Source of the DNA: an uncultured Candidatus Saccharibacteria bacterium
GTDB lineage: Bacteria; Patescibacteriota; Minisyncoccia; Phycocordibacterales; XYD1-FULL-46-19
Length of the DNA: 64,000 nt
Assembly: GCA_964639285.1 (NCBI GenBank)
Contig: CAZXCI010000002.1
Span: 45,660 to 109,659, forward strand
Direction: 5' to 3'
In this document: positions 1 through 64,000 of the stretch, piece by piece
How the letters are laid out: the number at the start of each line of letters is the position of its first letter
How positions within the stretch are numbered: position 1 is the stretch's first letter
Translations under genes and position numbers: made by a program
Notes under the pieces: generated by a model
Database searches by the model: none
The model's input: only the letters and a program-made list of their open reading frames with translations
What the model was told of the DNA's origin: nothing

Positions 1-541
1 GGGAGGATTTGGCCCTCTCGATGATCACAGTCATACCTTTGGGGCTTTTCTGGGCGGGAGTGGCTATTTTGTAATTCTCGCTAACGAGGTCTAAGATTCG
101 GTCAAGGCGCTCCTTAAGGAAATTGGGGTCTAAGTACTTAGAACGCCCAGGGAGGAAGAGGTCAATCTTGACTCGATGGCCCTCTTTCAAAAATTGGGAG
201 GCCTTCTTGGCCTTAAGTCCAAGATCATGCTCTCCGGTCCCAATCTTAACCTGCAAGATTTTGGTTTCGCCACCAGTCCCACCCTTAGCTTGTTTCTGTT
301 TCTTTTGCTCGAGGTACTGATATTTGCCAAAATCCATGATTTTGGCGACAGGAGGGACGGCGTTGGGCGAAATCTCAATGAGGTCTAGGTCTAGACCATT
401 AGCTTTCTCAATAGCATCAGCTAAAGACAAAACACCAAGGTTAGCACCTTCTTCGTCAATGACTCGGAGTTCCCTGGCTCGGATCTGGTTATTGATTCTA
501 ATCGCTGGCTGATACAAGGTACCGCAATAATAACAGGTAAT
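1..541 (-). CDS. infC: Translation initiation factor IF-3 (partial; the C-terminus runs off the window start)
   Basis: Hand translation of the minus strand gives ...RINNQIRARELRVIDEEGANLGVLSLADAIEKANGLDLDLIEISPNAVPPVAKIMDFGKYQY...GETKILQVKIGTGEHDLGLKAKKASQFLKEGHRVKIDLF..., a typical IF3 N- and C-domain. There is no in-frame ATG. The likely start is a non-canonical ATT at 539-541, downstream of an AGGAGG on the minus strand (559-564), as is usual for infC. Confidence 0.85.
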   Translation of the reverse strand, partial: MTCYYCGTLYQPAIRINNQIRARELRVIDEEGANLGVLSLADAIEKANGLDLDLIEISPNAVPPVAKIMDFGKYQYLEQKKQKQAKGGTGGETKILQVKIGTGEHDLGLKAKKASQFLKEGHRVKIDLFLPGRSKYLDPNFLKERLDRILDLVSENYKIATPAQKSPKGMTVIIERAKSS

Positions 542-721
542 AAGAACATAATCAAGGTCCTCCTATCAGACAATCTTCTAAAAAGTCCTCGGATCTCCTC
601 GCTGCGCTCGGCCAGACATTTTTATAAGCTTGTCTGGCAGGAGCTTTCCTCTCCTCACCCCGCCAGACCTCAAGTGGGCCCGAGGTGTGGCGGGGGTTTT
701 TAATTCTGGTATTATTAACGT

Positions 722-1174
722 GTGCCTAGCCTAATCGAAAATAAAAAAGCTGGTTTAAACTATGAACTCCTCGAGGCCTATGAGACAGGACTGGAGCTTC
801 TTGGGGGTGAAGTTAAGTCGCTTAAGGGGAAGCAGGGTTCGCTCGAGGGGGCCAGAGTTATCATTCGGGGCGAGGAGGCATATCTCGTCGGGGCTTTCAT
901 CCCCCCCTATCAGCCGGCTAATATTATTGGCGAGTATGACCCTTATCGGACTCGACGTCTATTGCTCAAGAAGAAAGAATTATCTGAGTTGGCGGTGAGG
1001 GGGGAACAGCGGGGATTGACAATTATCCCACTTTCGGTGTATAATAAAGGGAGGTTCCTCAAGTTGAAGATATCTGTCGTGCGAGGCAAAAAGAAGTTTG
1101 ATAAGCGCGAAGATCTCAAGAAGAAGGAATCTAAACGCGATATCTCGCGTGATCTCAAGAGCTCGTTGACATAA
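722..1174 (+). CDS. smpB: SsrA-binding protein SmpB
   Basis: The 150-aa ORF has an SmpB-like N-terminus (LIENKKAGLNYELLEAYETGLELLGGEVKSLKGKQGSLEGARVIIRGEEAYLVGAFIPPY) and a basic C-tail. It lies immediately upstream of the tmRNA gene. Confidence 0.85.
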   Translation: MPSLIENKKAGLNYELLEAYETGLELLGGEVKSLKGKQGSLEGARVIIRGEEAYLVGAFIPPYQPANIIGEYDPYRTRRLLLKKKELSELAVRGEQRGLTIIPLSVYNKGRFLKLKISVVRGKKKFDKREDLKKKESKRDISRDLKSSLT

Positions 1175-1179
1175 TTTTT

Positions 1180-1564
1180 GGGAGTGATCGGCTTCGACGA
1201 GTAGCCACTCTTTGGTTTGTATGTAGAGTTCCAGTTTACTCTTAAAACTTACTGGAAACTGTTAAATGCCAACGCATCTAACAAGGGAGGTGTGGCTTCG
1301 CCATATTTCTCTCCAGCCTTCGCTTTAGCGTAATGCTGGTGTTCGCTAGGTTGTTGTCTGGGCAATCTAACCGGGCATAATAAATTCAGACTAGCTTTTA
1401 AGATCGTCTCGACTTAAATGCAAAACTTAGAGACTCGATTATTTAAATTCTTGATTATTTCTGACTTAAATAATTTAAATCCACTTTAGTGGTTGAAATA
1501 ATCTAAACATATAGATTGGTCAAGGAGTTCTGTTCGCACGCGGGTTCGATTCCCGCCACTTCCA
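1180..1564 (+). ncRNA. ssrA: tmRNA (SsrA)
   Basis: The 5' end GGGAGUGAUCGGCUUCGACG matches the tmRNA consensus. The 3' tRNA-like end is GGUUCGAUUCCCGCCACUUCCA. A 7-bp acceptor stem pairs GGGAGUG with CACUUCC and includes the G3:U70 alanine identity pair, followed by discriminator A. An internal tag frame at 1268-1333 (ANASNKGGVASPYFSPAFALA-stop) ends in ALA. Confidence 0.85.
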
Positions 1565-1578
1565 CAAAATTTTTCCCC

Positions 1579-1606
1579 TTGACTTTTTGGGGGCTTTTAA
1601 TAAGAT
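1579..1606 (+). promoter_or_regulatory. sigma70-like promoter (TTGACT, 16 nt, TAAGAT)
   Basis: The -35 TTGACT at 1579-1584 and the -10 TAAGAT at 1601-1606 are separated by a 16-nt spacer, immediately after the tmRNA. Confidence 0.5.
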
Positions 1607-1617
1607 GAAGAGTGAAC

Positions 1618-2098
1618 CGGTTCTTTTTATAGGAAGTCGGAACGCCTACAGACGGAAGGAGGTGATAGTGGCGTGGATCTGTTTCTCTTTTTGTTCCCGT
1701 TGGTTTCCGTCGCACCGCCATCTCTTTTTATAGAGGGGAGGATGCCGGCGGAGGTTCCGTTTGCTCCCGCGTTTTTTGTGGGCTTGGCAGCGGTCGGGCT
1801 GTTTCCTTGGTTTTGGCCGAGGTTTCGCTCGTCTATCTGTCTTGGCTTTTTGTCTCAAGCTCTCACCTTGAGAGCACAAGAGAGAAACGCTGTGGCCTGG
1901 GTCTAACTGCACGGGCATCAATTAGATCCAGTAAATTCCTTTGCCCATCTGTGTTCGCCACTGTGGCGCGGTCGCAAGACCAACTTGTCGGTCTTTCTTC
2001 GAGGGGCCTTCCTTCGGAGGGTAAAGGTACTGTTCTGTTTCGCGTAGTTGGAGGCGCAGGGTCGTTTCGCAACTCGACCCTGCGCCTTTTTTCTTTTT
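1618..2098 (+). other. GC-rich transcription unit of unknown nature (candidate ncRNA, or short-peptide ORFs) bounded by a promoter and a strong terminator
   Basis: About 480 nt at roughly 58% GC in a roughly 40% GC genome. A perfect SD AAGGAGGTGA at 1653-1662 precedes GTG codons at 1668 (21 codons) and 1673 (77-aa hydrophobic ORF). No ORF has recognisable homology, and the segment ends at the terminator 2053-2098. Confidence 0.3.
2053..2098 (+). terminator. Rho-independent terminator
   Basis: A 12-bp perfect stem GGCGCAGGGTCG/CGACCCTGCGCC is followed by TTTTTTCTTTTT. Confidence 0.8.
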
Positions 2099-2282
2099 AA
2101 TAAAATATAAAAAATAGCTATCCCCAGGATTTTTTATTGTTCACTTTGCAAATTTCCAAAGAGGAATAACATTAATATTAGATTACCTGATCTTTGATTT
2201 CGGCTTTGTTGGGAGGCCCATTCCATAATGGAGTCTCACTTTTTGAGTAGTGTGGGCAACAAAATAAGGAGAACCCCCCACC

Positions 2283-2687
2283 ATGAAACGTATGCGCTTT
2301 TTTGTTCTGATGCCCTCCGCTATTATCGTAGTCGTAGCACTGGCCGTCGTCCCCGTCGCCGCGAAAGATATGGCGATACCCTCGGCAGAAATGACCATCG
2401 CGAAGATGCCTGGCGCGACCGCTCTGGAGACCACGACGATCAAGTGCATTGTCGACACCGCCCAGGTCCTGGGCGAAATCTCCGGCGCTGGCACAGTCGA
2501 TGACGCAGCCGAATCTTGTTTGGCAAAGACGCTTTTGGCCAAAGAAGATATGTCGGGCACGGAGGACGTTTCGACGGCATTGAAATGCGTTTTCGTGGCC
2601 GCCGCTGAAGTTTCTTTCCCCACGAGTACGGTATCGGCGCGCGGCGTTGTGCCTGATACTGTAACCACGGGGATCGCCGTCGCCTAA
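2283..2687 (+). CDS. Small secreted Ala/Val/Thr-rich protein (hypothetical), GC-rich
   Basis: AGGAGA lies 7 nt upstream of the ATG. The N-terminal signal peptide is MKRMRFFVLMPSAIIVVVALAVVPVAA. There are 134 aa and the gene is followed by the terminator 2745-2780. It is about 58% GC, so it looks foreign. Confidence 0.5.
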   Translation: MKRMRFFVLMPSAIIVVVALAVVPVAAKDMAIPSAEMTIAKMPGATALETTTIKCIVDTAQVLGEISGAGTVDDAAESCLAKTLLAKEDMSGTEDVSTALKCVFVAAAEVSFPTSTVSARGVVPDTVTTGIAVA

Positions 2688-2744
2688 GGCAAAAAATGCG
2701 CCGGAGAGTTCTCCGGCAAGGCGAAAAGATCCCCAATGATTTTG

Positions 2745-2780
2745 GCCGGTACGCAAAGCGTGCCGGCCAGTTCTTTTTTT
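2745..2780 (+). terminator. Rho-independent terminator, possibly bidirectional
   Basis: The stem GGCCGGTACGC/GCGTGCCGGCC is followed by AGTTCTTTTTTT. It sits between convergent genes. Confidence 0.6.
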
Positions 2781-2794
2781 GTCTTTCCCCTTTT

Positions 2795-4522
2795 TTATTC
2801 CCAACGGCAACCGGCGCTAAGATTTGCCATTTTTGCCAAGCGGCGACAAATGTCTTCTAGGCTAGTAACTTTTTTGAAAACATGATCCTCGCCGGCATAT
2901 TTTACTAGTTCGGCTGGCTTATTCTTCAAATCAAAAATTTTCTTAATATAGTCAGCCTGGCTGGCCGGGACAGTGTGATCGGCCGAGGCTTGGACGATAA
3001 CAATTTTTTGGTCACTTAAATTTTTGATTCGATCAGCGATATCAGCTTGATAATAGAGATTACTATTTCCTTCTTCTAGCAGTCCTTTGAACTGGACGTT
3101 GAAGATCGAATTTTCTAACTTATCCAAGAGAACAAACCAGTCTGTAACTCCATTGATGGGCATTGCGCCAGCAAAAGTCTTAGGGTTCTCAACAATTGTC
3201 TTAAGCGCGAGGTAACCACCATAACTATTTCCTACGAGATAAGTTGGACCAATTTTCTTAATCTTCTTTAATTCGGCAAGAGCGGTCAGGACATCGGCGA
3301 CGTCACCTTTGCCCACCTCCCCAGTAATACTCTGGGCGAAGTCTCGGCCATAGCCATAAGAACCACGGTAATCAAGTTTTAATACCAGAGCTCCGTTTTT
3401 GGCCATCTCACCCATCAGCCAATCATAGATGGCATAACCTAAGTAAGAATGATAGCCGAGAGCCACCTGGCGATAAGGTCCACCGTGGAGCCAGATAAAG
3501 AGGGGATAGCGTTTGCTGGAAGAATAATTGGCGGGCTGCATTAAGACACCACTTAATTTACCCAACTTAATTTCTTTTTCGGTGTAGCCGGTAAGAGGAG
3601 GATTAGCCGGAAAAGAGGAGAAATAAGAGAAGGCCTGCCCAGAACTAATCGTTATTGTCGGATCATAGAGAACGGGAATAGTCGAATTATTTTTGATTTG
3701 TAAAAACAAGAGCTTGCTTGCCCCACCATTGGCGGTAGTCACTCGTTGCATTCGCTGATTGTAAGAAATATTGTCGGCAATCTTTTGAACGTTTCCTGTC
3801 TTGGTGTTGAATTTATAAAGTGACCAGAGGTGATCGCTCTCGCGGTTGGCAGTGAAGTAGACGATATCTGTGTCCCAAGCTAAGAAATCGGCAATGGTAT
3901 ATTTTCTAGAAGTGATCTGTTTGCCCGGGAGTCGTCCTCCGGCGGGCGGAGTGCCGGTTAGATCAACCGAGTAGAGACTTGGGTAGCCAGAACGATCGTC
4001 AAGATAGAGTAACTTGGTGTTATCTGGCGAGAAGGAGAAGAGGCGAAGATCCTCAGAAAGAAGGTCCCAATAATTGACCTTGCCTTCTAATTCATAAGTT
4101 CGGATCTTGGTGTTGCCATTTAGGCCAATTAAGACAAACTTGCGGTTATTTTTTTTGTTGGTAAGCGAAGCTTCATAGTAGGCTAACCATTTCTCGTCGG
4201 GAGAGAGGATAATTCGAGAAGCATTGGTTCGGTCGAATTTTATATTTTTTATCTTGGCGCTTAAGGGTTCTGGGTCAGTGAAGGATTCAGAAACTTGAGC
4301 GGGTGTTGTTGACCCTAGATTTTGGCAAGATAAGTTATTAACCTGACAGAGAAAGATGTTTGTCTTTTCTAATCCGCCGTGGCGAAAGAGAATTTGGTTG
4401 TCATTAAAATCAAGAATCGTCGTCGTCTTGAGTTCAGCTGCGAAACTTAATTGACCAAGACCGAGAAGACTCAAAGTTAGTAAACCAAGAAGAATTGTTT
4501 TTTTATTAATACCTCGTAACAT
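2795..4522 (-). CDS. Secreted S9-family serine peptidase (prolyl oligopeptidase/dipeptidyl aminopeptidase-like)
   Basis: 575 aa with a signal peptide, an N-terminal beta-propeller-like region, and a C-terminal alpha/beta hydrolase domain carrying HGGP and GNSYGG (GxSxG) motifs. Confidence 0.7.
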   Translation of the reverse strand: MLRGINKKTILLGLLTLSLLGLGQLSFAAELKTTTILDFNDNQILFRHGGLEKTNIFLCQVNNLSCQNLGSTTPAQVSESFTDPEPLSAKIKNIKFDRTNASRIILSPDEKWLAYYEASLTNKKNNRKFVLIGLNGNTKIRTYELEGKVNYWDLLSEDLRLFSFSPDNTKLLYLDDRSGYPSLYSVDLTGTPPAGGRLPGKQITSRKYTIADFLAWDTDIVYFTANRESDHLWSLYKFNTKTGNVQKIADNISYNQRMQRVTTANGGASKLLFLQIKNNSTIPVLYDPTITISSGQAFSYFSSFPANPPLTGYTEKEIKLGKLSGVLMQPANYSSSKRYPLFIWLHGGPYRQVALGYHSYLGYAIYDWLMGEMAKNGALVLKLDYRGSYGYGRDFAQSITGEVGKGDVADVLTALAELKKIKKIGPTYLVGNSYGGYLALKTIVENPKTFAGAMPINGVTDWFVLLDKLENSIFNVQFKGLLEEGNSNLYYQADIADRIKNLSDQKIVIVQASADHTVPASQADYIKKIFDLKNKPAELVKYAGEDHVFKKVTSLEDICRRLAKMANLSAGCRWE

Positions 4523-4727
4523 CCTCTTAGTTTAGCACATTTTTCAAAAAAAGTTTTTATTTTTTATCTTTAGGCTTAATATGCTCCTGATAGAAGAAGT
4601 AAGGGAAAGCCACTATGAAAATCATCAGATGAATATCCATAGCTAATTATTTAGAAAATCAAACACGGTACCGTTATTATAGAAGAAAACTGTCCTTAAA
4701 GTCAAAAAAGTGTATAATATCTAGATT

Positions 4728-6695
4728 ATGGCTAAAAGTAATGGCAAAATGCCTAAAATGCCTGCCCGTTGGCCAGGCGGTCCTAATTTTAAGAAAGGGA
4801 AGGTGCTGGGGCAATTTGGCAATCAGCTCTTTTTGGGCGTGCTTATTCTCGCCGTCATTGTCTTCATTTATGCCTCTGTCGCCGAGAATAGTGCTAAGAC
4901 CGAATCTCAAATCATCCCTTTGTCTGAAGTGGCTCAACTTATCAATCAAGACAAGGTGACAAAGATTTCTGTTCAGGGCGAGAGTCTCAAGATCACTCTG
5001 GCCGACAAAACGACTAAGGAAGCCAAGAAGGAGACGGAGAGCTCTCTTTCTCAATCTCTGGTCAATTACGGAGTACCGGCAGACAAATTAAGTAAGGTTA
5101 CGATTGAAGTTAGTGATTCTTTCGGCTTAGCCTTTTGGTTGGGGACAATTTTGCCGGTACTAATTCCTATTATATTTGTCTTGATTCTTTTTTGGTTTAT
5201 CTCGCGACAAGTCAAAGGAGCTTCGATGCAGGCCTTCACCTTCGGCCAATCGCGAGCTCGTCTTATTGATCCTAAAGATGGGTCGCAACGGGTCACCTTC
5301 AAGGATGTCGCCGGGGTTAGAGAAGCAAAAGAGGAGCTCTCAGAGATTGTCGACTTCTTGCGCAATCCAAAGAAATTCTTAGACATTGGCGCTCGTATTC
5401 CTAAAGGTGTTTTACTCATGGGTGCGCCGGGTACCGGCAAGACCCTTCTTGCCCGAGCGGTGGCTGGGGAAGCTAAGGTTCCCTTCATGTATCTGTCTGG
5501 CTCAGAATTTGTTGAGATGTTTGTGGGCGTGGGCGCTTCGCGGGTAAGAGACCTCTTTACCATGGCCAAGAAGTCGGCGCCAGCCATTATCTTCATTGAT
5601 GAGATTGATGCTATTGGTCGCCACCGTGGTTCGGGTATGGGTGGGGGCAATGATGAACGTGAACAAACTCTTAATCAAATTTTAACAGAGATGGATGGTT
5701 TTGAACCGACCGAGAAGGTGATCGTCATGGCGGCGACCAACAGGCCCGATGTGCTTGATCCGGCCTTGCTTCGTCCTGGACGCTTCGATCGTCGGGTGAT
5801 GCTTGATTCGCCAGACAAGAAGGATCGTGAAGAAATTTTATTAATTCATGCCAAGAAGAAACCGTTGGGGGAGGATGTCAATATGACCATAATTGCCGAA
5901 CGCACACCCGGTTTCTCGGGGGCGGATCTAGCGAACATCATGAACGAAGCGGCAATTTTGACCGCCCGTGAGAATCGACAGAAAATTACTCAATATGATC
6001 TCTTGAGATCTGTTGAGAAAGTGATGATGGGCCCCGAGCGCAAGAGTCATATTCTCTCTGTTCAAGAAAAGAAGATTACTGCTTATCATGAGATTGGTCA
6101 CGCTCTTGTCTCCTCACTCCTTGAATTTGCTGATCCGGTGCATAAGGTCTCGATTATTGCTCGAGGTAACGCGGCTGGTTACACCCTTAAACTTCCCTTT
6201 GAAGATCGCAAACTTCAGTCACGCAAAGAATTCTTGGCTGACTTAGCTACTTCGCTTGGGGGTTATGCGACCGAGAAAATGATTTTCAATGATCTGACAA
6301 CTGGGGCCTCCAACGATATTGCCGTGGCGACGGCTTTAGCTCGAGACATGGTCACTCGCTATGGTATGAGTGAGAGTCTTGGCCCCATTGCCCTTGATTC
6401 TGGGGCTCGCGCCAGCGCGACCGGTGGTTGGCTGGCCGAGAAAACGATTTCGGAAGATACTTCAATGCAGGTTGATCAAGAAGTTAGCAAATTGATGAAC
6501 AGCGCTTTGGCTCAAGCTGAGGAGATTCTTAAGGCCAACAAGAAGGCGCTTGATAATATTTCTACCGAATTAATTAAAGTTGAGACTCTCGAACGAGAAG
6601 ATTTTGAAAAACTTTTGATCTTAAATGGTATCAAGCCAAAGGTTAAGCCAGAATCTGGCGAAGAGGGGAATATTTTTGCACCTAATCATGAATAA
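4728..6695 (+). CDS. ftsH: ATP-dependent zinc metalloprotease FtsH
   Basis: 655 aa with two N-terminal TM segments, a Walker A motif GAPGTGKT, an AAA domain with second region of homology, and the HEIGHAL zinc motif. Confidence 0.95.
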
Positions 6696-7158
6696 TAAAA
6701 TTAAACTTTTATCTGACGATACATACTTAGCTATTATCAAGAATAGTGTTGGGGCTAAAACTTGGCAGAATTCTTGGGCGAGACAAGGGGAAAAAAGAAT
6801 TGATTTGGTCAAAGGGGGAGACTTGTCCTGTGCCTTTTTTGTTTCTTCTATCCTTAAATTATTTAATTTAATTACAAACATTCACGTTACGGTTGGAGGG
6901 GCTATTGTCGATCTAGAGAAATCTGGCTGGAGAAAAACCAAAAGTTTTAAACCCGGAGACATTATTGTCTGGGGTCCAAAATTAGGAAGAGATGGGCAAG
7001 AACACCGGCACCTAGGTTTTTGTCTGGGTGGAGATAGAGCCGTCAGTAATAGTTCCAAGGCCAAGAAAATTGCTCTTCATCATGTCACTTATGGCAAGAA
7101 AAAAGGCCGGCCGGTTCGAGCCATTGAGGCAATTTACACTCACAAAAAACTAAATTGA
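6688..7158 (+). CDS. NlpC/P60-like (CHAP-like) putative cell-wall peptidase
   Basis: The ATG overlaps the ftsH stop (ATGAATAA). A Cys-containing motif GDLSCAFFV is followed by PGDIIVWG...HLGFCLGGDRAVSNSS, which resembles the NlpC/P60 Cys-His core. Confidence 0.4.
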   Translation: MNNKIKLLSDDTYLAIIKNSVGAKTWQNSWARQGEKRIDLVKGGDLSCAFFVSSILKLFNLITNIHVTVGGAIVDLEKSGWRKTKSFKPGDIIVWGPKLGRDGQEHRHLGFCLGGDRAVSNSSKAKKIALHHVTYGKKKGRPVRAIEAIYTHKKLN

Positions 7159-7212
7159 AAAAAGAAGGTTTTTGAGCTATTATTGAAAAGGTTCTTCTTT
7201 TGCTAAAAATTT

Positions 7213-7286
7213 GCGCGTGTAGCTCAATTGGTTAGAGCACAGAGCTTATACCTCTGCGGTTCCTGGTTCGAGTCCAGGCATGCGCA
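7213..7286 (+). tRNA. tRNA-Ile (anticodon UAU)
   Basis: A 74-nt cloverleaf. The acceptor stem is GCGCGTG/CATGCGC, the anticodon stem CAGAG/CTCTG, the anticodon loop CTTATAC, the T-loop TTCGAGT and the discriminator A. Confidence 0.8.
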
Positions 7287-7307
7287 CATATTTAAGACAA
7301 CCTTTAG

Positions 7308-9539
7308 TTATTCAAAATGTAATTCTTGTTTTTGGGCAGAGAGGCGGGTGAGGAATCGGGGGTGCTGCGAGAGGTCGGGGTCTTGGTCGATTATCCTTTC
7401 GGCTTCGGCGCGGGCTGCTTCTACCATTTTAATATTTTTAATGGCTTCCATACCTATGTCGGTGATACCCCATTGTTTCTCACCGGTAATTGTTCCTGAA
7501 CCGCGCAGGGCTAGGTCGTGTTCGGCTAACTCGAACCCATTTTTGGCATTAACTAAGGCCTTAAGTCGGTCCATCGATTTCTGACTTTTAGTCTCTGAGA
7601 AAATATAGCAATGAGCTTGATGATTAGAACGTAAGACTCGTCCACGCAGTTGGTGGAGTTGGGCGAGTCCGAACCTCTCAGCTCCTTCAATTACAATGAT
7701 AGTAGCATTGGGAACATTGACGCCCACTTCGATCACTGAGGTTGAAACCAAAATATTGATGTCACCGTCTACAAATTGTTGCATCGTATCCTCCTTGTCT
7801 TTGGGTTTCAATTTGCTGTGCATCACCTCAACGACAAATTCGGGGAAGACTTTGTCTTGGAGGCGGACGGTTTCGGCTTTGGCTGATTTTGCCTGCACGG
7901 CCATCTCTTTGTCAGGGTCAGGCTCATTAATGCGGGGGCAGATAACATAGGCTTGTCTCCCAGCTTTAAGTTCTGTGCGGATATGGTCATAGGCCTCGTC
8001 GCGCTTGTCGGGGGGAACGATCTTGGTAATGATCGGTTTGCGTCCGGCCGGCATTTCGTCAAGCAGAGTCAGATCAAGGTCGCCGAAGATGGTGAGGGCC
8101 AAAGTCCGGGGGATGGGGGTCGCCGTCATGGATAAAAGATGAGGCAAAGGAGTCGCTTTATCTTTGCTTGCCCGAATGCCATTGGCGGGCGGGTCACTTA
8201 CTCTTCTTACTAATTTTGCTCTTTGCATCACGCCAAAGCGATGTTGCTCGTCGATAATGGCATAGGCCAAATTTTTGAATTTAATTTGCTTTTGAATTAA
8301 GGCGTGAGTACCGACAACAATCGGGATTTCGCCGTTGGCTACCCACTTTAAGAGTTGAGGCTTAGAAATATGAGTTGCTTCATGAGGGTTAATCTTTGAG
8401 GGAAATTTTTTACATTCTTTGCCAGTGATGAGACCGATCTGAACGTTTATATGTTCGAAATATTTGATAAAAGATTCGAAGTGTTGACGAGCCAAGATTT
8501 CGGTTGGAGCCATATAAGATACCTCTAAGCCCGCCTTAACCATGACAAAGGTTGTGGCCGCCGCGACCATCGTTTTGCCTGAGCCGACATCGCCTTCGAG
8601 GAGACGAACCATGGGCTTGTCACTAGCAAAATCAGAGAGAATTTGGTCAATCGCTCTAGTCTGAGCTTGGGTTGGTTTGAAGGGGAAGCGGTCGAGAAAT
8701 TCTCGCAAATCTTGGCGATTAACTTTAGTTTTAAAACTCGGGTTACTTTGATAAATTTTCTTATCACGCAAACGGGCCAATTGAATGAAAAAGACTTCTT
8801 CGAAGGCGAAGCGCTTCCTGGCTGCTTGCGAATCCTCAATTTTTTTTGGCAGGTGGATCCAGACTAGGGCGGTAGCGAGTTTGGGCAGATTATATTTTTG
8901 GAGAATTTCTTCAGGAATAGGGTCAACAATTTTCTCATGCTCGCTCTCGCTAATTAATTTTTTAATATGATAATAAAACCAGCCCGAAGTAATGCCTCTG
9001 GTTTCTGGATAAATAGGAATTAAGGAATCTTCTTTTTCTTTGCCCGAGGCTAGTCCTCGGGCAGAATAAAACAGACTGGCTTTCCCTGCCTGCCATGCAT
9101 GCGCAGGCATTGCGGGCAGGTCAATTATCTCAGGGTTAGCTAGATAGAGTTCGGGGAGTGTGTTTTCTGGGGCACCAACCTTCTTTCTTTTGGCGGAGAT
9201 CTTTCCTCGGAAGGCGGCGAGGGTTCCCTCCGATATCTTTTTGGCCAAATAAGCTTGATGAAACCAGACGGCCTTAATCTTGCCGGTCTCATCCTCGATA
9301 ACGGCCTCGCCCATGGGGATCTTACTTCGCCAACCCTTTTTTGTTTTGGCCGAAATAACTCGACCGTAGATCGTCGCTTCATCTCCGGCTCTCAAATCAA
9401 TAATATTTTTTTGCGTTCCCGGCTCTTCGTAACGAGAGGGGAGGTGGCGCAGGAGTTTCTCTGGACTATCCACTCCTAATCTCTCCAACGCTTTTTGCTG
9501 GATAAGATTAGGTCGAAATAATTTATCAAACCAAGGCAT
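7308..9539 (-). CDS. recG: ATP-dependent DNA helicase RecG
   Basis: 743 aa with an N-terminal wedge/OB domain, a helicase motif I DVGSGKT, DEQH, and a C-terminal RecG region. Confidence 0.9.
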   Translation of the reverse strand: MPWFDKLFRPNLIQQKALERLGVDSPEKLLRHLPSRYEEPGTQKNIIDLRAGDEATIYGRVISAKTKKGWRSKIPMGEAVIEDETGKIKAVWFHQAYLAKKISEGTLAAFRGKISAKRKKVGAPENTLPELYLANPEIIDLPAMPAHAWQAGKASLFYSARGLASGKEKEDSLIPIYPETRGITSGWFYYHIKKLISESEHEKIVDPIPEEILQKYNLPKLATALVWIHLPKKIEDSQAARKRFAFEEVFFIQLARLRDKKIYQSNPSFKTKVNRQDLREFLDRFPFKPTQAQTRAIDQILSDFASDKPMVRLLEGDVGSGKTMVAAATTFVMVKAGLEVSYMAPTEILARQHFESFIKYFEHINVQIGLITGKECKKFPSKINPHEATHISKPQLLKWVANGEIPIVVGTHALIQKQIKFKNLAYAIIDEQHRFGVMQRAKLVRRVSDPPANGIRASKDKATPLPHLLSMTATPIPRTLALTIFGDLDLTLLDEMPAGRKPIITKIVPPDKRDEAYDHIRTELKAGRQAYVICPRINEPDPDKEMAVQAKSAKAETVRLQDKVFPEFVVEVMHSKLKPKDKEDTMQQFVDGDINILVSTSVIEVGVNVPNATIIVIEGAERFGLAQLHQLRGRVLRSNHQAHCYIFSETKSQKSMDRLKALVNAKNGFELAEHDLALRGSGTITGEKQWGITDIGMEAIKNIKMVEAARAEAERIIDQDPDLSQHPRFLTRLSAQKQELHFE

Positions 9540-9542
9540 TCT

Positions 9543-9716
9543 CTAGAATTCGTCACTAATCGATAAATTGTCAGGGATGTTGTTGGTAGTCGTGGCTACC
9601 GATACGGGCGAGGGCACTTCTTTATCGGGAGAGAGAATCATGAAGCCTTTTATTGTAATCACTAAGAAAACGGCCACAATTAGTCCTAAGATCAAATAAA
9701 GAGTTTTTTTGTTCAT
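9543..9716 (-). CDS. Small putative membrane protein (57 aa)
   Basis: ATG to TAG, MNKKTLYLILGLIVAVFLVITIKGF..., with one TM helix. No clear SD. Confidence 0.25.
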   Translation of the reverse strand: MNKKTLYLILGLIVAVFLVITIKGFMILSPDKEVPSPVSVATTTNNIPDNLSISDEF

Positions 9717-9842
9717 GTTTTATCTATTAAGCGATAATGCTAGAATAATAGCATAGCTTCTAACCATTAAAAATATGATAGAGAAATTAACCTCTCTAAG
9801 TAATTGTAAAATTCGTTAAATTATAGTATAAAATAGGGGTAC

Positions 9843-9934
9843 GGAGAGGTGGCTGAGTGGTCGAAAGCGCCTCACTGCTAACGAGGTAGGGGTCTTAAAG
9901 CCCCTCGAGGGTTCGAATCCCTCCCTCTCCGCCA
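9843..9934 (+). tRNA. tRNA-Ser (anticodon GCU)
   Basis: GGAGAGGTGGCTGAGTGGTCGAAAGCG... with a long variable arm, anticodon loop CTGCTAA, acceptor GGAGAGG/CCTCTCC, discriminator G and an encoded CCA. Confidence 0.85.
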
Positions 9935-10028
9935 AGACAATTTAGTATCGGTGTGACCCGAGTGCTTTAGAAGGTCTCGGATCTGTAAAACTTATGGATT
10001 TGAAGTAAGATTGTTTTGTTGTGAAAAA

Positions 10029-11765
10029 TTAATAAGAATCAACCCCAATATAGTTTTTCCCATCAATCTTTTCAATCTTCAGATTAGAAAAATTTCCCTT
10101 TTCACCCCTCCATTCGTTTGAAAACCCCCAATCATTCCATTTCCAAACAGAAACATAATTACCATTACATCTTGGCTTTTGCGAGTAATTTCCTTCGGTC
10201 GTGATTAAATCATTTTTTCCGTCACCATCAATGTCGGCAAAAGTAAATTCGCAATTTGGTGCCTCAAGATTCGACGATTGCCAAATTGGTTTAATGACTC
10301 CATTGATAAGATCAAAGACAAAAAAGTGATTTTTTATACTCATATCATCTTCTTTAACCCAAAATGGTTTCGACGAGCCAAAATTACCGGACTTCCAGAC
10401 GGATAAATTTATATCTTTAACCCCATCATTATTAGAATCAGCCAGAACAAAACTATCTACCCACCAATCAGCTGATGATTGCCAAATCATTTTTGAACCT
10501 TCGGTAATAGTCAATCGACCGTCTTCTAAAACATAAGTTTCCGGAGTTGAATTATCATCTAAATCGGCCTGATCTTTTTTTGAAGCGATTACCCTATCTT
10601 TATTGGCTTCATTATAAATTGTTGCAATAGGTATTTTGTCAAAATTATTAGTTTGATTGTTCCAAAAATATGCGATCTTGTTCGCCAAGGGAAATTTTAA
10701 CCTCTTCAAAATGTCCTTTGCTTCATTATCGTTAGCCATTCTGGGCTGAGCTAGCTTTTCCATAACTACAGGCAAAAAAGAAATCTTACTGATTCCAGTT
10801 TTCGTAAAATATACCCTAACTATTAACCCCCCTCTTGTCTCTTGTAACCATGGCTGGTCAAAAACAAAATTCCCCAGACTGTAAAAAATGTATTTTCCTT
10901 TATATTTTTCCATCGTTTGAACTACGTGGGGGTGGTGCCCAATAATTAAATCAGCTCCGGCCTCAATGGCGGTGTGAGCGAAATTTATCTGTGAATTATC
11001 TGGTTGATCAGCATATTCAATACCTGAATGTATCGAGACAATAACAAAATCAGCTTTTTGTTTTGCGATTCTCACTACTTCGATCATTTTATCAGCTCTC
11101 ATAAAAGCTGTACCAACACGAGTATCGCTCGCCTCATATGAAGCTGGCACAACATCAGAATCGTTATAAGCCAAAAAAGCAAACTTAAGACCTTTCACTT
11201 CCACATAAACTGGTTGATTAGCTTCTCTCTCATCTTTTCCAGCTCCAACATATTTAATATTGACATTATTTAGATAATTAAAAGTATCTATTAATCCATT
11301 CTCACCAAAATTAGAGGTATGATTATTAGCTAATGATAAAATAGAAAAACCAGCATCCTTTAATGCCTGTTCAGTTCCCGGGTTTGACCGAAAAATCATC
11401 TCAAGATCAAGAATTTCTCGTCCTTCCGTAATCGGTGTTTCTAAATTGCCAAAAACTAAGTCTGCACCTTTTAAATAATCTTGAATTTTTAAGAACGGGT
11501 AATTGATATTTTTTTGTTTTTCCACAATCCTTTCTACCGCTCGCGAATAAGAAACATCACCAACAGCAATTAAAGAAACCTCCTCGCTAGCTTGAGGAAG
11601 TTTCTTTTTCTGTGCTGAAAAATCTAGGAAGTCTTTATTGGCTTGTGGCTGATTGCTTGTCGTTTTCTTGTCGGCAGAGAAATGTGAATAATAACTACCG
11701 CCCAAAATGGCGACAGCCAGAACAAAAAGAGAAAATAATATTATCCACGTAATTCTTCTTAGCAT
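10029..11765 (-). CDS. CapA/PgsA-family metallophosphoesterase with C-terminal FG-GAP/VCBS-like repeats
   Basis: 578 aa with an N-terminal TM anchor and a CapA-like core (GDVSYSR..., GNLETP, IHSGIEY, GHHPHV, SLGNFVFDQ). The C-terminus has repeated DxDGDG/NNDG motifs. Confidence 0.6.
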   Translation of the reverse strand: MLRRITWIILFSLFVLAVAILGGSYYSHFSADKKTTSNQPQANKDFLDFSAQKKKLPQASEEVSLIAVGDVSYSRAVERIVEKQKNINYPFLKIQDYLKGADLVFGNLETPITEGREILDLEMIFRSNPGTEQALKDAGFSILSLANNHTSNFGENGLIDTFNYLNNVNIKYVGAGKDEREANQPVYVEVKGLKFAFLAYNDSDVVPASYEASDTRVGTAFMRADKMIEVVRIAKQKADFVIVSIHSGIEYADQPDNSQINFAHTAIEAGADLIIGHHPHVVQTMEKYKGKYIFYSLGNFVFDQPWLQETRGGLIVRVYFTKTGISKISFLPVVMEKLAQPRMANDNEAKDILKRLKFPLANKIAYFWNNQTNNFDKIPIATIYNEANKDRVIASKKDQADLDDNSTPETYVLEDGRLTITEGSKMIWQSSADWWVDSFVLADSNNDGVKDINLSVWKSGNFGSSKPFWVKEDDMSIKNHFFVFDLINGVIKPIWQSSNLEAPNCEFTFADIDGDGKNDLITTEGNYSQKPRCNGNYVSVWKWNDWGFSNEWRGEKGNFSNLKIEKIDGKNYIGVDSY

Positions 11766-11770
11766 TCATT

Positions 11771-14035
11771 TTATTTGGCCACAAACGCCTTGGTCCAGTC
11801 CGGTAATTGCGGAGCTTGACCAGTGTTAAGCATATCTCGCCATTTTTTGTCGGTTAAGCGATCGGACATTGGCCATGAAAATTCATAGTAAGAATAAACT
11901 CCGCCCTTGGCGATTCTTAATTTACCATCAATCGGAACCACCACATAAATTTCAGAGATTTTACCCGTCCCTTCTTCTAAGACTTGGCCATTGGGATCAG
12001 TGGCAACATCTGCGATGATCGCCGCTGGGTTCTGGCTCAGATAATTACTTGGGCTGTTCATCTGTTTGAATTGAGGTTCATCTTTATTTATTTCAAGCCA
12101 AAGATGTTCAAGATCTCCGCCATATGACCGAATCAGCTCGTATTCGTCATCGGTCAATTTTTCATTGCTTAATTCTTTTTCGGATATTACCTTAAGCTTT
12201 AGTGCGAGTTCTTCCATTATGCCCAAATTTTCCTTCATACTCGACGTTAAGAGCCCTCGAATTTCTAAACCAGAACTGGTCATTTTGAGAAGCGAGGATA
12301 AACGCGCATAAACATAAGGGTTTGGTTCGACATAGCCACGGTCATCCTTCTGGTCTGGCCCACCACCGCCTTTTTCAGCATAAACTTGTTTAGCGTAAAG
12401 AATAGTATCATGCTTTAATTCACTCCAACTTCCCAAAAAGGTATTAAGGTCTTTTCTTGCCCACGCTTCATTTTGCATAAATGTTGGGTAACCATTCGTT
12501 TTTTCTTCAATTAGTGGTTTGAGTTGATATAACCAACCCCAATATAGATTTTGAGTCCAATTTTCAACTGGCAAACCGGCAATGTATGATCGCATTTTGG
12601 ACATATTTTCAGGATAGCAGGCGTATTGAGTTTCTCCTTGACCAGCCAAGATATTTAAGGCCTCTTTTGATCCCAAAGCTGAGGGGATATCCAATCCCTT
12701 GGGCAACATCCGGCCACTGGCAAAGGTCGCCCCAGCGGGACAAGGGTCTCCTTTGGGCCCAACCTCTCTAGTAATCAATCGCTGAAAGATGGCGGCATCA
12801 ATGGTAAACCGTTGCCCCATAAACCTAAACCCTTTGATTTCTTTTTCTCGGTCAGGCTGAATATCCGCGTTGAAAATTGGCATTGAATTTATTTGTGGTG
12901 GTTCAAGGGCTTTTGTTTCATCAACAAAGGAAGTAAATTTATTTTGATCAGTGGAGATAGTCTGAAGCTCTGCGTTGCCATAGATTTTTACCACTAAATC
13001 ACCGAATTGGTAATAGGTAATATCATCACTTTTGCCGACAAAAAAGTTAATTGGCTCATAAATTTTGTTCCAGCTGACCTGATTACTTTCTTTATTTAGA
13101 GCTAGCGTGATTAGAATACTTGATTTTATTTCATCGTCGTTTTTCAGACGGAAAGTCAATCGGCCATACCACATCATTGACTTAAAATAAGCTTTTAATT
13201 GTTCGGTCTTGTCGTAATGGCCCCTCGGAATGTATTGCGAATAGTCTTCTTTTAAAGCATCTGGGACATTATTGGTATCGCTACCCATATTCATCACCGG
13301 GGAAACGGTGATACCTTGATGGGTCTCAATTAATGCCAATTCCTGCCCAACTTCATTTTGGACAACAGATGGTACGATTACTGAAGAATCTAAGAGTTTA
13401 CTGCCAACCGCAAAAAATCCAACATTCCTTTTGGCGGCATTTTCCCATTCAGTACCCTTCAAACTATCGTATTGACTTAGGGCTTCAGCCAGCATTCCTG
13501 CATTAAGCTGTTTCAGTTCCGCCGTAAGTTTTTGCTCTTCCAATTGCTTAAGCAAAAAATCAAACATCAAGTGGTAATTATGAAGCATGGAATCAGTCGT
13601 CACGAAGTTTGGCACAAAACTATACCGATTTGATTCATAAAGCGAATAGAATTCGTTATTATAAGCTGGTTTGACGACAAAGGCGTTTTTTACTAGCAAA
13701 TTTTTTGCCTCAGTCGAAAAAGTAAAGTCACTAGCATTAGTGACATTGCTCAAATCCTGACTAACCGAATAAGCCGGAACTTTGGGTGTAACATTTACCG
13801 ATACCTCTTCATAAGTGGCAAATTTAGAGGCAAACGCCACAGCTGGCTTAGTAGTATCTTTAATAGCCTCTTGTCCTGATTTAGGAATAACGAAATAAAC
13901 GACCAAAGCTACTAGGGCAAGCACTACTAAAACACCCACAATGACTAAAAAATTATTTTTCTTAGGATTTGGTTCTGGAATAATCGGAGGAAGAACTGTT
14001 TTTGAAAATGGCTGATTAAAATTTTGATTGTCCAT
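11771..14035 (-). CDS. Large membrane-anchored hypothetical protein (possibly DUF3160-like)
   Basis: 754 aa with an N-terminal TM anchor followed by a large extracytoplasmic domain. The family assignment is tentative. Confidence 0.35.
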   Translation of the reverse strand: MDNQNFNQPFSKTVLPPIIPEPNPKKNNFLVIVGVLVVLALVALVVYFVIPKSGQEAIKDTTKPAVAFASKFATYEEVSVNVTPKVPAYSVSQDLSNVTNASDFTFSTEAKNLLVKNAFVVKPAYNNEFYSLYESNRYSFVPNFVTTDSMLHNYHLMFDFLLKQLEEQKLTAELKQLNAGMLAEALSQYDSLKGTEWENAAKRNVGFFAVGSKLLDSSVIVPSVVQNEVGQELALIETHQGITVSPVMNMGSDTNNVPDALKEDYSQYIPRGHYDKTEQLKAYFKSMMWYGRLTFRLKNDDEIKSSILITLALNKESNQVSWNKIYEPINFFVGKSDDITYYQFGDLVVKIYGNAELQTISTDQNKFTSFVDETKALEPPQINSMPIFNADIQPDREKEIKGFRFMGQRFTIDAAIFQRLITREVGPKGDPCPAGATFASGRMLPKGLDIPSALGSKEALNILAGQGETQYACYPENMSKMRSYIAGLPVENWTQNLYWGWLYQLKPLIEEKTNGYPTFMQNEAWARKDLNTFLGSWSELKHDTILYAKQVYAEKGGGGPDQKDDRGYVEPNPYVYARLSSLLKMTSSGLEIRGLLTSSMKENLGIMEELALKLKVISEKELSNEKLTDDEYELIRSYGGDLEHLWLEINKDEPQFKQMNSPSNYLSQNPAAIIADVATDPNGQVLEEGTGKISEIYVVVPIDGKLRIAKGGVYSYYEFSWPMSDRLTDKKWRDMLNTGQAPQLPDWTKAFVAK

Positions 14036-14258
14036 ATTTTTCTAATTAAAAATTGACTATTTTTATTTTAAATTTACGACTTTATTAATATCATTCTAAT
14101 TTTACCACAATTAACGATGTATTCACAAATGCCTAATTATGCTCGGTGAGTAATGTCAACGTCTTATCTTTGTATACAATCCTCGATCTCAAGTTTGCCA
14201 ACAATTCTCGCTTTTCGATAGTCGTTCCTTCCTTCAAAATATACTTGGCATAATTACG

Positions 14259-14777
14259 AATGTCGGTTTCTTTGTTATTTTAGATCTTTTCAGTCGAGCC
14301 AAGCACCGATCGCTGAAATATTTTGATTATATTTATGCTGTTCTACACTCGCCGAGTTATCGTGAGAAGTACAAAGAATTTCTCAAAATAGATTTTCCTC
14401 GCGTGCCATATCCAAAAGACAAGAAGCAGTTTGGGGGACTAGTTACGCTCGGTCGTGAACTGCGAGAGATTCATCTGCTCGAATCACCAAAAGTAAGCGA
14501 GTTTATTACGACCTATCCAGTTTCCGGTTCAGACACTGTTGAGAAAATCTCATATAAAAATGGCAATGTATATATAAATGTCGAGCAGTATTTCGGTGAT
14601 GTCCCAGAAGTGGCCTGGAACTTTTATATTGGTGGTTACCAACCGGCGCAAAAGTGGCTCAAAGACCGCAAAGGCCGTACCCTCACCAATGGAGACATCG
14701 AACACTATCAAAGAATCATCGTAGCCCTAGTGGAAACGGACAGGATCATGAAAGAAATTGATAGGGTGATTTTGTAG
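14259..14777 (+). pseudogene. C-terminal remnant of a type IIG RM / BREX PglX-like N6-adenine DNA methyltransferase
   Basis: A 172-codon ORF begins directly after an in-frame stop. It encodes ...YFDYIYAVLHSPSYREKYKEFLKIDFPRVPYP... and ...YIGGYQPAQKWLKDRKGRTLTNGDIEHYQRIIVALVETDRIMKEID, the conserved C-terminal module of type IIG/Eco57I/MmeI/PglX-type methyltransferases. The upstream roughly 900 aa of the enzyme is missing. Confidence 0.65.
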
Positions 14778-14829
14778 CACAAAAACACCATACTTCCAAT
14801 ATTTTAGATGTCAATAATATCAACAGTGC

Positions 14830-15552
14830 ATGTTTGCATTTTATACACAGGTTATGTACACTTTAGATATGAGCACTAAATACGCATCATTTATAAAATC
14901 CCTTAGAACAAAAAGGGGTATTTCACAGTCAACAGTGGCCGAAAAACTCGGACTCTCACGCCAATCATACATGGCTGTGGAGCGGGGAAGGCGAGAGATG
15001 ACCTTGCAGGAGGCAGAAAAATTATGTGAACTATATGGTATCTCAATTGAGGAACTTTCAAAAGTAACAGCCCCACAGTACGAAAAATATAAGCAGATGA
15101 TTCTGGTGTATCTCAAATATCCAGTATCAAGGGATGGACGAGTGCCAAAGACGAAACTTGCAAAACTCCTCTATCTTGCTGACTTTGCTTGGTATTACGA
15201 GAAACTGGAAAGCATGAGCGGAATGCAGTACCTGCGTCGCGTTTACGGGCCTGTTCCTGATCCATACTTCCGAGCACTTGACGAACTCGAAGAGGAAGGA
15301 AAGATCGTCGTAGACCGCAGGGGAGACGCGATGCTTGTATCTATTGGTGCAGGAGCGAGCCGTCAGAAACTAGATCTCCTTCAGAGTGATGAGGTTAAGC
15401 TTATGAAAAAGATCTCCACAAAGTGGAAAGATAAAAGGACTCAAGAAATTGTCGATTTTACCCATGAACAGCTTCCATATAAACTGTGTGCACCCGACGA
15501 GGCTATCCCCTACGAACTAATCACACAGGAAAATCCGGAATATGTCTACTAG
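14830..15552 (+). CDS. HTH (XRE-type) plus Panacea (DUF4065/SocA-like) domain antitoxin candidate
   Basis: The N-terminus has the HTH ISQSTVAEKLGLSRQSYMAVERGRREMTLQEAEKLCELYGISIEEL. The C-terminus has the Panacea-like core KTKLAKLLYLADFAWYYEKLESMSGMQYLRRVYGPVPDPY. The start could instead be the ATG at 14869. Confidence 0.6.
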   Translation: MFAFYTQVMYTLDMSTKYASFIKSLRTKRGISQSTVAEKLGLSRQSYMAVERGRREMTLQEAEKLCELYGISIEELSKVTAPQYEKYKQMILVYLKYPVSRDGRVPKTKLAKLLYLADFAWYYEKLESMSGMQYLRRVYGPVPDPYFRALDELEEEGKIVVDRRGDAMLVSIGAGASRQKLDLLQSDEVKLMKKISTKWKDKRTQEIVDFTHEQLPYKLCAPDEAIPYELITQENPEYVY

Positions 15553-15937
15553 CTATGTGGTTATTGTCGAAAAATTTGCCGAACGACACTACATCTCAAA
15601 ATTCAAGAAGAAGTATAAAAATGCTTGGGATATTACATGGAACGCTATCACGGAACAATTCAAGCGCATTGAAACTCTTATCGGAGTAAATAGTATTGTA
15701 GAAATTATCTGTGATGCAGGAGATATAAAAATCTGCAAAACGGAATTCCGTATCGCAGGACCTGGAAAATCTCGCCATGCTTCGGGAAATAGATGTATTA
15801 TTGCGGTGCAGAAAAGCACCGCAATTGTGCACACGCTTCTTGTGTATTCGAAAGGCGACATCAGTGGAACGAATGAGACGGCTGGGTGGAAAGCCATTGT
15901 CAAAGATAACTATCCAAAATATAGAGGACTCCTATAG
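15542..15937 (+). CDS. Putative toxin partner of the Panacea-domain antitoxin (novel small protein)
   Basis: 131 aa with an 11-nt overlap with the upstream Panacea gene, which is typical TA operon architecture. No confident family assignment. Confidence 0.45.
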   Translation: MSTSYVVIVEKFAERHYISKFKKKYKNAWDITWNAITEQFKRIETLIGVNSIVEIICDAGDIKICKTEFRIAGPGKSRHASGNRCIIAVQKSTAIVHTLLVYSKGDISGTNETAGWKAIVKDNYPKYRGLL

Positions 15938-16260
15938 TTTAGGATAATCAACCTCGTTTTTCCCCTCAGCGGACTTCGGTTTTGGAACCTCAAACTATTC
16001 AGGATGTACTTTGTAGATAGCCCTTAGTTTCTGTATACTTTTATCAAGATTCTCGAATTTGAGCCATACTTTTGGTTCAAAGTTGCGGACATCGTCTTCG
16101 CCAAGTTCTACATTCAGCGAAATTGAAAGATGTTGCCTCTAAAAAGTCCTTCTCGAAAAAGTTGTGGAGAAGAGTTTTTTCTGTTAAATCTAACTTTCTG
16201 TTAAAATATGGGTATCGGCAAAATGTTTATATTTTGTCTTTTATGAATTGAGACAAACTT

Positions 16261-18861
16261 ATGGAATTTGATATTCAAAAGAAAAATTTCTGGCATCTTT
16301 CGCCCGAGGAGACAGCTCAGCTGTTAGAAATAAATACTGAGAGGGGTTTATCTGCTCAAGATGTCGAAGACCGAGTGGCGACTTTTGGTCGAAATACCTT
16401 CGAGTCAACAGAGAGAGTGGGGAGATTAAAGATTCTTCTCCGACAATTAAAAAGTCCTCTGATTCTTATCCTTATTGGAGCGGGGATTGTCACACTTTTC
16501 ATCGCTCATTATCGGGATGCTATTTTTATTTTTTTCTCCGTTGTTGTCAATTCTCTGCTTGGTTTCTGGCAGGAGAATAAAGCCGAGCAGGCTTTGTCTG
16601 AGCTGAAGACTTATCTTAAACAAAGAGCGAGAGTTATTCGTGACGGCAAGGAACGAGAGATTGATGCCGAAGAGCTCGTCCCGGGCGACATTATTCGATT
16701 TGCTCAAGGTGATCGTGTGCCGGCGGATGCCCGAATCACTTTCGCGAACGAATTACAAATCGACGAGTCGGTGCTCACGGGGGAATCTTTGCCTGTCGCC
16801 AAAACAAGAGACAAAATACTTGATTCGGTAAAGATTGCTGATCAGACCTCGATGATTTTTGCTGGCACCTTGGTCACTCAGGGAGTAGGGACAGGGATTG
16901 TTTGTCGCACGGGTTCGAATACTGAGCTGGGGAAAATTGCCTCGCTCATCGCCAGTTCGGAGAACGAGAAGACATCTCTGCAGAAAGCGATTATAAAGTT
17001 TAGTCTCACTCTCAGTGCTATTCTTGGATTCTTGACACTCGCTGTCTTTATTGTTGGGATACTTTCTGGTCGGTCAGGGTTGGAGATGTTTCTCACTTCG
17101 GTGGCGATTGCTGTGGCGGCGATTCCTGAAGGTTTACCTATTTCTATGACCGTAATTTTGGCGGTGGGGGTGGAGAGAATGGCCAAACGTAAGGGAGTTG
17201 TTCGTAAACTTATTGCCGCAGAAGCTTTGGGTGGGACAACCATTATTTTAACAGACAAGACCGGAACTTTGACCATGGCTCGGATGGCTCTGTCTAGGAT
17301 TATTCCCTTTGGATCGAGTGAAGGGGAGATATTAAAGCGGGCTTTAGCCAATGCCATGGTTTTAGTTGAGAACCCAGAAGATTCTCCAGAAACTTGGCGA
17401 ATGGACGGTCGAATTATGGAGACGACATTAGTACGCTCGGCTGGGGGGTGGGGATTATCAGTCGATGAGATATTGGACAAGGGTCATGTTCTCCAGACAA
17501 GACCTTTTAACTCAGCTCAAAAGTTTTCGGCCTCTCTAATAAAGGAGTCTGATCGACATCTGGTCGTACTCTTTGGGGCGCCAGATATCTTGATTAAGCA
17601 TTCTTCGCTTGATGAGCAAAGAAGGAGGGAACTTCTCGATCAGATAGACAAACTGGCTTCATCTGGAGAACGAGTCCTCGGTCTGGCAACCAAAGAAATT
17701 TCAAACATAGACGATTTTTCCTTGTCTAAAGATTTTGATCCTATCGGCCTATCTTTCGATGGCCTTCTTACCTTTCGAGATCCTATTAGGCCGGGGATTA
17801 AATATACGGTCGAGCGTGTTGAGCGGGCGGGCATTAAGACGGTCGTCATGACCGGAGATCATCGGGGAACGGCGATTGCCGTAGCGAGAGAGATAGGCTT
17901 AACTATCGATAAGCGATCTGTGCTTGATGCTTCTGAATTAGCGATTCTGTCAGATGAAGAACTGAAAGATCGATTGCCTTATTTGTCGGTAATTTCACGA
18001 GTTACCCCTTCTGACAAACTTAGGGTTGCGAGGCTCTTCCAAGAATTAGGTGAAGTTGTCGCGATGACGGGGGATGGAGTTAACGATGCGCCAGCTATCA
18101 AACAAGCTGATGTCGGTATTGCGATGGGATCGGGTACAGAAGTAGCACAAAGTGTCGCTGATCTTGTCCTTCTTGACGATAATTTTGAGACAATCGTAGC
18201 CGCGATCGAAGAAGGGCGTCAGATTCTTGGCAATATCCGCAAGGTGTTAGTGTATTTTCTCTCAAACACAACTGATGAGCTCATTCTTATTGGAGGATCA
18301 ATTCTGGCGGGGATTCCTTTACCTTTGAATGCCCTTCAGATTTTGTGGGTCAATTTCTTTACTGATAGTTTCCCGGCTATTGCTTTTGCTTTTGAGAGAG
18401 AGGAAAATAGTCTTTCTCATAAACCCCACAGTAAAAAGATGGTACTCTTTGATCCACTAATGAAATTTCTCATTTTAATCATTGGTGTCTCAACCAGCGC
18501 TTTGTTGTTTGTCATTTATTTCGTCTTGTTGCGATTAGGATATGAACCCTCTTTTGTCAAGACGTTTACCTTCGCAGCCTTTGGGATATATACTCTTCTT
18601 GTGGCTTTCCCCATAAGAAGTCTCGGTAGGGGCATCCTGTCTTATCCTTTGTTTTCTAATCGGTATCTTTCTGGTGGGATCCTAATCGGTTTTGTTCTCA
18701 TGGCGGCGGCTGTTTATCTGCCAACCTTCCAGGATCTTTTTGGAACAGTTCCCTTACCATTTCCTTGGGTCGTCGGAGTGATTTTTATTGGGCTGTTTAA
18801 TGTCATCCTGATTGAGTTTGCTAAATTATTTTTTAGAATCAAATCAAAAAAATATGTTTAA
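16261..18861 (+). CDS. P-type ATPase, Ca2+/cation-transporting (type IIA-like)
   Basis: 866 aa with DKTGTLT phosphorylation, TGDHRGTA and TGDGVNDAPA motifs, and about 10 TM helices. Confidence 0.9.
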   Translation: MEFDIQKKNFWHLSPEETAQLLEINTERGLSAQDVEDRVATFGRNTFESTERVGRLKILLRQLKSPLILILIGAGIVTLFIAHYRDAIFIFFSVVVNSLLGFWQENKAEQALSELKTYLKQRARVIRDGKEREIDAEELVPGDIIRFAQGDRVPADARITFANELQIDESVLTGESLPVAKTRDKILDSVKIADQTSMIFAGTLVTQGVGTGIVCRTGSNTELGKIASLIASSENEKTSLQKAIIKFSLTLSAILGFLTLAVFIVGILSGRSGLEMFLTSVAIAVAAIPEGLPISMTVILAVGVERMAKRKGVVRKLIAAEALGGTTIILTDKTGTLTMARMALSRIIPFGSSEGEILKRALANAMVLVENPEDSPETWRMDGRIMETTLVRSAGGWGLSVDEILDKGHVLQTRPFNSAQKFSASLIKESDRHLVVLFGAPDILIKHSSLDEQRRRELLDQIDKLASSGERVLGLATKEISNIDDFSLSKDFDPIGLSFDGLLTFRDPIRPGIKYTVERVERAGIKTVVMTGDHRGTAIAVAREIGLTIDKRSVLDASELAILSDEELKDRLPYLSVISRVTPSDKLRVARLFQELGEVVAMTGDGVNDAPAIKQADVGIAMGSGTEVAQSVADLVLLDDNFETIVAAIEEGRQILGNIRKVLVYFLSNTTDELILIGGSILAGIPLPLNALQILWVNFFTDSFPAIAFAFEREENSLSHKPHSKKMVLFDPLMKFLILIIGVSTSALLFVIYFVLLRLGYEPSFVKTFTFAAFGIYTLLVAFPIRSLGRGILSYPLFSNRYLSGGILIGFVLMAAAVYLPTFQDLFGTVPLPFPWVVGVIFIGLFNVILIEFAKLFFRIKSKKYV

Positions 18862-19783
18862 TAATTTATTTATCTTTCTCGTTTCTTTGTTCATGGTTGT
18901 TAAAGGGTCGACTATGGCGACAAACTACGCTGGTAAATTAGCTAAGAGTTTTCGTCTTTCTAAATATACAATTGGTTTTGTTGTTGTTGCCTTTATCTCA
19001 GTCTTGCCAGAGACATTTATCTCAATAAGTGCCGCGATTAGTGGCTTGCCCTCTTTTGGTCTTGGGATTTTACTCAGTGCCATTTTCATAAACCTGACTC
19101 TCACCTTCGCCTTAATAATCTTCCTGTCTAGACGTAATCTCAAAATAGAGAGTAAGGTCTTGAGAAATAACACAATTTATCCATTCATCTTACTTCTGCC
19201 TCTCATCTTTGGTATCAATGGCCATCTCTCCAGGCTAGAGGGAGTTGTGCTTCTTGTCGTTGGGGTAATGTTTTATTGTTTTTTATTCAAGAGGGGGAAG
19301 AATAAAGTGTCCTTGTCTTATAATAAAAGAGATCAGGCGAAGAACTTCGCAATCTTATTGTTTAGTATGGCTTTGTTACTAGTCGGGGCGCACCTTGCTG
19401 TCATGTCGGCAACAGCCTTTGCCAATTATTTGGGAGTGAGTCCTATTCTTATTGGTATTCTTATTATCGCTTTTGGGACGACGATGCCTGAATTATTTTT
19501 CTCTCTTAAGGCCGTTAGACAAGGTGATGATTCTCTTGCTGTGGGGGATGTCTTAGGGACGGTCCTCGCGGATGCAACTATTGTTATTGGTCTTTTGACC
19601 CTGATTAGCCCGTTCTATTTCCCTGTTAGGATAATTTATACTACGGGTCTCTTCGTGATCTGGGCCTCTTTTATGTTGTTCCAATTTCTTCGATCCGAAC
19701 GAATCCTGTCTAAGCGTGAGGCTTGGATGTTGCTGGCTTTTTGGCTCCTGTTTGTCTTAGTCGAACTTCTTGCTAATAGTTAA
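18854..19783 (+). CDS. Ca2+/Na+ antiporter (CaCA family, YrbG-like)
   Basis: Two alpha-repeat motifs (FISVLPETFISI and GTTMPELFFSL) in a multi-TM protein. The ATG overlaps the ATPase stop. Confidence 0.8.
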   Translation: MFNNLFIFLVSLFMVVKGSTMATNYAGKLAKSFRLSKYTIGFVVVAFISVLPETFISISAAISGLPSFGLGILLSAIFINLTLTFALIIFLSRRNLKIESKVLRNNTIYPFILLLPLIFGINGHLSRLEGVVLLVVGVMFYCFLFKRGKNKVSLSYNKRDQAKNFAILLFSMALLLVGAHLAVMSATAFANYLGVSPILIGILIIAFGTTMPELFFSLKAVRQGDDSLAVGDVLGTVLADATIVIGLLTLISPFYFPVRIIYTTGLFVIWASFMLFQFLRSERILSKREAWMLLAFWLLFVLVELLANS

Positions 19784-19866
19784 TGATTCGTCGGGCTGGT
19801 GGTATTGGGGGGAGATTCTTGATATAGTTGCTTTAATTATTATTAATAATAAATATTTATAAAATT

Positions 19867-20391
19867 ATGAGAAAAGAGATAATCATTGGGGCGTTGGTCG
19901 TTGTCATCATTGGTGCTGGAGCTGTTTTGTATCTTAGTCAAAGGGGGGGAGAAAAGGGCGGTGGCGGGAGTGTTGTGAGTGAGGCCTGTGCGTTAACCTG
20001 TGAGAAAGCGGTGGGGACCTGCCCTTCGCTTATTGCTAAAGAAGCTTGTGAACAAAAATGTGACAGCTTGAGCCAAGAAGCGAGAGATCATCTCAATATG
20101 GCAAACTCTTGTCAAGAATTAACAGAAAGGCCAGATTTAATTGCTGATTTATTAATTCCCGAACTTAACACTCCAGAACAAGTGGGGGACAAAAGTGGCA
20201 ATGACTGTGAAGCGGCTTGTGGGAGTTATGTTGGCAAATGTTTGACTTTGGTCCCAAATGCCACCCAAGCTTTATTTGCAGAAGGACAGACCTCTTGTGA
20301 GTCTGAGTGTGCCAAATGGAGCTCGAATAAGGTCGCTTGCATGGTCAACGCTCTTGATTGTGAAGCGATGACTAATGTTTGTGGCTTATAA
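19867..20391 (+). CDS. Cys-rich membrane-anchored/secreted hypothetical protein
   Basis: 174 aa with an N-terminal TM anchor, a Gly-rich linker and 12 Cys residues. Confidence 0.45.
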   Translation: MRKEIIIGALVVVIIGAGAVLYLSQRGGEKGGGGSVVSEACALTCEKAVGTCPSLIAKEACEQKCDSLSQEARDHLNMANSCQELTERPDLIADLLIPELNTPEQVGDKSGNDCEAACGSYVGKCLTLVPNATQALFAEGQTSCESECAKWSSNKVACMVNALDCEAMTNVCGL

Positions 20392-20397
20392 AGATTT

Positions 20398-21318
20398 ATG
20401 GATAGAAAAGTAATGATTATTGGAGGAACCGGTCTTCTTGTTGCGGGAGCGATTGCTACGGGAGTGATCTTAAATAATTTCGACCGTAGTTCCAGCGGGA
20501 GAGAATTAGATGACGGCGTCTCTCAAGCTCTAGAGGATCAGAATTTCAAAGATTTCGCGGATGAGGGCAAATATTCTTTTTGCCAAGGAAAGGAAGTGAT
20601 TAAGGGACCCTATACCAGCTCGGTCTTCGGTAAGGAGACAGGCGAGATCGAATATATATCTGAAGATATTAACGTCTTTGACAAAGAGAAAAATAAACTA
20701 TTTATCCTGGGAAGAAAAATTCAATATAAATATTCTGGTCAAGGACAGGTGACACTAGGTGAGGGTGAAGGAACAAAAGAGATCGAAGAGAGTGGCATGA
20801 CGGTTGAGTATTATAGTAAATTTAATGCTCCCGTGAGAATTGATTATAACGCTGAATTAATTTATCCGGCTCCAGAGAGAAAGAGGGATGATTGGGTGGT
20901 GATCGAAACCAAAGGAGTTGGGACGATCATGGGTTTCAGCCAAGAGCGAATTGATAAAGAGATGGGTGATGCTAAAACCTTTTGCCCCCCGTTCTCTCTA
21001 AAGAAAGCTCTTATTACGTCTGATTATCTCTCTTTCCAAGAAACTTGCGACACTGGATCTGGCGAAGTTTTTAGATTTTCAGGTAATTTCAAATTCGAAT
21101 GTGGCGGAATTGATAATGAACGCGGTATAGAAATTGCGAAAGAATATAGACAACTTGAAGAAGCGAGAGACGTCTTCGACTCCTCGGCTGATACCGAAGA
21201 TGGCGAAAAAAATGAATTCCAAAATATTATTAAAGAAGAACAACCAGACAATCAGGATATACAGCAAAAACTTCAAGAATTAAAAGATGAGATGACAGCT
21301 GACCAAAGAAGTCTGTGA
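20398..21318 (+). CDS. Hypothetical membrane-anchored protein with acidic C-terminus
   Basis: 306 aa with an N-terminal TM anchor. No recognisable domain. Confidence 0.4.
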   Translation: MDRKVMIIGGTGLLVAGAIATGVILNNFDRSSSGRELDDGVSQALEDQNFKDFADEGKYSFCQGKEVIKGPYTSSVFGKETGEIEYISEDINVFDKEKNKLFILGRKIQYKYSGQGQVTLGEGEGTKEIEESGMTVEYYSKFNAPVRIDYNAELIYPAPERKRDDWVVIETKGVGTIMGFSQERIDKEMGDAKTFCPPFSLKKALITSDYLSFQETCDTGSGEVFRFSGNFKFECGGIDNERGIEIAKEYRQLEEARDVFDSSADTEDGEKNEFQNIIKEEQPDNQDIQQKLQELKDEMTADQRSL

Positions 21319-21342
21319 TTGAGCTTTTTAAAAGGGGTTCTT

Positions 21343-21813
21343 TTAGGCTGCTTGGGGGTTTCTTTGCGGGAGAAAGTCTTCTAACCCCTTACTGGGATAT
21401 TTTCCCTCAAGATAATAAGTTTTATCTATTACTTCTCGGGCAAAAACAATCGCTTGTCGGATTTTTTCCTTTCTTTCTTCCTCATTTTCTCCTAAATTTA
21501 GAAGCGCCTCTTGATCTAGGGAGGTGAGGTTAGGATCTTCTTGATATCGCCTAAGAAAAATAATTGCCCATTGACGAGAGCGCTCTTTACCTGAATCACT
21601 AAGGCCATCAATATTACCTTTAGACTTGTCCCTTAATTCGAGTAATCGTCCGGTGGCATCACCGGCATCACTAAAGGCGATCATATCGGTAAATTCTTGT
21701 GCGTTTTGGGGTTCCTTGTCGTCTCTCATTTGGGTCTCAAACCAATCTGAGATATCTCCTCCTATTCGATCTGGCCGCTCGGGCAAGGCGTTATATTTTG
21801 ATTCAAGTGGCAT
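21343..21813 (-). CDS. Hypothetical protein
   Basis: A 156-aa ORF, acidic, with no recognised motif. Confidence 0.35.
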   Translation of the reverse strand: MPLESKYNALPERPDRIGGDISDWFETQMRDDKEPQNAQEFTDMIAFSDAGDATGRLLELRDKSKGNIDGLSDSGKERSRQWAIIFLRRYQEDPNLTSLDQEALLNLGENEEERKEKIRQAIVFAREVIDKTYYLEGKYPSKGLEDFLPQRNPQAA

Positions 21814-22039
21814 ATTTTTTTGTGTTTTTAGCTAATATTGCCTGATTATAACACAAAAGTGGAAAAAAAGTGGATAAATTATCAAATTTGTCAATAATCT
21901 CAATGTTCGGGAAAATTCCCTCAGCTTGACATATTATTTTCTAATGTTAGGTTAAAGATATATATTGCTTTCTACAAGACTCTTTTTCTCTCCATTTTAA
22001 AAGAGTCAAGCATTATTAGCTAATTTAATTATAAATAAT

Positions 22040-24076
22040 ATGAAAAATATATCTAAATACTTTGTATTTTCGTTGCTTTTGTCCTCTTTTGTTCTTGGGG
22101 CAATGGTGACAATTTCTCCAATTAAGGCTGCTTTTGCGGGCGAAAAGATAAAGATTTGTCACGCGAATCCACCTGAGACTGCCGCTGGTGGTTATGAGGC
22201 GCTAGAAATAAGTGTTAATGCTTTGTCTGGCCACGACGGACATGCCATGGACATTATCCCACCTTTCCCTGATTATTCTGGGCAAAATTGGAATGAAGAA
22301 GGTCAAGCTATTTGGGAAAATAATTGTGTCGTTCCGTCTACTGATCCGGGCGATGGAGAAGACCCAGAGGTTGCGACTATTATTGCTCAAAAAATTATCT
22401 GTAATGACGAAGCCGATTTACCAAATTGGGGAGCGGGTGGAGCCGATATCACCTCGACGACAGCAACTGATTATGTTGCGAGTCACCCAAACTGCCAATT
22501 AGCGCCAAATTGGGATTTTGAATGGTCGCTTGATGGAGTTGGTAATCCTGGAGACAACATCTTGTCTGGAGGGACAGGCTGGAATTCCTTTTCGAACACG
22601 GCAAATGCGACGGTTCCTACTGGTGGTAAGATTTGGGTCCGAGAAAAATATGATTCCCGTTACATTCCCTTTACTGGCGAAAATACTGACCAAGATGTTT
22701 CGGCCGAGATTTATTGTAACAACGATGTCTTAAATTATGATAACTTGGAGTGGATTGATCCAGTTGAGTCTGGTCAAACTTATCACTGTGTCGCCTTCAA
22801 TACACCCAAGGCTTGTAGTGTTGTCAGTGATGAAACAACTATTGTCGAAGGGGGGACCAATGCGGTTGAAACCTGGGATGGCCATACTGGTTGGTATCAG
22901 AGTGATCTTTTAAGTCCTGCCAAGTGGATTTGGGACGCTTTTCATGTGGCTAATCCGACCCAAGAAGAGACAAAGGTTTTTATCAAGAAATTTAGCCTTG
23001 ATGCCGAACCGATTTCCGCTTCCATTTCTGTGGCCGCCGATAACGGTTACAGTCTAGTCGTGAACGACCAACTTGTAACTACCAGACTTGCACAGTCTAA
23101 TTATGATCATCCTGCTGTCTACACTCATTTTGCAAGTTTATTTCACCCGGGGACCAACACGATTAAATTAACGGTTAAGAATTTTGCCATGCCTGACGGA
23201 ACTCCGGAAACTAACCCCGCGGGCGTCTTGTATAAAGTGACATTTCTGGGTAGTGCCGATTGCGCCAATGTCGCCGAACCAGAAACCTCAGGCAAAATTA
23301 AAGTTCGAAAAGCGTTTGCAAATATTGAAGGTATGCAAGTTGAACCGTCCGCGTTCTCTTTCTCTGTTAATGGTGGGGAGCCTCAATCTTTTGGCTTCAG
23401 CGATTTTGTCGAAGTAAATGTTCCTAATGGTCCTTATAGTATCGCCGAGATTGACCCTGGTTCTGAGTGGGCGGTTTCTACGAGTACGGGTTGTGCTGGC
23501 GAGATGGCAGGGGAGGACTTGGAATGTGTTATTACCAATACCCATGTTGATTCTGAGCCAGAAGAATCTACTGACGTTTGCCCCAATATTGAAGGTATTC
23601 AAGAAACGGTTCCCGATGGTAAGATTCTTGGTAATGGAAATTGTATAGATCAACAAAGTTCTGGTGGCGGTGGCGGTAGTAGCGGTGGTGGTAGCTTCGG
23701 TTATTTTTACCCACAAGTTTTAGGTGTTTCGACGACCACTGGGCGTGTTCTGGGCGAGAGTACCTGTGCCCCTTATCTCAAGTCTTATATAAAGTTTGGA
23801 GGAAAAAATGATAAAGACGAGGTTATGAAGCTTCAAACTTTCTTGAATGAGTATCTTGGCCTTAATATTAAGGTTGATGGCAAATATACGGCTCGGACTT
23901 ATCGCGCGGTTAAACAATTCCAAGTTGGGGCCCATGAACAGGTTCTGAAGCCTTGGATCCCCTTTGGTCTCGAGGCTAATTCTGACGGAACAGGTTATGT
24001 CTATAAGACAACAAAGCGTTGGATTAACATGATAAAGTGTCCGCAATTGGCTCTTGGCCTCCCTCAATTGCCTTAA
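22040..24076 (+). CDS. Large secreted protein with C-terminal putative peptidoglycan-binding domain
   Basis: 678 aa with a signal peptide, a Gly-rich linker (SSGGGGGSSGGGS), and a C-terminal PG_binding_1-like segment (KLQTFLNEYLGLNIKVDGKYTARTYRAVKQFQ). A terminator hairpin follows the gene. Confidence 0.5.
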   Translation: MKNISKYFVFSLLLSSFVLGAMVTISPIKAAFAGEKIKICHANPPETAAGGYEALEISVNALSGHDGHAMDIIPPFPDYSGQNWNEEGQAIWENNCVVPSTDPGDGEDPEVATIIAQKIICNDEADLPNWGAGGADITSTTATDYVASHPNCQLAPNWDFEWSLDGVGNPGDNILSGGTGWNSFSNTANATVPTGGKIWVREKYDSRYIPFTGENTDQDVSAEIYCNNDVLNYDNLEWIDPVESGQTYHCVAFNTPKACSVVSDETTIVEGGTNAVETWDGHTGWYQSDLLSPAKWIWDAFHVANPTQEETKVFIKKFSLDAEPISASISVAADNGYSLVVNDQLVTTRLAQSNYDHPAVYTHFASLFHPGTNTIKLTVKNFAMPDGTPETNPAGVLYKVTFLGSADCANVAEPETSGKIKVRKAFANIEGMQVEPSAFSFSVNGGEPQSFGFSDFVEVNVPNGPYSIAEIDPGSEWAVSTSTGCAGEMAGEDLECVITNTHVDSEPEESTDVCPNIEGIQETVPDGKILGNGNCIDQQSSGGGGGSSGGGSFGYFYPQVLGVSTTTGRVLGESTCAPYLKSYIKFGGKNDKDEVMKLQTFLNEYLGLNIKVDGKYTARTYRAVKQFQVGAHEQVLKPWIPFGLEANSDGTGYVYKTTKRWINMIKCPQLALGLPQLP

Positions 24077-24153
24077 TTAGTAATTCTCAAAAATAACCCT
24101 CCCTGGCAAACCTCGGGGGGTTATTTTTATTAATTAGTGGTATAATTTCAATA

Positions 24154-24792
24154 ATGCGAAAACCAAAAGGAATTCTCTCTTCTCGATTGAAGAAAAGCGT
24201 TTGCCTAGTTCTTCTCCTTGTTTTTATTTTCGGCCTTTTTCTTTTTTCTCAGAGCGGGGGCCTTTTGATTCAAAAGTTAAATATGGTCGCGACTGTCTAT
24301 CCGGTCGTTTTGGCTGACCTTGCGAATATGAGTCGACAACGAGAAGGAGCTCCGACCTTGATTTGGAATGAGGACTTAGCCAAGGCTGCCAAATTAAAGG
24401 CTGAAGACATGCTCGCAAAAGGGTATTTTGCTCACAATAGTCCGACAGGGGTTACTCCTTGGTTTTGGTTAAAGAAGGTAGGATATGACTTTGCTTATGC
24501 CGGAGAAAATTTGGCGGTAGATTTTACTGAGTCTAGCGATGTTCAGCAAGCTTGGCTTGATTCGCCCAAACATCGAGAAAATATTATGAACTCTAATTTC
24601 CGAGAAATTGGCATAGCGACGGTGGAGGGAATTTTTGAGGGCAAGCAGACAACTTTTGTTGTTGAGTTTTTTGGAGCACCGCTAGCTGTTACTACTCGGC
24701 CGAGAGGAGAAAATTTAGAAATAATTAAAGAAACAGATAAGTCTATCGTTATCAAAAACTTGAATGCTCAAATTAATAAGTTTTCTAATTGA
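24154..24792 (+). CDS. CAP/SCP (PR-1-like, YkwD-type) domain protein
   Basis: A TM anchor, then GYFAHNSPTG and PKHRENIMNSNFREIGIA motifs typical of the CAP superfamily. Confidence 0.7.
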   Translation: MRKPKGILSSRLKKSVCLVLLLVFIFGLFLFSQSGGLLIQKLNMVATVYPVVLADLANMSRQREGAPTLIWNEDLAKAAKLKAEDMLAKGYFAHNSPTGVTPWFWLKKVGYDFAYAGENLAVDFTESSDVQQAWLDSPKHRENIMNSNFREIGIATVEGIFEGKQTTFVVEFFGAPLAVTTRPRGENLEIIKETDKSIVIKNLNAQINKFSN

Positions 24793-24800
24793 GTAAAAAT

Positions 24801-25454
24801 ATGAAAAAGAAATACATCATCGCTTTAATAGCTATCTTGCTCATTTTGTTTGGGGCCCTTATCTCGCTAAAAGTTTTTAAGCCCGACTTGACTTGCTGGC
24901 CTTATTGTTCCCATTTGGCCGATCAAAATAAACAAAAAACTGAAGATCAGATCAACATCGGTTTACCTAATCCTGCCTCGGTCCATTGCGAGGAAGTTGG
25001 AGGGAATCTTGAAATGAAATTGGACGCTTCTGGTGGACAGGTAGGCTTCTGCATCTTGCCCGATAAATCAGTTTGTGAAGAGTGGTCTCTCTTGCGTAAC
25101 GAATGTACTGAGAACTCAGAGTATTTTCTCCATTTGAGCGTTCGCCCGGGTGATGCGATCAGTAGCCCGCTTAAAATTACCGGGGAATCTGGTGGTGGCT
25201 GGTTCTTCGAGGGATCTTTTCCCATTGACCTTGTTGATTGGGACGGCAAGATTATTGCCGAAGGTATTGCTCAAGCTAAGGGTGATTGGATGACAACTAA
25301 GTTTGTGCCCTTTGAAGCTGAATTAAAATTTGCTAAACCGGCTAATCCGACCAATCAAGACTATGCTAGTAGGGGGGCGATTATTTTCCGGAAAGATAAT
25401 CCTTCAGATATGAGGCAGTATGATGCAGCCTACGAATTACCAATAAAATTCTAA
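24801..25454 (+). CDS. DUF333 plus Gmad2 Ig-like (GerMN-related) domain lipoprotein/secreted protein
   Basis: MKKKYIIALIAILLILF anchor, then the DUF333-like motif LPNPASVHCEEVGG...C....C.EW, then a Gmad2-like region (ISSPLKITGESGGGWFFEGSFPIDLVDWDG). Confidence 0.5.
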   Translation: MKKKYIIALIAILLILFGALISLKVFKPDLTCWPYCSHLADQNKQKTEDQINIGLPNPASVHCEEVGGNLEMKLDASGGQVGFCILPDKSVCEEWSLLRNECTENSEYFLHLSVRPGDAISSPLKITGESGGGWFFEGSFPIDLVDWDGKIIAEGIAQAKGDWMTTKFVPFEAELKFAKPANPTNQDYASRGAIIFRKDNPSDMRQYDAAYELPIKF

Positions 25455-25501
25455 AAGGTTCAATATTCGTGTCTTAGCGGTTGGTCTGTTAGAATAGACC
25501 C

Positions 25502-27160
25502 ATGACTCAGAAAGAGGCTTTAGAAATTTTGAAAATGGGGCATAACGCTTTTCTGACTGGTGCGGCCGGGAGTGGGAAAACCCATGTCTTAAATGAATAT
25601 ATCGCTTGGCTCAAGGAGCAGGGGGTGGAGGTTGGTGTGACTGCTTCGACCGGAATTGCGGCAACGCATATTGGGGGAACAACTATTCATGCTTGGTCGG
25701 GCCTCGGGGTGAAAGATAAACTTTCGGCCTATGATCTTGAGGATCTCGAGAGTAAGTCTTATCTTTGGAAGCGTTTTGACCGAACTAAGGTCTTGGTAAT
25801 TGATGAAGTTTCGATGCTTCACCATTTTCGACTTGATTTGATTGAACAAGTTTTGCGTTCGTTTAAGCGGAACGAAGAACCTTTTGGTGGGTTGCAGGTT
25901 ATCCTTTGTGGTGACTTCTTTCAACTTCCGCCGGTCTCACGAGGAGGGGAGAAGGTTTCTCGTTTTGCCTACGATGCCAAGATTTGGCCCAGTCTTAATT
26001 TGAAAGTTTGTTATCTTGAAGAACAACATCGCCAGAATGATTCAATCTATTTATCTATTCTTAATGCGATTCGTGATAATGAAATGAATGAAGAATTGGG
26101 GGAAAATTTGCGCAAGCGTCTCAATAAGAAAATTTCTTCCATTGAGCCGACAAAATTATATTCGTACAATGCCGATGTTGACGAAGAAAATGAGAGAGAG
26201 TTGGCCAAATTGCCCGGCCAAGCCTTCGAATATTATATGGATGACAAAGGTAAAGATCGGATTGTTGAGACTTTGAAAAAGGGGTGTTTGGCGCCTGAAG
26301 TCTTGCGTTTGAAGAAAGGGGCGCGGGTGATGTTTGTAAAAAATAATTATGAGGCTGGTTTTGCTAACGGTACTTTGGGTGTTGTTTCTCATTGTGATTC
26401 GGATAAGGTTATTGTTCGCACCACTAAAGGTAAATTAATTAATGTTGCGCCGACAAGCTGGCGCATTGAAGAGGATGGCAAAGTTAAGGCCGAGATTACT
26501 CAATATCCCTTGCGTCTAGCTTGGGCGATCACTGTCCATAAGAGTCAAGGGCTCTCGCTTGATGCGGCCGAGATTGATCTCTCTCAATCCTTCGAGAAAG
26601 GGATGGGTTATGTGGCGTTATCTCGCGTTCGTTCGCTTGATGGTTTATCGCTTAAAGGCTTGAATGCTTTGGCGCTCCAGGTTGACGGAAATGTCTTGCG
26701 CCAAGATGAAGAATTTCGTCGTCAGTCCAATAACCATGTCGCTGAGATGGGCGCTTTTGACAAGAAAGATATTGAAGCGAAACAAAGAAGATTCCTTGAG
26801 AGAATTGGGGCGATTAATGTGCGTGGGGAAAAGATTAAAGCCAAGAAATTAAGCACGGTTGATAAGACTCGGTTGCTTGTCGAAGAGGGGAAGACTCTTC
26901 ACGAGATGGCAAAGGAAAGAGGGCTTGCTGTTGATACTATTCTTGATCATTTAGAAAAGATAAAAGAACAAGATCCGAGCATTCAATTGCAATATTTAAG
27001 TCAAGATATGATAGTTGCTCGCGCTAAGAAAATTCGGGCGGCTCTTTCCAAGAACGGGACGGTGGCTGGGGGAAAATATCTCCTTGGTCCCGCGAAAAAT
27101 ATTCTCGGCCCCAGCTTTTCGTATGACGAAATAAGGTTGGTGAGGTTGCTGATGGGATGA
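25502..27160 (+). CDS. PIF1/RecD-family ATP-dependent DNA helicase
   Basis: 552 aa with a Walker A motif GAAGSGKT, VLVIDEVSM (Walker B), and PIF1-like motifs (LCGDFFQLPPV and TVHKSQG). Confidence 0.8.
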   Translation: MTQKEALEILKMGHNAFLTGAAGSGKTHVLNEYIAWLKEQGVEVGVTASTGIAATHIGGTTIHAWSGLGVKDKLSAYDLEDLESKSYLWKRFDRTKVLVIDEVSMLHHFRLDLIEQVLRSFKRNEEPFGGLQVILCGDFFQLPPVSRGGEKVSRFAYDAKIWPSLNLKVCYLEEQHRQNDSIYLSILNAIRDNEMNEELGENLRKRLNKKISSIEPTKLYSYNADVDEENERELAKLPGQAFEYYMDDKGKDRIVETLKKGCLAPEVLRLKKGARVMFVKNNYEAGFANGTLGVVSHCDSDKVIVRTTKGKLINVAPTSWRIEEDGKVKAEITQYPLRLAWAITVHKSQGLSLDAAEIDLSQSFEKGMGYVALSRVRSLDGLSLKGLNALALQVDGNVLRQDEEFRRQSNNHVAEMGAFDKKDIEAKQRRFLERIGAINVRGEKIKAKKLSTVDKTRLLVEEGKTLHEMAKERGLAVDTILDHLEKIKEQDPSIQLQYLSQDMIVARAKKIRAALSKNGTVAGGKYLLGPAKNILGPSFSYDEIRLVRLLMG

Positions 27161-27174
27161 TATAATAAAATAAT

Positions 27175-28035
27175 ATGGGTTTGAGCTTTGCCTTTTTGGC
27201 TTTAGTCGCTTGGGGAGTCGGCGATTTTTTAATTCAGAAAAGTACTCGCCGTTTTGGTAATTGGCAGGCTCTCTTCTTCATCACCGCTCTTGGGACAATT
27301 GTTCTCTTGCCCTTTGTGGCTAAAGATTTGCCAGAGCTTTGGTCTAATTCTCAAGAATTAATACTTTTGACGGGGACGAGCCTAATTATTTTCTTAGCCG
27401 CCCTTCTAGACTTCCAAGCTCTTCGTATTGGAAAGATGTCAGTGATAGAGCCGGTCTTTGCTCTCGAAGTTCCCCTGACGGCTCTTCTGGCTAGTTTTAT
27501 TTTGCGCGAGCACTTAACGCCTGCCCAAATCTGCCTAATCGCTTTAGTTGTTGTGGGTATTTTCTTAGTTTCCAATAGGCACTTTAATTTTCTTAAGAAA
27601 TTGAGATGGGAGCGGGGGGTGCAACTTGCTCTCATGGCAACGGTTGGCATGGGCCTAGCCAACTTCTTGGTCGGGCTTTCTTCTCGTGTTACTAATCCTT
27701 TAGTGATCAATTGGTTTTTGAGTTTTTTTATTTTTGTTGTTTGTTCTATATTTTTAACTGTTTCTGGGCAGTGGGGGAAGATGTTTGGTTATTGGAAGAC
27801 AGGAAAAGGTTTAATTCTCGCCGTTGGGGTTATCGACAATACCGCTTGGGTTGCCTATGCCTACAGCGTCCTTTATCTTCCTATTGCGATCGCCATCTCG
27901 ATTACTGAGAGTTATATTGTCTTAGCGGCTCTTCTTGGAATTTTTCTCAACCGTGAGAGATTAAAAATTCATCAATATTTTGGTTTAGTTATCACTGTTG
28001 TCGCTGTGATAATTCTTGCCCGAATCACTGGCTAG
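27175..28035 (+). CDS. EamA/DMT-family transporter
   Basis: 286 aa with about 10 TM helices in two EamA-like repeats. Confidence 0.7.
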   Translation: MGLSFAFLALVAWGVGDFLIQKSTRRFGNWQALFFITALGTIVLLPFVAKDLPELWSNSQELILLTGTSLIIFLAALLDFQALRIGKMSVIEPVFALEVPLTALLASFILREHLTPAQICLIALVVVGIFLVSNRHFNFLKKLRWERGVQLALMATVGMGLANFLVGLSSRVTNPLVINWFLSFFIFVVCSIFLTVSGQWGKMFGYWKTGKGLILAVGVIDNTAWVAYAYSVLYLPIAIAISITESYIVLAALLGIFLNRERLKIHQYFGLVITVVAVIILARITG

Positions 28036-28070
28036 AATTATCAAACACCGGGTGTTTGATAATTCTAGCC
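28030..28070. repeat. Near-perfect 20-bp-arm palindrome between convergent genes
   Basis: GGCTAGAATTATCAAACACC-G-GGTGTTTGATAATTCTAGCC. It contains the EamA stop codon, and no U-tract follows. Confidence 0.7.
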
Positions 28071-28853
28071 ATGGGCGACGACTAGGCCGTAGAGGCGGTG
28101 GGGGTTTATCTTGTTACCGGTGGGGCTGGTTTGGGCGAGAAGTTTGCGAATTTCATTGATGGTTGCGCCTGTCGTGGAGACGTCGTCGATAATGACGAAA
28201 ATGATGTTGGACAAGTGCGAAGCTACATTTAGTTGCGCAAAAAACGACTTCTCACTTTTCCCTAGTGCAAATGCATTTTTTAAATTTTCTAAACGCTGAT
28301 CACGATTGCGGATCGAAACTTGGGTTGGAGTATTTTTTATCTTTTTAATTAGTTTTTTGTTTATTTCGAATTGGTTAGGATTTAGAGCAACAATTTGCTT
28401 AGCTAATTCTTCTGATTGATTGTAGCCTCGCAGACGATAGCGAGCGGGAGAGAGGGGGACAGGGATGAGGATAATCTTGGGCGAAACAATTAATTCATCC
28501 TCGAGTTCTTCAAGCAGGCAGTCGTGTAACGGTTTGGCCAGAATCTCGGCTAATTCTAGAGTTCGTTTGTATTTTAAGTGCCAGATAAGCTGCTTTACAG
28601 CCGGCGAATTATAATCAAAGACGGAAAAAATATTTTCTTCGCCTGAACAATAGCTTCGTGGTAAATCAACCAGACATTTTTGACAAAGCCAAGTTCCATC
28701 TTTTTGGCAAGAAAGGCAGTGACGAGGGAAGAGAAGGTCAAGGCTTGCTCGCCAGAATTTAGTCAGTCTCTTGTGGATAAACTGCTTGGAAAAATTAGGG
28801 TAGTACTTTCTCACTATGCTATAATAATAGCAAATTAAGCGAAAATTGCTCAT
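28065..28853 (-). CDS. comFC: ComF family protein (competence, phosphoribosyltransferase domain)
   Basis: An N-terminal double-Cys zinc-finger (CLSCQKDGTWLCQKC) and a C-terminal PRTase motif VIIDDVSTTGAT. The start is set at the ATG whose complement overlaps the pilM ATG (CATG). The 304-aa extension to a TTG at 28979 is less likely. Confidence 0.7.
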   Translation of the reverse strand: MSNFRLICYYYSIVRKYYPNFSKQFIHKRLTKFWRASLDLLFPRHCLSCQKDGTWLCQKCLVDLPRSYCSGEENIFSVFDYNSPAVKQLIWHLKYKRTLELAEILAKPLHDCLLEELEDELIVSPKIILIPVPLSPARYRLRGYNQSEELAKQIVALNPNQFEINKKLIKKIKNTPTQVSIRNRDQRLENLKNAFALGKSEKSFFAQLNVASHLSNIIFVIIDDVSTTGATINEIRKLLAQTSPTGNKINPHRLYGLVVAHG

Positions 28854-30015
28854 GGGATTTTTTGATGAATTGAAGAAAACTGTCCAAAGTGGCTTCAGCC
28901 AGAAACAGAAAAGTGTGGTGGCAGTTGATCTTGGTATTTCTTCCGTGAAGCTGGTGCAATTGCGCAAAGAGAAAGGCAAAGCTGTCCTTGAGACTTATGG
29001 CGAGTTGGCCTGTGGTCCTTACAATGATTTGTCTGTTGGCCAGGCAACTAATATTTCTGTTGAGAAAACGGTCGAGTTACTCAAAGATCTCTTTAAGGAA
29101 GCCAATGTCACGACCTCTACGGCAATCTTCTCCATTCCCCTTAGAAGCAGTTTGATTGTCTCGGCCGAAGTTCCAGAATTAGCACAAAATAATTTAGCTG
29201 AAGTTATCCCCATTGAGGCTCGTAAGTATGTTCCTGTTCCGATTTCTGAAGTTATGCTTGACTGGTGGGTCATCCCGCACAGTTCGGCTGATCGAGCGGC
29301 GGAAGCTGAACAGGCTGCCAATATCCCCACTAGTCTTGATGGTGGGGCTAAGGCCTCCTTTGATCGAGGGCGGAAGATCGAAGTTCTTATCGCTTCTATT
29401 CATAAGGATACTATTCGTCAATACCAAGATATTGCTGGCCAGATGAAGCTGAATGTTAATTCTTTTGAGATAGAGACCTTTAGTTCTATTCGTTCTGTTA
29501 TACCGAATGATCTGGCGGCAACCGCTATTTTAGACATGGGGGCGGGGACCTCGAAGATTGCTATTGTCGATTATGGCATCGTTCGTCTCTCGCACACAAT
29601 CGATAAAGGTTCGCAAGACATCACCGTAGCCATTTCTAAGTCTCTTAATATTCCTTTTGCTAAGGCTGAAGAGATCAAGCGTCGCCTTGGTCTTGTTGGA
29701 GATATCGAGAAGGGTGATCTAGTGGAAATGATTAGTCCAACTGTGGAATATATTTTTGCGGAAGCGGCTAAGACTATGTTAAACTATCAGAAGGAACACC
29801 AACGTTCAATTGACAAAATTGTTTTGATTGGTGGCGGAGCCTTGTTGAAGGGAGTTCTAGAGACGGCCAAGGCTATTGTCGGAGTCCCAGTTGTCTTGGG
29901 CCTACCGTTCGACAAGGTCGAAGCTCCCGCCTTTCTCAACGACGTATTAAAAGAAGCTGGTCCAGAGTTCGCCGTGGCCATTGGTCTGGCCCTCCGCAAA
30001 CTTGAAGACCTCTAG
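28852..30015 (+). CDS. pilM: Type IV pilus assembly protein PilM (actin-like ATPase)
   Basis: A PilM/FtsA-like fold signature (VAVDLGISSVKLVQL ...), about 388 aa, at the head of the pil operon. Confidence 0.8.
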   Translation: MGFFDELKKTVQSGFSQKQKSVVAVDLGISSVKLVQLRKEKGKAVLETYGELACGPYNDLSVGQATNISVEKTVELLKDLFKEANVTTSTAIFSIPLRSSLIVSAEVPELAQNNLAEVIPIEARKYVPVPISEVMLDWWVIPHSSADRAAEAEQAANIPTSLDGGAKASFDRGRKIEVLIASIHKDTIRQYQDIAGQMKLNVNSFEIETFSSIRSVIPNDLAATAILDMGAGTSKIAIVDYGIVRLSHTIDKGSQDITVAISKSLNIPFAKAEEIKRRLGLVGDIEKGDLVEMISPTVEYIFAEAAKTMLNYQKEHQRSIDKIVLIGGGALLKGVLETAKAIVGVPVVLGLPFDKVEAPAFLNDVLKEAGPEFAVAIGLALRKLEDL

Positions 30016-30041
30016 GTCGAAAATTTAAATCACTTATTTTT

Positions 30042-30662
30042 ATGGATAGCAAAATATCAACTTCATTTATCCCCAAGGAATCTATTAGTCCCGGCAATTT
30101 GCGTTCTAAGCGTGAACCGGCCAGTATCATTGTCTTAATTTCTCTTCTTGTCTTAGCTGTTTCTGTTATTTATTTTACCGGAGTTCTTGCTTATCGTTAT
30201 CTTGTTTTTAATCAGGTTAATTCTCCTTGCCAGGAGACGGGGAGCGGTAGCAAACAATGTGGCCTCAAAGAGTCGCTTGATCTCACTATTCGTGATTTGC
30301 AACTTGCTCGGCTGACAGAACTCAAACGTCTTGATACTAAACTCAAGAATGGAGCGGCTGTTCTTTCGAGTCATACCACTCTTAAGCCGTTTTTTGATTT
30401 ATTGGGAGACATTACGGTACAGAACATCCAATATAAAAAGTTTCAATTTGAAAAAGGGAATAACATTATCCTTAGTGGAGTGGCAAAGGGTTACGATGAC
30501 ATTGCCTATCAGCAGAAAATTTTTGCTGGAGAAGAAGGTTTGAAGCATATCTCAAGCTTTACCTTTTCTGATTTTGACCTTGACCCTAAGGGGAATGTAA
30601 CATTTTCGCTTTCTATGGTGGTCGATTCCAAATTATTATCTTATCGAGAGAATAGTCAATAA
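30042..30662 (+). CDS. PilN-like bitopic pilus assembly protein
   Basis: 206 aa with a single N-terminal TM helix and a periplasmic domain. It sits downstream of pilM. Confidence 0.45.
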   Translation: MDSKISTSFIPKESISPGNLRSKREPASIIVLISLLVLAVSVIYFTGVLAYRYLVFNQVNSPCQETGSGSKQCGLKESLDLTIRDLQLARLTELKRLDTKLKNGAAVLSSHTTLKPFFDLLGDITVQNIQYKKFQFEKGNNIILSGVAKGYDDIAYQQKIFAGEEGLKHISSFTFSDFDLDPKGNVTFSLSMVVDSKLLSYRENSQ

Positions 30663-30664
30663 AT

Positions 30665-31258
30665 ATGCCAAAATTAATTTTTTCCATTTTTTGCCTTATT
30701 GTCTCGGCTGTCCTTGTTTTTTCTGCGAGCGCGGCCGTTATGAATGGAGGAGCCGATTCTGTCTGGTCTTTTATTCTCGGTCCAGATAAAGTTGGTCTTA
30801 CTCAGCTGTTAGCCGAGAGGTCTAATCTCAACCAGGCGTTAGCTAATGCCGATCGAATTAAGAATAAGATAATCGACCTACAGAAAGCCGAGAGTAGCAT
30901 TAGCACCGAAGATCTTGATAAGTTAAACAAATTTATTCCCAGCCACGTTGATAACGTTAACCTTCTCATTGATATCAATAATATTGCCGTTAAGCAGGGG
31001 ATGACGATTAAGAATGTTCGAGTTCGTTCTAGCTCAGACGCTTCAACAGGGGCATCGCTAAAGGATAGTTCTCAAACCGGGATCCTTCCAACTTACATGT
31101 CTTTCTCCGTCACTGGTAATTATCAAGCTCTGACTGGTTTCCTTGGCGATCTCGCTAGCAGTTTGCGCGTTGTTGATCCGGTTTCCCTTTCTTTCTCGGT
31201 CGACGAGAAAGGGACCAACCAATATAATTTTGAGATTAAAACCTATTGGGTAAAGTAG
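30665..31258 (+). CDS. PilO-like pilus assembly protein
   Basis: 197 aa with a TM anchor, a coiled-coil segment and a C-terminal alpha/beta domain, in operon context. Confidence 0.4.
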   Translation: MPKLIFSIFCLIVSAVLVFSASAAVMNGGADSVWSFILGPDKVGLTQLLAERSNLNQALANADRIKNKIIDLQKAESSISTEDLDKLNKFIPSHVDNVNLLIDINNIAVKQGMTIKNVRVRSSSDASTGASLKDSSQTGILPTYMSFSVTGNYQALTGFLGDLASSLRVVDPVSLSFSVDEKGTNQYNFEIKTYWVK

Positions 31259-31284
31259 TCTGCTAAATTTACCATAAAATAATC

Positions 31285-31713
31285 ATGGGAAAATCAAAAA
31301 TAATCACTTACGTTGCGGTCGCTGTCCTCGTCTTGGTTGGCATCTATTGGGCCTATCGAATGATAAATAAACCGTCTGAAGCTCCGATGGCGGGAGTTGT
31401 CGCTGTCTCTAATACCGGAGGGATTATTTCTCCGCAGGCTGATCAGGCGAGTCAGTTCGTCTCTATCCTCAACGATATCGACAATATTGACCTTAAAAAC
31501 CGTCTCATCCTCACAAACAAAATTTTTACTTCACTTAAAGATTTCGGTCGAGATATAGAAGAACGAGCGATGGGGAGAGAGAATCCTTTTGCCCCGCTTG
31601 GAGCAGGATCAGGCACGGTTGTTAACAAAGCGACTTCTACGACCTTAGATCTTGAAGATACTCCAACGGTAGAAGTTGCCCCCGACCAAGGCGCTGATGA
31701 GAACATCTTGTAA
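31285..31713 (+). CDS. Hypothetical membrane-anchored protein (pilus operon, PilP-like position)
   Basis: 142 aa with a TM anchor. Operon context only. Confidence 0.3.
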   Translation: MGKSKIITYVAVAVLVLVGIYWAYRMINKPSEAPMAGVVAVSNTGGIISPQADQASQFVSILNDIDNIDLKNRLILTNKIFTSLKDFGRDIEERAMGRENPFAPLGAGSGTVVNKATSTTLDLEDTPTVEVAPDQGADENIL

Positions 31714-31738
31714 CGGCCCTTGGTGAGAAACCAAAGAT

Positions 31739-33313
31739 ATGGATAACGATTATAGCATTCCCATCAAAAAACTCGGGGATATTAAAGTTCCTTTTGAGGT
31801 TCTTAAATATATCCCGGTTGAGGTTTCTAAAACCTACGAGTTCATTCCGTTTGCTCTTACTGACGGGGTTTTAGAAGTGGGGATGGTTGATCCCGACAAG
31901 ACGGAAGCTCGTGATGCCTTACAATTTATCGCTAGTCGCACTGGGGTCCCTTTCAAAATTTATCTAATCTCTAGGAAGGACTTTGATTTTGCTTCTCGAA
32001 GTTATGAAGGTTTCTCCGGTGAGACCGGGGTCGTCATTGGTGACATTCAAAGTGAAATTCGGGCGGCGGAGGAATCTGTTGCTGAGTTCAAGGCGATAAA
32101 ACAAGAGGGGAAACCTCCTTCGGCCAATATCGTCGAGGAAGCTCCTATTACCAAAATTGTCTCGGTTATTATCCAGAATGCTCTCTCGGGTGGAGCCTCT
32201 GACATTCACATTGAGCCAACGGGGACAAATATCAAAGTTCGCTTTCGTGTTGACGGCACACTCTTTACTAGTCTGACTCCACCTATTTCCGTTCATGAGG
32301 CAATGGTGGCGCGCATTAAGATTCTTTGTAATCTTAAGCTCGACGAGAAACGTAAGCCCCAAGACGGTCGTTTCTCATACATGTTTGAGGGGCGTAAAGC
32401 TGATTTTCGTGTTTCAACCTTTCCTACCTATTGGGGCGAGAAGATTGTGATGCGTATTCTTGACCCGACCAAGCGTAGTGTCAACCTTACTTCTATTGGC
32501 CTCTCGCCAGAACAGCAGGCTGAAGTCAAGGAGGCTCTTGCTAAGCCTTATGGCCTCATTCTTCTCACTGGGCCAACGGGTTCGGGTAAGACCACTACTC
32601 TTTATGCCATGCTCAATTATCTTGACCGAGAAAAGCATAATGTTGTTAGTTTGGAGGATCCAATTGAATATGATATTCCCGGAGTTTCTCAATCGCAAGT
32701 TCGTCCAGAAATTGATTACACCTTTGCCAATGGCTTGCGTAGTATTCTGCGTCAAGATCCCGATATCGTCATGGTGGGAGAAATGCGTGATCGGGAAACA
32801 GCAAAGTTGGCTATCCAGGCGGCCTTGACTGGGCATCTGGTTCTCTCGACTCTTCACACCAACAATTCGATTGGGGTTATCCCACGGCTTATTGACATGG
32901 GAATTGAGCCTTATCTTATCCCCCCGACCTTAGTTCTGGCCATCGGCCAACGTCTTGTTCCGGTTCTTTGTGAAGATTCGAAAAAGCCGATTGTGGTGGA
33001 GGATAGTATTAAACTTGTGATCGAGAAACAATTTTCTGATTTGCCCGAAGAATATCGAGGGACCATCCCCAGCCTGGACACTCTTTATCGAGCCGAGAGA
33101 ACCCCGTCTTGTCCTTCTGGGACGAAGGGGCGAATTGCTGTCTTTGAGTTTCTTTCGATGGACAAAGAACTTGAACGTTTAATTTTGAAGAATCCAGGAG
33201 AAAATGAAATTTATAAATATGCTCGCAGCCGTGGATTTATTTCCCTCAAAGAAGATGCCATGATAAAATCATTTAAGGGAGTTATTCCTTTTGAAGAAGT
33301 AAACAAATTATAA
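31739..33313 (+). CDS. pilB: Type IV pilus assembly ATPase PilB (GspE family)
   Basis: Walker A motif GPTGSGKTTTLYA, Asp and His boxes, a tetracysteine-like C-terminal motif, and an N-terminal GspII_E-like region. Confidence 0.9.
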   Translation: MDNDYSIPIKKLGDIKVPFEVLKYIPVEVSKTYEFIPFALTDGVLEVGMVDPDKTEARDALQFIASRTGVPFKIYLISRKDFDFASRSYEGFSGETGVVIGDIQSEIRAAEESVAEFKAIKQEGKPPSANIVEEAPITKIVSVIIQNALSGGASDIHIEPTGTNIKVRFRVDGTLFTSLTPPISVHEAMVARIKILCNLKLDEKRKPQDGRFSYMFEGRKADFRVSTFPTYWGEKIVMRILDPTKRSVNLTSIGLSPEQQAEVKEALAKPYGLILLTGPTGSGKTTTLYAMLNYLDREKHNVVSLEDPIEYDIPGVSQSQVRPEIDYTFANGLRSILRQDPDIVMVGEMRDRETAKLAIQAALTGHLVLSTLHTNNSIGVIPRLIDMGIEPYLIPPTLVLAIGQRLVPVLCEDSKKPIVVEDSIKLVIEKQFSDLPEEYRGTIPSLDTLYRAERTPSCPSGTKGRIAVFEFLSMDKELERLILKNPGENEIYKYARSRGFISLKEDAMIKSFKGVIPFEEVNKL

Positions 33314-33325
33314 TATAATAGATAT

Positions 33326-33718
33326 ATGGATACGGATAAAAAATACTCAATTCTCATTGTCGATGATGATAAGTTTCTCCTCGATATGTACACGATCAAA
33401 TTTGTTGAGAACGGCTTCTCCGTTGAGAGCGCAAGTAGTGGCCCAGAGGCATTGCAGAAAGTTGACGCTGGTTTCACTCCAGATATTTTTCTTGTTGATA
33501 TCGTCATGCCAACTATGGATGGCTTCGAGTTGGTTCAACATATTATCCAGCGACAGAAGGAGAAGCGTAGTGCCATTATCATTTTATCTAACCTTGGCCA
33601 GCGAGAGGATGTAGAGAAGGGATTATCTCTTGGCGCCGATGGTTATATCGTGAAGGCTAGCGCCACTCCAACTGAGGTTGTCGAAAAGGTCGTCGAAATA
33701 GTTTCTCATAAAAAATAA
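33326..33718 (+). CDS. Single-domain response regulator (CheY-like receiver)
   Basis: ILIVDDDKFLL ... DIVMPTMDGFEL ... K. The phosphoacceptor Asp and the Thr/Lys are conserved. Confidence 0.75.
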   Translation: MDTDKKYSILIVDDDKFLLDMYTIKFVENGFSVESASSGPEALQKVDAGFTPDIFLVDIVMPTMDGFELVQHIIQRQKEKRSAIIILSNLGQREDVEKGLSLGADGYIVKASATPTEVVEKVVEIVSHKK

Positions 33719-33720
33719 AG

Positions 33721-34785
33721 ATGAAGGATTTTCGTCAAGAAATAGAAGAGTTAATTCTTATTGTCGCTAAGGAGGGGGCTTCAGATCTACACTTAACTGT
33801 TGGCCGTCATCCGACAATTCGTGTTTCGAGAGACCTTATCCCGATTGTTAAGATGCCGATTCTTACTCCAGAAGATACTTTGGGTATTGCGATGGAGATT
33901 CTGAATGATGAGAACAAGAAAATTTTCTTAGAACAACGCGAAGTTGACTTTTCTTATAACCCGACCGCCGAGATACGCTTCCGGGGCAATGCTTTCTTCC
34001 AACGAGGCTTGGTGGGAGTTGCTCTTCGTCTCATCCCGATGAAAATTCGTACCCCGAAGGAGCTTAGTTTGCCCGATCGTCTCTTGGATTTTGTAAATAA
34101 AAAACAGGGTTTCTTTTTGGTTGTTGGTCCGGTTGGTGTCGGTAAGTCCACAACTTTGGCTTCACTTATTGATCACATTAACCGAAGTCGAGCCGAGCAC
34201 ATTATTACGATCGAAGATCCTGTCGAGTATCTCTTCCAGGGCGAACGCTCTATCATTGATCAACGTGAGGTCCGTTTTGATACTAAGAATTTTTATACCG
34301 CTTTGCGTTCAATGTTCCGTCAAGATGTCAATGTCGCTATGATCGGGGAGATGCGTAATCCTGAGACCATCAGTATGGCGGTAACGGCAGCTGAGACGGG
34401 TCACTTAGTGCTATCAACCCTTCACACCAATAGTGCTTCTCAGACCATTGATCGTATCATCGATTCCTTCCCTGGTAACCAGCAACACCAAATTCGTATT
34501 CAGTTAGCTGGTTCATTGATCGGTATTTTCTCCCAACGTTTGCTCCCTCGAATTTCTGGAGGATTAATTCCTGCTTACGAATTGCTTGTTAATAATGATG
34601 CTGTCTCTAACCTTATTCGTGAGGGTCGTTCGGCGGAGATTGACGTGCTTATTGAGACGGGGACACAAGAGGGGATGGTTGATCTTAATCGTTCTCTAGC
34701 CGAACTTGTGCGTGATGGAGAAATTACCGCTGATAGCGCCTTCCGTTTCTCCCTCAATCCAGATGGTCTCACCAAATTAATTTAA
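33721..34785 (+). CDS. pilT: Twitching motility ATPase PilT
   Basis: Walker A motif GPVGVGKSTTLASLI, a PilT-type His box and an AIRNLIRE-like motif (AVSNLIREGR). Confidence 0.9.
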   Translation: MKDFRQEIEELILIVAKEGASDLHLTVGRHPTIRVSRDLIPIVKMPILTPEDTLGIAMEILNDENKKIFLEQREVDFSYNPTAEIRFRGNAFFQRGLVGVALRLIPMKIRTPKELSLPDRLLDFVNKKQGFFLVVGPVGVGKSTTLASLIDHINRSRAEHIITIEDPVEYLFQGERSIIDQREVRFDTKNFYTALRSMFRQDVNVAMIGEMRNPETISMAVTAAETGHLVLSTLHTNSASQTIDRIIDSFPGNQQHQIRIQLAGSLIGIFSQRLLPRISGGLIPAYELLVNNDAVSNLIREGRSAEIDVLIETGTQEGMVDLNRSLAELVRDGEITADSAFRFSLNPDGLTKLI

Positions 34786-34787
34786 AT

Positions 34788-36002
34788 ATGCTATTTATTT
34801 ATAAAACAGTTGACAGTAATGGCGCCCCTCAGTCGGGGAGCATTGAGGCCCCCAACGTTGACTTGGCCATTGGCTCGCTTCAGCGACGGGGTCTCATCAT
34901 TGTTTCGATTAAGCCTGAAGAAGTAACAAAAGGCTTCCTCCCTTTTTTGGGAACTCTACCTTTTCTTAAACCGGTGAAGGCCAAGGAGATTGTTATGTTG
35001 TCGCGGCAAATTGCGACTCTCTTTGAGGCCAAGGTTTCTGTTCTCTCCACCTTCCGTCTTTTGGCGGGAGAAGTTGAGAATCCTTTTCTTCGCAACGCTC
35101 TTGTTGAGGTGACCGATGATATCAAGGGGGGGATTCCGATTTCGGCCGCGATGGCTAAGCACCCGAAGATTTTCTCAGACTTCTATGTCAACATGGTCCG
35201 AGCTGGTGAGGAATCTGGTAAATTATCTGAAGCTTTTACCTATTTGGCTGATTACATGGATCGTACCTATGCCCTCTCTTCTCGAGCCCAGAATGCCCTC
35301 ATTTATCCAGCTTTTGTGGTCGGTTCCTTCGTTGTTGTGATGGTTCTAATGATTGTCTTCGTCATCCCTCGTCTCTCAGAGATTCTTATTGAGACAGGTC
35401 AAGAATTGCCTATTTATACTAAAATTGTTATTGGTTTTAGCAATTTTGTTGCGACTTTTGCTATCCCTCTAGTTGTTTTGTTTGGACTAATTTTTGTCTA
35501 TGTTTCTCGTTATATCGCAACACCAAACGGGAGGATGTCCTGGTCCCGCTTCAAGATTTCTGTCCCTTATATTGGGACTCTTTATCGCAAACTATATCTT
35601 GCTCGTATCTCTGACAACATGAATACCATGCTCTCTTCGGGTATCTCGATGGTTCGCGCTTTAGAGATTACTGGCGAAGTGGTGGGTAACGAAGTTTATA
35701 AACAGATTTTGACCGAAGCAGGGGAGGCGATTAAGGCCGGTAGTGCTATTTCCGATATTTTTTCCCGCTATGAAGAAATTCCTGGTGTCATGGTCCAGAT
35801 GATCAAAGTTGGTGAGGAATCAGGCCGTCTCGGTTTCGTCCTCGACAAATTATCTAAGTTCTACGAAAGAGAGGTGAATAATGAGGTCGATACCTTAGTA
35901 GGATTAATTGAACCAGCGATGATTGTCGTCTTGGGTGTGGGGGTTGGGATTCTCTTAACCTCGGTCCTTGTTCCTATTTATAATATGGCCCAGGGGTTAT
36001 AA
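34788..36002 (+). CDS. pilC: Type IV pilus platform protein PilC (GspF family)
   Basis: 404 aa with two GspF repeats and 3-4 TM helices. Confidence 0.85.
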   Translation: MLFIYKTVDSNGAPQSGSIEAPNVDLAIGSLQRRGLIIVSIKPEEVTKGFLPFLGTLPFLKPVKAKEIVMLSRQIATLFEAKVSVLSTFRLLAGEVENPFLRNALVEVTDDIKGGIPISAAMAKHPKIFSDFYVNMVRAGEESGKLSEAFTYLADYMDRTYALSSRAQNALIYPAFVVGSFVVVMVLMIVFVIPRLSEILIETGQELPIYTKIVIGFSNFVATFAIPLVVLFGLIFVYVSRYIATPNGRMSWSRFKISVPYIGTLYRKLYLARISDNMNTMLSSGISMVRALEITGEVVGNEVYKQILTEAGEAIKAGSAISDIFSRYEEIPGVMVQMIKVGEESGRLGFVLDKLSKFYEREVNNEVDTLVGLIEPAMIVVLGVGVGILLTSVLVPIYNMAQGL

Positions 36003-36047
36003 AATGTAGTTATTATAAAAATTATTATTAATAAAATTAATTTATTT

Positions 36048-36515
36048 ATGAAAAAAAGTTTACTTAAAAAAGGTTTTACCCTTATTGAGCTCTTAGTCGT
36101 CATTGCGATTATCGGTATTTTGTCAGGGATTGTTTTGACGTCACTTGGTACAGCACGAAATAAAGCGAAATCATCCTCTGCTGTCGCTAGTTTGTCTTCT
36201 ATGCGTGCACAGGCCGAACTTGGGATGACTTCTGGCGGGACATACTCTCCCACTTTGTGTACTGGGACTAGCAATGGTGAATTAGGTGCTTTGAGGTCAG
36301 CTGTCACTGGTCAAGGAGCTGCTGTCAAATGTGCCACAAAGGGGGCCTCTCCGACAGGGTGGATTGTTGTTGCTGATCTTACGAGTCTTGAGTCTGGTAA
36401 ATATTATTGTGTCGACTCTCTGGGGGCCGCGACAAGTACTGTTGCTAGTGTATATAGCGGGGTAACAGACGCGGCGACAACTCAAGCTAACGGTTGTAAC
36501 GGCACTAGTTTGTAA
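36048..36515 (+). CDS. pilA: Type IV pilin (major pilin candidate)
   Basis: A class III signal MKKSLLKKG|FTLIELLVVIAIIGIL with E5, followed by a Thr/Ser/Gly/Ala-rich body. Confidence 0.85.
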   Translation: MKKSLLKKGFTLIELLVVIAIIGILSGIVLTSLGTARNKAKSSSAVASLSSMRAQAELGMTSGGTYSPTLCTGTSNGELGALRSAVTGQGAAVKCATKGASPTGWIVVADLTSLESGKYYCVDSLGAATSTVASVYSGVTDAATTQANGCNGTSL

Positions 36516-36521
36516 ACAAAT

Positions 36522-36559
36522 CAAGGGGAGGTTTCGTCAAGGGGAGGTTTCGCCTCCCC
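36522..36559. repeat. Tandem REP-like units ending in hairpin GGGGAGGTTTCGCCTCCCC (left end of RAYT copy 1)
   Basis: CAAGGGGAGGTTTCG occurs twice in tandem. The second copy forms a 7-bp stem hairpin and also serves as the pilA terminator. Confidence 0.6.
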
Positions 36560-36596
36560 TTTGGCGTTGTTTGTGTCATAATGTTATAATTCTTGC

Positions 36597-37250
36597 ATGG
36601 CCTCAACAAAAAGTTTTGCTCTCGATGAATATTATCATCTCTTTAATCATGGTAATGGCGATCGTCTGATTTTTCTTGATGACAAAGACAAAGAACGTTT
36701 TTCTAAATTACTCTATTTGGCCAATGGTTCTACCCCATTTGATTTTGAAGACATTTCTTCTGGCCAAGAATTTTTCTTTGATCGCGGGGACCCTTTGGTG
36801 GCCATTGGTGCCTGGTGTTTGATGGATAATCATTACCATCTTTTAGTTAAGGAAATTACTGACGGTGGAATTAGTCGGTTTATGCATCGCTTAGCGACAG
36901 GCTATACAATGTATTTTAATCGTTGTCACAAAAAGCGGGGGAGTTTGTTTGAGAGTTGTTTTCGAGCAAAGTATTTGGGTCTAGATGAATACCTAAGACA
37001 TATGTTTGCCTACATCCACCTTAATCCTGTCAAAATGATTGAACCAAGATGGAAAGACGTTGGTCTAAAGGATCTCCACACGGTCAAGTCCTTCTTGCGA
37101 GATTACAAATTTTCGAGTTATTTAGATTATCTGGGTCAATCTCGCCCACAAAATAAGATACTAGACAAAGAGGCTTTTCCGAAATATTTTTTAAGTCCGC
37201 AAGAGATAGAAGATGAGATGATAGATTGGCTTGATTGGGATTATTCGTAA
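36597..37250 (+). mobile_element. IS200/IS605-type Y1 (HUH) transposase, RAYT-like, copy 1
   Basis: HUH motif HYHLLV, catalytic Tyr in YIHLNPVK, 217 aa. It is flanked by inverted copies of the GGGGAGG...CCTCCC hairpin, with a TATAAT at 36585. Confidence 0.75.
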
Positions 37251-37282
37251 AGATTTAAAATTATAACACAAGTAGGCTCGAA

Positions 37283-37300
37283 GGGGAGGCGAAACCTCCC
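37283..37300. repeat. Inverted REP-like hairpin GGGGAGGCGAAACCTCCC (right end of RAYT copy 1)
   Basis: It is the reverse complement of the left hairpin, loop included. Confidence 0.6.
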
Positions 37301-37361
37301 AACGGGTTGACGGTGGATAAAAATTTGTTACTTTGTTGAGTTATGGATTATAATAAATCTA

Positions 37362-37868
37362 ATGATAGAGATAGAAAGATCTTTATTTAAGAAAGGTTCA
37401 TCCGACCTAAAGACGGGCTTCACATTAATTGAACTTTTAGTCGTCATTGCGATTATTGGTATTCTATCGGGGATTGTGTTGACGAGTTTGAATAGTGCAC
37501 GAATAAAGGCGAGAGAATCAGCGGCAATAGCTGGGATGTCTAGTTTAAGATCGCAAATGGAAATTGTTTCCACTGATGGCAGTTATGGAACAGCTGGTTC
37601 TGTCCTCGTCCCTTCGACTGGGGAAGTAGTTGGTAATGCGGGTGTTTGTTCTGACCCTCAAAGTATAAATATCCTTAAAAATGTCGCTTCTAATGCTGGT
37701 AATGCAGCAAGATGTTATGTCGGAGTAGATGGCCAAACCTGGATGACTTATGTTCTTCTTCCTACCCAAATTTTTCCAAATAATTATTGTGTTGATAGTT
37801 CTGGCCATAGCGCAAAGCTAACCAATTTTCCTGTCTCTAACATCAGTTTTGCTGTTAAATGCAAATAA
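37362..37868 (+). CDS. Type IV pilin paralogue
   Basis: ...DLKTG|FTLIELLVVIAIIGIL prepilin N-terminus with an unusually long leader if it starts at 37362. Confidence 0.75.
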   Translation: MIEIERSLFKKGSSDLKTGFTLIELLVVIAIIGILSGIVLTSLNSARIKARESAAIAGMSSLRSQMEIVSTDGSYGTAGSVLVPSTGEVVGNAGVCSDPQSINILKNVASNAGNAARCYVGVDGQTWMTYVLLPTQIFPNNYCVDSSGHSAKLTNFPVSNISFAVKCK

Positions 37869-37953
37869 TATATTAGAAAAAACGATGCCAGACCCAGTTT
37901 TTCTGATAGTGGATAAACTCTTGTACAGATCGGAAATTTTTGTGGTATGATAA

Positions 37954-39414
37954 ATGGTAATAATTAGGCCAAAAAAAATGAAGAATAAAAAATCTCTCAT
38001 TCTTTCGATTTGTGTCAGTCTTCTGATAGTCTTAGCGTTGTTTGTTCTACCTAGCGTCGATCAATCGGTGAGGGCTCAAGAAGCAGGCAATTCTCTCCAT
38101 GGTTATGTCTGGAGTATGGATGTCGGGTGGATTAGCCTAAATGCTAATGATGCTGGGACTGGCACGACAGCCGATTATAAGGTTGAGATGATTGACGGCG
38201 TTTTGACTGGTTATGCTTGGAGTCCAAGCCTGGGCTGGCTCCGCTTTGGTAGTGATTTGAGTGGTCCCGTTGGGGCTGAGGATGATTATAGTGCTAGAAT
38301 TGTTGAAGAAGGTGGAAAGAAATGGGTTAAAGGCTGGGCGCGCTTCTGTTCTGTCTATGAATCAAATTGTTCCGGGACCGTGAAGAATATTAGTGGCCTA
38401 GAACTTGGCGGTTGGGATGGTTGGCTCAAGATGGTGAATGTAGAATATAAGCCTGATACCGACCGATTAGAAGGTTATTCTTGGGGCGATCTTAATGTTG
38501 GTTGGGTTGATTTTTCGGCCAGGACCGGATGTACCCCTGTCGATAATGTAGATACTAATTGTAATGGCCTCGTTGATTGCGCTACTAATTGTGGCGGGGT
38601 CTGTGTTTCTAATTGTGGTGGTCCCACCCCGACAGTTGAGTGTAAAGTTACCCCAAGTTCAGGCGGGGTGGGGACTGAGTTTACTTGGTATATCAATAAT
38701 CTTAGAAATTTTACTGGTGATCCAAAAGATTTCACTTATACCTGGACAGGAACAACCCCCCTTTCTGGTTCGGGAGAATGGAATAGTGTTTTAAGCCGAA
38801 ATGAAAATAAAGTAACATATTCTATGTCTGGAACTAAGACTGGTGGGGTAACGGTAACAAATGGTTCGCAAACGGCGACTGATTCCAGTTGTAATAACGG
38901 GATCGGGGATGGGGTTATCGTTACCCTTCCTTGTGTTAATCCTGGCGGAGCTATTATGGAAATCGGCCAGTATTGTTGTGATAGTCCAGAAATAGCGCGG
39001 ACTGTTGGTGATATTTGTCCTTATTCTCCGGAGGATTGCCAATTAGAGACATCTACTGGCAGTAATTATATTCGATTTACAGAAGGGAATGGTGCCACTT
39101 TAAGTCAAATTTCCGCAAAGATAACGATGACGGGCTGTGGTGGTTCAGATCTGTCTCTTTCTACTCCTGATTTGCCAGGAGGCCTCTCTTTGGTTTGTAG
39201 CAGGACGAAAGAAGGTTCTTATAACGCAGGAAATTGTTCTGGCTTGACAGGGACAATGGATATCTGGGCTGGAGTTAATTATATCTACCGGCCGACAGGT
39301 TACACTTTCTTCAATAATCCCAATAGGAAGGATCTCGTAATGGGGCTTGTTGGGGTGACACCCTCTCCAGAAGTCGTCGTGCCTTTACTATATGATGTTC
39401 CTGCTGGCACTTAA
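37954..39414 (+). CDS. Secreted Cys-rich repeat protein (possible pilus-associated adhesin)
   Basis: A signal/TM after MKNKKSL, a thrice-repeated GY(V/A/S)WS..(V/L)GW(I/L/V)(S/R/D)F motif, and many Cys in the C-terminal half. Confidence 0.45.
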   Translation: MVIIRPKKMKNKKSLILSICVSLLIVLALFVLPSVDQSVRAQEAGNSLHGYVWSMDVGWISLNANDAGTGTTADYKVEMIDGVLTGYAWSPSLGWLRFGSDLSGPVGAEDDYSARIVEEGGKKWVKGWARFCSVYESNCSGTVKNISGLELGGWDGWLKMVNVEYKPDTDRLEGYSWGDLNVGWVDFSARTGCTPVDNVDTNCNGLVDCATNCGGVCVSNCGGPTPTVECKVTPSSGGVGTEFTWYINNLRNFTGDPKDFTYTWTGTTPLSGSGEWNSVLSRNENKVTYSMSGTKTGGVTVTNGSQTATDSSCNNGIGDGVIVTLPCVNPGGAIMEIGQYCCDSPEIARTVGDICPYSPEDCQLETSTGSNYIRFTEGNGATLSQISAKITMTGCGGSDLSLSTPDLPGGLSLVCSRTKEGSYNAGNCSGLTGTMDIWAGVNYIYRPTGYTFFNNPNRKDLVMGLVGVTPSPEVVVPLLYDVPAGT

Positions 39415-39422
39415 AAATAAAA

Positions 39423-40211
39423 ATGTTTCTTATCTGGGTATTTCTCTTGGGCTTAATAATCGGCAGCTTTCTTAATGTCGTAATTCTTCGTCATCAGACC
39501 GGTCGGGCTTTGTCTGGCCGGTCTGGTTGTTCTTCCTGTGGCAAGAAGTTAAGTTGGCATGAACTTCTCCCCGTTTTTAGTTTTCTTGCCCAGGGCGGGC
39601 GTTGCCGGAGTTGCCAGAGTAAGATCTCTTGGCAATACCCACTGGTTGAACTTCTGACGGGCTTTCTCTTTGCCATTATCTTTTGGCATCTGGCCGGCTC
39701 ACCTGCTCAGGCTGGCGATTGGTTAGCAATTACTTTCTATTGGGTCATGGCCTCTCTCTTGGTTGTTATAACTGTTTATGATCTCAAGCATCAGATTATT
39801 CCCGACCGATTTGTTTTTGCTCTTATTGTTCTTGCTTTTCTCAAGCCGGTTGTTTTGTTGGAAAATCCAATCCTCCTTAATCTGGGTTGGGGAGTGGTTG
39901 GGGGATTTGCTGTTTCTCTGCCGTTATTCGTTTTGTGGCTTGTTTCGCGCGGGCGTTGGCTTGGTTTTGGCGATGTGAAGTTGGCCTTAGGCGTTGGTTT
40001 ACTCTTGGGTTGGCAACTTGGTTTGTCGGCCCTCATGCTCTCCTTCTGGCTCGGAGCGATTGTTGGCCTCTTTTTGATATTATGGGGGAAAACTCAATTG
40101 TGGCGAAAGGGAAAAAGTTATACAATGAAGAGTGAAGTACCTTTTGCCCCGTTCCTAATCTTGGGGTTTTGGTTGGTATTTTTTCTCTCAATCAATGTTC
40201 TTGTCTTTTAA
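39423..40211 (+). CDS. pilD: Prepilin peptidase PilD (A24 family)
   Basis: A tetracysteine motif CSSCGKKLSWHELLPVFSFLAQGGRCRSCQ, then a multi-TM peptidase domain with the conserved Asp residues. Confidence 0.9.
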   Translation: MFLIWVFLLGLIIGSFLNVVILRHQTGRALSGRSGCSSCGKKLSWHELLPVFSFLAQGGRCRSCQSKISWQYPLVELLTGFLFAIIFWHLAGSPAQAGDWLAITFYWVMASLLVVITVYDLKHQIIPDRFVFALIVLAFLKPVVLLENPILLNLGWGVVGGFAVSLPLFVLWLVSRGRWLGFGDVKLALGVGLLLGWQLGLSALMLSFWLGAIVGLFLILWGKTQLWRKGKSYTMKSEVPFAPFLILGFWLVFFLSINVLVF

Positions 40212-40824
40212 AAAATTTTTATTAAGCCAAAAACTTAAGCTAGCTCCTGATCGAGGTTTTTCTATGTTGGAGCTTATTGTGGTGATGGCTATTTTCTTAA
40301 TCATCACCGCGGTGGTCATTGCGGACATTCCAAATTTTCGACAGAAGAGTTCGCTAGACTTAACAGCGAATGAGGTGGCCACATATATTCGTGGTGCTCA
40401 AGTTTATGGCGCCTCACAAAAAAGTGGTGGAACTGGGCAAGTTGTTTATGGTATTCATCTTAGCTCTAGCTCTGGCGAAAATGGTGCTTTTTATTTGTTT
40501 AAAGACTTTAAACCTTCTCCTGGCGAAAAACCAGAAGAAAGTTATGAGATTAACGGCTTTAAAATCTCAAGGATAAAAGTTTACCAAGAGGTTTCTGACT
40601 CTGATTTGACCATGATTGATCTTGTCTTTAAGTCTAATAACTATGCCAATACTCTTGGGACTCAATTGGAACCATCTCTCTATGCTAATTATAGCCCAGG
40701 TGCTTTGCCATCTGACTTTGTTTCGGTAGAAATAAAAATTTCTCCCAACAACGAGTCAGCCGAATCCCGTTGCGTTCGTGTTTATAGCAATGGTCAAATA
40801 ACGGTAGAGTCTTGTAACTCATGA
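40195..40824 (+). CDS. Minor pilin / pseudopilin
   Basis: Prepilin-type N-terminus DRG|FSMLELIVVMAIFLI. Confidence 0.6.
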   Translation: MFLSFKKFLLSQKLKLAPDRGFSMLELIVVMAIFLIITAVVIADIPNFRQKSSLDLTANEVATYIRGAQVYGASQKSGGTGQVVYGIHLSSSSGENGAFYLFKDFKPSPGEKPEESYEINGFKISRIKVYQEVSDSDLTMIDLVFKSNNYANTLGTQLEPSLYANYSPGALPSDFVSVEIKISPNNESAESRCVRVYSNGQITVESCNS

Positions 40825-40830
40825 TTTTTT

Positions 40831-41412
40831 ATGCGAAATAATTCAAAAATAAAAAATAAAAAAGGCTTTACTCTTATCGAGATGATGGTAGCGGTATCGA
40901 TTTTCGTCATTGTGGCCTTTATTGTCGTCTCTACTTTGTTGGCAATGTCCTATTCCTATAAGAAGGCCCAAAGATTGCGCATCTTGATGGATAACCTAGG
41001 CTTTTCTCTTCAAAGCATGTCGATAAATATAAGAGAAGGTATAGACTATGACCAGTCTGGGTGTTCTAGTGATCAAGATTGCGTTAAATTTACGCCAATT
41101 GATTCCTGGCTCAGCACACCCTCCGGGAACGCTGTTTGCTATTCGCTTGAAGGAACAAATGTGAGGAAGTGTGAAATAGCGGGGGGGGCGGGTTCTTGCC
41201 CTTGTTCTCCTGGAACTGGATCGCTTTTTGTTTCCCCGGAAATTAAAGTTAGTACCTTAAAATTTATTATTGATCCACTCCCAGACCTCAGTAACAGATT
41301 TATTCAGAAAAAGATAAAAATAATGATTGCCGGGGAGGCTGGGGCTGTTCCTAGAGAAAAGACTAATTTTTTCATCCAAAATACTGTTTCTCAGAGAAAT
41401 ATTGGTGGTTAA
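40831..41412 (+). CDS. Minor pilin / pseudopilin
   Basis: KKG|FTLIEMMVAVSIFVIV N-terminus. Confidence 0.65.
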   Translation: MRNNSKIKNKKGFTLIEMMVAVSIFVIVAFIVVSTLLAMSYSYKKAQRLRILMDNLGFSLQSMSINIREGIDYDQSGCSSDQDCVKFTPIDSWLSTPSGNAVCYSLEGTNVRKCEIAGGAGSCPCSPGTGSLFVSPEIKVSTLKFIIDPLPDLSNRFIQKKIKIMIAGEAGAVPREKTNFFIQNTVSQRNIGG

Positions 41413-41414
41413 TT

Positions 41415-41831
41415 ATGAAAAATAAGATAAGAAAATTGAGAGGCTTTACACTTATTGAGACTTTTGTTGCGATAACAATATTGATGATCATCGTTCTCGG
41501 TCCAATGTCTCTACTTTCTAGAGCTTTACAAGATGCTCGCTATATTGGCGACAAAATTACTGCAACATATCTTGCTCAGGAGGGGGTTGAGTTAATGATT
41601 AATGATCGTAATAAAGGGGTTCCTTTTGAAATATCTAACTGCCCACTTAAGTTTGATAACATTTATGGTTATCAGTGTTCAACCGGAAACCCCACAATTT
41701 TTTCTAGAAAGATTGAGGTTAAGGCTGATTCGCCTGATCCATTGCAAAGAGAGATAGTTTCTATTGTCACTGTTGCCCACCCTGGTTTTTCCCCGGTTAT
41801 TTCTAGTACTATTATTTTTATTAATCCTTAA
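41415..41831 (+). CDS. Minor pilin / pseudopilin
   Basis: LRG|FTLIETFVAITILMII N-terminus. Confidence 0.65.
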   Translation: MKNKIRKLRGFTLIETFVAITILMIIVLGPMSLLSRALQDARYIGDKITATYLAQEGVELMINDRNKGVPFEISNCPLKFDNIYGYQCSTGNPTIFSRKIEVKADSPDPLQREIVSIVTVAHPGFSPVISSTIIFINP

Positions 41832-41839
41832 TAATTATT

Positions 41840-42394
41840 ATGTTTAAACTCTCAAAAAACAAAGGTTTCGCTTTATTATATGCCATCTTACTATCTGGGG
41901 CGGTGTTAGTTGTCGGAGTCATTTTGATGAATATAATTACCAAACAACTTATTTTTTCTTCGCTTAGCCGCAACTCTGAAACTTCTTATTATTATGTCGC
42001 TAATTCTGGTCGCGAATGCTTAATGAAACATATCAATCTAGACTCCTTTGTTGATTTTGACCCCTTTGCTCCCACCGGGTCTCAATATTCTTCTATAGGT
42101 ACTGAGATTTCTTTTTCTTGCTTTGGCACAAATTTTTCTTTGGTTGAAACTTCTTTTGCTAGTGATATTTATGAATATAAAACGGCAACTCCTGTTAAGG
42201 TGAAAATCAATGGTAATGATTATTATCTTGGTCTTTCAGTTAAGATTAACCTCGGTAAGTTAAACGGTTCCCCTGTCCCTGTAGGTGATGCCATTGACAA
42301 GTTTAATTACTTAGCTGTTGCCGATGGTTATAACCAGGACCCCTCTCTTTCTGGTGAGCGTTTTACTAAGAGGTCAACCGTTTACGCCAAATAA
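41840..42394 (+). CDS. Minor pilin-like protein (PilX-like)
   Basis: KNKG|FALLYAILLSGAVLVV N-terminus. Confidence 0.5.
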   Translation: MFKLSKNKGFALLYAILLSGAVLVVGVILMNIITKQLIFSSLSRNSETSYYYVANSGRECLMKHINLDSFVDFDPFAPTGSQYSSIGTEISFSCFGTNFSLVETSFASDIYEYKTATPVKVKINGNDYYLGLSVKINLGKLNGSPVPVGDAIDKFNYLAVADGYNQDPSLSGERFTKRSTVYAK

Positions 42395-42433
42395 TTAAAA
42401 TTTCCTCTTTTTGTCTTTAGCCTCTATAATTAG

Positions 42434-44491
<2,058 letters not shown>

Positions 44492-44500
44492 AAGCTAGTA

Positions 44501-45256
44501 ATGACGGAACCGATAATTTACCCAATCAGAATTAACCGCTACTTAGAATTGCAGGGTGTGGCGACTCGGCGAGAAGCCGATGAACTTGTCGAGCAAGGAC
44601 TCGTCTTTGTTAATGGGCAGAAGGCTGTTCTGGGTTATAAAGTTAGGCAGAATGATAAAGTTGAGGTAAAAAAGGATGAGAAGGTGCCGGCAAAGAATTA
44701 TGTCTATTTTGCCTTCAACAAACCGCGCGGGGTGGTGACCCACTCACCCCAAGAAGGGGAGAAAGAAATTGCTGATTTGGTAAAAAAGCAATTGCCAAAG
44801 GATGTTGGCACTGTTTTCCCCCTTGGTCGCCTCGACAAGGAATCAGAGGGTCTGATTCTCTTAACCAACGACGGGCGTTTGACCGATCGTCTGCTCAATC
44901 CTAAGTATGAACATGAGAAGGAATATGAAGTAGAAGTGAAGGAAAAAGTTTCGCCGATGCACAAGAAAATTCTTGAGGGCGGGATCGTCTCTTACGTTTC
45001 TGATGGTCATGGTCGACCCAAAAATGAGAAACTAAAAGCAAAAGAAGTGGAGATCACTGGCCCCAACAATATGTCTATTGTTCTGATCGAAGGCAAGAAG
45101 CATCAAATTAGGCGAATGCTGGATGGAGCTCACTTGACAGTCTTGAGTTTGAAAAGGGTAAGAATAATGAATATCAAGCTTGGCGATTTGCCGGTCGGCA
45201 AATTGAACCCTCTCACTCCTGCCGAATTGAAAGAATTCCTAGCAATGTTATACTGA
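44501..45256 (+). CDS. RsuA/RluB-family pseudouridine synthase with S4 domain
   Basis: An N-terminal S4 domain (RINRYLELQGVATRREADELVEQGLVFVNG), then FNKPRGVVTH and GRLDKESEGLILLTNDG catalytic motifs. Confidence 0.85.
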   Translation: MTEPIIYPIRINRYLELQGVATRREADELVEQGLVFVNGQKAVLGYKVRQNDKVEVKKDEKVPAKNYVYFAFNKPRGVVTHSPQEGEKEIADLVKKQLPKDVGTVFPLGRLDKESEGLILLTNDGRLTDRLLNPKYEHEKEYEVEVKEKVSPMHKKILEGGIVSYVSDGHGRPKNEKLKAKEVEITGPNNMSIVLIEGKKHQIRRMLDGAHLTVLSLKRVRIMNIKLGDLPVGKLNPLTPAELKEFLAMLY

Positions 45257-45261
45257 CCTGT

Positions 45262-45570
45262 ATGTTAGAACGAAAAGATATTGATAATTTGGCAAATTTA
45301 GCCAGAATTGCTCTGTCGGAGGGGGAGAAGGATAAGCTCCAGCAGGATATGGAGTCTATTTTGGGTTATGTGTCGGAGTTGAAGAAAGCCCCCTCCTTCG
45401 CCGAGGCTTCGGAGGGCAAGCCTGAGAGGTATTATCTGCGCAATGTGATGCGCGAAGATGTGGAGCCATTCGAGAGTGGAGTAAATACGGAGATGATTTT
45501 ATCTCAAGCGCCTAAGCGCAAAGATGATTTCTTTGTGGTGAAGAAGATTCTCGGTGATTCTATTAGTTAA
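45262..45570 (+). CDS. gatC: Asp/Glu-tRNA amidotransferase subunit C
   Basis: 102 aa with a GatC-like N-terminus and position immediately upstream of gatA. Confidence 0.8.
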   Translation: MLERKDIDNLANLARIALSEGEKDKLQQDMESILGYVSELKKAPSFAEASEGKPERYYLRNVMREDVEPFESGVNTEMILSQAPKRKDDFFVVKKILGDSIS

Positions 45571-47043
45571 GTGGTTAAGAACAAGATGAAAATAGATTTA
45601 GAAAATTTAACTATTACTAAAGCTCACGAAGCTTTTATTGGTGGTAATTTTACAGCAACAGATCTCGCTGATGCTTATCTATCTGAGATCGAGAAGAAGA
45701 ATTCCGAACTCAATGCTTATCTTGAAGTTTTTTCTGACGTCCGAGAACAGGCCGAAGAAGCAGACAAGAAAATTAAAGAAGCGATTTCTGAGGGGAAAGA
45801 AAAAGATCTAGATGTCTTAGTTGGTATTCCGTTGGCGATTAAAGATAATATTTTGATTAAGGGGCGAATTGCTTCATCAGCTTCGAAGATGCTCGAGAAT
45901 TATGTGGCGACTTATGATGCGACAGTGATTGAGAAATTGAAGGGGCGTGGAGTAGTTTTTTTGGGGCGCACTAATATGGACGAATTCGCAATGGGTGGTT
46001 CAACCGAAAACTCAGCTTATGGGGTGACGAGGAATCCTCATGATCCCAATTGTGTTCCTGGCGGATCGTCAGGGGGTTCAGCTGCGGCTGTAGGTGGGAA
46101 TCTCTGTTTGGCGGCGCTTGGTTCGGATACTGGCGGTTCTATTCGCCAGCCGTCCGCTTTTTGTGGAGCGGTGGGGCTCAAGCCAACTTATGGGGCGGTT
46201 AGTCGTTATGGTGTTATGGCCATGGCTTCTTCTCTTGACCAGATCGGTCCGATTGCTAAGACAGTAGAAGATGCTGAGATTATCTACAATGCTATCCGCG
46301 GTTGGGATCGCTATGATTCGACAAGTTACGATTTGCCAAAAGTTGAGCCTGTGAAGAAGGTGAGGATTGGTGTTCCCGAATCATTCTTAAATCAGGGGGG
46401 GATTCATGATGTTGTCATCAAAAATTTTCGCGAAACTTTGAAGAAATTAGAAGGAGCTGGGTGTGAAATTAAGACCATCGAGATGCCCAACCTTCATTAC
46501 TCTCTTGCTTGTTATTACATTACGGTTTTCTCAGAAGTCTCAGCCAACATGGCCCGTTTTGATGGCGTGCGTTACGGCTCTCACTTAGAAGGCAAAGATT
46601 TGCTCGAGGATTATATGAAGACTAGGGGCGAGAAACTAGGGCGAGAAGTTCGTCGCCGAATTATGCTTGGTACCTATGTGCTCTCGGCTGGTTATTATGA
46701 TGCCTATTATAACAAGGCAACAGAGGTGCGAGAATTGATTCGTCGTGATTATGCTAAAGCCTTCGAGGAAGTAGACGTTGTCGCGACACCGACAGCTCCC
46801 TCACCAGCTTATCTGATTGGCAAGAATACCAACGATCCACTCCAAATGTATCTTGAAGATATTTTTACTGTGCCGATCAATATGGCTGGTGTCCCCGGGA
46901 TGAGCGTGCCTAGCGGTTTTACTCCGCCGGTGGCGGGGCAAGCAGAAAGCGGTTTACCGCTCGCTATTCAGATCGTGGCCCCGTGGCGTCGGGATGACAT
47001 TTTGTTCACACTTGGTAAAATAATAGAGTCATGTCAAATGTAG
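45571..47043 (+). CDS. gatA: Asp/Glu-tRNA amidotransferase subunit A (amidase)
   Basis: The amidase signature GGSSGGSAAAV is present with the Ser-cisSer-Lys triad context. Confidence 0.9.
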   Translation: MVKNKMKIDLENLTITKAHEAFIGGNFTATDLADAYLSEIEKKNSELNAYLEVFSDVREQAEEADKKIKEAISEGKEKDLDVLVGIPLAIKDNILIKGRIASSASKMLENYVATYDATVIEKLKGRGVVFLGRTNMDEFAMGGSTENSAYGVTRNPHDPNCVPGGSSGGSAAAVGGNLCLAALGSDTGGSIRQPSAFCGAVGLKPTYGAVSRYGVMAMASSLDQIGPIAKTVEDAEIIYNAIRGWDRYDSTSYDLPKVEPVKKVRIGVPESFLNQGGIHDVVIKNFRETLKKLEGAGCEIKTIEMPNLHYSLACYYITVFSEVSANMARFDGVRYGSHLEGKDLLEDYMKTRGEKLGREVRRRIMLGTYVLSAGYYDAYYNKATEVRELIRRDYAKAFEEVDVVATPTAPSPAYLIGKNTNDPLQMYLEDIFTVPINMAGVPGMSVPSGFTPPVAGQAESGLPLAIQIVAPWRRDDILFTLGKIIESCQM

Positions 47044-47624
47044 ATGGCACCCTTTATCCATATTTTGGCCAACTTTTATCTGAGGCCTTCGCTTTTTTGG
47101 GGATTGATCTTGCCTCTACTGGCGAAAAATTATTTCATTGGCTCGATATCGCTTGGTTTGTTTGTCTTTTCTTGTCAGTGATTTTTTTTGCTGGGATAAT
47201 TTATTTTGTCAGTAAGGTTAATGAAATAAGACGTTTTGAGCATGAACGAGTTTATGGCCGGCAAAATTTAATTGAGGAGATTAAGGAAGGGTTGGAGATA
47301 ATTCCTCCGAAGAAAAATCAAGATTGGGAGAAAGTTCTCAAACTTATTGGGTCAGATAATCCAAATGATTGGAAGTTGGCCATTATTGAAGCAGACAAAA
47401 TGCTTGAAGTCGTGATCGACACTTTTGCTGTTCCTGGGGAAAACATGGGAGAGAAGATGAAGAATATTGAGCGGAGTGATTTTATTCATTTAGACCAGGC
47501 TTGGCAGGCTCATAAAGTGCGAAATCAGATTGCTCATGAGCACAACTTTCATCTTAGCCAGAGAGACGCCCGAATGGTCATTGATAACTTTGAGAAAGTT
47601 TTTCAAGAATTTGGTTTTATTTAA
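47031..47624 (+). CDS. Membrane protein with C-terminal HEPN-like (Rx4H) motif, DUF4145-like
   Basis: Overlaps the gatA end. One TM helix, then a C-terminal KVRNQIAHE motif (R-x4-H). Confidence 0.35.
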   Translation: MSNVDGTLYPYFGQLLSEAFAFLGIDLASTGEKLFHWLDIAWFVCLFLSVIFFAGIIYFVSKVNEIRRFEHERVYGRQNLIEEIKEGLEIIPPKKNQDWEKVLKLIGSDNPNDWKLAIIEADKMLEVVIDTFAVPGENMGEKMKNIERSDFIHLDQAWQAHKVRNQIAHEHNFHLSQRDARMVIDNFEKVFQEFGFI

Positions 47625-47658
47625 GTTGATATTATTGTCATTTGTGATATACTGCTAA

Positions 47659-47729
47659 CGCGGAGGAGAGCGATGGTTGTTCGCAAGGCTCATAACCTTG
47701 AGGTTCGGGTCCGATTCCCGACTCCGCAA
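47659..47729 (+). tRNA. tRNA-Met (anticodon CAU), initiator-like
   Basis: Anticodon loop CTCATAA, a C1xA72 mismatch, an A11:U24 pair, T-loop TCCGATT and discriminator A. These are initiator features. Confidence 0.7.
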
Positions 47730-47793
47730 CCGCGTAAAAAGAAGAAGAGTGGGGTTGAAAAGCTCGCTCTTTTTCGTTAAGATATACCTGTTT

Positions 47794-47890
47794 GTCGGCG
47801 TAGCCCTGCCTGCCGGCAGGCAGGTCAGTTGGTTACCCGCCCGAACGTATCATTCGGTACGGGCAAGGAGCGCAGGTTCTATAAGCACTT
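47794..47890 (+). pseudogene. Degenerate 5' copy of tRNA-Met(CAU) carrying two palindromic insertions
   Basis: It starts with the same GTCGGCGTAGC as the intact tRNA at 47909. One insert is a 20-bp perfect palindrome CCTGCCTGCCGGCAGGCAGG. The D-loop TCAGTTGGTTA follows. A second hairpin insert CCCGCCCGAACG...CGGGC sits before the GAGCG.. continuation. There is no T-arm and no acceptor 3' half. Confidence 0.6.
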
Positions 47891-47908
47891 TGCAATGATG
47901 ATTTGTTT

Positions 47909-47985
47909 GTCGGCGTAGCTCAGTTGGTTAGAGCGTGGGACTCATAAGCCCAAGGTCGGTGGTTCGACCCCACCCGCCGACACCA
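47909..47985 (+). tRNA. tRNA-Met/Ile2-type (anticodon CAU), elongator-like
   Basis: GTCGGCGTAGCTCAGTTGGTTAGAGC..., anticodon loop CTCATAA, T-arm GGTGGTTCGACCCCACC, acceptor GTCGGCG/CGCCGAC and an encoded CCA. Confidence 0.8.
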
Positions 47986-47988
47986 CTC

Positions 47989-48017
47989 TTTGTAAAAAGG
48001 GTAGGAATGTGTAGAAT
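47989..48017 (+). promoter_or_regulatory. sigma70-like promoter (TTGTAA, 17 nt, TAGAAT)
   Basis: The -35 at 47989-47994 and the -10 at 48012-48017 position a TSS about 5 nt before the partial tRNA-Asp copy. Confidence 0.5.
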
Positions 48018-48027
48018 ATAACGGTTT

Positions 48028-48105
48028 GCGGTCGTAGCTCAACTGGTTACCCGCCCGAACGACTGAATTGTTCAGTCGGGCGGGGAGCATCCACCTGTCA
48101 CACTT
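48028..48105 (+). pseudogene. Degenerate 5' half of tRNA-Asp with a hairpin insertion in the D-loop
   Basis: GCGGTCGTAGCTCAACTGGTTA is identical to the intact tRNA-Asp at 48346. An inserted hairpin CCCGCCCGAACGACTGAATTGTTCAGTCGGGCGGG follows. The tRNA then continues as GAGCATCCaCCTGTCACaC through the GUC anticodon with two G-to-A changes, and the T-arm is missing. Confidence 0.6.
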
Positions 48106-48112
48106 GTTCTTT

Positions 48113-48355
48113 ATGTATACAGTATATGTATTAGCTGACGACTCTAACCATTTATATAAGGGGGTTACAAATGATTTAGAGAGAAGGCTAAAAGAGCATA
48201 AATATGGTAAAACAAAAACAACGGCAAAAATGACAAATTTGCATGTTGTTTATACGGAAGTATATAATAGTTTTACAGAGGCTCGATCTCGGGAGATTTA
48301 TTTTAAAACTGCGGCCGGGAGGAGGTTTCTAAAAAGTAAAATACTGCGGTCGTAG
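48113..48355 (+). CDS. Small stand-alone GIY-YIG nuclease (YhbQ/UPF0213-like)
   Basis: MYTVYVLADDSNHLYKGVTNDLERRLKEHKYGKT...LHVVYTEVYNSFTEARSREIYFK matches the GIY-YIG core (Y..Y...G.T.dl.rRl.eH....E). The 3' end overlaps the first 10 nt of tRNA-Asp. Confidence 0.65.
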   Translation: MYTVYVLADDSNHLYKGVTNDLERRLKEHKYGKTKTTAKMTNLHVVYTEVYNSFTEARSREIYFKTAAGRRFLKSKILRS

Positions 48356-48419
48356 CTCAACTGGTTAGAGCATCCGCCTGTCACGCGGAAGGTTGAGGGT
48401 TCAAGTCCCTTCGACCGCG
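48346..48419 (+). tRNA. tRNA-Asp (anticodon GUC)
   Basis: Acceptor GCGGTCG/CGACCGC, anticodon stem TCCGC/GCGGA, loop CTGTCAC, T-arm GAGGGTTCAAGTCCCTT and discriminator G. Confidence 0.85.
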
Positions 48420-48518
48420 CATTAAGGGACTAAGGGAGGTAAAAGCCCATCTCTGGTCAAGGTCAGATATCTATATCTAAATAGATGGAAGGTTAAAATT
48501 GACTAATAAAGCGCCGAA

Positions 48519-48556
48519 TTCCCGTTGGGAATTCGGCGCTTTTTTGCGCACAATGT
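48519..48556. terminator. Bidirectional rho-independent terminator
   Basis: The stem GCGCCGAATTCCC/GGGAATTCGGCGC (13 bp) has TTTTTT on the + side and TTTATT on the minus side. Confidence 0.8.
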
Positions 48557-48559
48557 GGC

Positions 48560-49879
48560 CTAGTTCAGGACCGGAAAAACTTTTGCGAGGAAAAGGCGGT
48601 TTTCCTCATCTTTCCCGAATTCCCCATTGAGGCTCTTCCTGCCTTCTTCTATCAATGATTCGATCTTGCCGTCAGGAAAAGTTTCAGGGAAGAACCAGCC
48701 ATTTCTACCGAGACGTTTATGAGCCAAGAGCAGGCGGCTAAAATCGTCCCAGCTCCATTTGAGGGGGTATCTTTCAACTCCCTCTAGCATCGCTTGCCCA
48801 ACGTCCTCTTTGCTTCTGATGGGGCGACCTTCTTCTGGAGCGAGAGTATCTTCAAGGGCCCCACCCTCTGCTCTTTGGATTGGTTCATCATTGGTAGAGG
48901 GACGGGCAATGATTTGTTTTCTCTCTAATAACTCCAGTGTCTCTTTCACTTTGTTGTGAATCATTGCGTCTGGTGCTGTCGAGAGATCGAACCCGACAAT
49001 CCTTGCTTCCTCTTTGATTTTCTGGGGTTTGTCCAGTTCTCTCCAGCTGATTCCCCAAAGATTATTTGAGAGGATTGCGAGGATCATTGTCTGCCAATCA
49101 TCCCCGTTGCCGTTGGGAGACTTTAATTTCCCAATCGAGGGATTAGCCGGCGGGTCATCTCTTTCGACACTTCGACTTCTGGGGGAGTGGGCTTTGCCGG
49201 TGACAATCAAAGCTCTCTTGTAAGCATCTTTGAGCTGCCTTTTTCTACTCGGCGCTGGGTTACCTGGCCCTGCTCTTGAGATCTCTCTTCCTGCCGAGAA
49301 CTCCTCGCTCTCTCCATCGTCTGGAGTTTCGCGCTTGTCGTCGTCTTTTTCAAGGAAATAAACCCTTGTGCTTCCTTTGTCGCTCTCTCGACGAGAAGAG
49401 ATCCTGTGACGGCCGGTTCTTCTAATCCCTTGCAGAGCCGCCATCGTCAGTTTGCGCTCGTCATTTCCTGGTGAGGCTAGATTCAATTCAATTAAATGTC
49501 GATGGATCTGGAGAATTGTACTCTCGCCGTTTTTTGCAAGGAAGTCGAGGATAGCGGCGCTTTTGCTTTCTCCACGTTTTCTTCTCTTTGAGACTTTTGT
49601 CTCTTTTCCCGTCGTCGGCATCGAGGATCGGTTTTCCAACGTAAGAGTAGTTGTGCCTGCCTCAGTCTGTAGTTGGGCCAATCCCGCTTCTAGCTGAGAC
49701 TTTTCTCTCTGTAACTCTGGGAGTTTCTCTTCCAGAAGGGTGACAGCAGATCTGATGTTTCCTATCTGGAGATTGAGGACTCTAATTTTTGTTCCAATCT
49801 CCTGCTCCCCTGTTAGGAGACTTCCAGACGTCATCATCTGAGCGATGTCATTTGGGCCGAAGTGTTTTCTCGTAAGCAT
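48560..49879 (-). CDS. Hypothetical protein, GC-rich, with coiled-coil N-terminus and basic/acidic low-complexity centre
   Basis: 439-aa ORF at about 52% GC, clearly above the local background. No recognised catalytic motif. Confidence 0.4.
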   Translation of the reverse strand: MLTRKHFGPNDIAQMMTSGSLLTGEQEIGTKIRVLNLQIGNIRSAVTLLEEKLPELQREKSQLEAGLAQLQTEAGTTTLTLENRSSMPTTGKETKVSKRRKRGESKSAAILDFLAKNGESTILQIHRHLIELNLASPGNDERKLTMAALQGIRRTGRHRISSRRESDKGSTRVYFLEKDDDKRETPDDGESEEFSAGREISRAGPGNPAPSRKRQLKDAYKRALIVTGKAHSPRSRSVERDDPPANPSIGKLKSPNGNGDDWQTMILAILSNNLWGISWRELDKPQKIKEEARIVGFDLSTAPDAMIHNKVKETLELLERKQIIARPSTNDEPIQRAEGGALEDTLAPEEGRPIRSKEDVGQAMLEGVERYPLKWSWDDFSRLLLAHKRLGRNGWFFPETFPDGKIESLIEEGRKSLNGEFGKDEENRLFLAKVFPVLN

Positions 49880-50044
49880 AACCTTGCTTCTCCTTTCTTT
49901 TTGTTTATTGCCTCCTATGCCACATAAGTTATCAATGCTTCCGAGCTCATATTATGAGGTAATCCTTCAAAAGTCAATCAAGGGGAGGCTAGATTTTCTT
50001 GGCTATTTAGTGTATAAATAAAGGTGTCTAATTTAAGGATTTAG

Positions 50045-50120
50045 GCCGTTGTAGCTCAGTTGGTAGAGCACGTCATTGGTAATGACGAGGTCGCCGGTTC
50101 AATCCCGGCCGACGGCTCCA
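50045..50120 (+). tRNA. tRNA-Thr (anticodon GGU)
   Basis: Acceptor GCCGTTG/CGACGGC, anticodon stem CGTCA/TGACG, loop TTGGTAA, T-loop TTCAATC and an encoded CCA. Confidence 0.85.
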
Positions 50121-50174
50121 GTTTTAGAGAAAGTGAAATTCCCGGCCGGCAGCTCAGGATAGAGTGATTAAAGC

Positions 50175-50247
50175 GCCACCTTAGCTCAGTTGGCAGAGCG
50201 ACGCACTCGTAACGCGTAGGTCCCCAGTTCGATCCTGGGAGGTGGCT
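50175..50247 (+). tRNA. tRNA-Thr (anticodon CGU)
   Basis: Acceptor GCCACCT/AGGTGGC, anticodon loop CTCGTAA and T-loop TTCGATC. Confidence 0.8.
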
Positions 50248-50251
50248 CAAA

Positions 50252-51130
50252 GTGAATGATGAAATAAAACAAAAAATTGAACAAATTGAGCAAGCAATGT
50301 TGGCTTCAGATTTTTGGTCCAATAAGGATCTCGCTCAGGAGAAGATTAAGGAACTAAGTCGTCTTAAGGAAGAATTATCTGGTCAAGGTAAATATGATAA
50401 GGGTGATGCTATTATCACCATCTTTGCCGGGGCGGGGGGGGATGATGCTGAGGATTGGGCACGGATGCTCTTCGATATGTATTTCAAATGGTCAGACAAA
50501 AACAAGTTCGAACTGAAGATAATTCATCAGAATGTGAATGATCGCGATGGTTATCGCAACATCACTTTTGAGGTGAGGGGGAGAGGTGTCTATGGTTTAC
50601 TTAAAAATGAATCGGGAGTTCATCGCCTTGTTCGGCTCTCGCCCTTCAATGCTAAGAGTTTGCGTCATACTTCTTTTGCCTTGGTCGAAGTGATTCCTCG
50701 TTTTGCTAAAATGGAAGAGGTTAAGATTCCCGATGACGACTTGAAGATTGAATTTGCCCGATCCTCTGGCCCTGGTGGGCAGAATGTTAATAAGCGTGAG
50801 ACGGCTGTTCGACTGGTGCATCTTCCCACGAACATTGCTGTTCATGTAGATTCGGAGCGTTCTCAATTGCAAAACCGAGAGAAGGCTCTCGCTATTCTAG
50901 CTGGTAAACTTTATAAAAAAGCGGAGGAAGAAAGACTGAAGAAAGAACAGGGAATGTATGTTAGTAAGACAACAGAGATAGAATGGGGTAATCAGATTCG
51001 TTCTTATGTCTTGCATCCTTATAAGTTGGTGAAGGATCATCGAACAGAAGTTGAAACAAGTGATGTTGAAGGAGTTCTCTCTGGGGGCTTGGATATGTTC
51101 CTCCAGGCCGAGAAAGATCTGACTGTTTAA
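50252..51130 (+). CDS. prfB: Peptide chain release factor 2 (short N-domain, no programmed frameshift)
   Basis: SPF tripeptide motif (SPFNAK) and GGQ motif (SGPGGQNVNK). 292 aa, encoded in a single frame. Confidence 0.85.
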   Translation: MNDEIKQKIEQIEQAMLASDFWSNKDLAQEKIKELSRLKEELSGQGKYDKGDAIITIFAGAGGDDAEDWARMLFDMYFKWSDKNKFELKIIHQNVNDRDGYRNITFEVRGRGVYGLLKNESGVHRLVRLSPFNAKSLRHTSFALVEVIPRFAKMEEVKIPDDDLKIEFARSSGPGGQNVNKRETAVRLVHLPTNIAVHVDSERSQLQNREKALAILAGKLYKKAEEERLKKEQGMYVSKTTEIEWGNQIRSYVLHPYKLVKDHRTEVETSDVEGVLSGGLDMFLQAEKDLTV

Positions 51131-51175
51131 CTTTTTGCCGATATACGATATACTAGATATTGTATACAAATTATT

Positions 51176-51853
51176 ATGATTTATTTTGATAAAGTAAGTA
51201 AAATTTATCCTAATTCTATCGCTTTGAAAGATATAAGCTTCACGATTACACCGGGGGAGTTTGTTTCGATTGTCGGTCACTCGGGAGCGGGGAAGACAAC
51301 TTTGCTTAAAATGATTCTGGCTGAAGAGGCCCCAACTTCGGGTAAAGTCTTTTTTGATTCTGTTGATATACAGAAAGCTAATCAACATCAGATTCCGAAA
51401 ATTAGACGTCGAATCGGTAGCGTCTTCCAAGATTTTCGTCTCTTACCCAACAAGACCGCTTATGAGAATATTGCTTTTACCATGGAGGCGGCCGGTCGTT
51501 CTGATCAAGAGATTAAATCTGATGTTCCGCATGTCTTAGAGCTTGTCGGTCTTGGCAACAAATTGGGGAGTTTCCCTTATGAATTGTCTGGGGGTGAACG
51601 TCAGCGCATTTCTATTGCTCGAGCGATTATTAATCAGCCAGATTTACTTATTGCCGATGAACCAACGGGGAATCTTGATCCTATTACTTCTGCCGAAATA
51701 ATTGAGATCTTTAAGAAGATCAATGAGATCGGGACAACTATTGTTGTTACGACTCATAATAAAAAAATTGTTGACTCGCTTGGTCGCCGAGTCATAACTC
51801 TCGAACGAGGCCAGATCTCCAGGGATGACAAAGAGGGCAAGTATGCCTTATAA
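51176..51853 (+). CDS. ftsE: Cell division ABC ATPase FtsE
   Basis: Walker A motif GHSGAGKTT, ABC signature LSGGERQR, Walker B LLIADEPTGNLD. Confidence 0.85.
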   Translation: MIYFDKVSKIYPNSIALKDISFTITPGEFVSIVGHSGAGKTTLLKMILAEEAPTSGKVFFDSVDIQKANQHQIPKIRRRIGSVFQDFRLLPNKTAYENIAFTMEAAGRSDQEIKSDVPHVLELVGLGNKLGSFPYELSGGERQRISIARAIINQPDLLIADEPTGNLDPITSAEIIEIFKKINEIGTTIVVTTHNKKIVDSLGRRVITLERGQISRDDKEGKYAL

Positions 51854-51862
51854 TTAAGTATT

Positions 51863-52780
51863 ATGTTGTGGACGAATATTAAACGTGTTTTGAAATTAGG
51901 GTTAGTCAATTTTGGCCGCAATGGTCTAGTTTCTGTTTCTTCGGTAATGGCGATGACCATTACTCTTTTTGTGATCGGCACACTATATCTTGGTGGCAAT
52001 TTTCTAAACTCAGCCTTGGCCGATGTTAGAAATAAAATGGACATAAGTATTTCTTTCAAGATTGATGCCCCCGAGGTTGATATTCTTGCCCTTAAAAAAG
52101 ATCTTATTCTTTTGCCTGAAGTTAAGGCCGTGGTCTACTCTTCTCGCGAAGACGAATTACTTGCTTTTCGTGAGCGTCACAAGGACAACGAGACCATTGT
52201 CCAGGCTCTCGATGAGGTTGATAACCCCTTCGGTGCGAGAATCAATATTCAGGCGGTAGACCCTATTCATTTTGACAAGATTACCAACTTTATTACTAGC
52301 AAGAATAGTCCGGCCAATGGCGGAACAAGCATTGTTGACCAGATCAGTTACAAAAAAGATGTTATTAGTAAGTTGACTAGTCTTATCGGTGCTAGCGAGA
52401 AGCTAGGTTGGGCCATTGCTTTTGCCTTGGCTCTTCTATCCATTTTTGCTGTTTTTAATACTATTTCTTTAGCCATTTATACTTCGCGAGAAGAGATCTC
52501 CGTCATGCGTCTCGTTGGAGCAAGTAGTTCGTACGTTAAGGGTCCTTTTATGGTTGAGGGCATGATCGCCGGGATTATTGCTTCCATCTTATCCCTTGCC
52601 CTACTTTATCCTGCTGTTCTCTGGGTGCGAGGAGTGACAGCCAATATTTACGGCGGGATTAACCTTGTTTCCTTCTACTTCAGTAATTTTGGTCAAATTT
52701 TCCTTCTCCTTCTCTTTTCAGGTATTGCCCTCGGTTTTTTGGCCAGCTTCTGGGCCACTCGCCGCTACGCCAAAATATAA
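51863..52780 (+). CDS. ftsX: Cell division permease FtsX
   Basis: 305 aa with four TM helices and a large first periplasmic loop. It sits immediately downstream of ftsE. Confidence 0.8.
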   Translation: MLWTNIKRVLKLGLVNFGRNGLVSVSSVMAMTITLFVIGTLYLGGNFLNSALADVRNKMDISISFKIDAPEVDILALKKDLILLPEVKAVVYSSREDELLAFRERHKDNETIVQALDEVDNPFGARINIQAVDPIHFDKITNFITSKNSPANGGTSIVDQISYKKDVISKLTSLIGASEKLGWAIAFALALLSIFAVFNTISLAIYTSREEISVMRLVGASSSYVKGPFMVEGMIAGIIASILSLALLYPAVLWVRGVTANIYGGINLVSFYFSNFGQIFLLLLFSGIALGFLASFWATRRYAKI

Positions 52781-52882
52781 ATAAGATCATATGGAAACCA
52801 CTCATAACTTCTCCCCACCATAAACTAAGGGGGAGGAAGCCCGGTGGTTTTTTTGTTGGTTAAAAATTAACGTAATTAAAAA

Positions 52883-54538
52883 ATGAAAAAGCACAAATAT
52901 ATTTTTGTTTTAGGTGGAGTGATGTCTGGGGTGGGCAAAGGAGTTACCGCTTCAGCCATTGGGAAGATCTTGCAGGCTCGTGGCTATAAAATTAATCCGC
53001 TTAAGATTGACCCTTATCTTAATGTTGACGCTGGGACAATGAATCCGATTGAGCATGGCGAGGTCTTCGTTCTGGATTCTGGTCTAGAGTGTGACCAAGA
53101 CATGGGTAATTATGAGCGCTTCCTTGATATCAGTGTGCCTCACGAGAATTATCTGACCAGTGGCATGGTCTATAAATATGTCATTGATAAGGAGCGAGCC
53201 CTTGGTTATGGTGGCCGGTGTGTGGACCCGGTCCCTTTTATCTGCGAAGAGATCTTTCGTCGTTTGGGGGTCTCGGTCAAGAAGACCAAAGCCGATATTA
53301 CCATTGTTGAGATCGGAGGGACGGTGGGTGAATATCAGAATGCCATGTTTGTCGAAGCGGCTCGTGTTTTGAAATTGCGTCATCCGGGTGACGTTTTCTT
53401 TGTCTTAGTTAGTTATTTGCCGGTGCCAAGTAAGATTGGCGAGATGAAGACCAAACCAACACAAACCGCTGTCCAAACCATGAACTCTTATGGTGTCCAA
53501 CCGGACATTATTATTGCTCGAGCCGATCGACCGCTTGACGACAAGCGTAAGGAGAAAATTGCTTTCTCGAGCAATGTTCGCCCGGAGAATATTATCTCGG
53601 CACCGGATATTGAAAGTATTTATGATATTCCTTTAAATTTTGAAAAAGATGATCTCTCGGCCACTCTTCTTAAATTGCTTAAATTGCCGATCAAGAGATC
53701 TAACCTCACCGATTGGCAGAAGATGGTGATCAAGGCTAAGAGGGCAAAAGACGAGGTCCAGATTGCAATTGTGGGCAAATACTTCAAGACGGGGGATTTT
53801 GTCTTGTCTGATGTTTATCTATCGGTGATTGAGTCGCTTAAGCATGCAGGTAATTTCCTTGGGAAGAAGGTGAAGATTGACTGGCTTGATTCGCACGATT
53901 ACGAAGCTGACCTTAAGAGGCTCAAAGATCTTAAGAAGTATCAGGGGATCTTGGTGCCCGGCGGTTTCGGCGAGCGAGGAGTAGAGGGCAAGATTAAGGT
54001 TATTCAATTTGCCCGTGAAAATAAGATTCCTTATTTGGGCTTGTGTTATGGTTTGCAATTAGCAGTTATCGAATTTGCCCGTCACGTCTTGGGGCTCCGA
54101 GACGCGCACACTACCGAGATTAATCCAGGGACGAAGAATCCGGTTGTCGTGATTATGGATGAACAACGCCAATTAATGGCTGAGAAAAATTATGGTGGCA
54201 CCATGCGTTTAGGAGCTTATCCTTGCGTGGTTAGGGCTCAGACACTTGCCGAGGAGGCCTATCAAGTAGGGCAGAGATTAGGGAAGGGGAATCTGATTAG
54301 CGAGCGTCATCGTCACCGCTTCGAAGTTAATCCGGCCTACATTACCTCTTTAGAGAAAGCGGGCCTAGTCTTCTCTGGCACTTCGCCTAACGGTATTTTG
54401 ATGGAGATGGTCGAATTGCCTCGCTCAAAACATCCCTTTTTCTTGGGTTCACAATTTCACCCCGAATTCAAATCTTCGCCACTCAAGCCCCATCCTCTTT
54501 TTGTCGAGTTTATAAAATCAGCGATGAAACAAAAATAA
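52883..54538 (+). CDS. pyrG: CTP synthase
   Basis: N-terminal synthetase domain (KYIFVLGGVMSGVGKG) and a C-terminal class I glutamine amidotransferase domain (GLCYGLQ and HPEF). Confidence 0.95.
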   Translation: MKKHKYIFVLGGVMSGVGKGVTASAIGKILQARGYKINPLKIDPYLNVDAGTMNPIEHGEVFVLDSGLECDQDMGNYERFLDISVPHENYLTSGMVYKYVIDKERALGYGGRCVDPVPFICEEIFRRLGVSVKKTKADITIVEIGGTVGEYQNAMFVEAARVLKLRHPGDVFFVLVSYLPVPSKIGEMKTKPTQTAVQTMNSYGVQPDIIIARADRPLDDKRKEKIAFSSNVRPENIISAPDIESIYDIPLNFEKDDLSATLLKLLKLPIKRSNLTDWQKMVIKAKRAKDEVQIAIVGKYFKTGDFVLSDVYLSVIESLKHAGNFLGKKVKIDWLDSHDYEADLKRLKDLKKYQGILVPGGFGERGVEGKIKVIQFARENKIPYLGLCYGLQLAVIEFARHVLGLRDAHTTEINPGTKNPVVVIMDEQRQLMAEKNYGGTMRLGAYPCVVRAQTLAEEAYQVGQRLGKGNLISERHRHRFEVNPAYITSLEKAGLVFSGTSPNGILMEMVELPRSKHPFFLGSQFHPEFKSSPLKPHPLFVEFIKSAMKQK

Positions 54539-54555
54539 GGAATTTCATCGAACTT

Positions 54556-54574
54556 ATCAAGGCACGCCCTTGAT
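54556..54574. repeat. Subterminal hairpin ATCAAGGCACGCCCTTGAT (left end of RAYT copy 2)
   Basis: A 7-bp stem. Near-identical copies occur at 55275-55297 in the same orientation and at 54763-54781 (inside the ORF) in inverted orientation. Confidence 0.6.
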
Positions 54575-54605
54575 GATCCCTGCATCTGGGGGTATAATAC
54601 TGATT

Positions 54606-55271
54606 ATGCAAAGGAGTTTTTCTTTTGGCCCGGGAGAAGTTTATCATCTTTATAATCGGGGGGTTAATAAACAAAGGATTTTTTCGGGTGACCATGATCG
54701 CTTTCGTTTTTTGATACTTATGTATCTTTGCAATAGCAAAAAAGATGTTCATGTCAGCAATTATCAAGGGCGTGCCTTGATGGACTACTTTACTATTGAA
54801 AGGGGTGATCCTGTGGTTGAGATCATGGCTTATTGTTTGATGCCAAATCATTTTCATCTGTTAGTGAAAGAAAATAAAGAGGGTGGTATTTCTAGATTTA
54901 TGCTTAAACTTTTGACTGGTTATGGTATGTATTTTAACAAAAAGAACGAAAGAACTGGGCCAATTTTTGAGGGGCGTTTCAAGGCTAAGCATGTTGTTGA
55001 GGATTCTTATCTAGAGTACCTGTTAGCTTATATTCATCTAAATCCAGTGAAAACAAAAGATGAAAAAGGTTGGGATGAAAAGAAGATTTTCAAGACTAAA
55101 ATAGCAAAAGACTTTTTGAGTTCGTACCGTTTTTCTAGCTATCAGTATTTTTTGGGTCAAAATCGTTCAGAAGATCGCATCCTCAATACCACTTCTTTGC
55201 CTAAGGAGTTAATTGATGGTCAGAAAGATACAGATGATTTGATAAACATATGGTCAGAATTTGAAGCCTGA
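54606..55271 (+). mobile_element. IS200/IS605-type Y1 (HUH) transposase, RAYT-like, copy 2
   Basis: HUH motif HFHLLV and Tyr in YIHLNPVK. It is roughly 45% identical to copy 1 by eye. A TATAAT at 54592-54597 lies 8 nt before the ATG, so the mRNA is probably near-leaderless. It is flanked by hairpins at 54556 and 55275. Confidence 0.75.
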
Positions 55272-55357
55272 TTACCATCAAGGTACGCCCTTGATGGTCA
55301 GGTTAATTTGGTGAGGCTTGGATTTTGGTCAATTTTTTGCTAAATTGTACTAGTTAT

Positions 55358-55428
55358 TGCCGGATCGTCTAATGGTAGGACACATCCCTCTGGAGGATGG
55401 TATCTTGGTTCGAGTCCAAGTCCGGCAG
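55358..55428 (+). tRNA. tRNA-Gln (anticodon CUG)
   Basis: Acceptor TGCCGGA/TCCGGCA, anticodon stem CATCC/GGATG, loop CTCTGGA, T-arm CTTGGTTCGAGTCCAAG and discriminator G. Confidence 0.75.
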
Positions 55429-55589
55429 CACGCTAGTTTCGGTATCGAAGGACCTAAACAGGTAATAATTGTAATGGTTCTAGAATGATCTAAACTGGTA
55501 TGTGTCTTGTACATAGAACTTTTATTCAAAAAGTACCAGACCTAGACCAGTGACATTCCTAGAGGGTCAGCAGTCTAGAAAAGTATCGA

Positions 55590-58169
55590 ATGACCAAGAG
55601 GGGTCAATTTCCTAGTAACCTTCAAAATAGCTATAATTCGCACATGGAACCTCCAGAAGATACAACCGATGAATCACAGGCTTGGGTCTCAAAGATAAGG
55701 ATATGGGTGAAAAGCAGACTTGATTTTATATATGGTAAATGTAAGGAGGTAATACGTCACACCTCTAATATTTGCATTCTCTTCAAACAACAAAAGATCT
55801 TTCGCTGGGGAGTAAGGTTCAGATACCTTTTGTACAAGATTTCTCAGCATACAAAATTCCTAAGGCATATCTTTTTGGTCATTTGTGCTGTTATTCTTGC
55901 ATATTTTTTAATCCAGTTTACTGATCTTACTGATCCAAAGACCGCCTCAATCTCGAGTTTTGCAGATTATCTTTCAACAATAGGGGCAATGGTAGGTGGG
56001 GTGTTGGCCGTTGTGTTTTCATTGACCATATTTGGACAGCAGAGTATTTTGGATGTTCATTCAACAAAATTGCTTCACAAGTATGTGTATGGAATACGAG
56101 AGAAGAGCACTTTCTTTGGGATAAGTTTCATTACGTTGCTTTTCTTCGTGGCTAGCAGATGGTCGGCGAATGTAATCGAGCCCAACCCAGTTACATACAG
56201 CATTTTAATTTACGGATCCTCTATGCTCGTGGCGGTAGTCTTCGTATTAGTTGATCTGCTTTACCAGCGAGTCAGTGGCAAATCTTCCTCTGCTGAGATA
56301 TTCGGCTTCCTACAGAAAGAAAGTCTTGCGGTTTTGAAGAAGATAGATAAATACTCGCAACGTCTTGTAAACATTGGCGTTGCTGAGGGACGAGTGAAGA
56401 AACAGGAAGTTCAGATGGGCCTTCTAAAAGCTCAGAGTCGAGCTGCCGTATCTAAGACATTTCGAGCCGAACTAGATGAGAAACTCAAGGTTATTTATGA
56501 AATTACAGTTCGTCTTATAGCACGCAAGGAGTACGAACCTGCAAACAACGGGCTGCGCACTTTGCACGCTGTTATTAGGGAGTATCTATTACTGGTCAAA
56601 GATTCTTCGACCTCAATCCCTGCAAATAGTAGTTCTCTTGGTGTGTTGGGTTTACTCGCTCGGCAGAGTGATAGCGTTGATTTCCTGAATACCAACTTAG
56701 AACGTTTGGCTCGCATTGGGGAACAAAATGTTCTGAATGAAAATGTACAAAATCTTCAACTTGTAACGGATGTTTTTAAAGCCCTTGTTGCTCAAGCTGA
56801 GAGTATCAATCATGTTGGAAACGATACAGAAAACTACATTCTTCCCCTGATTATCGGTTATCAGACTGAGTATCTTGAGTTCGCCATTCTCCAAAATAAT
56901 CTCGAATCTGTCTGGCAAACAGCTCAAGCTCTTGATAACATGGCAGGATCTGCGGTTCGAGGAAAGTCTCAACAAGCACAACAGCAGATTAGAGAAAGCA
57001 TAGACAAGGTAATTCTGTTTGGAATCAAGAACGACAGAAGCTTTGTAATAAATGAATGTATGAATGCGGTGCTTGTTAGCATCATGTCTTTGTTCCATGA
57101 CAAGATGCCTTACGCATATACCTCAATTGATGATTCCCTAAAGCAAGTTGCAGCAAAGACGGAGCTGATTTATGTTGGAGTAAAAACAGGAATACTTACT
57201 GATCAGTTCACTACCACTCATTTCTTCACTCAGTGGTTGATTCATTTCCCAGTTCTTATAAATCAGTATCAGGATATAGTGGACAAGCGTGAAAAAGAAA
57301 GCTACCGAGAGAAACTCATACAAACAACAAAAGGCCTACAAAGACAACTCCGGCACATCTCTGAGAACATCAAAGATGTAGATAATCCGCTCGTTGAAGT
57401 TATTGGTAGAGTTATAGATGCTATGGGGGAATACCTTATATATTTCCTAAACCATCCGGATTTTATAGACGAGAAACGAGAAATCGAGAAAGTCCTTTAT
57501 GGCTATATTCATTTACCAGGATGGTTTGTTCATCATGCAACAACATACGAAAAGAATAATCAAAACCGATCTCTTGTTGAAGCCATAACAAAAATAGGCA
57601 TTTTTTTATTTGAAAAGTATCGCGATGAACGTCTCATCGAAGCTTGTATTGATTCCTTGTTTACTTTAGTGAAGGCGCTTTTTGAAAAGAATCCAAAATC
57701 ATACTTGTTCGATGAAGCTCGTGTAATGGTTAAGATTTGTTATCTCGGCGTTTTAGCAAGGAAGCACAGCATGAAGAGACTTTATGCTCTTGTGCGTGTA
57801 AAGATTCTTGAATTCGATAGATTGTACGCGGCTGCATATCAAAAAGAACTTAAAAAAGTACCTCAAGATTTGCGTGCTCAAATTGAAGCAAGAACAGTTT
57901 ATGGCTTCCCTGATAAAGAACGACTAAAGCAGGAGGTCTTTGCTTGGCGAAATGACGTGTATCGAGATACTAGTGGTGGCATGGCTCGCATGATGGGTGA
58001 TTCTCGAGGAATTGTTCAAGATTCTGTTACTATTGAGGACATTGATTGGTTTATGTGGGAAGTCTGGAGTGAGATTGACGCGTCCAGCTCGATCTCTGAT
58101 AAGATAGATTTGCAGTGGGCCAGAGAGCGTCTTTCGAAGACTTTAAGAAAAATTGCTGATGGAAAGTAA
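55590..58169 (+). CDS. Large (859 aa) hypothetical membrane protein with extensive cytoplasmic alpha-helical domain
   Basis: Four predicted TM helices within residues about 90-230, then roughly 600 aa with no recognised motif. It converges on the serine recombinase and overlaps it by 27 nt. Confidence 0.45.
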   Translation: MTKRGQFPSNLQNSYNSHMEPPEDTTDESQAWVSKIRIWVKSRLDFIYGKCKEVIRHTSNICILFKQQKIFRWGVRFRYLLYKISQHTKFLRHIFLVICAVILAYFLIQFTDLTDPKTASISSFADYLSTIGAMVGGVLAVVFSLTIFGQQSILDVHSTKLLHKYVYGIREKSTFFGISFITLLFFVASRWSANVIEPNPVTYSILIYGSSMLVAVVFVLVDLLYQRVSGKSSSAEIFGFLQKESLAVLKKIDKYSQRLVNIGVAEGRVKKQEVQMGLLKAQSRAAVSKTFRAELDEKLKVIYEITVRLIARKEYEPANNGLRTLHAVIREYLLLVKDSSTSIPANSSSLGVLGLLARQSDSVDFLNTNLERLARIGEQNVLNENVQNLQLVTDVFKALVAQAESINHVGNDTENYILPLIIGYQTEYLEFAILQNNLESVWQTAQALDNMAGSAVRGKSQQAQQQIRESIDKVILFGIKNDRSFVINECMNAVLVSIMSLFHDKMPYAYTSIDDSLKQVAAKTELIYVGVKTGILTDQFTTTHFFTQWLIHFPVLINQYQDIVDKREKESYREKLIQTTKGLQRQLRHISENIKDVDNPLVEVIGRVIDAMGEYLIYFLNHPDFIDEKREIEKVLYGYIHLPGWFVHHATTYEKNNQNRSLVEAITKIGIFLFEKYRDERLIEACIDSLFTLVKALFEKNPKSYLFDEARVMVKICYLGVLARKHSMKRLYALVRVKILEFDRLYAAAYQKELKKVPQDLRAQIEARTVYGFPDKERLKQEVFAWRNDVYRDTSGGMARMMGDSRGIVQDSVTIEDIDWFMWEVWSEIDASSSISDKIDLQWARERLSKTLRKIADGK

Positions 58170-59477
58170 CTTTTCTTTCATGTTAATTTTGCTTTTAAAA
58201 CAGGTAAGTAGATCTCGCTTCTCAAACAGTGTTCCTTCCAACAAAAGATATTTTGCATAATTTCTAATATCAGCGTCTTTTGCCGAGTAATTTTCTTGGG
58301 TTTTTCCCATAATTCCAGAGTGAAACTTTTTATGTCTCTCAATTTCGACTTCAAGCTTTTTTCTTATACCAGATTTATCTAGATCTACCTTGTCTATAAT
58401 TTTAGCCAATTGATCAATCAGAACTTTCTCCTCAATATAACCCTCCTTGCAGTTGATATCTCGTGAGCGAGTACAACCATAATAAATATATTTGGAGACA
58501 GAACCATCTTTTAAGGTCTTAAATTTCTCCTGGGCAGTTACACCAGATCCACACGCTCCACAAAAGAGAAGCCGGGTAAAAGCAAATTCCTTATTTCTAT
58601 CCTTTGCCTTTACTTGCAAATGAAGTTGGGTTTGTACTTGGTCAAATAAACTCTTCGAGATAAGAGGCGTATGTTTACCTTGAAACCATCGACCACTTTT
58701 CTTTGGGTATTCAAAGGCCCCATAGTAGAAATGACTGTTGAGGATTACGTAGATGTTACTAAGCGTAAGAGACTTTTCGTTTCGTGTTGTAAATTTTATC
58801 TCCTTGAGCCATCGATACACTTTTCTGCCACTCCATCCCTCGTTGCCAACTTTTTGAAATATTTCTTTCATAATCGGAGCACGATCTGGATCAACAAAGA
58901 CAACACCTGGTTGGTCCTTGTTCTTCGAGTTAAGGTATCCAGTAGGGGCAACGGATGGCCAAAGTCCCATTTCGCACCGAGTTTTTAACCCTCGTTTAAC
59001 ATTCACACTCTTGTTGTCGTTTTCAAGTTTAGCCTGTGATCCGAGAATCATGAGGAGGAATTTTTCGTTTGGATTGTTAGTAAATCTTTGACTGTAGGTT
59101 CTAATTTCGATTAGTTTTTTCTGATCAAGTAAATCTACCAGTGCGCCCAGATCACCGGCGTTTCTAGAAAGACGATCAGGATGCCAGACAAGAATACTGT
59201 TGAATTTACCCTCCCTAATATCTGTGAGCAGTTTATTAAAAACCGGTCTTTGTCCGCAATCTTTCGCAGAGTGTGATTCTCGATACATGTCAGCCACATT
59301 GATGCCCTCTCGCTGAGCAAGGGTCAACATTTCTTTGATCTGGGAGTCAATCGACAAGGCCTGCCTTTCTTCAGCCTCGCTCGATTTACGGGCGTATAGG
59401 CAGTACTTGAGGGGAATTACTGCTGGTACCTCGTCAGTCGCTTGTAGTGGACTTTGTATTTGCACAACACAACACAT
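58143..59477 (-). mobile_element. Large serine recombinase (resolvase/integrase family)
   Basis: An N-terminal resolvase catalytic domain with YARKSS (Ser nucleophile) and the conserved R, D, R residues, then a recombinase domain and a zinc-ribbon (LLFCGACGSGV...YYGCTRSRDINC), then a coiled-coil C-terminus. Confidence 0.8.
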
Positions 59478-59593
59478 ACCGGGATTATTTCTATTAGTCT
59501 AGCTTGAGGAGTTGATAACTAAGGAATCACCAAAGAGGCAATAAATTTCTTGCCCTAAAATCACTACAAAAATAACGCTATTTATGCTATAAA

Positions 59594-60349
59594 TTGATTA
59601 TGGAAAAAATGCCAGACGGCAAAGAAATTGAGCAAAAAGAATCCCTAGGTAAGGCTATTGGAAGAATAACGGTTATTAGACATGGGGACACTAGATATAC
59701 CGGTGATTATCCCGATCTAACAGAGCAAGGAATTGAGCAGATTTCTGCCCAAGCTGATACTTTGTCTGACGAGGTTGACCAAAACAAAGAAGAGATAATT
59801 TTTGTTTCTTCCCCAACCCCCAGGACTAGAGGGAGTATGGACATAATAAAAGAAAAGCTAGGTTTGGCTGAGCAAAGAACAAATGTTGTGCATGGAATTC
59901 GAGGTATTGACGTCAAAGATATGCCTAAAGCATTGGATATTATTAACGAGATAATGGGTGATGGTTTTGATTTAACTAAGATTGATCGAGCTTACGCTAC
60001 CGAAAAAAGATTTGAAGAAATGCCTGACGTTTGGGAAGCCCCATCAAACGTCGAAAAAAGATCGCTTCGCGCCCTAGAGTATGCGATTCGTGGATTAATT
60101 AAGGCCAAAGAATTAACCCCAGATAGAAATCCCCACATAGTTGCAACCTCCCATTTTGAGATTGTTGATCTTCTTTTGGCTAAAGTTTTTTATCGTGAGC
60201 CTGGTGATTTTCCACCCGGATCAAGAGTTGATCTTGCCTTATTTGAAAGCGAACAAAATCCTCAACAAATTAACATAGAAGTCACTTTTAGAGGTGAAAC
60301 GAGGAGTGCGATATTCAATCGTGAATCAAGAACAATCGAGAATATTTAG
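59594..60349 (+). CDS. Histidine phosphatase superfamily protein (PGAM-like)
   Basis: RHGDT catalytic motif (VIRHGDTRYTG) and a second His in TSHFEIV. Confidence 0.6.
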   Translation: MIMEKMPDGKEIEQKESLGKAIGRITVIRHGDTRYTGDYPDLTEQGIEQISAQADTLSDEVDQNKEEIIFVSSPTPRTRGSMDIIKEKLGLAEQRTNVVHGIRGIDVKDMPKALDIINEIMGDGFDLTKIDRAYATEKRFEEMPDVWEAPSNVEKRSLRALEYAIRGLIKAKELTPDRNPHIVATSHFEIVDLLLAKVFYREPGDFPPGSRVDLALFESEQNPQQINIEVTFRGETRSAIFNRESRTIENI

Positions 60350-60350
60350 T

Positions 60351-61370
60351 ATGGATAACTACAATAAAATTATTGAAGCGTTTAAAAATGGCGATATCGC
60401 AGGACTACCAGAGTCTGGCTCTAAACCTGAATATTTGCAAACTGAAATTTCCCACATATTTCTCTTTCCACAAACCGTTTTCAAGTTCTATCGTCGAGAT
60501 AGTAAGGGTTTTAACGAATACTTTTTTGATTTAAACGATAACGATAAGAGAAAAAACTTTTATCAAGAAGAGTTTATTTCTAATCATTATTTTAATCCAG
60601 AAGTCTACTCAAAATTGATGGGGTTAAAAATCGACGAAGGCCAAGTCTTGATTTTTGAGAATCTCGACGATGTCGAAGATAGAGTTATTCAGATGAAGAG
60701 GATCAATGCCGATAATAACCTGACAAACATTTTATTGCATGGGAAATTAAGTTCAGAAGATTATTACAAAATTGGAGATCAAATGACTAAGGCGCTGATT
60801 GGGTTTAATAAGGGGAAAGAGCTAGATGGCAATTACTACGAAATAATGGTCGCTTTTCTAAATGATCTTGAAAATTATCTTTACCTGTATGATAAAAATA
60901 TTTCCCGCGAAGAGTCTGGGCAAATTATGGTAAGTTTGAGGAAATTCTTAGAAGAGAACAAAGATCGTTTTGTTGACGCATCAAGATCGTTAATTGAAAC
61001 AATCGACAACCATGCCGACAATACTTACTACAATGACAATAAGGTTTCTTTTATTGATGCTTACTTACCCAAAGACAGTTGGCGAATTGTCGAGCCACTT
61101 TACGGCGTCTATCGACTACTTACCGATGTCGCCGCCTTGACCAATGACGAGACGGCGGAGCCAATGTTTAAGGGCTTTCAAAATAATTATCCAGATCTTC
61201 AATTTGATCTTGAACTGGATACTTTTTATAAGATATATTTTGCTTGCATTCGAGTTGGCCATTTTTTTGAGATTGCTATGAGAGACGCTTCAAACTACGA
61301 CGTTGCTAATCGTTACTTGGATTTTATAAAGAAGAAATTTTTATTACTAAATAATGGGAGATTACGATAA
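60351..61370 (+). CDS. Hypothetical protein (possible kinase-like fold)
   Basis: 339 aa from the ATG at 60351, directly after the upstream stop. The HG-containing segment NILLHGKLS weakly recalls APH-type phosphotransferases. Confidence 0.35.
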   Translation: MDNYNKIIEAFKNGDIAGLPESGSKPEYLQTEISHIFLFPQTVFKFYRRDSKGFNEYFFDLNDNDKRKNFYQEEFISNHYFNPEVYSKLMGLKIDEGQVLIFENLDDVEDRVIQMKRINADNNLTNILLHGKLSSEDYYKIGDQMTKALIGFNKGKELDGNYYEIMVAFLNDLENYLYLYDKNISREESGQIMVSLRKFLEENKDRFVDASRSLIETIDNHADNTYYNDNKVSFIDAYLPKDSWRIVEPLYGVYRLLTDVAALTNDETAEPMFKGFQNNYPDLQFDLELDTFYKIYFACIRVGHFFEIAMRDASNYDVANRYLDFIKKKFLLLNNGRLR

Positions 61371-62055
61371 AATCGCTGAACAGTATGCTGCCTACGGCAA
61401 AATAGTCACTACTGACTGGCTACTTGGGCATATGGGTGTGGCTAGATTATTAGAGCCGATCGCCGGCAAAAAGATTCTCGATTATGGCTGTGGCAACGGT
61501 AAGTTCAGCGTCTATTTACAAGACTCAGGAGCTGAGGTTGTTGGGGTGGACATATCGGCTAGCCAACTGGAAGTGGCCAAGAGAGAAAACAGCGAAAACA
61601 TAACTTACCTTCTAAGCAACGATCCAGTAATAGAGGAAAAATATACTGGCTACTTTGATGTCGCTGTTTTGATTTTTGTACTTTGCGAAAACTCCTCTCA
61701 GGAGAAGATTATTTCCATTCTCAAAAGGGTTCATCGTTTACTTAAGCCTAATGGCCAGCTAATTGTTTTGAATCCAAATTGGGATAAGAGTAATGGTAAG
61801 GATTTTATGACTCATCAAATGCTCTTTACTCCAAATCTTACGCCAGGCAGTAAAGTTACGACAATTTTAAAAGGGCCTTCGCCAATTGAGATACCGGATT
61901 TCTATTGGTCAAAAGATAATTATTTAGAGATGCTTAAAGTTTCTGGTTTCAATAATTTTAAGATTTCAGAACCATTGGCTTCCGACAATGAAAGAGAGTG
62001 GAAAGACGAAAAAGAGTTTCCGCCTTATCTCATCATTAAGGCTCGGAAAATCTAA
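61354..62055 (+). CDS. Class I SAM-dependent methyltransferase
   Basis: Motif I ILDYGCGNGKFS, a motif II acidic residue after the beta2 strand (VVGVDIS), and motif post I/III LLKPNGQLIVL. Confidence 0.7.
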   Translation: MGDYDKIAEQYAAYGKIVTTDWLLGHMGVARLLEPIAGKKILDYGCGNGKFSVYLQDSGAEVVGVDISASQLEVAKRENSENITYLLSNDPVIEEKYTGYFDVAVLIFVLCENSSQEKIISILKRVHRLLKPNGQLIVLNPNWDKSNGKDFMTHQMLFTPNLTPGSKVTTILKGPSPIEIPDFYWSKDNYLEMLKVSGFNNFKISEPLASDNEREWKDEKEFPPYLIIKARKI

Positions 62056-62109
62056 AAATTGTACCTAACCAATACTAGACAAAGATTCTTTTGCATTTCA
62101 GACCAGATA

Positions 62110-62139
62110 TTGACAGTATGTCTTACATGTGCTAGGATT
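62110..62139 (+). promoter_or_regulatory. Consensus sigma70 promoter (TTGACA, 18 nt, TAGGAT)
   Basis: It marks the start of a GC-rich (about 55-58%) segment. The downstream RBS GGAAGGAG precedes the ATG at 62248. Confidence 0.5.
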
Positions 62140-62247
62140 ACAGACAGAGCATGAAGGAGCTTCCTGGCTTCTTGAAATAGAGTTATTTACCTAGGGTCTT
62201 CAGCATCACCCTCTTGAAAAGGGGTGTGACAACGGAAGGAGTCGGTT

Positions 62248-62670
62248 ATGAATTGGATTATTGCGATGGCGTTGTGCTTCATCTTATGGAGCGTCTATGC
62301 AATCCCTGGAAACTTCGCCGAGAAGGTTCATGGGGTGTCGGTGAACATGCTCTTCGAGACAATCGCGTTCGTAGGGGTAGCTATCCTCTTGAGCGGGAGA
62401 ATCTGTGAAGGGTTGCCGAGAGTCACGGCTGGCTCTGCCACCTTAGGGTTGCTCATGGGATTAGGGTCAGCGGTCGGCTTCTACTTCTTCTTGACCGCCC
62501 TAAGTCTTGCACCGGGGACAAAGGGAATCGTTCTCGTCGTCCTGGTTGCCGGAATCACTTTTCCCATGCAAAGCGTCCTGTTCAGCTTCTTTGGTGAGGC
62601 CTTGAGCCTTCGCCAGTGGCTGGCCATCGTCGGGATGGGAGTTTCCCTGATCGTCTTCAACTGGAAGTGA
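62248..62670 (+). CDS. Small 4-TM transporter (EamA half-size / SMR-like DMT protein)
   Basis: 140 aa with four hydrophobic helices and a strong SD. The terminator 62684-62727 follows. Confidence 0.55.
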   Translation: MNWIIAMALCFILWSVYAIPGNFAEKVHGVSVNMLFETIAFVGVAILLSGRICEGLPRVTAGSATLGLLMGLGSAVGFYFFLTALSLAPGTKGIVLVVLVAGITFPMQSVLFSFFGEALSLRQWLAIVGMGVSLIVFNWK

Positions 62671-62683
62671 ACTTCCTCCCCTC

Positions 62684-62727
62684 CGCCCGCAGAACCGTCT
62701 GGCTCTGTCGGGCGGTTTCTGTTTTTA
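62684..62727 (+). terminator. Rho-independent terminator
   Basis: Stem CCGCCCG...CGGGCGG followed by TTTCTGTTTTT. Confidence 0.65.
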
Positions 62728-62769
62728 TGTAAAGCTAGTCCGAACTTTATATGCCCATCGGAGCCAAGA

Positions 62770-62798
62770 TTGACATACCGGTTCAAATATGTTAACAT
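62770..62798 (+). promoter_or_regulatory. Consensus sigma70 promoter (TTGACA, 17 nt, TAACAT)
   Basis: It lies just upstream of the AAGGAGG RBS and the ATG at 62822. Confidence 0.5.
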
Positions 62799-62821
62799 AA
62801 GAGGTAGAAAGGAGGTGTCCC

Positions 62822-63418
62822 ATGGACATCACATTGTGGTTCGGAGTAATTGCGGGCCTTATGCATGTGACAGCATTCGTTCTTTACAACAAGCAGATGC
62901 TTCGGGGAACTTCGGTTCCCAATGCGGCGACGTGGACACTTTGGGCTTTCCTTACGGTTCTGAATGTCTCAAGCTATGCGGCAATGAGTGGAGATCTCGT
63001 CAAGAGTATCTTGCCAGCCGCCAGCTCGCTCGCCTGCATCGCAACATTCTTCTTCTCCTTGTATAAAGGAAAGTTGTCGCGAATTGATACCTGGGATGGA
63101 ATTGCTCTGGCCATTGGGGCAGTATCAGGAATCGTCTGGTGGTGGTACAAATCCGCGACCTATGCCAACCTGATACTGCAACTATCGGTCGCGATCTCTT
63201 TCGTTCCGACCTATCGCGGCGTTTGGAGAAATCCCAGTGTCGAGAAGGCCTTTCCCTGGTATCTCTGGAGCTCTGCGTACATTTTGAGCATTGTCGTGAT
63301 CATTCTGCGCTGGAATGGCCAGTATGTCGATCTGGTTTACCCGATCAACTGCCTGTTCCTTCACTTGGCGGTGGGGCTTCTCACTGTCAGAAAGATTCCG
63401 ACGCCTGCTCATGCCTGA
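62822..63418 (+). CDS. Hypothetical polytopic membrane protein (about 6 TM), GC-rich
   Basis: 198 aa, Trp-rich and hydrophobic, with a perfect SD AAGGAGGTG 6 nt upstream. Confidence 0.5.
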   Translation: MDITLWFGVIAGLMHVTAFVLYNKQMLRGTSVPNAATWTLWAFLTVLNVSSYAAMSGDLVKSILPAASSLACIATFFFSLYKGKLSRIDTWDGIALAIGAVSGIVWWWYKSATYANLILQLSVAISFVPTYRGVWRNPSVEKAFPWYLWSSAYILSIVVIILRWNGQYVDLVYPINCLFLHLAVGLLTVRKIPTPAHA

Positions 63419-63557
63419 TACATACATGCCCCGACAGAGAAGCTTTGGCTCTCTGCCGGGGCTTCTTCGTTCATTGAAATATAAAAATTTTTCTGATATT
63501 CTAAAATCACAATTGAATATGGTGGCCTAAACCTACGCTTTTCAATTAAGGCTAGGC

Positions 63558-63680
63558 ATGGCTCAAAGTCCCGATGAAGACACTGAACCCCGCGTTCAGC
63601 AACTCTTCATCGGGCCATATCGGGAAACCGGTATGGGGTCGCAAGACCTAGCTAGCGCGGGGCTTAGTGTATATGAATGA
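63558..63680 (+). other. Structured GC-rich leader with a 40-codon upstream ORF preceding the T5orf172 gene
   Basis: Long stem CCCGATGAAGA...CTCTTCATCGGG (63570-63614) with an internal hairpin. GNRA hairpin GGTC-GCAA-GACC (63637-63648). The ORF MAQSPDEDTEPRVQQLFIGPYRETGMGSQDLASAGLSVYE has a stop that overlaps the downstream ATG. Confidence 0.3.
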
Positions 63681-64000
63681 AATAATCTACATTTTAACCA
63701 ACGAAGCCATGCCGGGGTATATTAAAATCGGGATGACTAATAATTCTCTAGAAGAGAGAATTCGGCAGTTAGACCGAACAAATATCCCGTTGCCTTTTGA
63801 GTGTTATTACGCTTGTGAGGTAGAAAATGCTCACGAGGAAGAAAGATGGCTCCACTCAGTTTTTTCCGATCGAAGAGTTCGAGATGGTCGCGAGTTTTTT
63901 CAAATTGACCCAGAAAGAGTCGTTACGGCCATTCGAAGAGTTCAGAAAAAAGATATAACGCCGAAGAATTTTATTAACACCACTAAAGAAGAAGAAAAAG
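63673..64000 (+). CDS. T5orf172 / GIY-YIG-like domain protein (partial; continues past the window end)
   Basis: MNEIIYILTNEAMPGYIKIGMTNNSLEERIRQLDRTNIPLPFECYYACEVENAHEEERWLHSVFSDRRVRDGREFFQIDPERV matches the T5orf172 (GIY-YIG-like) pattern VY.L.N.AMPG..KIG.T...eeR..eL......P..f...Y...v.....E..lH.....RV...REFF. Confidence 0.7.
   Translation, partial: MNEIIYILTNEAMPGYIKIGMTNNSLEERIRQLDRTNIPLPFECYYACEVENAHEEERWLHSVFSDRRVRDGREFFQIDPERVVTAIRRVQKKDITPKNFINTTKEEEK

Follow-up and report, generated by a model that had tools for sequence, protein, structure and literature searches.

A candidate resident gene for a fast-evolving small hydrophobic protein with a structured mRNA between ssrA and an S9 peptidase gene in Paceibacterota

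In the 64-kb stretch of DNA that was analysed (the window), the tmRNA gene (ssrA) was located on the plus strand at positions 1180–1565 by ARAGORN and by a match of 141 bits to Rfam family RF00023. The 3' end of this gene reads …CTTCCAC, the insertion point of GIY-YIG islands in relatives, and a terminator scan placed a plus-strand hairpin that is terminator-like for tmRNA (CCCC-TTGACTTTTT-GGGGG plus CTTTT) immediately downstream at 1576–1600. This hairpin, a homologue of which occurs at 3681–3705 in lineage L006, overlaps the -35 element of a second transcription unit, the promoter of which was identified by a consensus scan on the plus strand at 1579–1606 and consists of TTGACT (1579–1584), a 16-nt spacer and TAAGAT (1601–1606), with 9 of 12 positions matching the consensus. 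Transcription would start near position 1613 and yield a 5' leader (1613–1672, plus strand) that includes the Shine-Dalgarno (SD) sequence AAGGAGGTGA at 1656–1665; a search with a profile of this leader gave matches only at homologous units. Downstream of the coding part, a plus-strand 3' untranslated region (UTR; 1907–2051) with additional predicted hairpins (folding z = -1.9) leads into an intrinsic terminator at 2052–2094 (plus strand), composed of a perfect 13-bp stem (2052–2064/2075–2087), a 10-nt loop and a T-run. Convergent with the unit, on the minus strand at 2795–4522, is the gene for an S9-family peptidase (Pfam Peptidase_S9/DPPIV_N on record, supported by synteny), which forms the conserved right-hand anchor of the locus. 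The features described in an initial annotation of this DNA, i.e., the tmRNA gene, promoter, SD, GTG codons, terminator and a 134-aa ORF, were all present where they had been placed.

Two GTG codons in different frames follow the SD. The second, at 1673, opens a 77-aa ORF (1673–1906, plus strand) that is supported by frame-specific similarity, ORF-length tests and a shared motif; its predicted hydrophobic product contains no Lys, has a GRAVY value of +0.86 and is helical in an AF2 model (pLDDT 65). The first, at 1668, is 5 nt past GGAGG, thus 5 nt nearer the SD than GTG 1673, and starts an alternative ORF of 21 codons (MAWICFSFCSRWFPSHRHLFL; 1668–1733, plus strand). The SD-to-GTG spacing of this ORF (VAWICFSFCSRWFPSHRHLFL) matches that in the leader of L095, and no conservation of the 21-codon peptide was shown.

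The GC content of the unit (1607–2095) was 53.2% compared with a window average of 42.9%, so that the GC-rich body noted earlier after ssrA was evident at a value lower than the 58% first given. The body of the unit is G/U-rich and poor in A (15.3%). Within the 64 kb, only 0.8% of 489-nt segments reach the GC content of the unit, which is beyond chance, and A or T falls as low as the A content of the unit in no more than 0.3% of them. The sole other stretch with at least 53% GC, at 62.2–63.4 kb, codes for membrane proteins. Atypical base composition was thus found both for the unit (53%) and for the gene of the 134-aa protein (57%) relative to 43% for the window. The unit is probably GC-rich and A-poor because it codes for a hydrophobic, Ala/Pro/Gly/Phe/Leu-rich protein, like the other membrane-protein genes of the window, and its composition is no evidence of foreign origin.

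The 134-aa gene is carried by a lineage-specific insert of approximately 690 bp (2096–2783, plus strand), delimited by comparison with L090 and L095, in both of which the terminator of the unit is followed directly by the stop-codon junction of the S9 gene, TTTTTTATT(C/T)CCA…. This insert occurs only in contigs of the window's species. The gene (2283–2687, plus strand) is preceded by a ribosome-binding site, AAGGAG, at 2266–2271 and followed by a terminator found in the terminator scan (2742–2780, plus strand; stem 2742–2770 and T-run); its GC content is 57.3%, with G1 of 0.47 and GC3 of 0.66 by codon position. The product has a signal-peptide-like N-terminus (MKRMRFFVLMPSAIIVVVALAVVPVAA|KD) and 4 Cys, is rich in Ala, Val and Thr, and was modelled by AF2 with a pLDDT of 44. 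The earlier description of this gene, including its own RBS and terminator and the N-terminus of its product, was therefore accurate. It is also an ORFan: no homologue was present among 5.8 billion proteins or in Pfam, NCBIfam, phage records or the PDB, and domain searches revealed no bacteriocin, immunity or transporter domain. Judged by sequence comparison, the 134-aa cassette alone is organism-specific, and it is not located at the tmRNA end.

A different picture was obtained for the unit itself, which lies between ssrA and the S9 peptidase gene in the window and in L006, L089, L090/L105, L097, L099, L104, L106 and L109. Leader, SD, start codon and terminator are common to these nine Paceibacterota lineages, as is the promoter geometry: the hexamers and their spacing were kept in all nine, most with a TGn-extended -10 element. 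Retention of the -35/-10 pair, SD and terminator in nine lineages upheld the initial annotation of the unit as autonomous from promoter to terminator. The unit is single-copy and syntenic across SmpB identities of 79–88%, and its body has diverged almost beyond alignment even between lineages at 88% SmpB identity. It is absent from L110, in which ssrA abuts the stop codon of the S9 peptidase gene; the parts of L086 and L088 that were retrieved showed no such unit, and in L095 another small gene takes its place. The conserved neighbourhood includes smpB, ssrA and the genes for the S9 peptidase and FtsH, whereas the gene that follows the unit varies among relatives (deacetylase, patatin, DPBB protein, or the S9 peptidase directly). 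The initial annotation had treated the unit as an island inserted after ssrA, to be regarded as core if the block were conserved in all relatives. Presence at the homologous position in most relatives contradicts insertion, and the nine lineages that carry the unit come close to core status, short of conservation in all relatives in view of L110, L095 and the retrieved parts of L086 and L088.

The 3' end of ssrA is a classic site of genomic islands, and its proposed role as an insertion hot spot was borne out in this clade by the inserts of relatives. Thus, the tmRNA 3' end is the exact point of entry of GIY-YIG-bearing inserts, which lie upstream of the unit, and mobile DNA separates the tmRNA gene from the unit in L001, L004, L006, L095, L099 and L104. 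The unit therefore belongs to the resident flank. Junctions of such inserts were seen in L001 and L006, the L001 insert being bracketed by TTCCAC, and L111 carries a serine-recombinase island at the ssrA 3' end. In two contigs of the window's own species, a 3.1-kb insert is present at the tmRNA 3' end; the GIY-YIG-bearing inserts are thus polymorphic within one species. In the window, no recombinase or integrase ORF was found across 1566–2800, as the initial annotation had indicated, no direct repeat of the tmRNA 3' end was found in 1100–3000, and there was no second, partial copy of the tmRNA gene.

Evidence for a maintained reading frame came from comparison of the nine lineages. In each of them, GGAGG precedes an ATG, GTG or TTG codon by 5–10 nt and the SD-proximal ORF is open, with lengths of 40–147 codons overall and 69–88 codons in six; orthologous ORFs would encode products of 69–97 aa, some of which (L109) are hydrophobic at the N-terminus only. 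Compared with dinucleotide shuffles, the length of the SD-proximal ORF gave P values of 0.004–0.195 for individual lineages and a combined Fisher P of 1.8e-5, which became 2.7e-4 when each related pair was represented by a single lineage. In the window by itself, the length of the 77-codon ORF did not reach significance (P = 0.155), and a different frame was open over 141 codons. In a MAFFT alignment of L090 and L106, the one well-alignable pair, start and stop codons fell in shared columns and all five indels within the ORF were multiples of three (3, 6, 9, 6 and 9 nt), whereas those outside measured 3, 1, 2, 19 and 3 nt. Mismatches between these lineages were more frequent within the ORF (48%) than outside (35%), so that conservation is lower in the ORF than in the UTRs; by codon position they amounted to 0.48, 0.41 and 0.56, a gradient that was not significant (P = 0.42).

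Similarity between predicted products was concentrated in the same frame. Smith-Waterman scores for frame 0/0 as opposed to the other frames were 57 versus 36 and 25 for the window and L090, 52 versus 36 and 25 for L090 and L106, and 54 versus 26 and 27 for L104 and L006. For 6 of 10 pairs, all better-aligned pairs among them, an RNAcode-like score peaked in frame 0, and BLASTP of the window ORF against the L090 ORF, as a single comparison, gave E = 1e-4. The motif GRMPAEV..APAFFVG of the 77-aa ORF is common to L090, L104 and L106, and the Pro codon of its shared form, [MV]P.E[VI]..[AS]P..[FY]F, varies at the third position (CCC/CCA/CCT). The SD-proximal frame does not contain the motif in L089 and L099, where it occurs in a different frame. 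Since the 'MPxE' portion of the motif overlaps the 3' arm of a predicted helix within the ORF, some of what looks like protein conservation could be at the RNA level. The second codon position of the 77-aa ORF is rich in T (0.43) and poor in A (0.09). No homologue of the 77-aa protein was present among 1.84 billion representatives and 5.8 billion clusters, Pfam searches of the 77-aa and 134-aa products returned no domain, and gene finders call the ORF of the unit in some genomes only. The earlier verdict that the unit held no convincing ORF was nevertheless too negative, as the 77-aa frame is kept open in relatives and resembles theirs in a frame-specific way, and the 77-aa protein is the probable product of the unit.

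Predicted folding of the plus strand, which was better than that of the minus strand, gave z = -4.2 with the terminator included and z = -2.6 without it, as compared with +2.0 to -2.5 for coding segments of the window; without its terminator, the unit is thus close to the control range, so that its structure is on the strong side and not exceptional. The corresponding value for the L006 unit was -5.9. The SD is predicted to lie within a 16-bp hairpin (1652–1694) with both GTG start codons in the loop, and is predicted to be paired in 9 of 9 lineages, as expected by chance in C/U-rich sequence. Within the ORF, a long predicted hairpin (1702–1754, plus strand) has a pyrimidine-rich 5' arm and a purine-rich 3' arm with AUGCCGGCGGAGG; its counterpart in L090 and L106 is a 17-bp helix in which all of 10 variable pairs are kept. 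Another predicted hairpin, CUGGGUCUAA…UUAGAUCCAG (1897–1931, plus strand), includes the UAA stop codon of the ORF (1904–1906), and in L090 and L106 the stop codon is equally placed relative to a hairpin showing compensatory changes. Of 86 predicted pairs common to L090 and L106, in a structure derived from those same two sequences, 16 were changed on both sides as opposed to 0–5 in slid controls, in which approximately 50% of random cells pair in such G/U-rich sequence. In L104, the register of the helix relative to an AUGCCGG motif is different. GGAGG occurs five times in the window unit. The proposed Rfam scan agreed with the initial failure to match a known RNA family: Rfam 15 gave no match at the gathering score in 1566–2100, only chance-level matches at E <= 10, and no match in the homologous loci of relatives.

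From these sequence features, we consider it somewhat probable (roughly 55%) that positions 1579–2094 constitute a resident monocistronic gene, the structured mRNA of which encodes a fast-evolving small hydrophobic protein. A conserved promoter of the sigma-70 type would drive a transcript of about 480 nt with a leader of about 55 nt that closes with a near-perfect SD. Translation would most likely begin at GTG 1673 and give a very hydrophobic, Lys-free protein of about 77 aa, probably inserted in the membrane, and a structured 3' UTR of about 190 nt would end at the strong intrinsic terminator. The protein sequence appears to evolve very fast while the frame stays open, and expression signals as well as several helices, some of them within the ORF, are maintained; therefore, the RNA fold probably matters too, and may act in stability or in regulating how ribosomes reach the sequestered SD. 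The smpB-ssrA-S9 peptidase-FtsH neighbourhood hints, speculatively, at membrane protein quality control.

Should the unit instead belong to a new, lineage-restricted family of structured non-coding RNAs, its GGAGG motifs and helices would be the functional elements, e.g., in protein or ribosome binding or in base-pairing regulation, and its ORFs by-products of A-poor sequence, which yields long ORFs in any frame. Folding better than shuffles (z = -4.2 for the window and -5.9 for L006) and than the minus strand, the 16 double-changed pairs among 86, the 17-bp helix with its 10 variable pairs, the greater conservation of UTRs and promoter than of the ORF, the five copies of GGAGG and the lack of protein homologues in the searches all agree with this reading. 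However, the pairs were counted on a structure from the same two sequences, in a background where about half of random cells pair, z without the terminator is about that of coding controls, the helix register shifts in L104, and a pure non-coding RNA leaves unexplained why the indels confined to the ORF are multiples of three, why start and stop codons align, why the ORF is maintained and why similarity is in excess in frame 0. We thus consider a non-coding RNA rather unlikely, while giving it appreciable weight. Also unlikely, and entertained tentatively, is a Paceibacteria-specific class of structured RNA in which a translated ORF nearly free of sequence constraint and the helices act together, e.g., in a type I toxin-like or translation-gated manner; function would then depend, just as tentatively, on folding and on translation as such, and not on peptide sequence. 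A type I toxin-antitoxin-like or dual-function RNA, i.e., a stable folded mRNA with sequestered SD in which a membrane-active peptide (the 77-aa product or the 21-codon Cys/Trp/Phe peptide) is restrained by RNA structure or antisense RNA, is improbable. The small hydrophobic ORF with its own promoter and terminator, the paired SD in 9 of 9 lineages, the drift of the peptide alongside conserved helices and UTRs, and the hypervariable region adjoining ssrA would suit such a system, but pairing of the SD is expected by chance, a consensus scan (which could miss weak promoters) revealed no antisense or divergent minus-strand promoter in 1600–2200, and ORFs of 69–97 codons, with an L109 product hydrophobic at the N-terminus only, exceed typical toxins. 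Furthermore, the unit is single-copy and syntenic, unlike type I systems, which are usually multicopy and patchily distributed.

Acquisition of the whole block (1566–2800) as a tmRNA-end island with a toxin/immunity-like or bacteriocin-like gene pair is more improbable still, and for the first unit this reading is already largely refuted. The atypical GC of the block, the proven hot spot at the tmRNA 3' end in this clade, the 134-aa gene on its ~690-bp insert (absent from all relatives, GC3 0.66) and the direct succession of ssrA and S9 peptidase gene in L110 are what an island would predict. Against this, nine lineages have the unit at a homologous site, beyond the real insertion point on its downstream side, and no integrase, no tmRNA 3'-end repeat within 1100–3000 and no bacteriocin, immunity or transporter domain was found. 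As relatives have different genes after the unit, the unit and the 134-aa gene are no conserved pair, and the toxin/immunity or bacteriocin pairing suggested initially is not supported. Least probable, and very much so, is a decaying remnant (pseudogene or promoter relic) without current function; the nearly random body of the unit between lineages at 88% SmpB identity, its absence in L110 and the different small gene in L095 would fit decay, but hexamers, spacing, SD, start codon, open frame and terminator are retained in nine lineages with streamlined genomes.

As a gene for a small hydrophobic protein, the unit resembles other bacterial small ORFs of this kind in its ORF of about 75 codons, strong SD, own promoter and terminator, predicted helical product, poor conservation and lack of a Pfam family; it differs in its unusually long structured 3' UTR, its conserved intra-ORF helices and the greater conservation of UTRs than of the coding part. 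Type I toxin mRNAs (hok/sok, aapA/isoA and tisB/istR types) are highly folded RNAs of 300–500 nt with a paired SD and a small hydrophobic ORF, in which a peptide that is poorly conserved and typically small (<60 aa) contrasts with conserved RNA elements; they lie in variable regions, and type I systems are usually patchy and multicopy. The unit is alike as a stand-alone folded mRNA with predicted paired SD and hydrophobic ORF in a variable region, but differs in its longer ORF, single copy and vertical inheritance and in that no antitoxin RNA or promoter was detected. Dual-function RNAs (RNAIII/hld, SR1/SR1P and SgrS/SgrT) combine a translated small ORF with conserved structure, as predicted for the unit both inside and outside its ORF, yet bear no sequence or Rfam relationship to it. 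With genomic islands at the ssrA 3' end, the unit shares a site at which real insertions occur in this clade (GIY-YIG; the serine recombinase of L111), but it has no recombinase or att-like repeat and is conserved on the chromosomal side.

Genomes of CPR/Patescibacteria are small and are annotated mostly by homology, so that lineage-specific small genes and RNAs are systematically missed. The locus described here appears to be such an overlooked small gene, which a family-level clade keeps in one place and which combines strong expression signals with a nearly free-running sequence. The initial call of an island is thereby corrected, since the real mobile DNA at the tmRNA gene consists of the GIY-YIG-bearing inserts, and these offer a clean pair of empty and filled sites for study of targeting to the ssrA 3' end. 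Strong signals around free-running sequence would be expected for surface- or membrane-exposed factors of host-dependent bacteria, and also for RNA devices that rely more on fold and translation than on the peptide.

All of the sequence elements described in the initial annotation were found in the window, where they occupy a local gene order that runs from IF3 (-) through smpB (722-1174, +) and the tmRNA gene, ssrA (1180-1565), to an S9 peptidase gene (2795-4522, -) and FtsH (4728-6695, +). The unit that follows ssrA (1579-2094, +) begins with a promoter-like site (TTGACT-16-TAAGAT, 1579-1606) and continues with an SD sequence (AAGGAGGTGA, 1656-1665), GTG codons that open a 21-codon ORF (start 1668) and a 77-aa ORF (1673-1906; product MDLFLFLFPLVSV…), and a terminator with a perfect 13-bp stem (2052-2064/2075-2087) and a T-run. 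Beyond it lies the 134-aa ORF (2283-2687, +), which has an RBS and a terminator of its own. The GC enrichment that had been put at roughly 58% was real although the figure was too high, the values being 53.2% for the unit, 57.3% for the 134-aa gene and 42.9% for the window. The unit is also markedly A-poor (A = 15%), and fewer than 1% of windows of its length across the 64 kb were as extreme in composition. A 12-nt direct repeat (TTTTAATAAGAT at 1595-1606, TTTTAATAAAAT at 2095-2106) brackets the unit body at a spacing of exactly 500 nt and was set aside as a likely chance match between AT-rich promoter and terminator tails. The best SmpB matches were Paceibacterota and Vogelbacteria MAGs, and the genome is of the CPR/Paceibacterota.

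Mobile DNA was evident at the tmRNA 3' end of other contigs of the same species and of related Paceibacterota lineages, which are designated here by L numbers. In the same-species contigs L001 (6137-9284) and L004, a 3,148-bp insert bracketed by TTCCAC, with genes for a GIY-YIG protein, a 121-aa protein, a 233-aa winged-helix (wHTH) protein and an SSF transporter, abuts the tmRNA 3' end on one side and the unit's promoter hairpin on the other. The insert is polymorphic within the species, being absent from the window, L002, L003 and L005; given its position, the window represents the empty site (1565/1566), with the unit on the chromosomal side of it. The same left end of approximately 150 nt (TGCTACGCTAAAGCTTCGCAG…) and small GIY-YIG gene follow ssrA in L006 (2099-2510), L008 (2590-2990), L009 (870-1280), L095 (1388-1820) and L099 (8900-9380), and are listed also for L104 (-), where a GIY-YIG-type ORF after ssrA was called by reading the sequence and not by a domain search. 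Only a 26-nt scar of the left end is kept in L090. These findings suggest that a GIY-YIG element targets the ssrA 3' end in related lineages. Separately, the gene directly after ssrA in L111 (928-2523) was noted to encode a large serine recombinase of 531 aa (Resolvase + Zn_ribbon_recom); the island there is an integrative element of the classical type that occupies this hot spot too.

Relatives gathered by exact-protein look-ups and SmpB/S9-anchored searches indicated that the unit itself is resident. It was present, with the 134-aa gene, at 100% identity in five same-species contigs, and units were recognized in nine lineages (the window, L006, L089, L090/L105, L097, L099, L104, L106 and L109) with SmpB 79% to 88% identical to that of the window, where known. 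In these lineages the unit lies downstream of the inserts or straight after ssrA and has a common -35/-10 geometry (the -10 is often TGn-extended), a leader of 30-60 nt, a GGAGG SD with a start codon 5-10 nt on, and a G/U-rich body of 300-520 nt with a terminator at its end. The bodies are scarcely alignable, even where SmpB is 88% identical; BLASTN and sensitive BLASTN of the unit against 85 SmpB-anchored loci returned only the identical contigs and a 49-nt promoter match in L006. Direct adjacency of ssrA and the S9 peptidase gene, about which the initial annotation had asked, was seen in one relative, L110 (SmpB 84% identical), where the S9 stop codon lies 15 nt past ssrA (3689-3705) with neither the unit nor any cassette between. 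The unit was not found in the examined sections of L086 and L088. In L095 its place is taken by a different small gene (2011-2211, 66 aa), which was considered as an orthologue with a replaced body on account of its leader type and rejected, since it is homologous to a separate small gene (-, 91 aa) upstream of the unit in L106; L095 therefore is without the unit. The two products form a second, hydrophilic family with a common W-A-x-S-Q-I-[KR]…E-x-R motif, and its leader and SD closely resemble those of the window unit (GAAAGGAGGTGAT.ATG). It seems that short cassettes with strong signals gather in the ssrA-S9 interval.

The proposed pairing of the unit with the 134-aa gene was not borne out because the gene after the unit varies among relatives, being a deacetylase gene in L006 and L102, a patatin gene in L089, a DPBB protein gene in L097 and the S9 peptidase gene itself in L090, L099, L104, L106 and L109. 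The 134-aa gene is carried on an insert of approximately 690 bp (about 2096-2783) that separates the unit terminator from the S9 stop codon; in L090 and L095 this junction is unbroken. No mobility signature was found in the insert. Its coding pattern is convincing (G at codon position 1 = 0.47), its GC3 is 0.66 compared with 0.44-0.55 in neighbouring genes, and its product has four cysteines and a signal-peptide-like N-terminus. Protein searches with this product found only itself, nothing was returned from Pfam, NCBIfam, PDB or a tblastn of phage records, and the AF2 model was of low confidence (pLDDT 44). Of the whole locus, only the 134-aa gene behaves like a recent acquisition or de novo gene.

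Comparison among lineages speaks for translation of the unit in its SD-proximal frame. With so little A in the sequence, any frame can hold long ORFs (another frame of the window unit is open for 141 codons), and ORF length in a single genome is therefore no proof. Across lineages, the SD-proximal ORF (69-88 codons in six of nine) exceeded most dinucleotide shuffles in length in 9/9 cases, with per-lineage P values of 0.004-0.195 and a Fisher combined P of 1.8e-5 (2.7e-4 when each related pair was reduced to a single lineage). L090 and L106 were the sole pair with a trustworthy nucleotide alignment (codon-blind MAFFT), the other pairwise alignments, at 40-46% identity, being left out of indel-phase and covariation arguments. 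Start codons of this pair share columns, as do stop codons, and indels were of 3, 6, 9, 6 and 9 nt inside the ORF (5/5 multiples of three) and of 3, 1, 2, 19 and 3 nt outside. Translated similarity was highest in the SD-proximal frame for window-L090 (57 versus 36 and 25; permutation P about 0.005), L090-L106 (52 versus 36 and 25) and L104-L006 (54 versus 26 and 27), and an RNAcode-like normalised score peaked in this frame in 6/10 pairs. A recurrent motif with third-position changes was noted in the window (GRMPAEV..APAFFVG), L090 (GDMPVEIVPSPSYFLG), L104 (ERMPVEPIMSPWPALF) and L106 (DVLAVEIVGPSSFLAL); in L089 and L099 the motif is out of the SD-proximal frame. Between L090 and L106, mismatches are more frequent in the ORF (48%) than in the UTRs (35%), and the gradient of mismatches by codon position was weak (P = 0.42). 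The frequency of T at codon position 2 of the 77-aa ORF (0.43) fits a hydrophobic protein, and hydrophobic proteins in this genome are marked by GC-rich, A-poor sequence. The sole other stretch of the window with at least 53% GC (62248-63418) holds two membrane-protein genes (140 and 198 aa). Searches with the 77-aa product (HMMER against 1.84 billion representatives and a search of 5.8 billion clusters) found only itself, no hits came from Pfam, NCBIfam, PDB or the tblastn of phage records, and its helical AlphaFold model (pLDDT 65) was uninformative.

The unit matched no Rfam family: the scan gave no match within it in the window, at gathering score or E <= 10, and none in the units of relatives. 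Identity with RNase P, 6S or SRP RNA was dropped for lack of a model match, and a CsrB-like GGA-motif sponge was dropped in the absence of a model match or consistent motif enrichment in relatives. Elsewhere in the window, a tRNA-Ile (anticodon TAT, 7213-7287; ARAGORN, Rfam tRNA 70.4 bits) and a full-length LOOT RNA (RF03000, 63524-63649, 76.9 bits) were noted. Good folding was predicted for the + strand of the unit (z = -4.2 for the window, z = -5.9 for L006); when the terminator was left out, the score for the window was -2.6, which overlaps coding controls (+2.0 to -2.5). RNAalifold of L090/L106 gave 86 shared pairs, 16 of them changed on both sides compared with 0-5 in slid controls, with the qualification that the two sequences tested also supplied the structure and that, in sequence so rich in G/U, pairing is seen in roughly half of random cells. 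Within this structure, a 17-bp helix in the ORF kept 10/10 variable pairs, an 11-bp helix has 8 variable pairs, and a hairpin at the stop codon carries two C-G to U-A exchanges; window hairpins occur at matching places (1702-1754 and 1897-1931). The pattern is suggestive of selection on RNA helices as well as on the reading frame. Pairing of the SD was predicted in every lineage, as expected by chance in C/U-rich RNA.

These results point, with a probability of roughly 0.55, to a resident, strongly expressed monocistronic mRNA that would encode a rapidly evolving, hydrophobic product of about 77 aa and whose folded RNA would also matter. That the unit is purely a non-coding RNA is rather unlikely; the helices shared by L090 and L106 count in its favour, and the in-phase indels and frame-specific similarity of the ORF count against it. 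A type I-toxin-like or dual-function RNA is improbable, as a consensus scan of the - strand (1600-2200) found no antisense promoter and the element occurs once, at a syntenic site. The initial observation was confirmed and its interpretation partly supported. An island with a toxin-immunity pair, to which the composition of the block and the hot spot had pointed, is slightly less probable again, given that nine lineages carry the unit and that it lies downstream of the true insertion site. A decaying remnant is the least probable reading, the poorly alignable bodies being accompanied by common promoter, SD and terminator signals.

No relevant description of an ssrA-adjacent small gene or RNA was found in the literature on Patescibacteria, and the conserved smpB-ssrA-S9 peptidase-FtsH neighbourhood offers only a hint of function. 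The unit would be a small gene of the lineage that annotation has missed, with a structured mRNA. A more novel but less probable alternative is that its fold and its translation are conserved instead of the sequence of the peptide.

Follow-up and report, generated by a model that had tools for sequence, protein, structure and literature searches.

The closest described relatives of the locus analyzed here are the PanAT toxin-antitoxin (TA) systems, in which an antitoxin with a Panacea (DUF4065) domain, PanA, is paired with a variable toxin, PanT (Kurata et al. 2022, PMC8832971). Pairings of PanA with RelE/HigB/YoeB-like toxins are on record as clusters T14 and T28 (Dataset S1 of PMC8832971), and 343 PanAs of the same study carry an N-terminal helix-turn-helix (HTH) domain. 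In some multidomain PanAs, the neutralizing element is other than the Panacea domain (PMC10440598). A two-gene locus of this architecture lies in a 64,000-nucleotide stretch of DNA, referred to as the window, where it is flanked by truncated genes. With a probability of roughly 0.75, we consider the locus to be a type II TA module of the PanAT kind that is intact, has a RelE-fold toxin, and lies within a decayed restriction-modification (RM) and recombinase island. The features of the locus are listed below, with related loci denoted by L numbers.

14133 to 14321, minus strand: 3' remnant of a large serine recombinase gene, last approximately 60 codons and stop (tblastn to L014)
14322 to 14777, plus strand: 3' stump of the gene for a type IIG RM enzyme of approximately 1013 aa, 151 codons and stop (PF18135, PADLOC, L001 orthologue)
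14779 to 15952, plus strand: PanAT cassette conserved at the DNA level (blastn, 83 to 84% identity)
14830 to 15552, plus strand: panA, antitoxin candidate (HTH_3 and SocA_Panacea/DUF4065 in Pfam)
15542 to 15937, plus strand: panT, RelE/ParE-fold toxin candidate of 131 aa
15932 to 16102, minus strand: decayed copy of a conserved ORF segment of approximately 55 codons (frame comparison with L014 and L011)
58143 to 59477, elsewhere in the window: intact recombinase of 444 aa with Resolvase, Recombinase, and Zn_ribbon domains

The panA product, 240 aa long, matches HTH_3 at residues 22 to 76 (E = 1.9e-13) and SocA_Panacea (PF13274) at residues 110 to 217 (E = 1.1e-10), the latter scoring 42.8 bits (gathering score, 25.7) and covering profile positions 1 to 112 of 113. 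The description of this protein as HTH plus Panacea in the first-pass annotation, which was made from the sequence alone, is confirmed by the above-threshold Pfam match. Because homologues were called at 225 to 232 aa, the true start of panA may be the ATG at 14854 or 14869. The 240-aa and 131-aa genes overlap by 11 nt at 15542 to 15552 (ATGTCTACTAG), as annotated before. The locus resembles the described PanAT systems in its Panacea match above the Pfam threshold, N-terminal HTH, antitoxin-first order, and RelE/ParE-fold toxin, and in having two genes spaced less than 100 nt apart that are conserved together in many taxa with variable flanks. The closest clusters, likened by description only, are T14 and T28, whose toxins are HigB-2/YoeB/RelE-like by HHpred. 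Unlike them, the toxin family here has neither a Pfam model nor an HMMER-detectable link to RelE, and the 131-aa toxin features a long helix at its N terminus, an additional hairpin, and a helix at its C terminus.

The earlier statement that the 131-aa protein has no recognizable family holds for sequence profiles but not for the fold. The protein had no matches in Pfam, NCBIfam, PADLOC, PHROGs, or PDB sequences, phmmer searches included. When 69 aligned family members were compared with Pfam, one touched PF06296 (E = 0.07) and the others showed no link to the RelE, ParE, or HigB families. Ten distant members had no Pfam match, and the family profile found none among PDB sequences with hmmsearch. 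The protein belongs to none of the curated RelE, ParE, HigB, YoeB, and YafQ profiles; profile searches gave nothing useful for its placement, and structure comparison was the only route that placed it. It has the small alpha/beta fold of the RelE/ParE superfamily, with N-terminal helices on an antiparallel sheet, and one cluster member is labeled "Addiction module toxin RelE" in UniRef. Compared with the ribosome-dependent mRNA interferases aRelE of P. horikoshii (1wmi), YoeB of S. aureus (7v6w), and HigB2 of V. cholerae (5mje), the protein is only 14 to 19% identical and approximately 40 residues longer, and its partner is an HTH-Panacea protein rather than RelB, YefM, or HigA. Clustering at 50% identity divides the family into 209 clusters; the members known to date all come from uncultured Patescibacteria-type contigs, the named sources being Zambryskibacteria, Woesebacteria, and other Patescibacteria. 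Viral contigs and phage and plasmid collections yielded no matches, and transport of the pair by a phage or plasmid is therefore unsupported.

A protein of this fold, equally neutralized by PanA, could also be a ParE-like gyrase poison instead of an mRNA-cleaving enzyme. However, the top-ranked structure matches are all ribonucleases (RelE, YoeB, HigB2, HigB, and YafQ). The invariant residues of the family are of basic, acidic, His, and Tyr types, and K66, E68, R70, N83, R84, Y102, and K104 are located in the sheet strands or after them, as placed by secondary-structure order and not by superposition. Basic, acidic, His, and Tyr residues in such positions are the pattern expected of RelE/YoeB-type catalytic sites. 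The family retains many invariant Lys, Glu, Arg, His, and Tyr residues crowded on the sheet, a trait typical of the ribonucleases of the superfamily and not of ParE. Gyrase poisoning is thus an unlikely activity of the 131-aa toxin candidate, and the balance of the evidence leans toward an mRNA endonuclease of the RelE/YoeB/HigB type.

The association of the two genes is strict. In 79 of 80 metagenome loci, the gene directly preceding the toxin gene encodes a PanA homologue, and the remaining locus has no upstream DNA. Of 76 distinct loci, 70 keep the 11-nt overlap. Across loci, sequence identity among the PanAs correlates with that among the toxins (r = 0.82). Two distant members of the toxin family (profile E values of 1e-15 to 1e-21) are also paired with HTH-Panacea proteins. 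The co-conservation anticipated in the first-pass annotation is therefore seen in every locus with upstream DNA and, with the Panacea match and the overlap, bears out the PanA/PanT architecture proposed there. Both genes are under strong purifying selection, and panA differs from that of L014 by 69 synonymous and 19 nonsynonymous codon changes.

In blastn comparisons, the left edge of the cassette is common to L011, L012, and L014, and the right edge falls at 15952 in L012, 16050 in L011, and 16139 in L014. The flanking genes vary between loci, which indicates that the pair is a mobile two-gene module. Serine recombinase genes directly adjoin the pair in L037, L049, L051, and L046, and RM or Mrr neighbors recur in L007 and L179 to L181. 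The PGA_cap-DUF3160 gene pair is conserved in relatives, none of which has the P-type ATPase alongside, and the scanned genome contigs with the DUF3160 neighbor included no empty integration site. Insertion of the islet is accordingly suggested by the variable flanks. The operon showed no terminator or convincing sigma-70 promoter, a result that is uninformative for Patescibacteria.

The recurrence of RM or Mrr genes beside the pair would also suit a regulatory or sensor module that does not arrest growth, either a phage-sensing regulator with a nontoxic RelE-fold partner or a controller of restriction genes. In line with such a role, the HTH region of PanA is similar to PADLOC models for RM "control proteins" (E = 1.4e-9), and a sensory role has been proposed for Panacea (PMC10440598). 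However, the control-protein match reflects a generic resemblance among HTH_3 domains, the RM neighbor is confined to one clade, and the pair occurs elsewhere with entirely different neighbors. In addition, strict two-gene coupling, the 11-nt overlap, and the RelE fold are the standard signature of type II TA systems. A purely regulatory function is therefore improbable, and a growth-arresting TA module is the preferred reading of the pair.

The gene fragment upstream of the module ends at TAG (14775 to 14777) and contains the peptides quoted in the first-pass annotation. It matches PF18135 (Type_ISP_C; E = 1.6e-49) over profile positions 186 to 342 of 342 only and the PADLOC type IIG model PDLC03610 (REase_MTase_IIG; E = 1.5e-57) over positions 904 to 1075 of 1096. 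Its 151 residues share 86% amino acid identity with residues 807 to 957 of the portion, present in the related Patescibacteria contig L001, of an intact enzyme called at 1013 aa. This intact neighbor of the pair carries N6_Mtase, MmeI_Mtase, Eco57I, and Type_ISP_C. An intact orthologue is located directly upstream of the same pair in L001 to L006 and L012. Like type IIG enzymes of the MmeI-Eco57I kind, the stump aligns to their extreme C terminus, and its orthologue holds the same position relative to PanAT. Unlike these single polypeptides, which combine nuclease, N6-adenine methyltransferase, and specificity functions, it keeps 151 of approximately 1013 residues and has lost both the nuclease and methyltransferase domains along with the initial half of the C-terminal specificity domain. 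No other piece of the L001 enzyme was found anywhere in the window. The stump is therefore a remnant and not a working member of the family and, as no catalytic motif is left, cannot restrict or methylate. The enzyme is not Type ISP proper, as its intact orthologue has no recorded helicase domain.

Several details of the earlier description of this fragment change. It had been presented as a type IIG methyltransferase remnant of roughly 170 residues at 14259 to 14777. The end at 14777 and the type IIG C terminus stand, and the pseudogene call survives because the fragment matches the C terminus of a large enzyme and not a small protein family (PADLOC, L001). The start is revised, with homology beginning at 14322, and the stump is the end of an MmeI/Eco57I-like specificity domain rather than of the methyltransferase domain. 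The in-frame stop placed directly upstream of 14259 is actually at 14151 to 14153. The suggested BREX/PglX affiliation is not upheld: the PADLOC matches were confined to type IIG and type I fused RM models and did not include PglX/BrxX, and BREX partner genes (PglZ, BrxC, and others) are absent both here and at the intact orthologous locus, whose neighbors are tRNA-Ser, DUF1508, and PanAT.

The RM frame is open for 207 codons from 14154 with no internal stop, a gene caller gave a 124-aa product on an identical Logan contig, and changes relative to the intact orthologue are mostly synonymous (59 versus 21), all of which would fit a retained small functional protein of 124 aa (from GTG at 14403) or 207 aa (from 14154). 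The synonymous excess, however, is also expected if most of the divergence predates a recent deletion. Moreover, the stump covers the second half of a single domain, no stand-alone family was seen, relatives with the Type_ISP_C domain are enzymes of approximately 1000 aa, and ahead of 14322 the sequence is antisense to the recombinase remnant. Retention of a small functional protein is thus highly improbable; the fragment is a remnant, and chance or drift accounts for its frame being open from 14154.

The recombinase remnant, which was absent from the first-pass annotation, adjoins the RM stump in divergent orientation. It shares 82% identity with a 72-aa ORF of L014 (tblastn) and contains an internal TAA at 14280 to 14282, and none of its start codons yields an ORF of at least 35 aa. 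A first database search returned only ORFs of at most 108 aa, which spoke against a recombinase. However, an 88-aa stretch of the remnant family aligns at 47% identity (E = 3e-24) with residues 353 to 440 of the intact 444-aa recombinase of the window, and full-length relatives occur in L100, L107, and L094; these matches confirm its origin from a serine recombinase. In keeping with the large serine recombinases of integrative elements, it is homologous to their last 60 to 90 residues or so, those of the 58143-59477 paralogue included; unlike that paralogue, which has all three domains, it is a C-terminal tail only, with a stop codon inside.

On the right, the small ORF remnant is convergent with panT, and its own stop (15932 to 15934) abuts the toxin stop codon. 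The minus-strand fragment reported earlier is thus real, although its extent of 43 codons reflects an internal stop; the segment spans approximately 56 codons (15932 to 16102), with TAG at 15995 to 15997 where relatives have TGG (Trp). The conserved segment includes the stretch RNFEPKxxLKFExLDKSIQKLRAIYKVHPEWFEVPKPKS. In total, 56 short ORFs share only this segment, which represents a widespread family and is also found at loci without PanAT (L091 and L093). An origin as the C terminus of a large gene is not supported, as the searches turned up no full-length parent and the N termini of the 56 matches are unrelated. Conservation is confined to approximately 160 nt, in which third-position changes are overrepresented; these coding-like substitutions and an empty Rfam scan of 13900 to 16400 make an RNA element improbable.

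We propose that the 131-aa protein would arrest translation, most likely as an mRNA endonuclease of the RelE/ParE superfamily, and that PanA would neutralize it by direct binding through the Panacea domain, the C-terminal tail, or both. The N-terminal HTH of PanA probably represses the operon, and panA and panT may be translationally coupled through their overlap. The pair may also act in phage defense. The islet would be a relic of a horizontally acquired defense or mobile island in which only the TA pair is still intact. The RM and divergent recombinase genes appear to have lost their 5' parts, most simply in one deletion because the truncation points meet at 14321/14322, and the small convergent ORF downstream would have acquired its stop codon. 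Survival of the TA pair is probably due to the penalty on its loss (addiction).

The pairing of PanA with RelE/HigB-like toxins and the presence of TA genes in defense islands are both established already, and the current understanding is unchanged by this locus, a tidy but ordinary case of an addictive pair outliving a decaying defense island. A bolder and rather doubtful reading is that the 131-aa proteins form an uncatalogued, Patescibacteria-restricted branch of the RelE fold with obligate HTH-Panacea partners, which reaches restriction-rich islands on serine-recombinase elements and serves there in abortive infection (anti-phage defense). If true, this would be one of few defense systems specific to ultra-small episymbiotic bacteria. 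In any case, the Panacea network gains a well-delimited toxin family. Within one 2-kb stretch, the TA pair is under purifying selection while a restriction enzyme, a recombinase, and a small ORF decay, a contrast in keeping with addiction as the reason why TA genes persist in streamlined genomes.

The islet covers 2.2 kb, bordered on the left by the start of a DUF3160 gene and on the right by a P-type cation ATPase gene, and contains five features, listed here with the two bordering genes (L-numbers denote related database and metagenome contigs compared with the window).

11771-14035, minus strand: DUF3160 gene, left border
14133-14321, minus strand: left remnant, recombinase 3' end (homology to an L014 ORF and an intact recombinase)
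14322-14777, plus strand: restriction-modification (RM) stump, TAG at 14775-14777 (Pfam, PADLOC, tblastn)
14830-15552, plus strand: panA, 240 aa, HTH_3 and SocA_Panacea (Pfam)
15542-15937, plus strand: 131-aa ORF, candidate panT, overlapping panA by 11 nt
15932-16102, minus strand: right remnant, putative decayed small conserved ORF (frame comparison with L014 and L011)
16261-18861, plus strand: P-type cation ATPase gene, right border

The panA product contains an HTH_3 domain (residues 22 to 76; E = 1.9e-13) and a SocA_Panacea domain (PF13274; residues 110 to 217; E = 1.1e-10), the latter scoring 42.8 bits against a Pfam gathering score of 25.7, which bears out the HTH-plus-Panacea protein proposed in the first-pass annotation. 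The proposed 11-nt overlap with the 131-aa ORF is also present. The toxin alignment retrieved 80 metagenome loci. In 79 of them, a PanA homologue (45% to 92% identity) ends just inside the toxin gene, and the sole exception is a locus without upstream DNA. The identical 11-nt overlap occurs in 70 of 76 distinct loci, across which the identities of PanA and of the toxin to the window pair are correlated (r = 0.82), and HTH-Panacea genes also precede two distant toxin-family members. The flanks of the pair vary (a type IIG enzyme; Mrr and NYN; MmeI and Mrr; glycosyltransferases; MscL; BtpA), and the shared DNA block begins at 14779 in three different contexts. Compared with L014, codon changes number 69 synonymous and 19 nonsynonymous in panA and 48 and 16, respectively, in the toxin gene, a pattern of purifying selection. 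Co-conservation, variable flanks, and synonymous excess together are the signature of a two-gene module that is mobile, under selection, and translationally coupled. The PanA/PanT-like architecture suggested earlier agrees with the locus criteria that define PanAT systems (PMC8832971).

The 131-aa protein had no match in Pfam, NCBIfam, PADLOC, PHROGs, or PDB sequences, in line with the earlier view that it has no recognizable family. A word-indexed search recovered 460 related proteins, nearly all 130 to 133 aa long and 62% to 89% identical, and a full hmmsearch across 1.84 billion cluster representatives yielded 209 clusters with E ≤ 1e-3, 146 of them with E ≤ 1e-10. The closest homologue (87% identity) belongs to Candidatus Zambryskibacteria (L001 to L006 and L012); where a source is named, it is Zambryskibacteria, Woesebacteria, or another of the Patescibacteria, apart from single bins labelled Nanoarchaeota and Ilumatobacteraceae. 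The family had zero matches in IMG/VR viral contigs, GenBank phages, and PLSDB plasmids, and no member tested, near or distant, had a Pfam family.

An AlphaFold2 model based on 69 aligned sequences was confident (pLDDT 88.4; pTM 0.83) and shows a RelE/ParE fold, with a strand, a long helix, four strands, and a C-terminal helix in order. Twenty-four positions are invariant in the alignment, among them R15, H16, K66, E68, R70, N83, R84, Y102, and K104. The catalytic residues are K52, K54, R61, R81, and Y87 in RelE and E46, R65, H83, and Y84 in YoeB. By secondary-structure order in the model, the invariant residues appear to lie on, and just after, the same sheet strands as those catalytic residues. 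The 131-aa protein is probably an mRNA endonuclease of the RelE type, with cleavage that depends on translation. A ParE-like gyrase poison, which has the same fold, is the main rival reading.

Upstream of the pair, the plus-strand frame closing at TAG 14775-14777 holds the peptides quoted in the first-pass annotation. It matches the Type ISP C-terminal specificity domain (PF18135; E = 1.6e-49) only at profile positions 186 to 342 of 342 and the PADLOC type IIG restriction-methyltransferase model (E = 1.5e-57) at positions 904 to 1075 of 1096. In L001 to L006 and L012, an intact 1,013-aa enzyme with N6_Mtase, MmeI_Mtase, Eco57I, and Type_ISP_C domains lies upstream of the equivalent HTH-Panacea/131-aa pair. 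Its last 151 residues match 14322-14774 with 86% identity, and tblastn with the enzyme across the whole 64-kb window detected no other pieces of it, so the pseudogene call was correct. The homology begins at 14322, not at the proposed fragment start of 14259, and the nearest in-frame stop, placed directly upstream in that annotation, is at 14151-14153. What remains is the end of the specificity domain and not, as proposed, a methyltransferase remnant, the methyltransferase domain being gone. The type IIG assignment stands; BREX was dropped because the PADLOC scan gave no match to the PglX model and the orthologous locus has no BREX partner genes. No helicase is among the domains recorded for the orthologue. 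By these comparisons, the enzyme is type IIG (MmeI/Eco57I-like), neither Type ISP proper nor BREX. Stump and orthologue differ at 19, 9, and 70 sites in codon positions 1, 2, and 3 (59 synonymous and 21 nonsynonymous codons), and this third-position bias indicates that most divergence arose under selection and that the deletion is comparatively recent.

In sister contigs, a DUF1508 gene (63 aa, minus strand; L001 3004-3195; also in L002 to L006, L012, and L013) fills the ~355 bp that separate the intact RM gene from panA; it is missing from the window, where 1 nt separates the RM stop from the cassette edge. A 14-nt inverted repeat at 14762-14792 (TAGGGTGATTTTGT / ACAAAAACACCATA; 86% complementary; 3-nt spacer) lies across the RM stop codon and the left-hand limit of homology to the PanAT cassette; it may form a terminator stem or mark a junction.

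The left remnant encodes IFQRSVLGSTEKI and NNKETDIRNYAKYILKEGTTIEKRELLANLRSRIVYKDKTLTLLTEHN, each followed by a stop, the extra one at 14280-14282, and is 82% identical to a 72-aa ORF at the equivalent position in L014. Its family shares 47% identity over 88 residues (E = 3e-24) with the C-terminus of the window's intact recombinase, and full-length relatives occur in L100, L107, and L094, which identifies it as the 3' end of a large serine recombinase gene with an added stop. This remnant and the RM stump are divergently oriented, and their homologies join at 14321/14322; in the simplest history, a single deletion would have taken the 5' half of each gene along with the intergenic region between them. 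Serine recombinase genes occur directly beside the PanAT pair in L037, L049, L051, and L046, and tRNA-Ser genes flank the island in L012 and L014; both findings are consistent with integrative elements as carriers.

In these relatives, a tRNA-Ser gene at or near the island's left edge lies directly upstream of the intact RM gene (L012 715-804) or ~600 bp from the recombinase remnant (L014 3138-3227). The window's tRNA-Ser(gct) (9843-9934) is 4 kb off, with adjacent PGA_cap (578 aa) and DUF3160 (754 aa) genes in between (10029-14035). This adjacency recurs in L098 to L177, from Patescibacteria to Pelotomaculum and Syntrophomonas (Firmicutes) MAGs, with 54% to 77% DUF3160 identity, which points to a pair of cell-envelope genes with linked functions, possibly shared by horizontal transfer. 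The window's nine tRNA/tmRNA genes, including a tmRNA gene at 1180-1565 (tag peptide ANASNKGGVASPYFSPAFALA), are ordinary housekeeping features.

C-terminal tails of the recombinase clade are separately called as 87 ORFs of 51 to 108 aa, 65% to 100% identical, in Zambryskibacteria, Vogelbacteria, and Nomurabacteria contigs (e.g., L014 3821-4036, L094 1627-1902, and L095 4001-4270); their substitutions are synonymous biased, and they are either frequent wreckage or a retained small protein. The intact large serine recombinase (444 aa; 58143-59477, minus strand; Resolvase, Recombinase, and Zn_ribbon_recom) overlaps the end of an 859-aa ORF without a Pfam match (55590-58169), both just downstream of tRNA-Gln (55358-55429), and 55358-59477 may hold a second integrative element, this one still intact.

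For the right remnant, the proposed 43-codon fragment ends at TAG 15995-15997, where L014 and L011 carry TGG, and the conserved frame runs on to 15932-15934, directly abutting the toxin stop. Its relatives are 56 database ORFs of 36 to 109 aa with unrelated N-termini, which share only ~50 to 55 residues (GGDDxRNFEPKxRLKFExLDKSIQKLRAIYKVHPEWFEVPKPKSDKGQNAVDYS) and among which no parent gene was detectable. The segment (LDKSIQKLRAIYKVHPEWFEVPKPKS) also occurs at unrelated loci (L089 7881-8045, L091 4046-4210, and L093 4049-4210), including ones without PanAT. DNA conservation is limited to ~160 nt with sharp edges and unrelated upstream sequence, third-position changes are in excess, as in coding DNA, and Rfam gave nothing. 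The remnant is best described as a decayed copy of a small conserved ORF; the earlier reading of minus-strand decay holds, without its end point (an internal TAG) or a larger parent gene.

With these corrections, the first-pass interpretation is supported. PanA would bind and neutralize the RelE-type toxin candidate and autoregulate the operon via its HTH. Whether Panacea itself or an appended element neutralizes was left open for HTH-Panacea antitoxins (PMC10440598), and the 23-residue tail after the Panacea domain (residues 218 to 240) is a candidate element here. PanA is paired with toxins scored as HigB-2/YoeB/RelE-like by HHpred in clusters T14 and T28 (Dataset S1; PMC8832971), the kind of pairing also read here, and the RelE/ParE fold is among the commonest in the NetFlax network, which places the locus within a known kind. 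The toxin family is new to Pfam and, in the collections searched, occurs only in uncultured, mostly Patescibacteria-labelled contigs. The pair probably outlasted the decay of its island because loss of a toxin-antitoxin system is counter-selected.

Follow-up and report, generated by a model that had tools for sequence, protein, structure and literature searches.

Does a transposase-like gene lying between two type IV pilin genes mark a recent insertion, or is it a resident of long standing? The question is raised by 64,000 nucleotides of contig CAZXCI010000002.1 (the whole stretch analysed, hereafter the window), from an uncultured Candidatus Saccharibacteria bacterium, in which one such gene (copy 1) separates two prepilin genes and a second (copy 2) follows pyrG. 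The first-pass annotation of this DNA described both as RAYT/IS200-like Y1 transposases bounded by REP-like hairpins, took copy 1 to have been inserted at the pilin locus and proposed that each paralogue had co-evolved with a hairpin of its own. A literature search found no paper tying RAYT or IS200 Y1 enzymes to Patescibacteria or the Candidate Phyla Radiation.

Two Y1 loci and their hairpins

Both genes, the five hairpins assigned to them and a 16-nt tandem unit were located as first described (Table 1). The right-hand hairpin of copy 2, given as starting at 55275, is likewise present, but its ATCAAGGYACGCCCTTGAT element starts at 55277, and 55275 is the start of the extended stem.

Table 1. 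Features of the two Y1 loci and of the recG hairpin (window coordinates)
Feature	Position	Strand	Details
Type IV prepilin gene (pilA), upstream neighbour of copy 1	36048-36515	+	155 aa; N_methyl / IV_pilin_GFxxxE matches
Tandem 16-nt units, copy 1	36521-36552	+	TCAAGGGGAGGTTTCG x2; hairpin 5' arm + loop, duplicated
Left cognate hairpin, copy 1	36539-36561 (core 36541-36559)		AAGGGGAGG-TTTCG-CCTCCCCTT
Left arm of 45-nt imperfect terminal inverted repeat, copy 1	36542-36586		hairpin + TTGTGTCATAAT; 80% complementary
Promoter-like site, copy 1	36561-36590	+	TTGGCG, 18 nt, TGn-TATAAT (36585-36590), 6 nt before ATG
Copy 1, Y1 HUH nuclease gene	36597-37250	+	217 aa; H79-Y-H81, Y139-I-H-L-N-P
Right arm of terminal inverted repeat, copy 1	37256-37300		ATTATAACACA (37260-37270) + hairpin GGGAGG-CGAAA-CCTCCC (37284-37300)
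Second prepilin gene, downstream neighbour of copy 1	37362-37868	+	168 aa; 46% identical to first prepilin; N_methyl/GFxxxE
Left cognate hairpin, copy 2	54556-54574		ATCAAGG-CACGC-CCTTGAT; 18 nt after pyrG stop codon
TATAAT, copy 2	54593-54598	+	7 nt before ATG, leaderless layout
Copy 2, Y1 HUH nuclease gene	54606-55271	+	221 aa
Internal hairpin, copy 2, loop inverted	54763-54781		158 nt into CDS; codes Y-Q-G-R-A-L-M, surface loop
Right cognate hairpin, copy 2	55274-55298 (core 55277-55295)		ACCATCAAGG-TACGC-CCTTGATGGT; direct orientation
Orphan hairpin, third sequence type	9041-9063		in recG; core GCCCGAGG-ACTAG-CCTCGGGC on coding (minus) strand

The copy-1 element lies in a pilus gene region, with PilC upstream and a prepilin peptidase downstream; the two prepilin genes are its context and stand outside it. 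Its left hairpin, 26 nt after pilA and abutting a -35-like hexamer, contains the 19-mer GGGGAGGTTTCGCCTCCCC (36541-36559, plus strand), the reverse complement of which recurs with a single mismatch at 37283-37301; elsewhere in the 64-kb window the 19-mer has no further match at up to three mismatches, and shuffled sequence leads one to expect 0.00. As DNA this hairpin folds at -11.4 kcal/mol (z -3.3), and the CAAGGGGAGGTTTCG unit is present twice on the same side of the gene, at 36522 and 36538. The inverted repeat that had been noted around copy 1 is indeed there but reaches further than described, to 45 nt at 80% complementarity. The gene itself starts in a leaderless layout, without a Shine-Dalgarno sequence. 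These non-coding elements have been kept: the TTGTGTyATAAT and ATTATAACACA blocks and the non-coding hairpin are conserved in three copy-1 orthologues, across which ATTATAACACA and the top of the right hairpin are invariant, and the core GGGAGG-yTTCG-CCTCC of the left hairpin persists in the L004 and L036 orthologues. In the right arm, TTGTGTTATAAT occurs, mirrored, at 37260-37271.

Copy 2 is 42% identical to copy 1 over the full length and is flanked by direct hairpins only, in contrast to the 45-nt inverted repeat of copy 1. Its element ATCAAGGYACGCCCTTGAT occurs at 54556 (plus), 54763 (minus, within the CDS) and 55277 (plus), against a chance expectation of 0.01, and the 64-kb window holds no copy-2 hairpin beyond these three. 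The left hairpin has a DNA fold z of -4.0, and the right one folds at -10.1 kcal/mol (z -5.3). In the copy-2 orthologue (L121), the left stem is retained with its loop flipped, and the internal hairpin site is also occupied. The 221-aa form of copy 2 is absent from database records because the gene caller chose a 232-aa start.

Identity of the enzyme

The description of both ORFs as Y1 HUH enzymes is borne out by profile, residues and fold. Each passes the gathering cut-off of Pfam Y1_Tnp (PF01797; 28.5 and 32.3 bits against 23), and in an alignment of 31 sequences H79, H81, Y139, H141, N143 and P144 are invariant, H79-Y/F-H81 forming the HUH motif and Y139 the single catalytic Tyr. The AF2 model of the Y1 protein (pLDDT 92) finds its best PDB match by Foldseek in 4er8_A (E 9e-7), with IS608, ISDra2 and IS200 TnpA at 1e-3 to 1e-2, at a structural-alignment identity to characterised homologues of about 13%. 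The active site of 4ER8, E. coli TnpAREP, comprises H59/H61, Y115 and N119; H79/H81 align to the two histidines, and Y139 and N143 to the catalytic Y115 and N119, with HFH opposite HMH and YIHLNPVK opposite YIYINPVK in the profile alignment. The class-2 Tyr motif Y-x-x-x-N-P is likewise present, as a YIHLNP that is invariant in the family.

As to the proposed kinship with RAYTs and IS200, the enzymes are class-2 Y1 proteins with a RAYT-like fold, but they are neither canonical REP-associated RAYTs nor IS200 transposases. Among ten reference sequences, the family profile scores TIRYTs at 56-88 bits and canonical RAYTs at 14-35 bits, and against NCBIfam NF047646 (REP_Tyr_transpos) the two proteins reach 38.9 and 45.9 bits, under the equivalog cut-off of 80. 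Judged by motifs and by scores against those ten references, the nearest known group at the level of sequence is the TIRYT of TIRtrons (Di Nocera et al. 2013, PMC3733652), equivalent to TnpAY1 subclass 2.1 (Quentin et al. 2018, PMC6006769) and to RAYT Group 1 (Bertels et al. 2017, PMC5581495). The reference TIRYTs align to profile positions 8-42 and 65-147 only, and a C-terminal domain of about 70 aa is specific to the present family. The Pfam scan returned nothing beyond Y1_Tnp, including no Bac_DnaA_C and no HTH_23- or HTH_28-like extension; PADLOC and PHROGs searches gave no match, and no Rfam family was found at the hairpin sites.

Fixed sites and vertical inheritance

Copy-1 orthologues of 75-78% identity occupy the same place after a pilin gene, and a copy-2 orthologue of 68% identity likewise follows pyrG. 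In the comparison of copy 1 with its L004 orthologue, the Y1 protein is 78% identical (PilC 81%, pilin 50%), synonymous sites are saturated (pS 0.80) and dN comes to 0.12 (Y1), 0.145 (PilC) and 0.52 (pilin); copy 2 has a dN/dS of 0.08-0.14. Purifying selection has preserved gene and hairpins in their orthologous places over a time in which synonymous positions became saturated, and the combination of low copy number, diverged paralogues and vertical inheritance is seen here in two copies with dN/dS of at most 0.14. With orthologues at the same sites and synonymous sites saturated, copy 1 is not a recent insertion: the pilin junction, which the first-pass annotation had suggested comparing in relatives so as to date the event, turns out to be an old, shared site. 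By the sequence comparisons, both genes sit at fixed, anciently inherited positions. The clade to which they belong runs to about 1,130 clusters at 50% identity (E up to 1e-30), and those of its sources that name proteins name Patescibacteria; a search of 2.9 million viral contigs in IMG/VR recovered no relative of the family.

A rival account sees in each locus an autonomous IS200-like insertion sequence, hairpin ends plus transposase, that moved not long ago to its site in the pilin operon or next to pyrG. At about 760 bp the unit is small and has a hairpin on either side, the end hairpins of copy 2 share a strand as the two ends of IS200/IS605 do, copy 1 has its 45-nt terminal inverted repeats and the Pfam match is titled 'Transposase IS200 like'. 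Yet orthologues of 68-78% identity hold the same sites at synonymous saturation, the two copies in the window are merely 42% identical, none of 94 genes compared is a near-identical copy in another setting, the Tyr motif is the class-2 Y-x-x-x-N-P and not the Y-x-x-x-Q of IS200, and the proteins are of about 220 aa, against about 150, with no tnpB. A recent transposition is therefore most improbable.

Equally improbable is a recombinase dedicated to the pilin locus that would work through the hairpins and generate pilin variation by duplicating, shuffling or switching the genes. Copy-1 orthologues do always adjoin pilin genes, of varying number and side (1+1 in the window, 1+0 in L004, 2+0 in L036 and 2+2 in the P0003 contig), these pilins change quickly (50% identity, dN 0.52) beside a conserved Y1, and there is a second PilB/PilC pair close to a 62% paralogue. 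Across the family, however, a pilin gene lies within 2 kb of only 6 of 65 Y1 genes (0.049 per kb, background 0.032 per kb); pyrG is the neighbour of both copy 2 and its orthologue, the window shows no copy of the hairpin past the pilin genes, and the second pilin gene has a promoter-like site of its own (37325-37354). The pilin link is lineage synteny and not a family trait.

Hairpin architecture across the family

The pairing of each paralogue with its own hairpin extends well beyond the window. Throughout 80 related Patescibacteria loci a gene-plus-cognate-hairpin layout recurs, with one AGG-N5-CCT hairpin placed over the -35 of a leaderless promoter and a second at the stop codon. Of 85 family genes, 57 have a perfect hairpin (stem ≥6, 5-nt loop) at -130 to -20, and stems end in AGG in 52 of 65 such upstream hairpins; the median distance from hairpin end to ATG is 25 nt, and TATAAT follows at -12, a hexamer present there in 67% of Y1 genes vs 20% of control ORFs. 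Upstream and downstream hairpins match in 42 family genes, and 12 of 54 carry a third cognate hairpin inside their own CDS, at the same site as in copy 2. Both the internal hairpin and the leaderless start that had been remarked on in copy 2 are thus features of the family.

In each hairpin the lower part of the stem varies, its top is a conserved AGG:CCT and the loop has 5 nt; stem lengths are 6-17 bp. Copies at one locus are alike, and those at different loci differ. Among 49 centred hairpins no position is conserved beyond (C)(A)AGG-N5-CCT(T)(G), and there is no GT[AG]G foot. Over 17 core positions, hairpins differ by 2.6 for protein pairs of at least 65% identity and by about 8.5 for pairs below 55%; over all pairs the correlation of protein with hairpin distance is weak (Spearman -0.11, Mantel-type permutation p 0.065) because most pairs are saturated. 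The contrast between inverted hairpins at copy 1 and direct ones at copy 2, which the first-pass annotation took as distinguishing the paralogues, does not hold up, as the downstream copy is inverted in 22 cases, direct in 19 and flips between orthologues. Random orientation and loop flips would be unexpected of a loop- and strand-specific enzyme that needs a defined pair of ends; recognition of structure alone, or of a double-stranded palindrome, fits them equally well.

A double-stranded palindrome is what would be seen by a Y1 protein acting only as a dimeric regulator, bound without cleavage to an operator (xxAGG-N5-CCTxx) at its own promoter. The palindrome does cover the -35 of that promoter, the orientation of the loop or spacer would be irrelevant and the copies are few and local. 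Stems of 6-17 bp are nevertheless unlike a fixed operator, a regulator would find no promoter to act on at the stop codon, within the CDS or in recG, where copies also lie, and the invariance of the HUH histidines, the Tyr and the metal-binding Asn in 31 of 31 sequences argues that catalysis has been retained. A purely regulatory role is, on this evidence, very unlikely.

The hairpins could also be ordinary terminators, insulators or stabilisers of RNA 3' ends, alike through local duplication and unrecognised by Y1. They occupy 3' positions, trailing pyrG by 18 nt and pilA by 26 nt and lying at the Y1 stop codon, their RNA is stable (-21 to -24 kcal/mol), their loop orientation is as unconstrained as that of a purely structural element and L004 has, next to its Y1 hairpin, another one of similar sequence that resembles a terminator. 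The first-pass annotation had the left hairpin of copy 1 double as the pilA terminator, which is plausible. However, no T-tract is consistently present and a simple terminator scan does not call the hairpins, that left hairpin included. The AGG:CCT top and 5-nt loop are conserved in the family and 60-fold enriched beside its genes (3.69 AGG-N5-CCT per kb within 150 nt of Y1 genes vs 0.061 per kb elsewhere), this top being found in 74% of loop-5 hairpins near Y1 genes vs 9% of the others at the same loci. Moreover, one sequence is placed on both sides of a gene and inside its CDS and differs between loci, and the upstream hairpin precedes the Y1 transcription start, over the -35 position. Terminators that merely happen to lie beside Y1 genes are an unlikely explanation, if a better one than an operator without cleavage.

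How far the hairpins have spread

The term REP-like implied dispersal, and the first-pass annotation had rested its RAYT/REP reading on two expectations, hairpins elsewhere in the genome and intact HUH and Tyr residues. The residues are invariant, but the hairpins of the two loci are absent from the rest of the 64 kb. When the whole window was scanned with relaxed settings for AGG-N5-CCT hairpins of at least 7 pairs, 5 came up against 0.29 expected, 4 of them at the two Y1 genes and 1, of another sequence type, inside recG. Flanking sequence from relatives, 355 kb in all, has 13 cognate copies at a distance of 0.2-2 kb and only 2 farther away than 2 kb (about 1 per 177 kb). A scan for GGGAGGTTTCGCCTCCCC in 185,579 species genomes, a set from which the source genome is absent, returned 26 single matches against about 17 expected by chance. 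The hairpins are local, and neither in the 64-kb window nor in the relatives' 355 kb do they form an abundant dispersed family of the REP/REPIN kind; with no GTAG foot and NCBIfam scores below 80 as well, the label REP-like is not supported. For counting hairpin types genome-wide, the sequences are GGGAGGTTTCGCCTCC, ATCAAGGNNNNNCCTTGAT and GCCCGAGGNNNNNCCTCGGGC.

The recG orphan shares the architecture of the others, though its sequence is of a third type. Its core amounts to exactly 7 codons (ARGLASG), and the 21-nt hairpin is absent from an 82% orthologue (L122) and decayed in L123. So precise an indel of the hairpin alone in RecG hints, at the sequence level, at past hairpin mobility.

A probable resident nuclease with cognate hairpins

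Taken together, both loci probably represent vertically inherited, 'domesticated' class-2 TnpAY1 HUH/Tyr single-stranded DNA endonucleases of a Patescibacteria-specific clade, each with its cognate hairpins a minimal REPtron/TIRtron. By analogy with TnpAREP and IS608 TnpA, the protein would bind its own hairpin when this is extruded on single-stranded DNA and would cleave and rejoin the DNA beside it. Now and then the hairpin may be copied, in either orientation and mostly in cis, which would explain the local copies, the copy within the CDS and the recG orphan. Bound to the hairpin embedded in its promoter, the protein may also autoregulate its gene. The gene itself is presumably no longer mobile, and its place between the pilin genes would be inherited synteny with no pilin-specific function.

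A bolder version, which we put forward as doubtful though less so than the terminator alternative, is that this phylum-wide, catalytically intact family, having as its sole regular substrates two or three private AGG-N5-CCT hairpins on its own promoter, stop codon and CDS, constitutes a self-contained, autoregulated module for writing hairpins. Occasional hairpin-only inserts elsewhere, at the 3' ends of neighbours or in frame as in recG, would then supply structural or terminator elements to compact genomes. Were this so, the family would offer a minimal and tractable model for the service that RAYT-type enzymes render their hosts, a role that is hard to study amid hundreds of REPs, whereas here there is one gene with two or three hairpins at fixed positions. 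Since the two paralogues have two distinct hairpins, cross-specificity is directly measurable, and the window provides a simple test bed. For annotation, the Y1 genes should not be entered as recent mobile-element activity or as a disruption of the pilin operon; they are conserved as tightly as PilC in genomes that are shedding almost everything dispensable.

Comparison with known systems

The closest resemblance is to TIRYTs. Subclass 2.1 is characterised by NH[YF]H, F[EQ] (for W[EQ]), Y[IV]HLNP and an SS tail (Table 1 of PMC6006769), and the present family shares NH[YF]H, F[EQ], Y[IV]HLNP and SS, a length of about 220-240 aa, the best sequence match (56-88 bits), low copy number and diverged paralogues within a genome. 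Some TIRtrons are described as having terminal inverted repeats that include a self-complementary tract, as does the 45-nt repeat of copy 1. In contrast, the C-terminal domain of about 70 aa is unmatched by the TIRYT references and gives no HTH match in Pfam, and about half of the Patescibacteria family has both hairpins in direct orientation. The flanks, too, are short perfect AGG-N5-CCT hairpins and not inverted repeats of the TIRtron GGGGWSAS type, a consensus that GGGGAGGT matches at 6 of 8 positions, in copy 1 only.

With the REPtron of E. coli, TnpAREP/RAYT and its REP/BIME (PDB 4ER8; PMC3479197, PMC3333891, PMC8266576), the family has in common its best fold match, the active-site residues and the arrangement of a single-copy, vertically inherited gene with flanking palindromes of its own, each paralogue having its own palindrome family. 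It differs in REP_Tyr_transpos scores below the cut-off, in hairpins without a GT[AG]G foot or bulge and in their lack of dispersal, none lying elsewhere in 64 kb. IS200/IS605 elements (IS608, ISDra2) share the HUH/Y1 fold and hairpins near both ends, on one strand in copy 2, but have Y-x-x-x-Q where the family has Y-x-x-x-N-P, and the family protein is 70 aa longer, without identical multiple copies and in a syntenic location.

In TnpAY1 subclass 2.4 (RAYT Group 4), REPs are found in frame inside their own tnpAREP gene (PMC6006769), and a cognate hairpin that leaves the frame of its own CDS intact and encodes a surface loop is seen here as well. The family hairpin, however, is inserted before the HUH motif (at about codon 53) and not between HUH and Tyr, in a protein of another subclass, and is short and perfect, unlike the long GTAG or 'double foot' REP. 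The two Y1 loci are, then, a local variant of the known RAYT/TIRYT type, and they extend the hairpin association to subclass 2.1/Group 1, a branch that Quentin et al. (PMC6006769) reported to be without REP-like structures.

The two genes and their hairpins

Copy 1 and copy 2 are diverged Y1 HUH nuclease genes (42% identity) that lie between prepilin genes and after pyrG, respectively, each with its own hairpins. All of the features described in the first-pass annotation are present in the sequence. Every hairpin folds better as DNA than shuffled controls, and an Rfam search at the hairpin positions returned nothing. The half-hairpin unit of copy 1 is tandemly duplicated, and the inverted repeat around this gene contains the hairpin together with TTGTGTCATAAT and its mirror ATTATAACACAA; no further copy of GGGGAGGTTTCGCCTCCCC occurs in the window at ≤3 mismatches, with 0 expected. 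At 63524-63649 (+) lies a match to the Rfam LOOT RNA (RF03000; 76.9 bits, gathering score 46.4).

Positions of the Y1 genes, their hairpins and associated features in the window
Feature	Position	Remarks
Copy 1 ORF	36597-37250	217 aa
Prepilin genes on both sides of copy 1	36048-36515 and 37362-37868	
Copy-1 left hairpin GGGGAGGTTTCGCCTCCCC	36541-36559	
Copy-1 right hairpin	37283-37301	reverse complement of GGGGAGGTTTCGCCTCCCC, 1 mismatch
Copy-1 inverted repeat	36542-36586 vs 37256-37300	45 nt, 80% complementarity
Copy 2 ORF	54606-55271	221 aa
Copy-2 hairpin ATCAAGGYACGCCCTTGAT	54556; 54763; 55277	54763 inverted, within CDS
recG hairpin, perfect AGG-N5-CCT, third sequence type	9041-9063	inside recG 7308-9539, minus strand

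Both proteins exceed the Pfam Y1_Tnp threshold. The HUH and tyrosine residues on which the first-pass annotation had staked its reading prove invariant on proper alignment: H79, H81, Y139, H141, N143 and P144 are kept throughout a 31-member family alignment, as are W152, S173, S174, R183, P195 and W211 in the C-terminal part. A PDB profile search aligned HFH and YIHLNPVK with HMH and YIYINPVK of E. coli TnpAREP, the active site of which comprises H59, H61, Y115 and N119 (PMC3479197). The AlphaFold model is confident (pLDDT 92), and its nearest solved structure is 4ER8 (E 9e-7), with IS608 and ISDra2 TnpA behind. The final ~70 residues align with no reference sequence and match no Pfam domain. 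The family is large, numbering 1,130 clusters at 50% identity (E up to 1e-30), and its named sources are Patescibacteria, Paceibacterota or Vogelbacteria.

Age and inheritance of the loci

The first-pass annotation took copy 1 to be inserted between the pilin genes and proposed comparing this junction in related genomes. In that comparison the copy-1 orthologues already directly follow the pilin gene(s) of the same cluster (L004-L006, 78%; L036, 75%; P0003 contig, 75%) and carry the same GGAGG-yTTCG-CCTCC hairpins, while the 68% orthologue of copy 2, like copy 2 itself, comes after FtsE-FtsX-PyrG. A comparison of the window with L004 gives identities of 78% for Y1, 81% for PilC, 50% for the pilin and 31% for the ORF that follows; synonymous sites have reached saturation (pS 0.80), and dN stands at 0.12 (Y1), 0.145 (PilC) and 0.52 (pilin). 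Copy 2 has a dN/dS of 0.08-0.14. Near-identical gene pairs in the data have identical flanks in every case and are one strain in different samples, and no family relative was found in IMG/VR. Syntenic orthologues at 68-78% identity, saturated synonymous sites and the lack of any near-identical gene in new flanks argue against a recent event and for the unit of gene and hairpins being an old, immobile resident. The non-coding hairpin and TTGTGTyATAAT / ATTATAACACA are conserved despite synonymous saturation, which shows that the flanks themselves are under selection.

Copy 1 lies in a type IV pilus cluster, in which PilC is encoded upstream of it, and in the family at large a pilin-like ORF lies within 2 kb of only 6 of 65 genes (0.049 per kb vs a background of 0.032 per kb). 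The left hairpin of copy 1 is the sole structure from the pilA stop to the Y1 promoter and is followed by a U-rich stretch. It could plausibly double as the pilA terminator. The Y1 hairpin of L004 is preceded by another, terminator-like hairpin that is related in sequence but separate. The second pilin gene has its own promoter-like site (37325-37361 region), 7 nt before the ATG.

Several further observations concern these neighbourhoods. After this pilin gene, a 486-aa ORF (37954-39414, +) without a Pfam match keeps its position in L004 and L036 at ~31% identity; it is a fast-evolving member of the pilus cluster and is probably secreted. A 62% paralogue lies between direct CTTCCGAGGTCGAACCTCGTAAA repeats at L007 5800-12654 (also L008 and L009), neighboured by a phage-capsid-like gene, RelB/YafQ, a Fic protein and a second PilB/PilC pair, apparently on the same 127.5-kb contig as the pilin-locus orthologue P0005. 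All four copy-2 contigs from the source population (Logan, L116-L119) stop ~123 nt past the gene, within tRNA-Gln (window 55358-55429), which suggests a repeat or strain breakpoint.

Hairpins and promoters across the family

Family loci comprised 80 from metagenomes plus orthologous loci obtained by exact-protein look-up, and a perfect hairpin was defined by a stem of ≥6 bp and a 5-nt loop, with the upstream zone set at -130 to -20. Among the 85 distinct genes whose upstream sequence was long enough, 57 are preceded by such a hairpin, and the stem ends in AGG in 52 of 65 perfect upstream hairpins. The density of AGG-N5-CCT hairpins is 3.69 per kb up to 150 nt from a Y1 gene vs 0.061 per kb in the rest of these loci. 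The lower stem varies between loci (e.g., GGGAGG, TCAAGG, CATAGG, GCTAGG, CGGAGG), and no conserved GTAG-like foot was found beside the hairpins. A matching downstream hairpin is present in 42 genes, starting at a median of 16 nt past the stop and frequently overlapping it. The cognate sequence also recurs within the CDS of 12 of 54 genes, at +155 to +193, where it encodes a surface-loop motif, (Q/E/K)-G-x-x-(L/F); copy 2 shares this internal copy with L121, its 68% orthologue. Hairpins are more similar between closely related proteins, differing at 2.6 of 17 positions at ≥65% protein identity vs ~8.5 at <55%.

The first-pass annotation had contrasted inverted copies at copy 1 with direct ones at copy 2. 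Across the family, 22 genes have an inverted downstream copy and 19 a direct one, some close relatives disagree, and the upstream loop is flipped between copy 2 and L121; the contrast thus does not characterise the two paralogue lineages. The mixture may reflect hairpins inserting either way round, a template switch at the palindrome or loop-blind recognition.

The suggestion of a leaderless mRNA holds for both copies and extends to the family: TATAAT stands at -12 in 57 of 85 Y1 genes (67%) vs 20% of 341 control ORFs from the same loci, and a Shine-Dalgarno-like sequence precedes only 1% vs 5.6% of controls. Other genes in these genomes have this layout fairly often as well. TATAAT 6-7 nt before the ATG without a Shine-Dalgarno sequence is frequent among Patescibacteria control ORFs (L036-L115), and the second pilin gene shares it. 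The median distance from the end of the upstream hairpin to the ATG is 25 nt, which places the hairpin over the -35 position; at copy 1 a -35-like TTGGCG begins 2 bases past it, and in the TCTTG-loop clade TTGCCT, formed by the loop together with the 3' arm, stands 17 nt from TATAAT. Binding of the protein at this promoter hairpin would autoregulate the Y1 gene.

Dispersal and the recG hairpin

REP-like dispersal, as the first-pass annotation envisaged, is not borne out in the sequence available. In the 64-kb window both hairpin types are confined to their own genes, and the 57 loci for which a cognate hairpin could be defined hold 13 extra copies 0.2-2 kb off, usually beyond the adjacent gene, and only 2 at >2 kb, in 355 kb. 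Chance alone would give far fewer copies of a 17-mer, yet these do not constitute a REP population. GGGGAGGTTTCGCCTCCCC is also found in several Chloroflexota assemblies, mostly Chloroflexales (L014, L024 and L027, from one Roseiflexaceae MAG; L017, L020, L026, L032, L035), twice in L020 at a spacing of 70 nt. No Patescibacteria-type Y1 gene lies near these sites within the 8-kb loci, and they may represent an unrelated REP-like family.

The only other strong AGG-N5-CCT hairpin of the window is in recG; no cognate Y1 gene for it was found in the window. Its 21-nt core, GCC CGA GGA CTA GCC TCG GGC, corresponds precisely to seven codons of the wedge-helicase linker (ARGLASG). L122, whose RecG is 82% identical, lacks these 21 nt, and L123 retains them in decayed form, with three substitutions; the segment is absent from nine of ten other aligned orthologues, the tenth (P0423) having a similar SPRGPSSGK. 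An in-frame indel of the hairpin alone is what its insertion or excision would leave, and hints at a trace of mobility. In-frame REPs are known within repair genes (PMC3733652). Some Patescibacteria RecG proteins (P0393, P0406, P0417, P0420, P0421 and others) are ~150 aa longer, with a PF13366 ('GxxExxY protein') domain inserted in the helicase.

Comparison with known systems

By analogy, both loci would work like a REPtron or TIRtron, that is, a domesticated class-2 Y1 nuclease gene within its own palindromes, and for every known family at least one of the features tested does not fit. The Y1 HUH part of the RAYT/IS200-like reading stands. The Tyr motif, protein length and copy pattern do not fit IS200. 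Canonical RAYTs score only 14-35 bits against the family profile vs 56-88 bits for TIRYTs (references from Additional file 5 of PMC3733652), and the loci differ from RAYT/REP systems in having no GTAG foot, no abundant dispersal in the available sequence, and scores far below the cut-off of the NCBIfam REP-associated tyrosine transposase equivalog for both copies. The TIRYTs, or subclass 2.1, are the nearest group by sequence, and the motifs NH[YF]H, F[EQ], Y[IV]HLNP and SS agree with that subclass; however, the loci here lack the HTH tail and possess well-defined hairpins, of which subclass 2.1 was reported to have none (Quentin et al., PMC6006769). In the library searched, no literature linking these enzymes with Patescibacteria was found. 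The concept is already known; the minimal, fixed-position, promoter-embedded hairpin set and the strong conservation in reduced genomes nevertheless make these loci a convenient system for studying the function of such enzymes.
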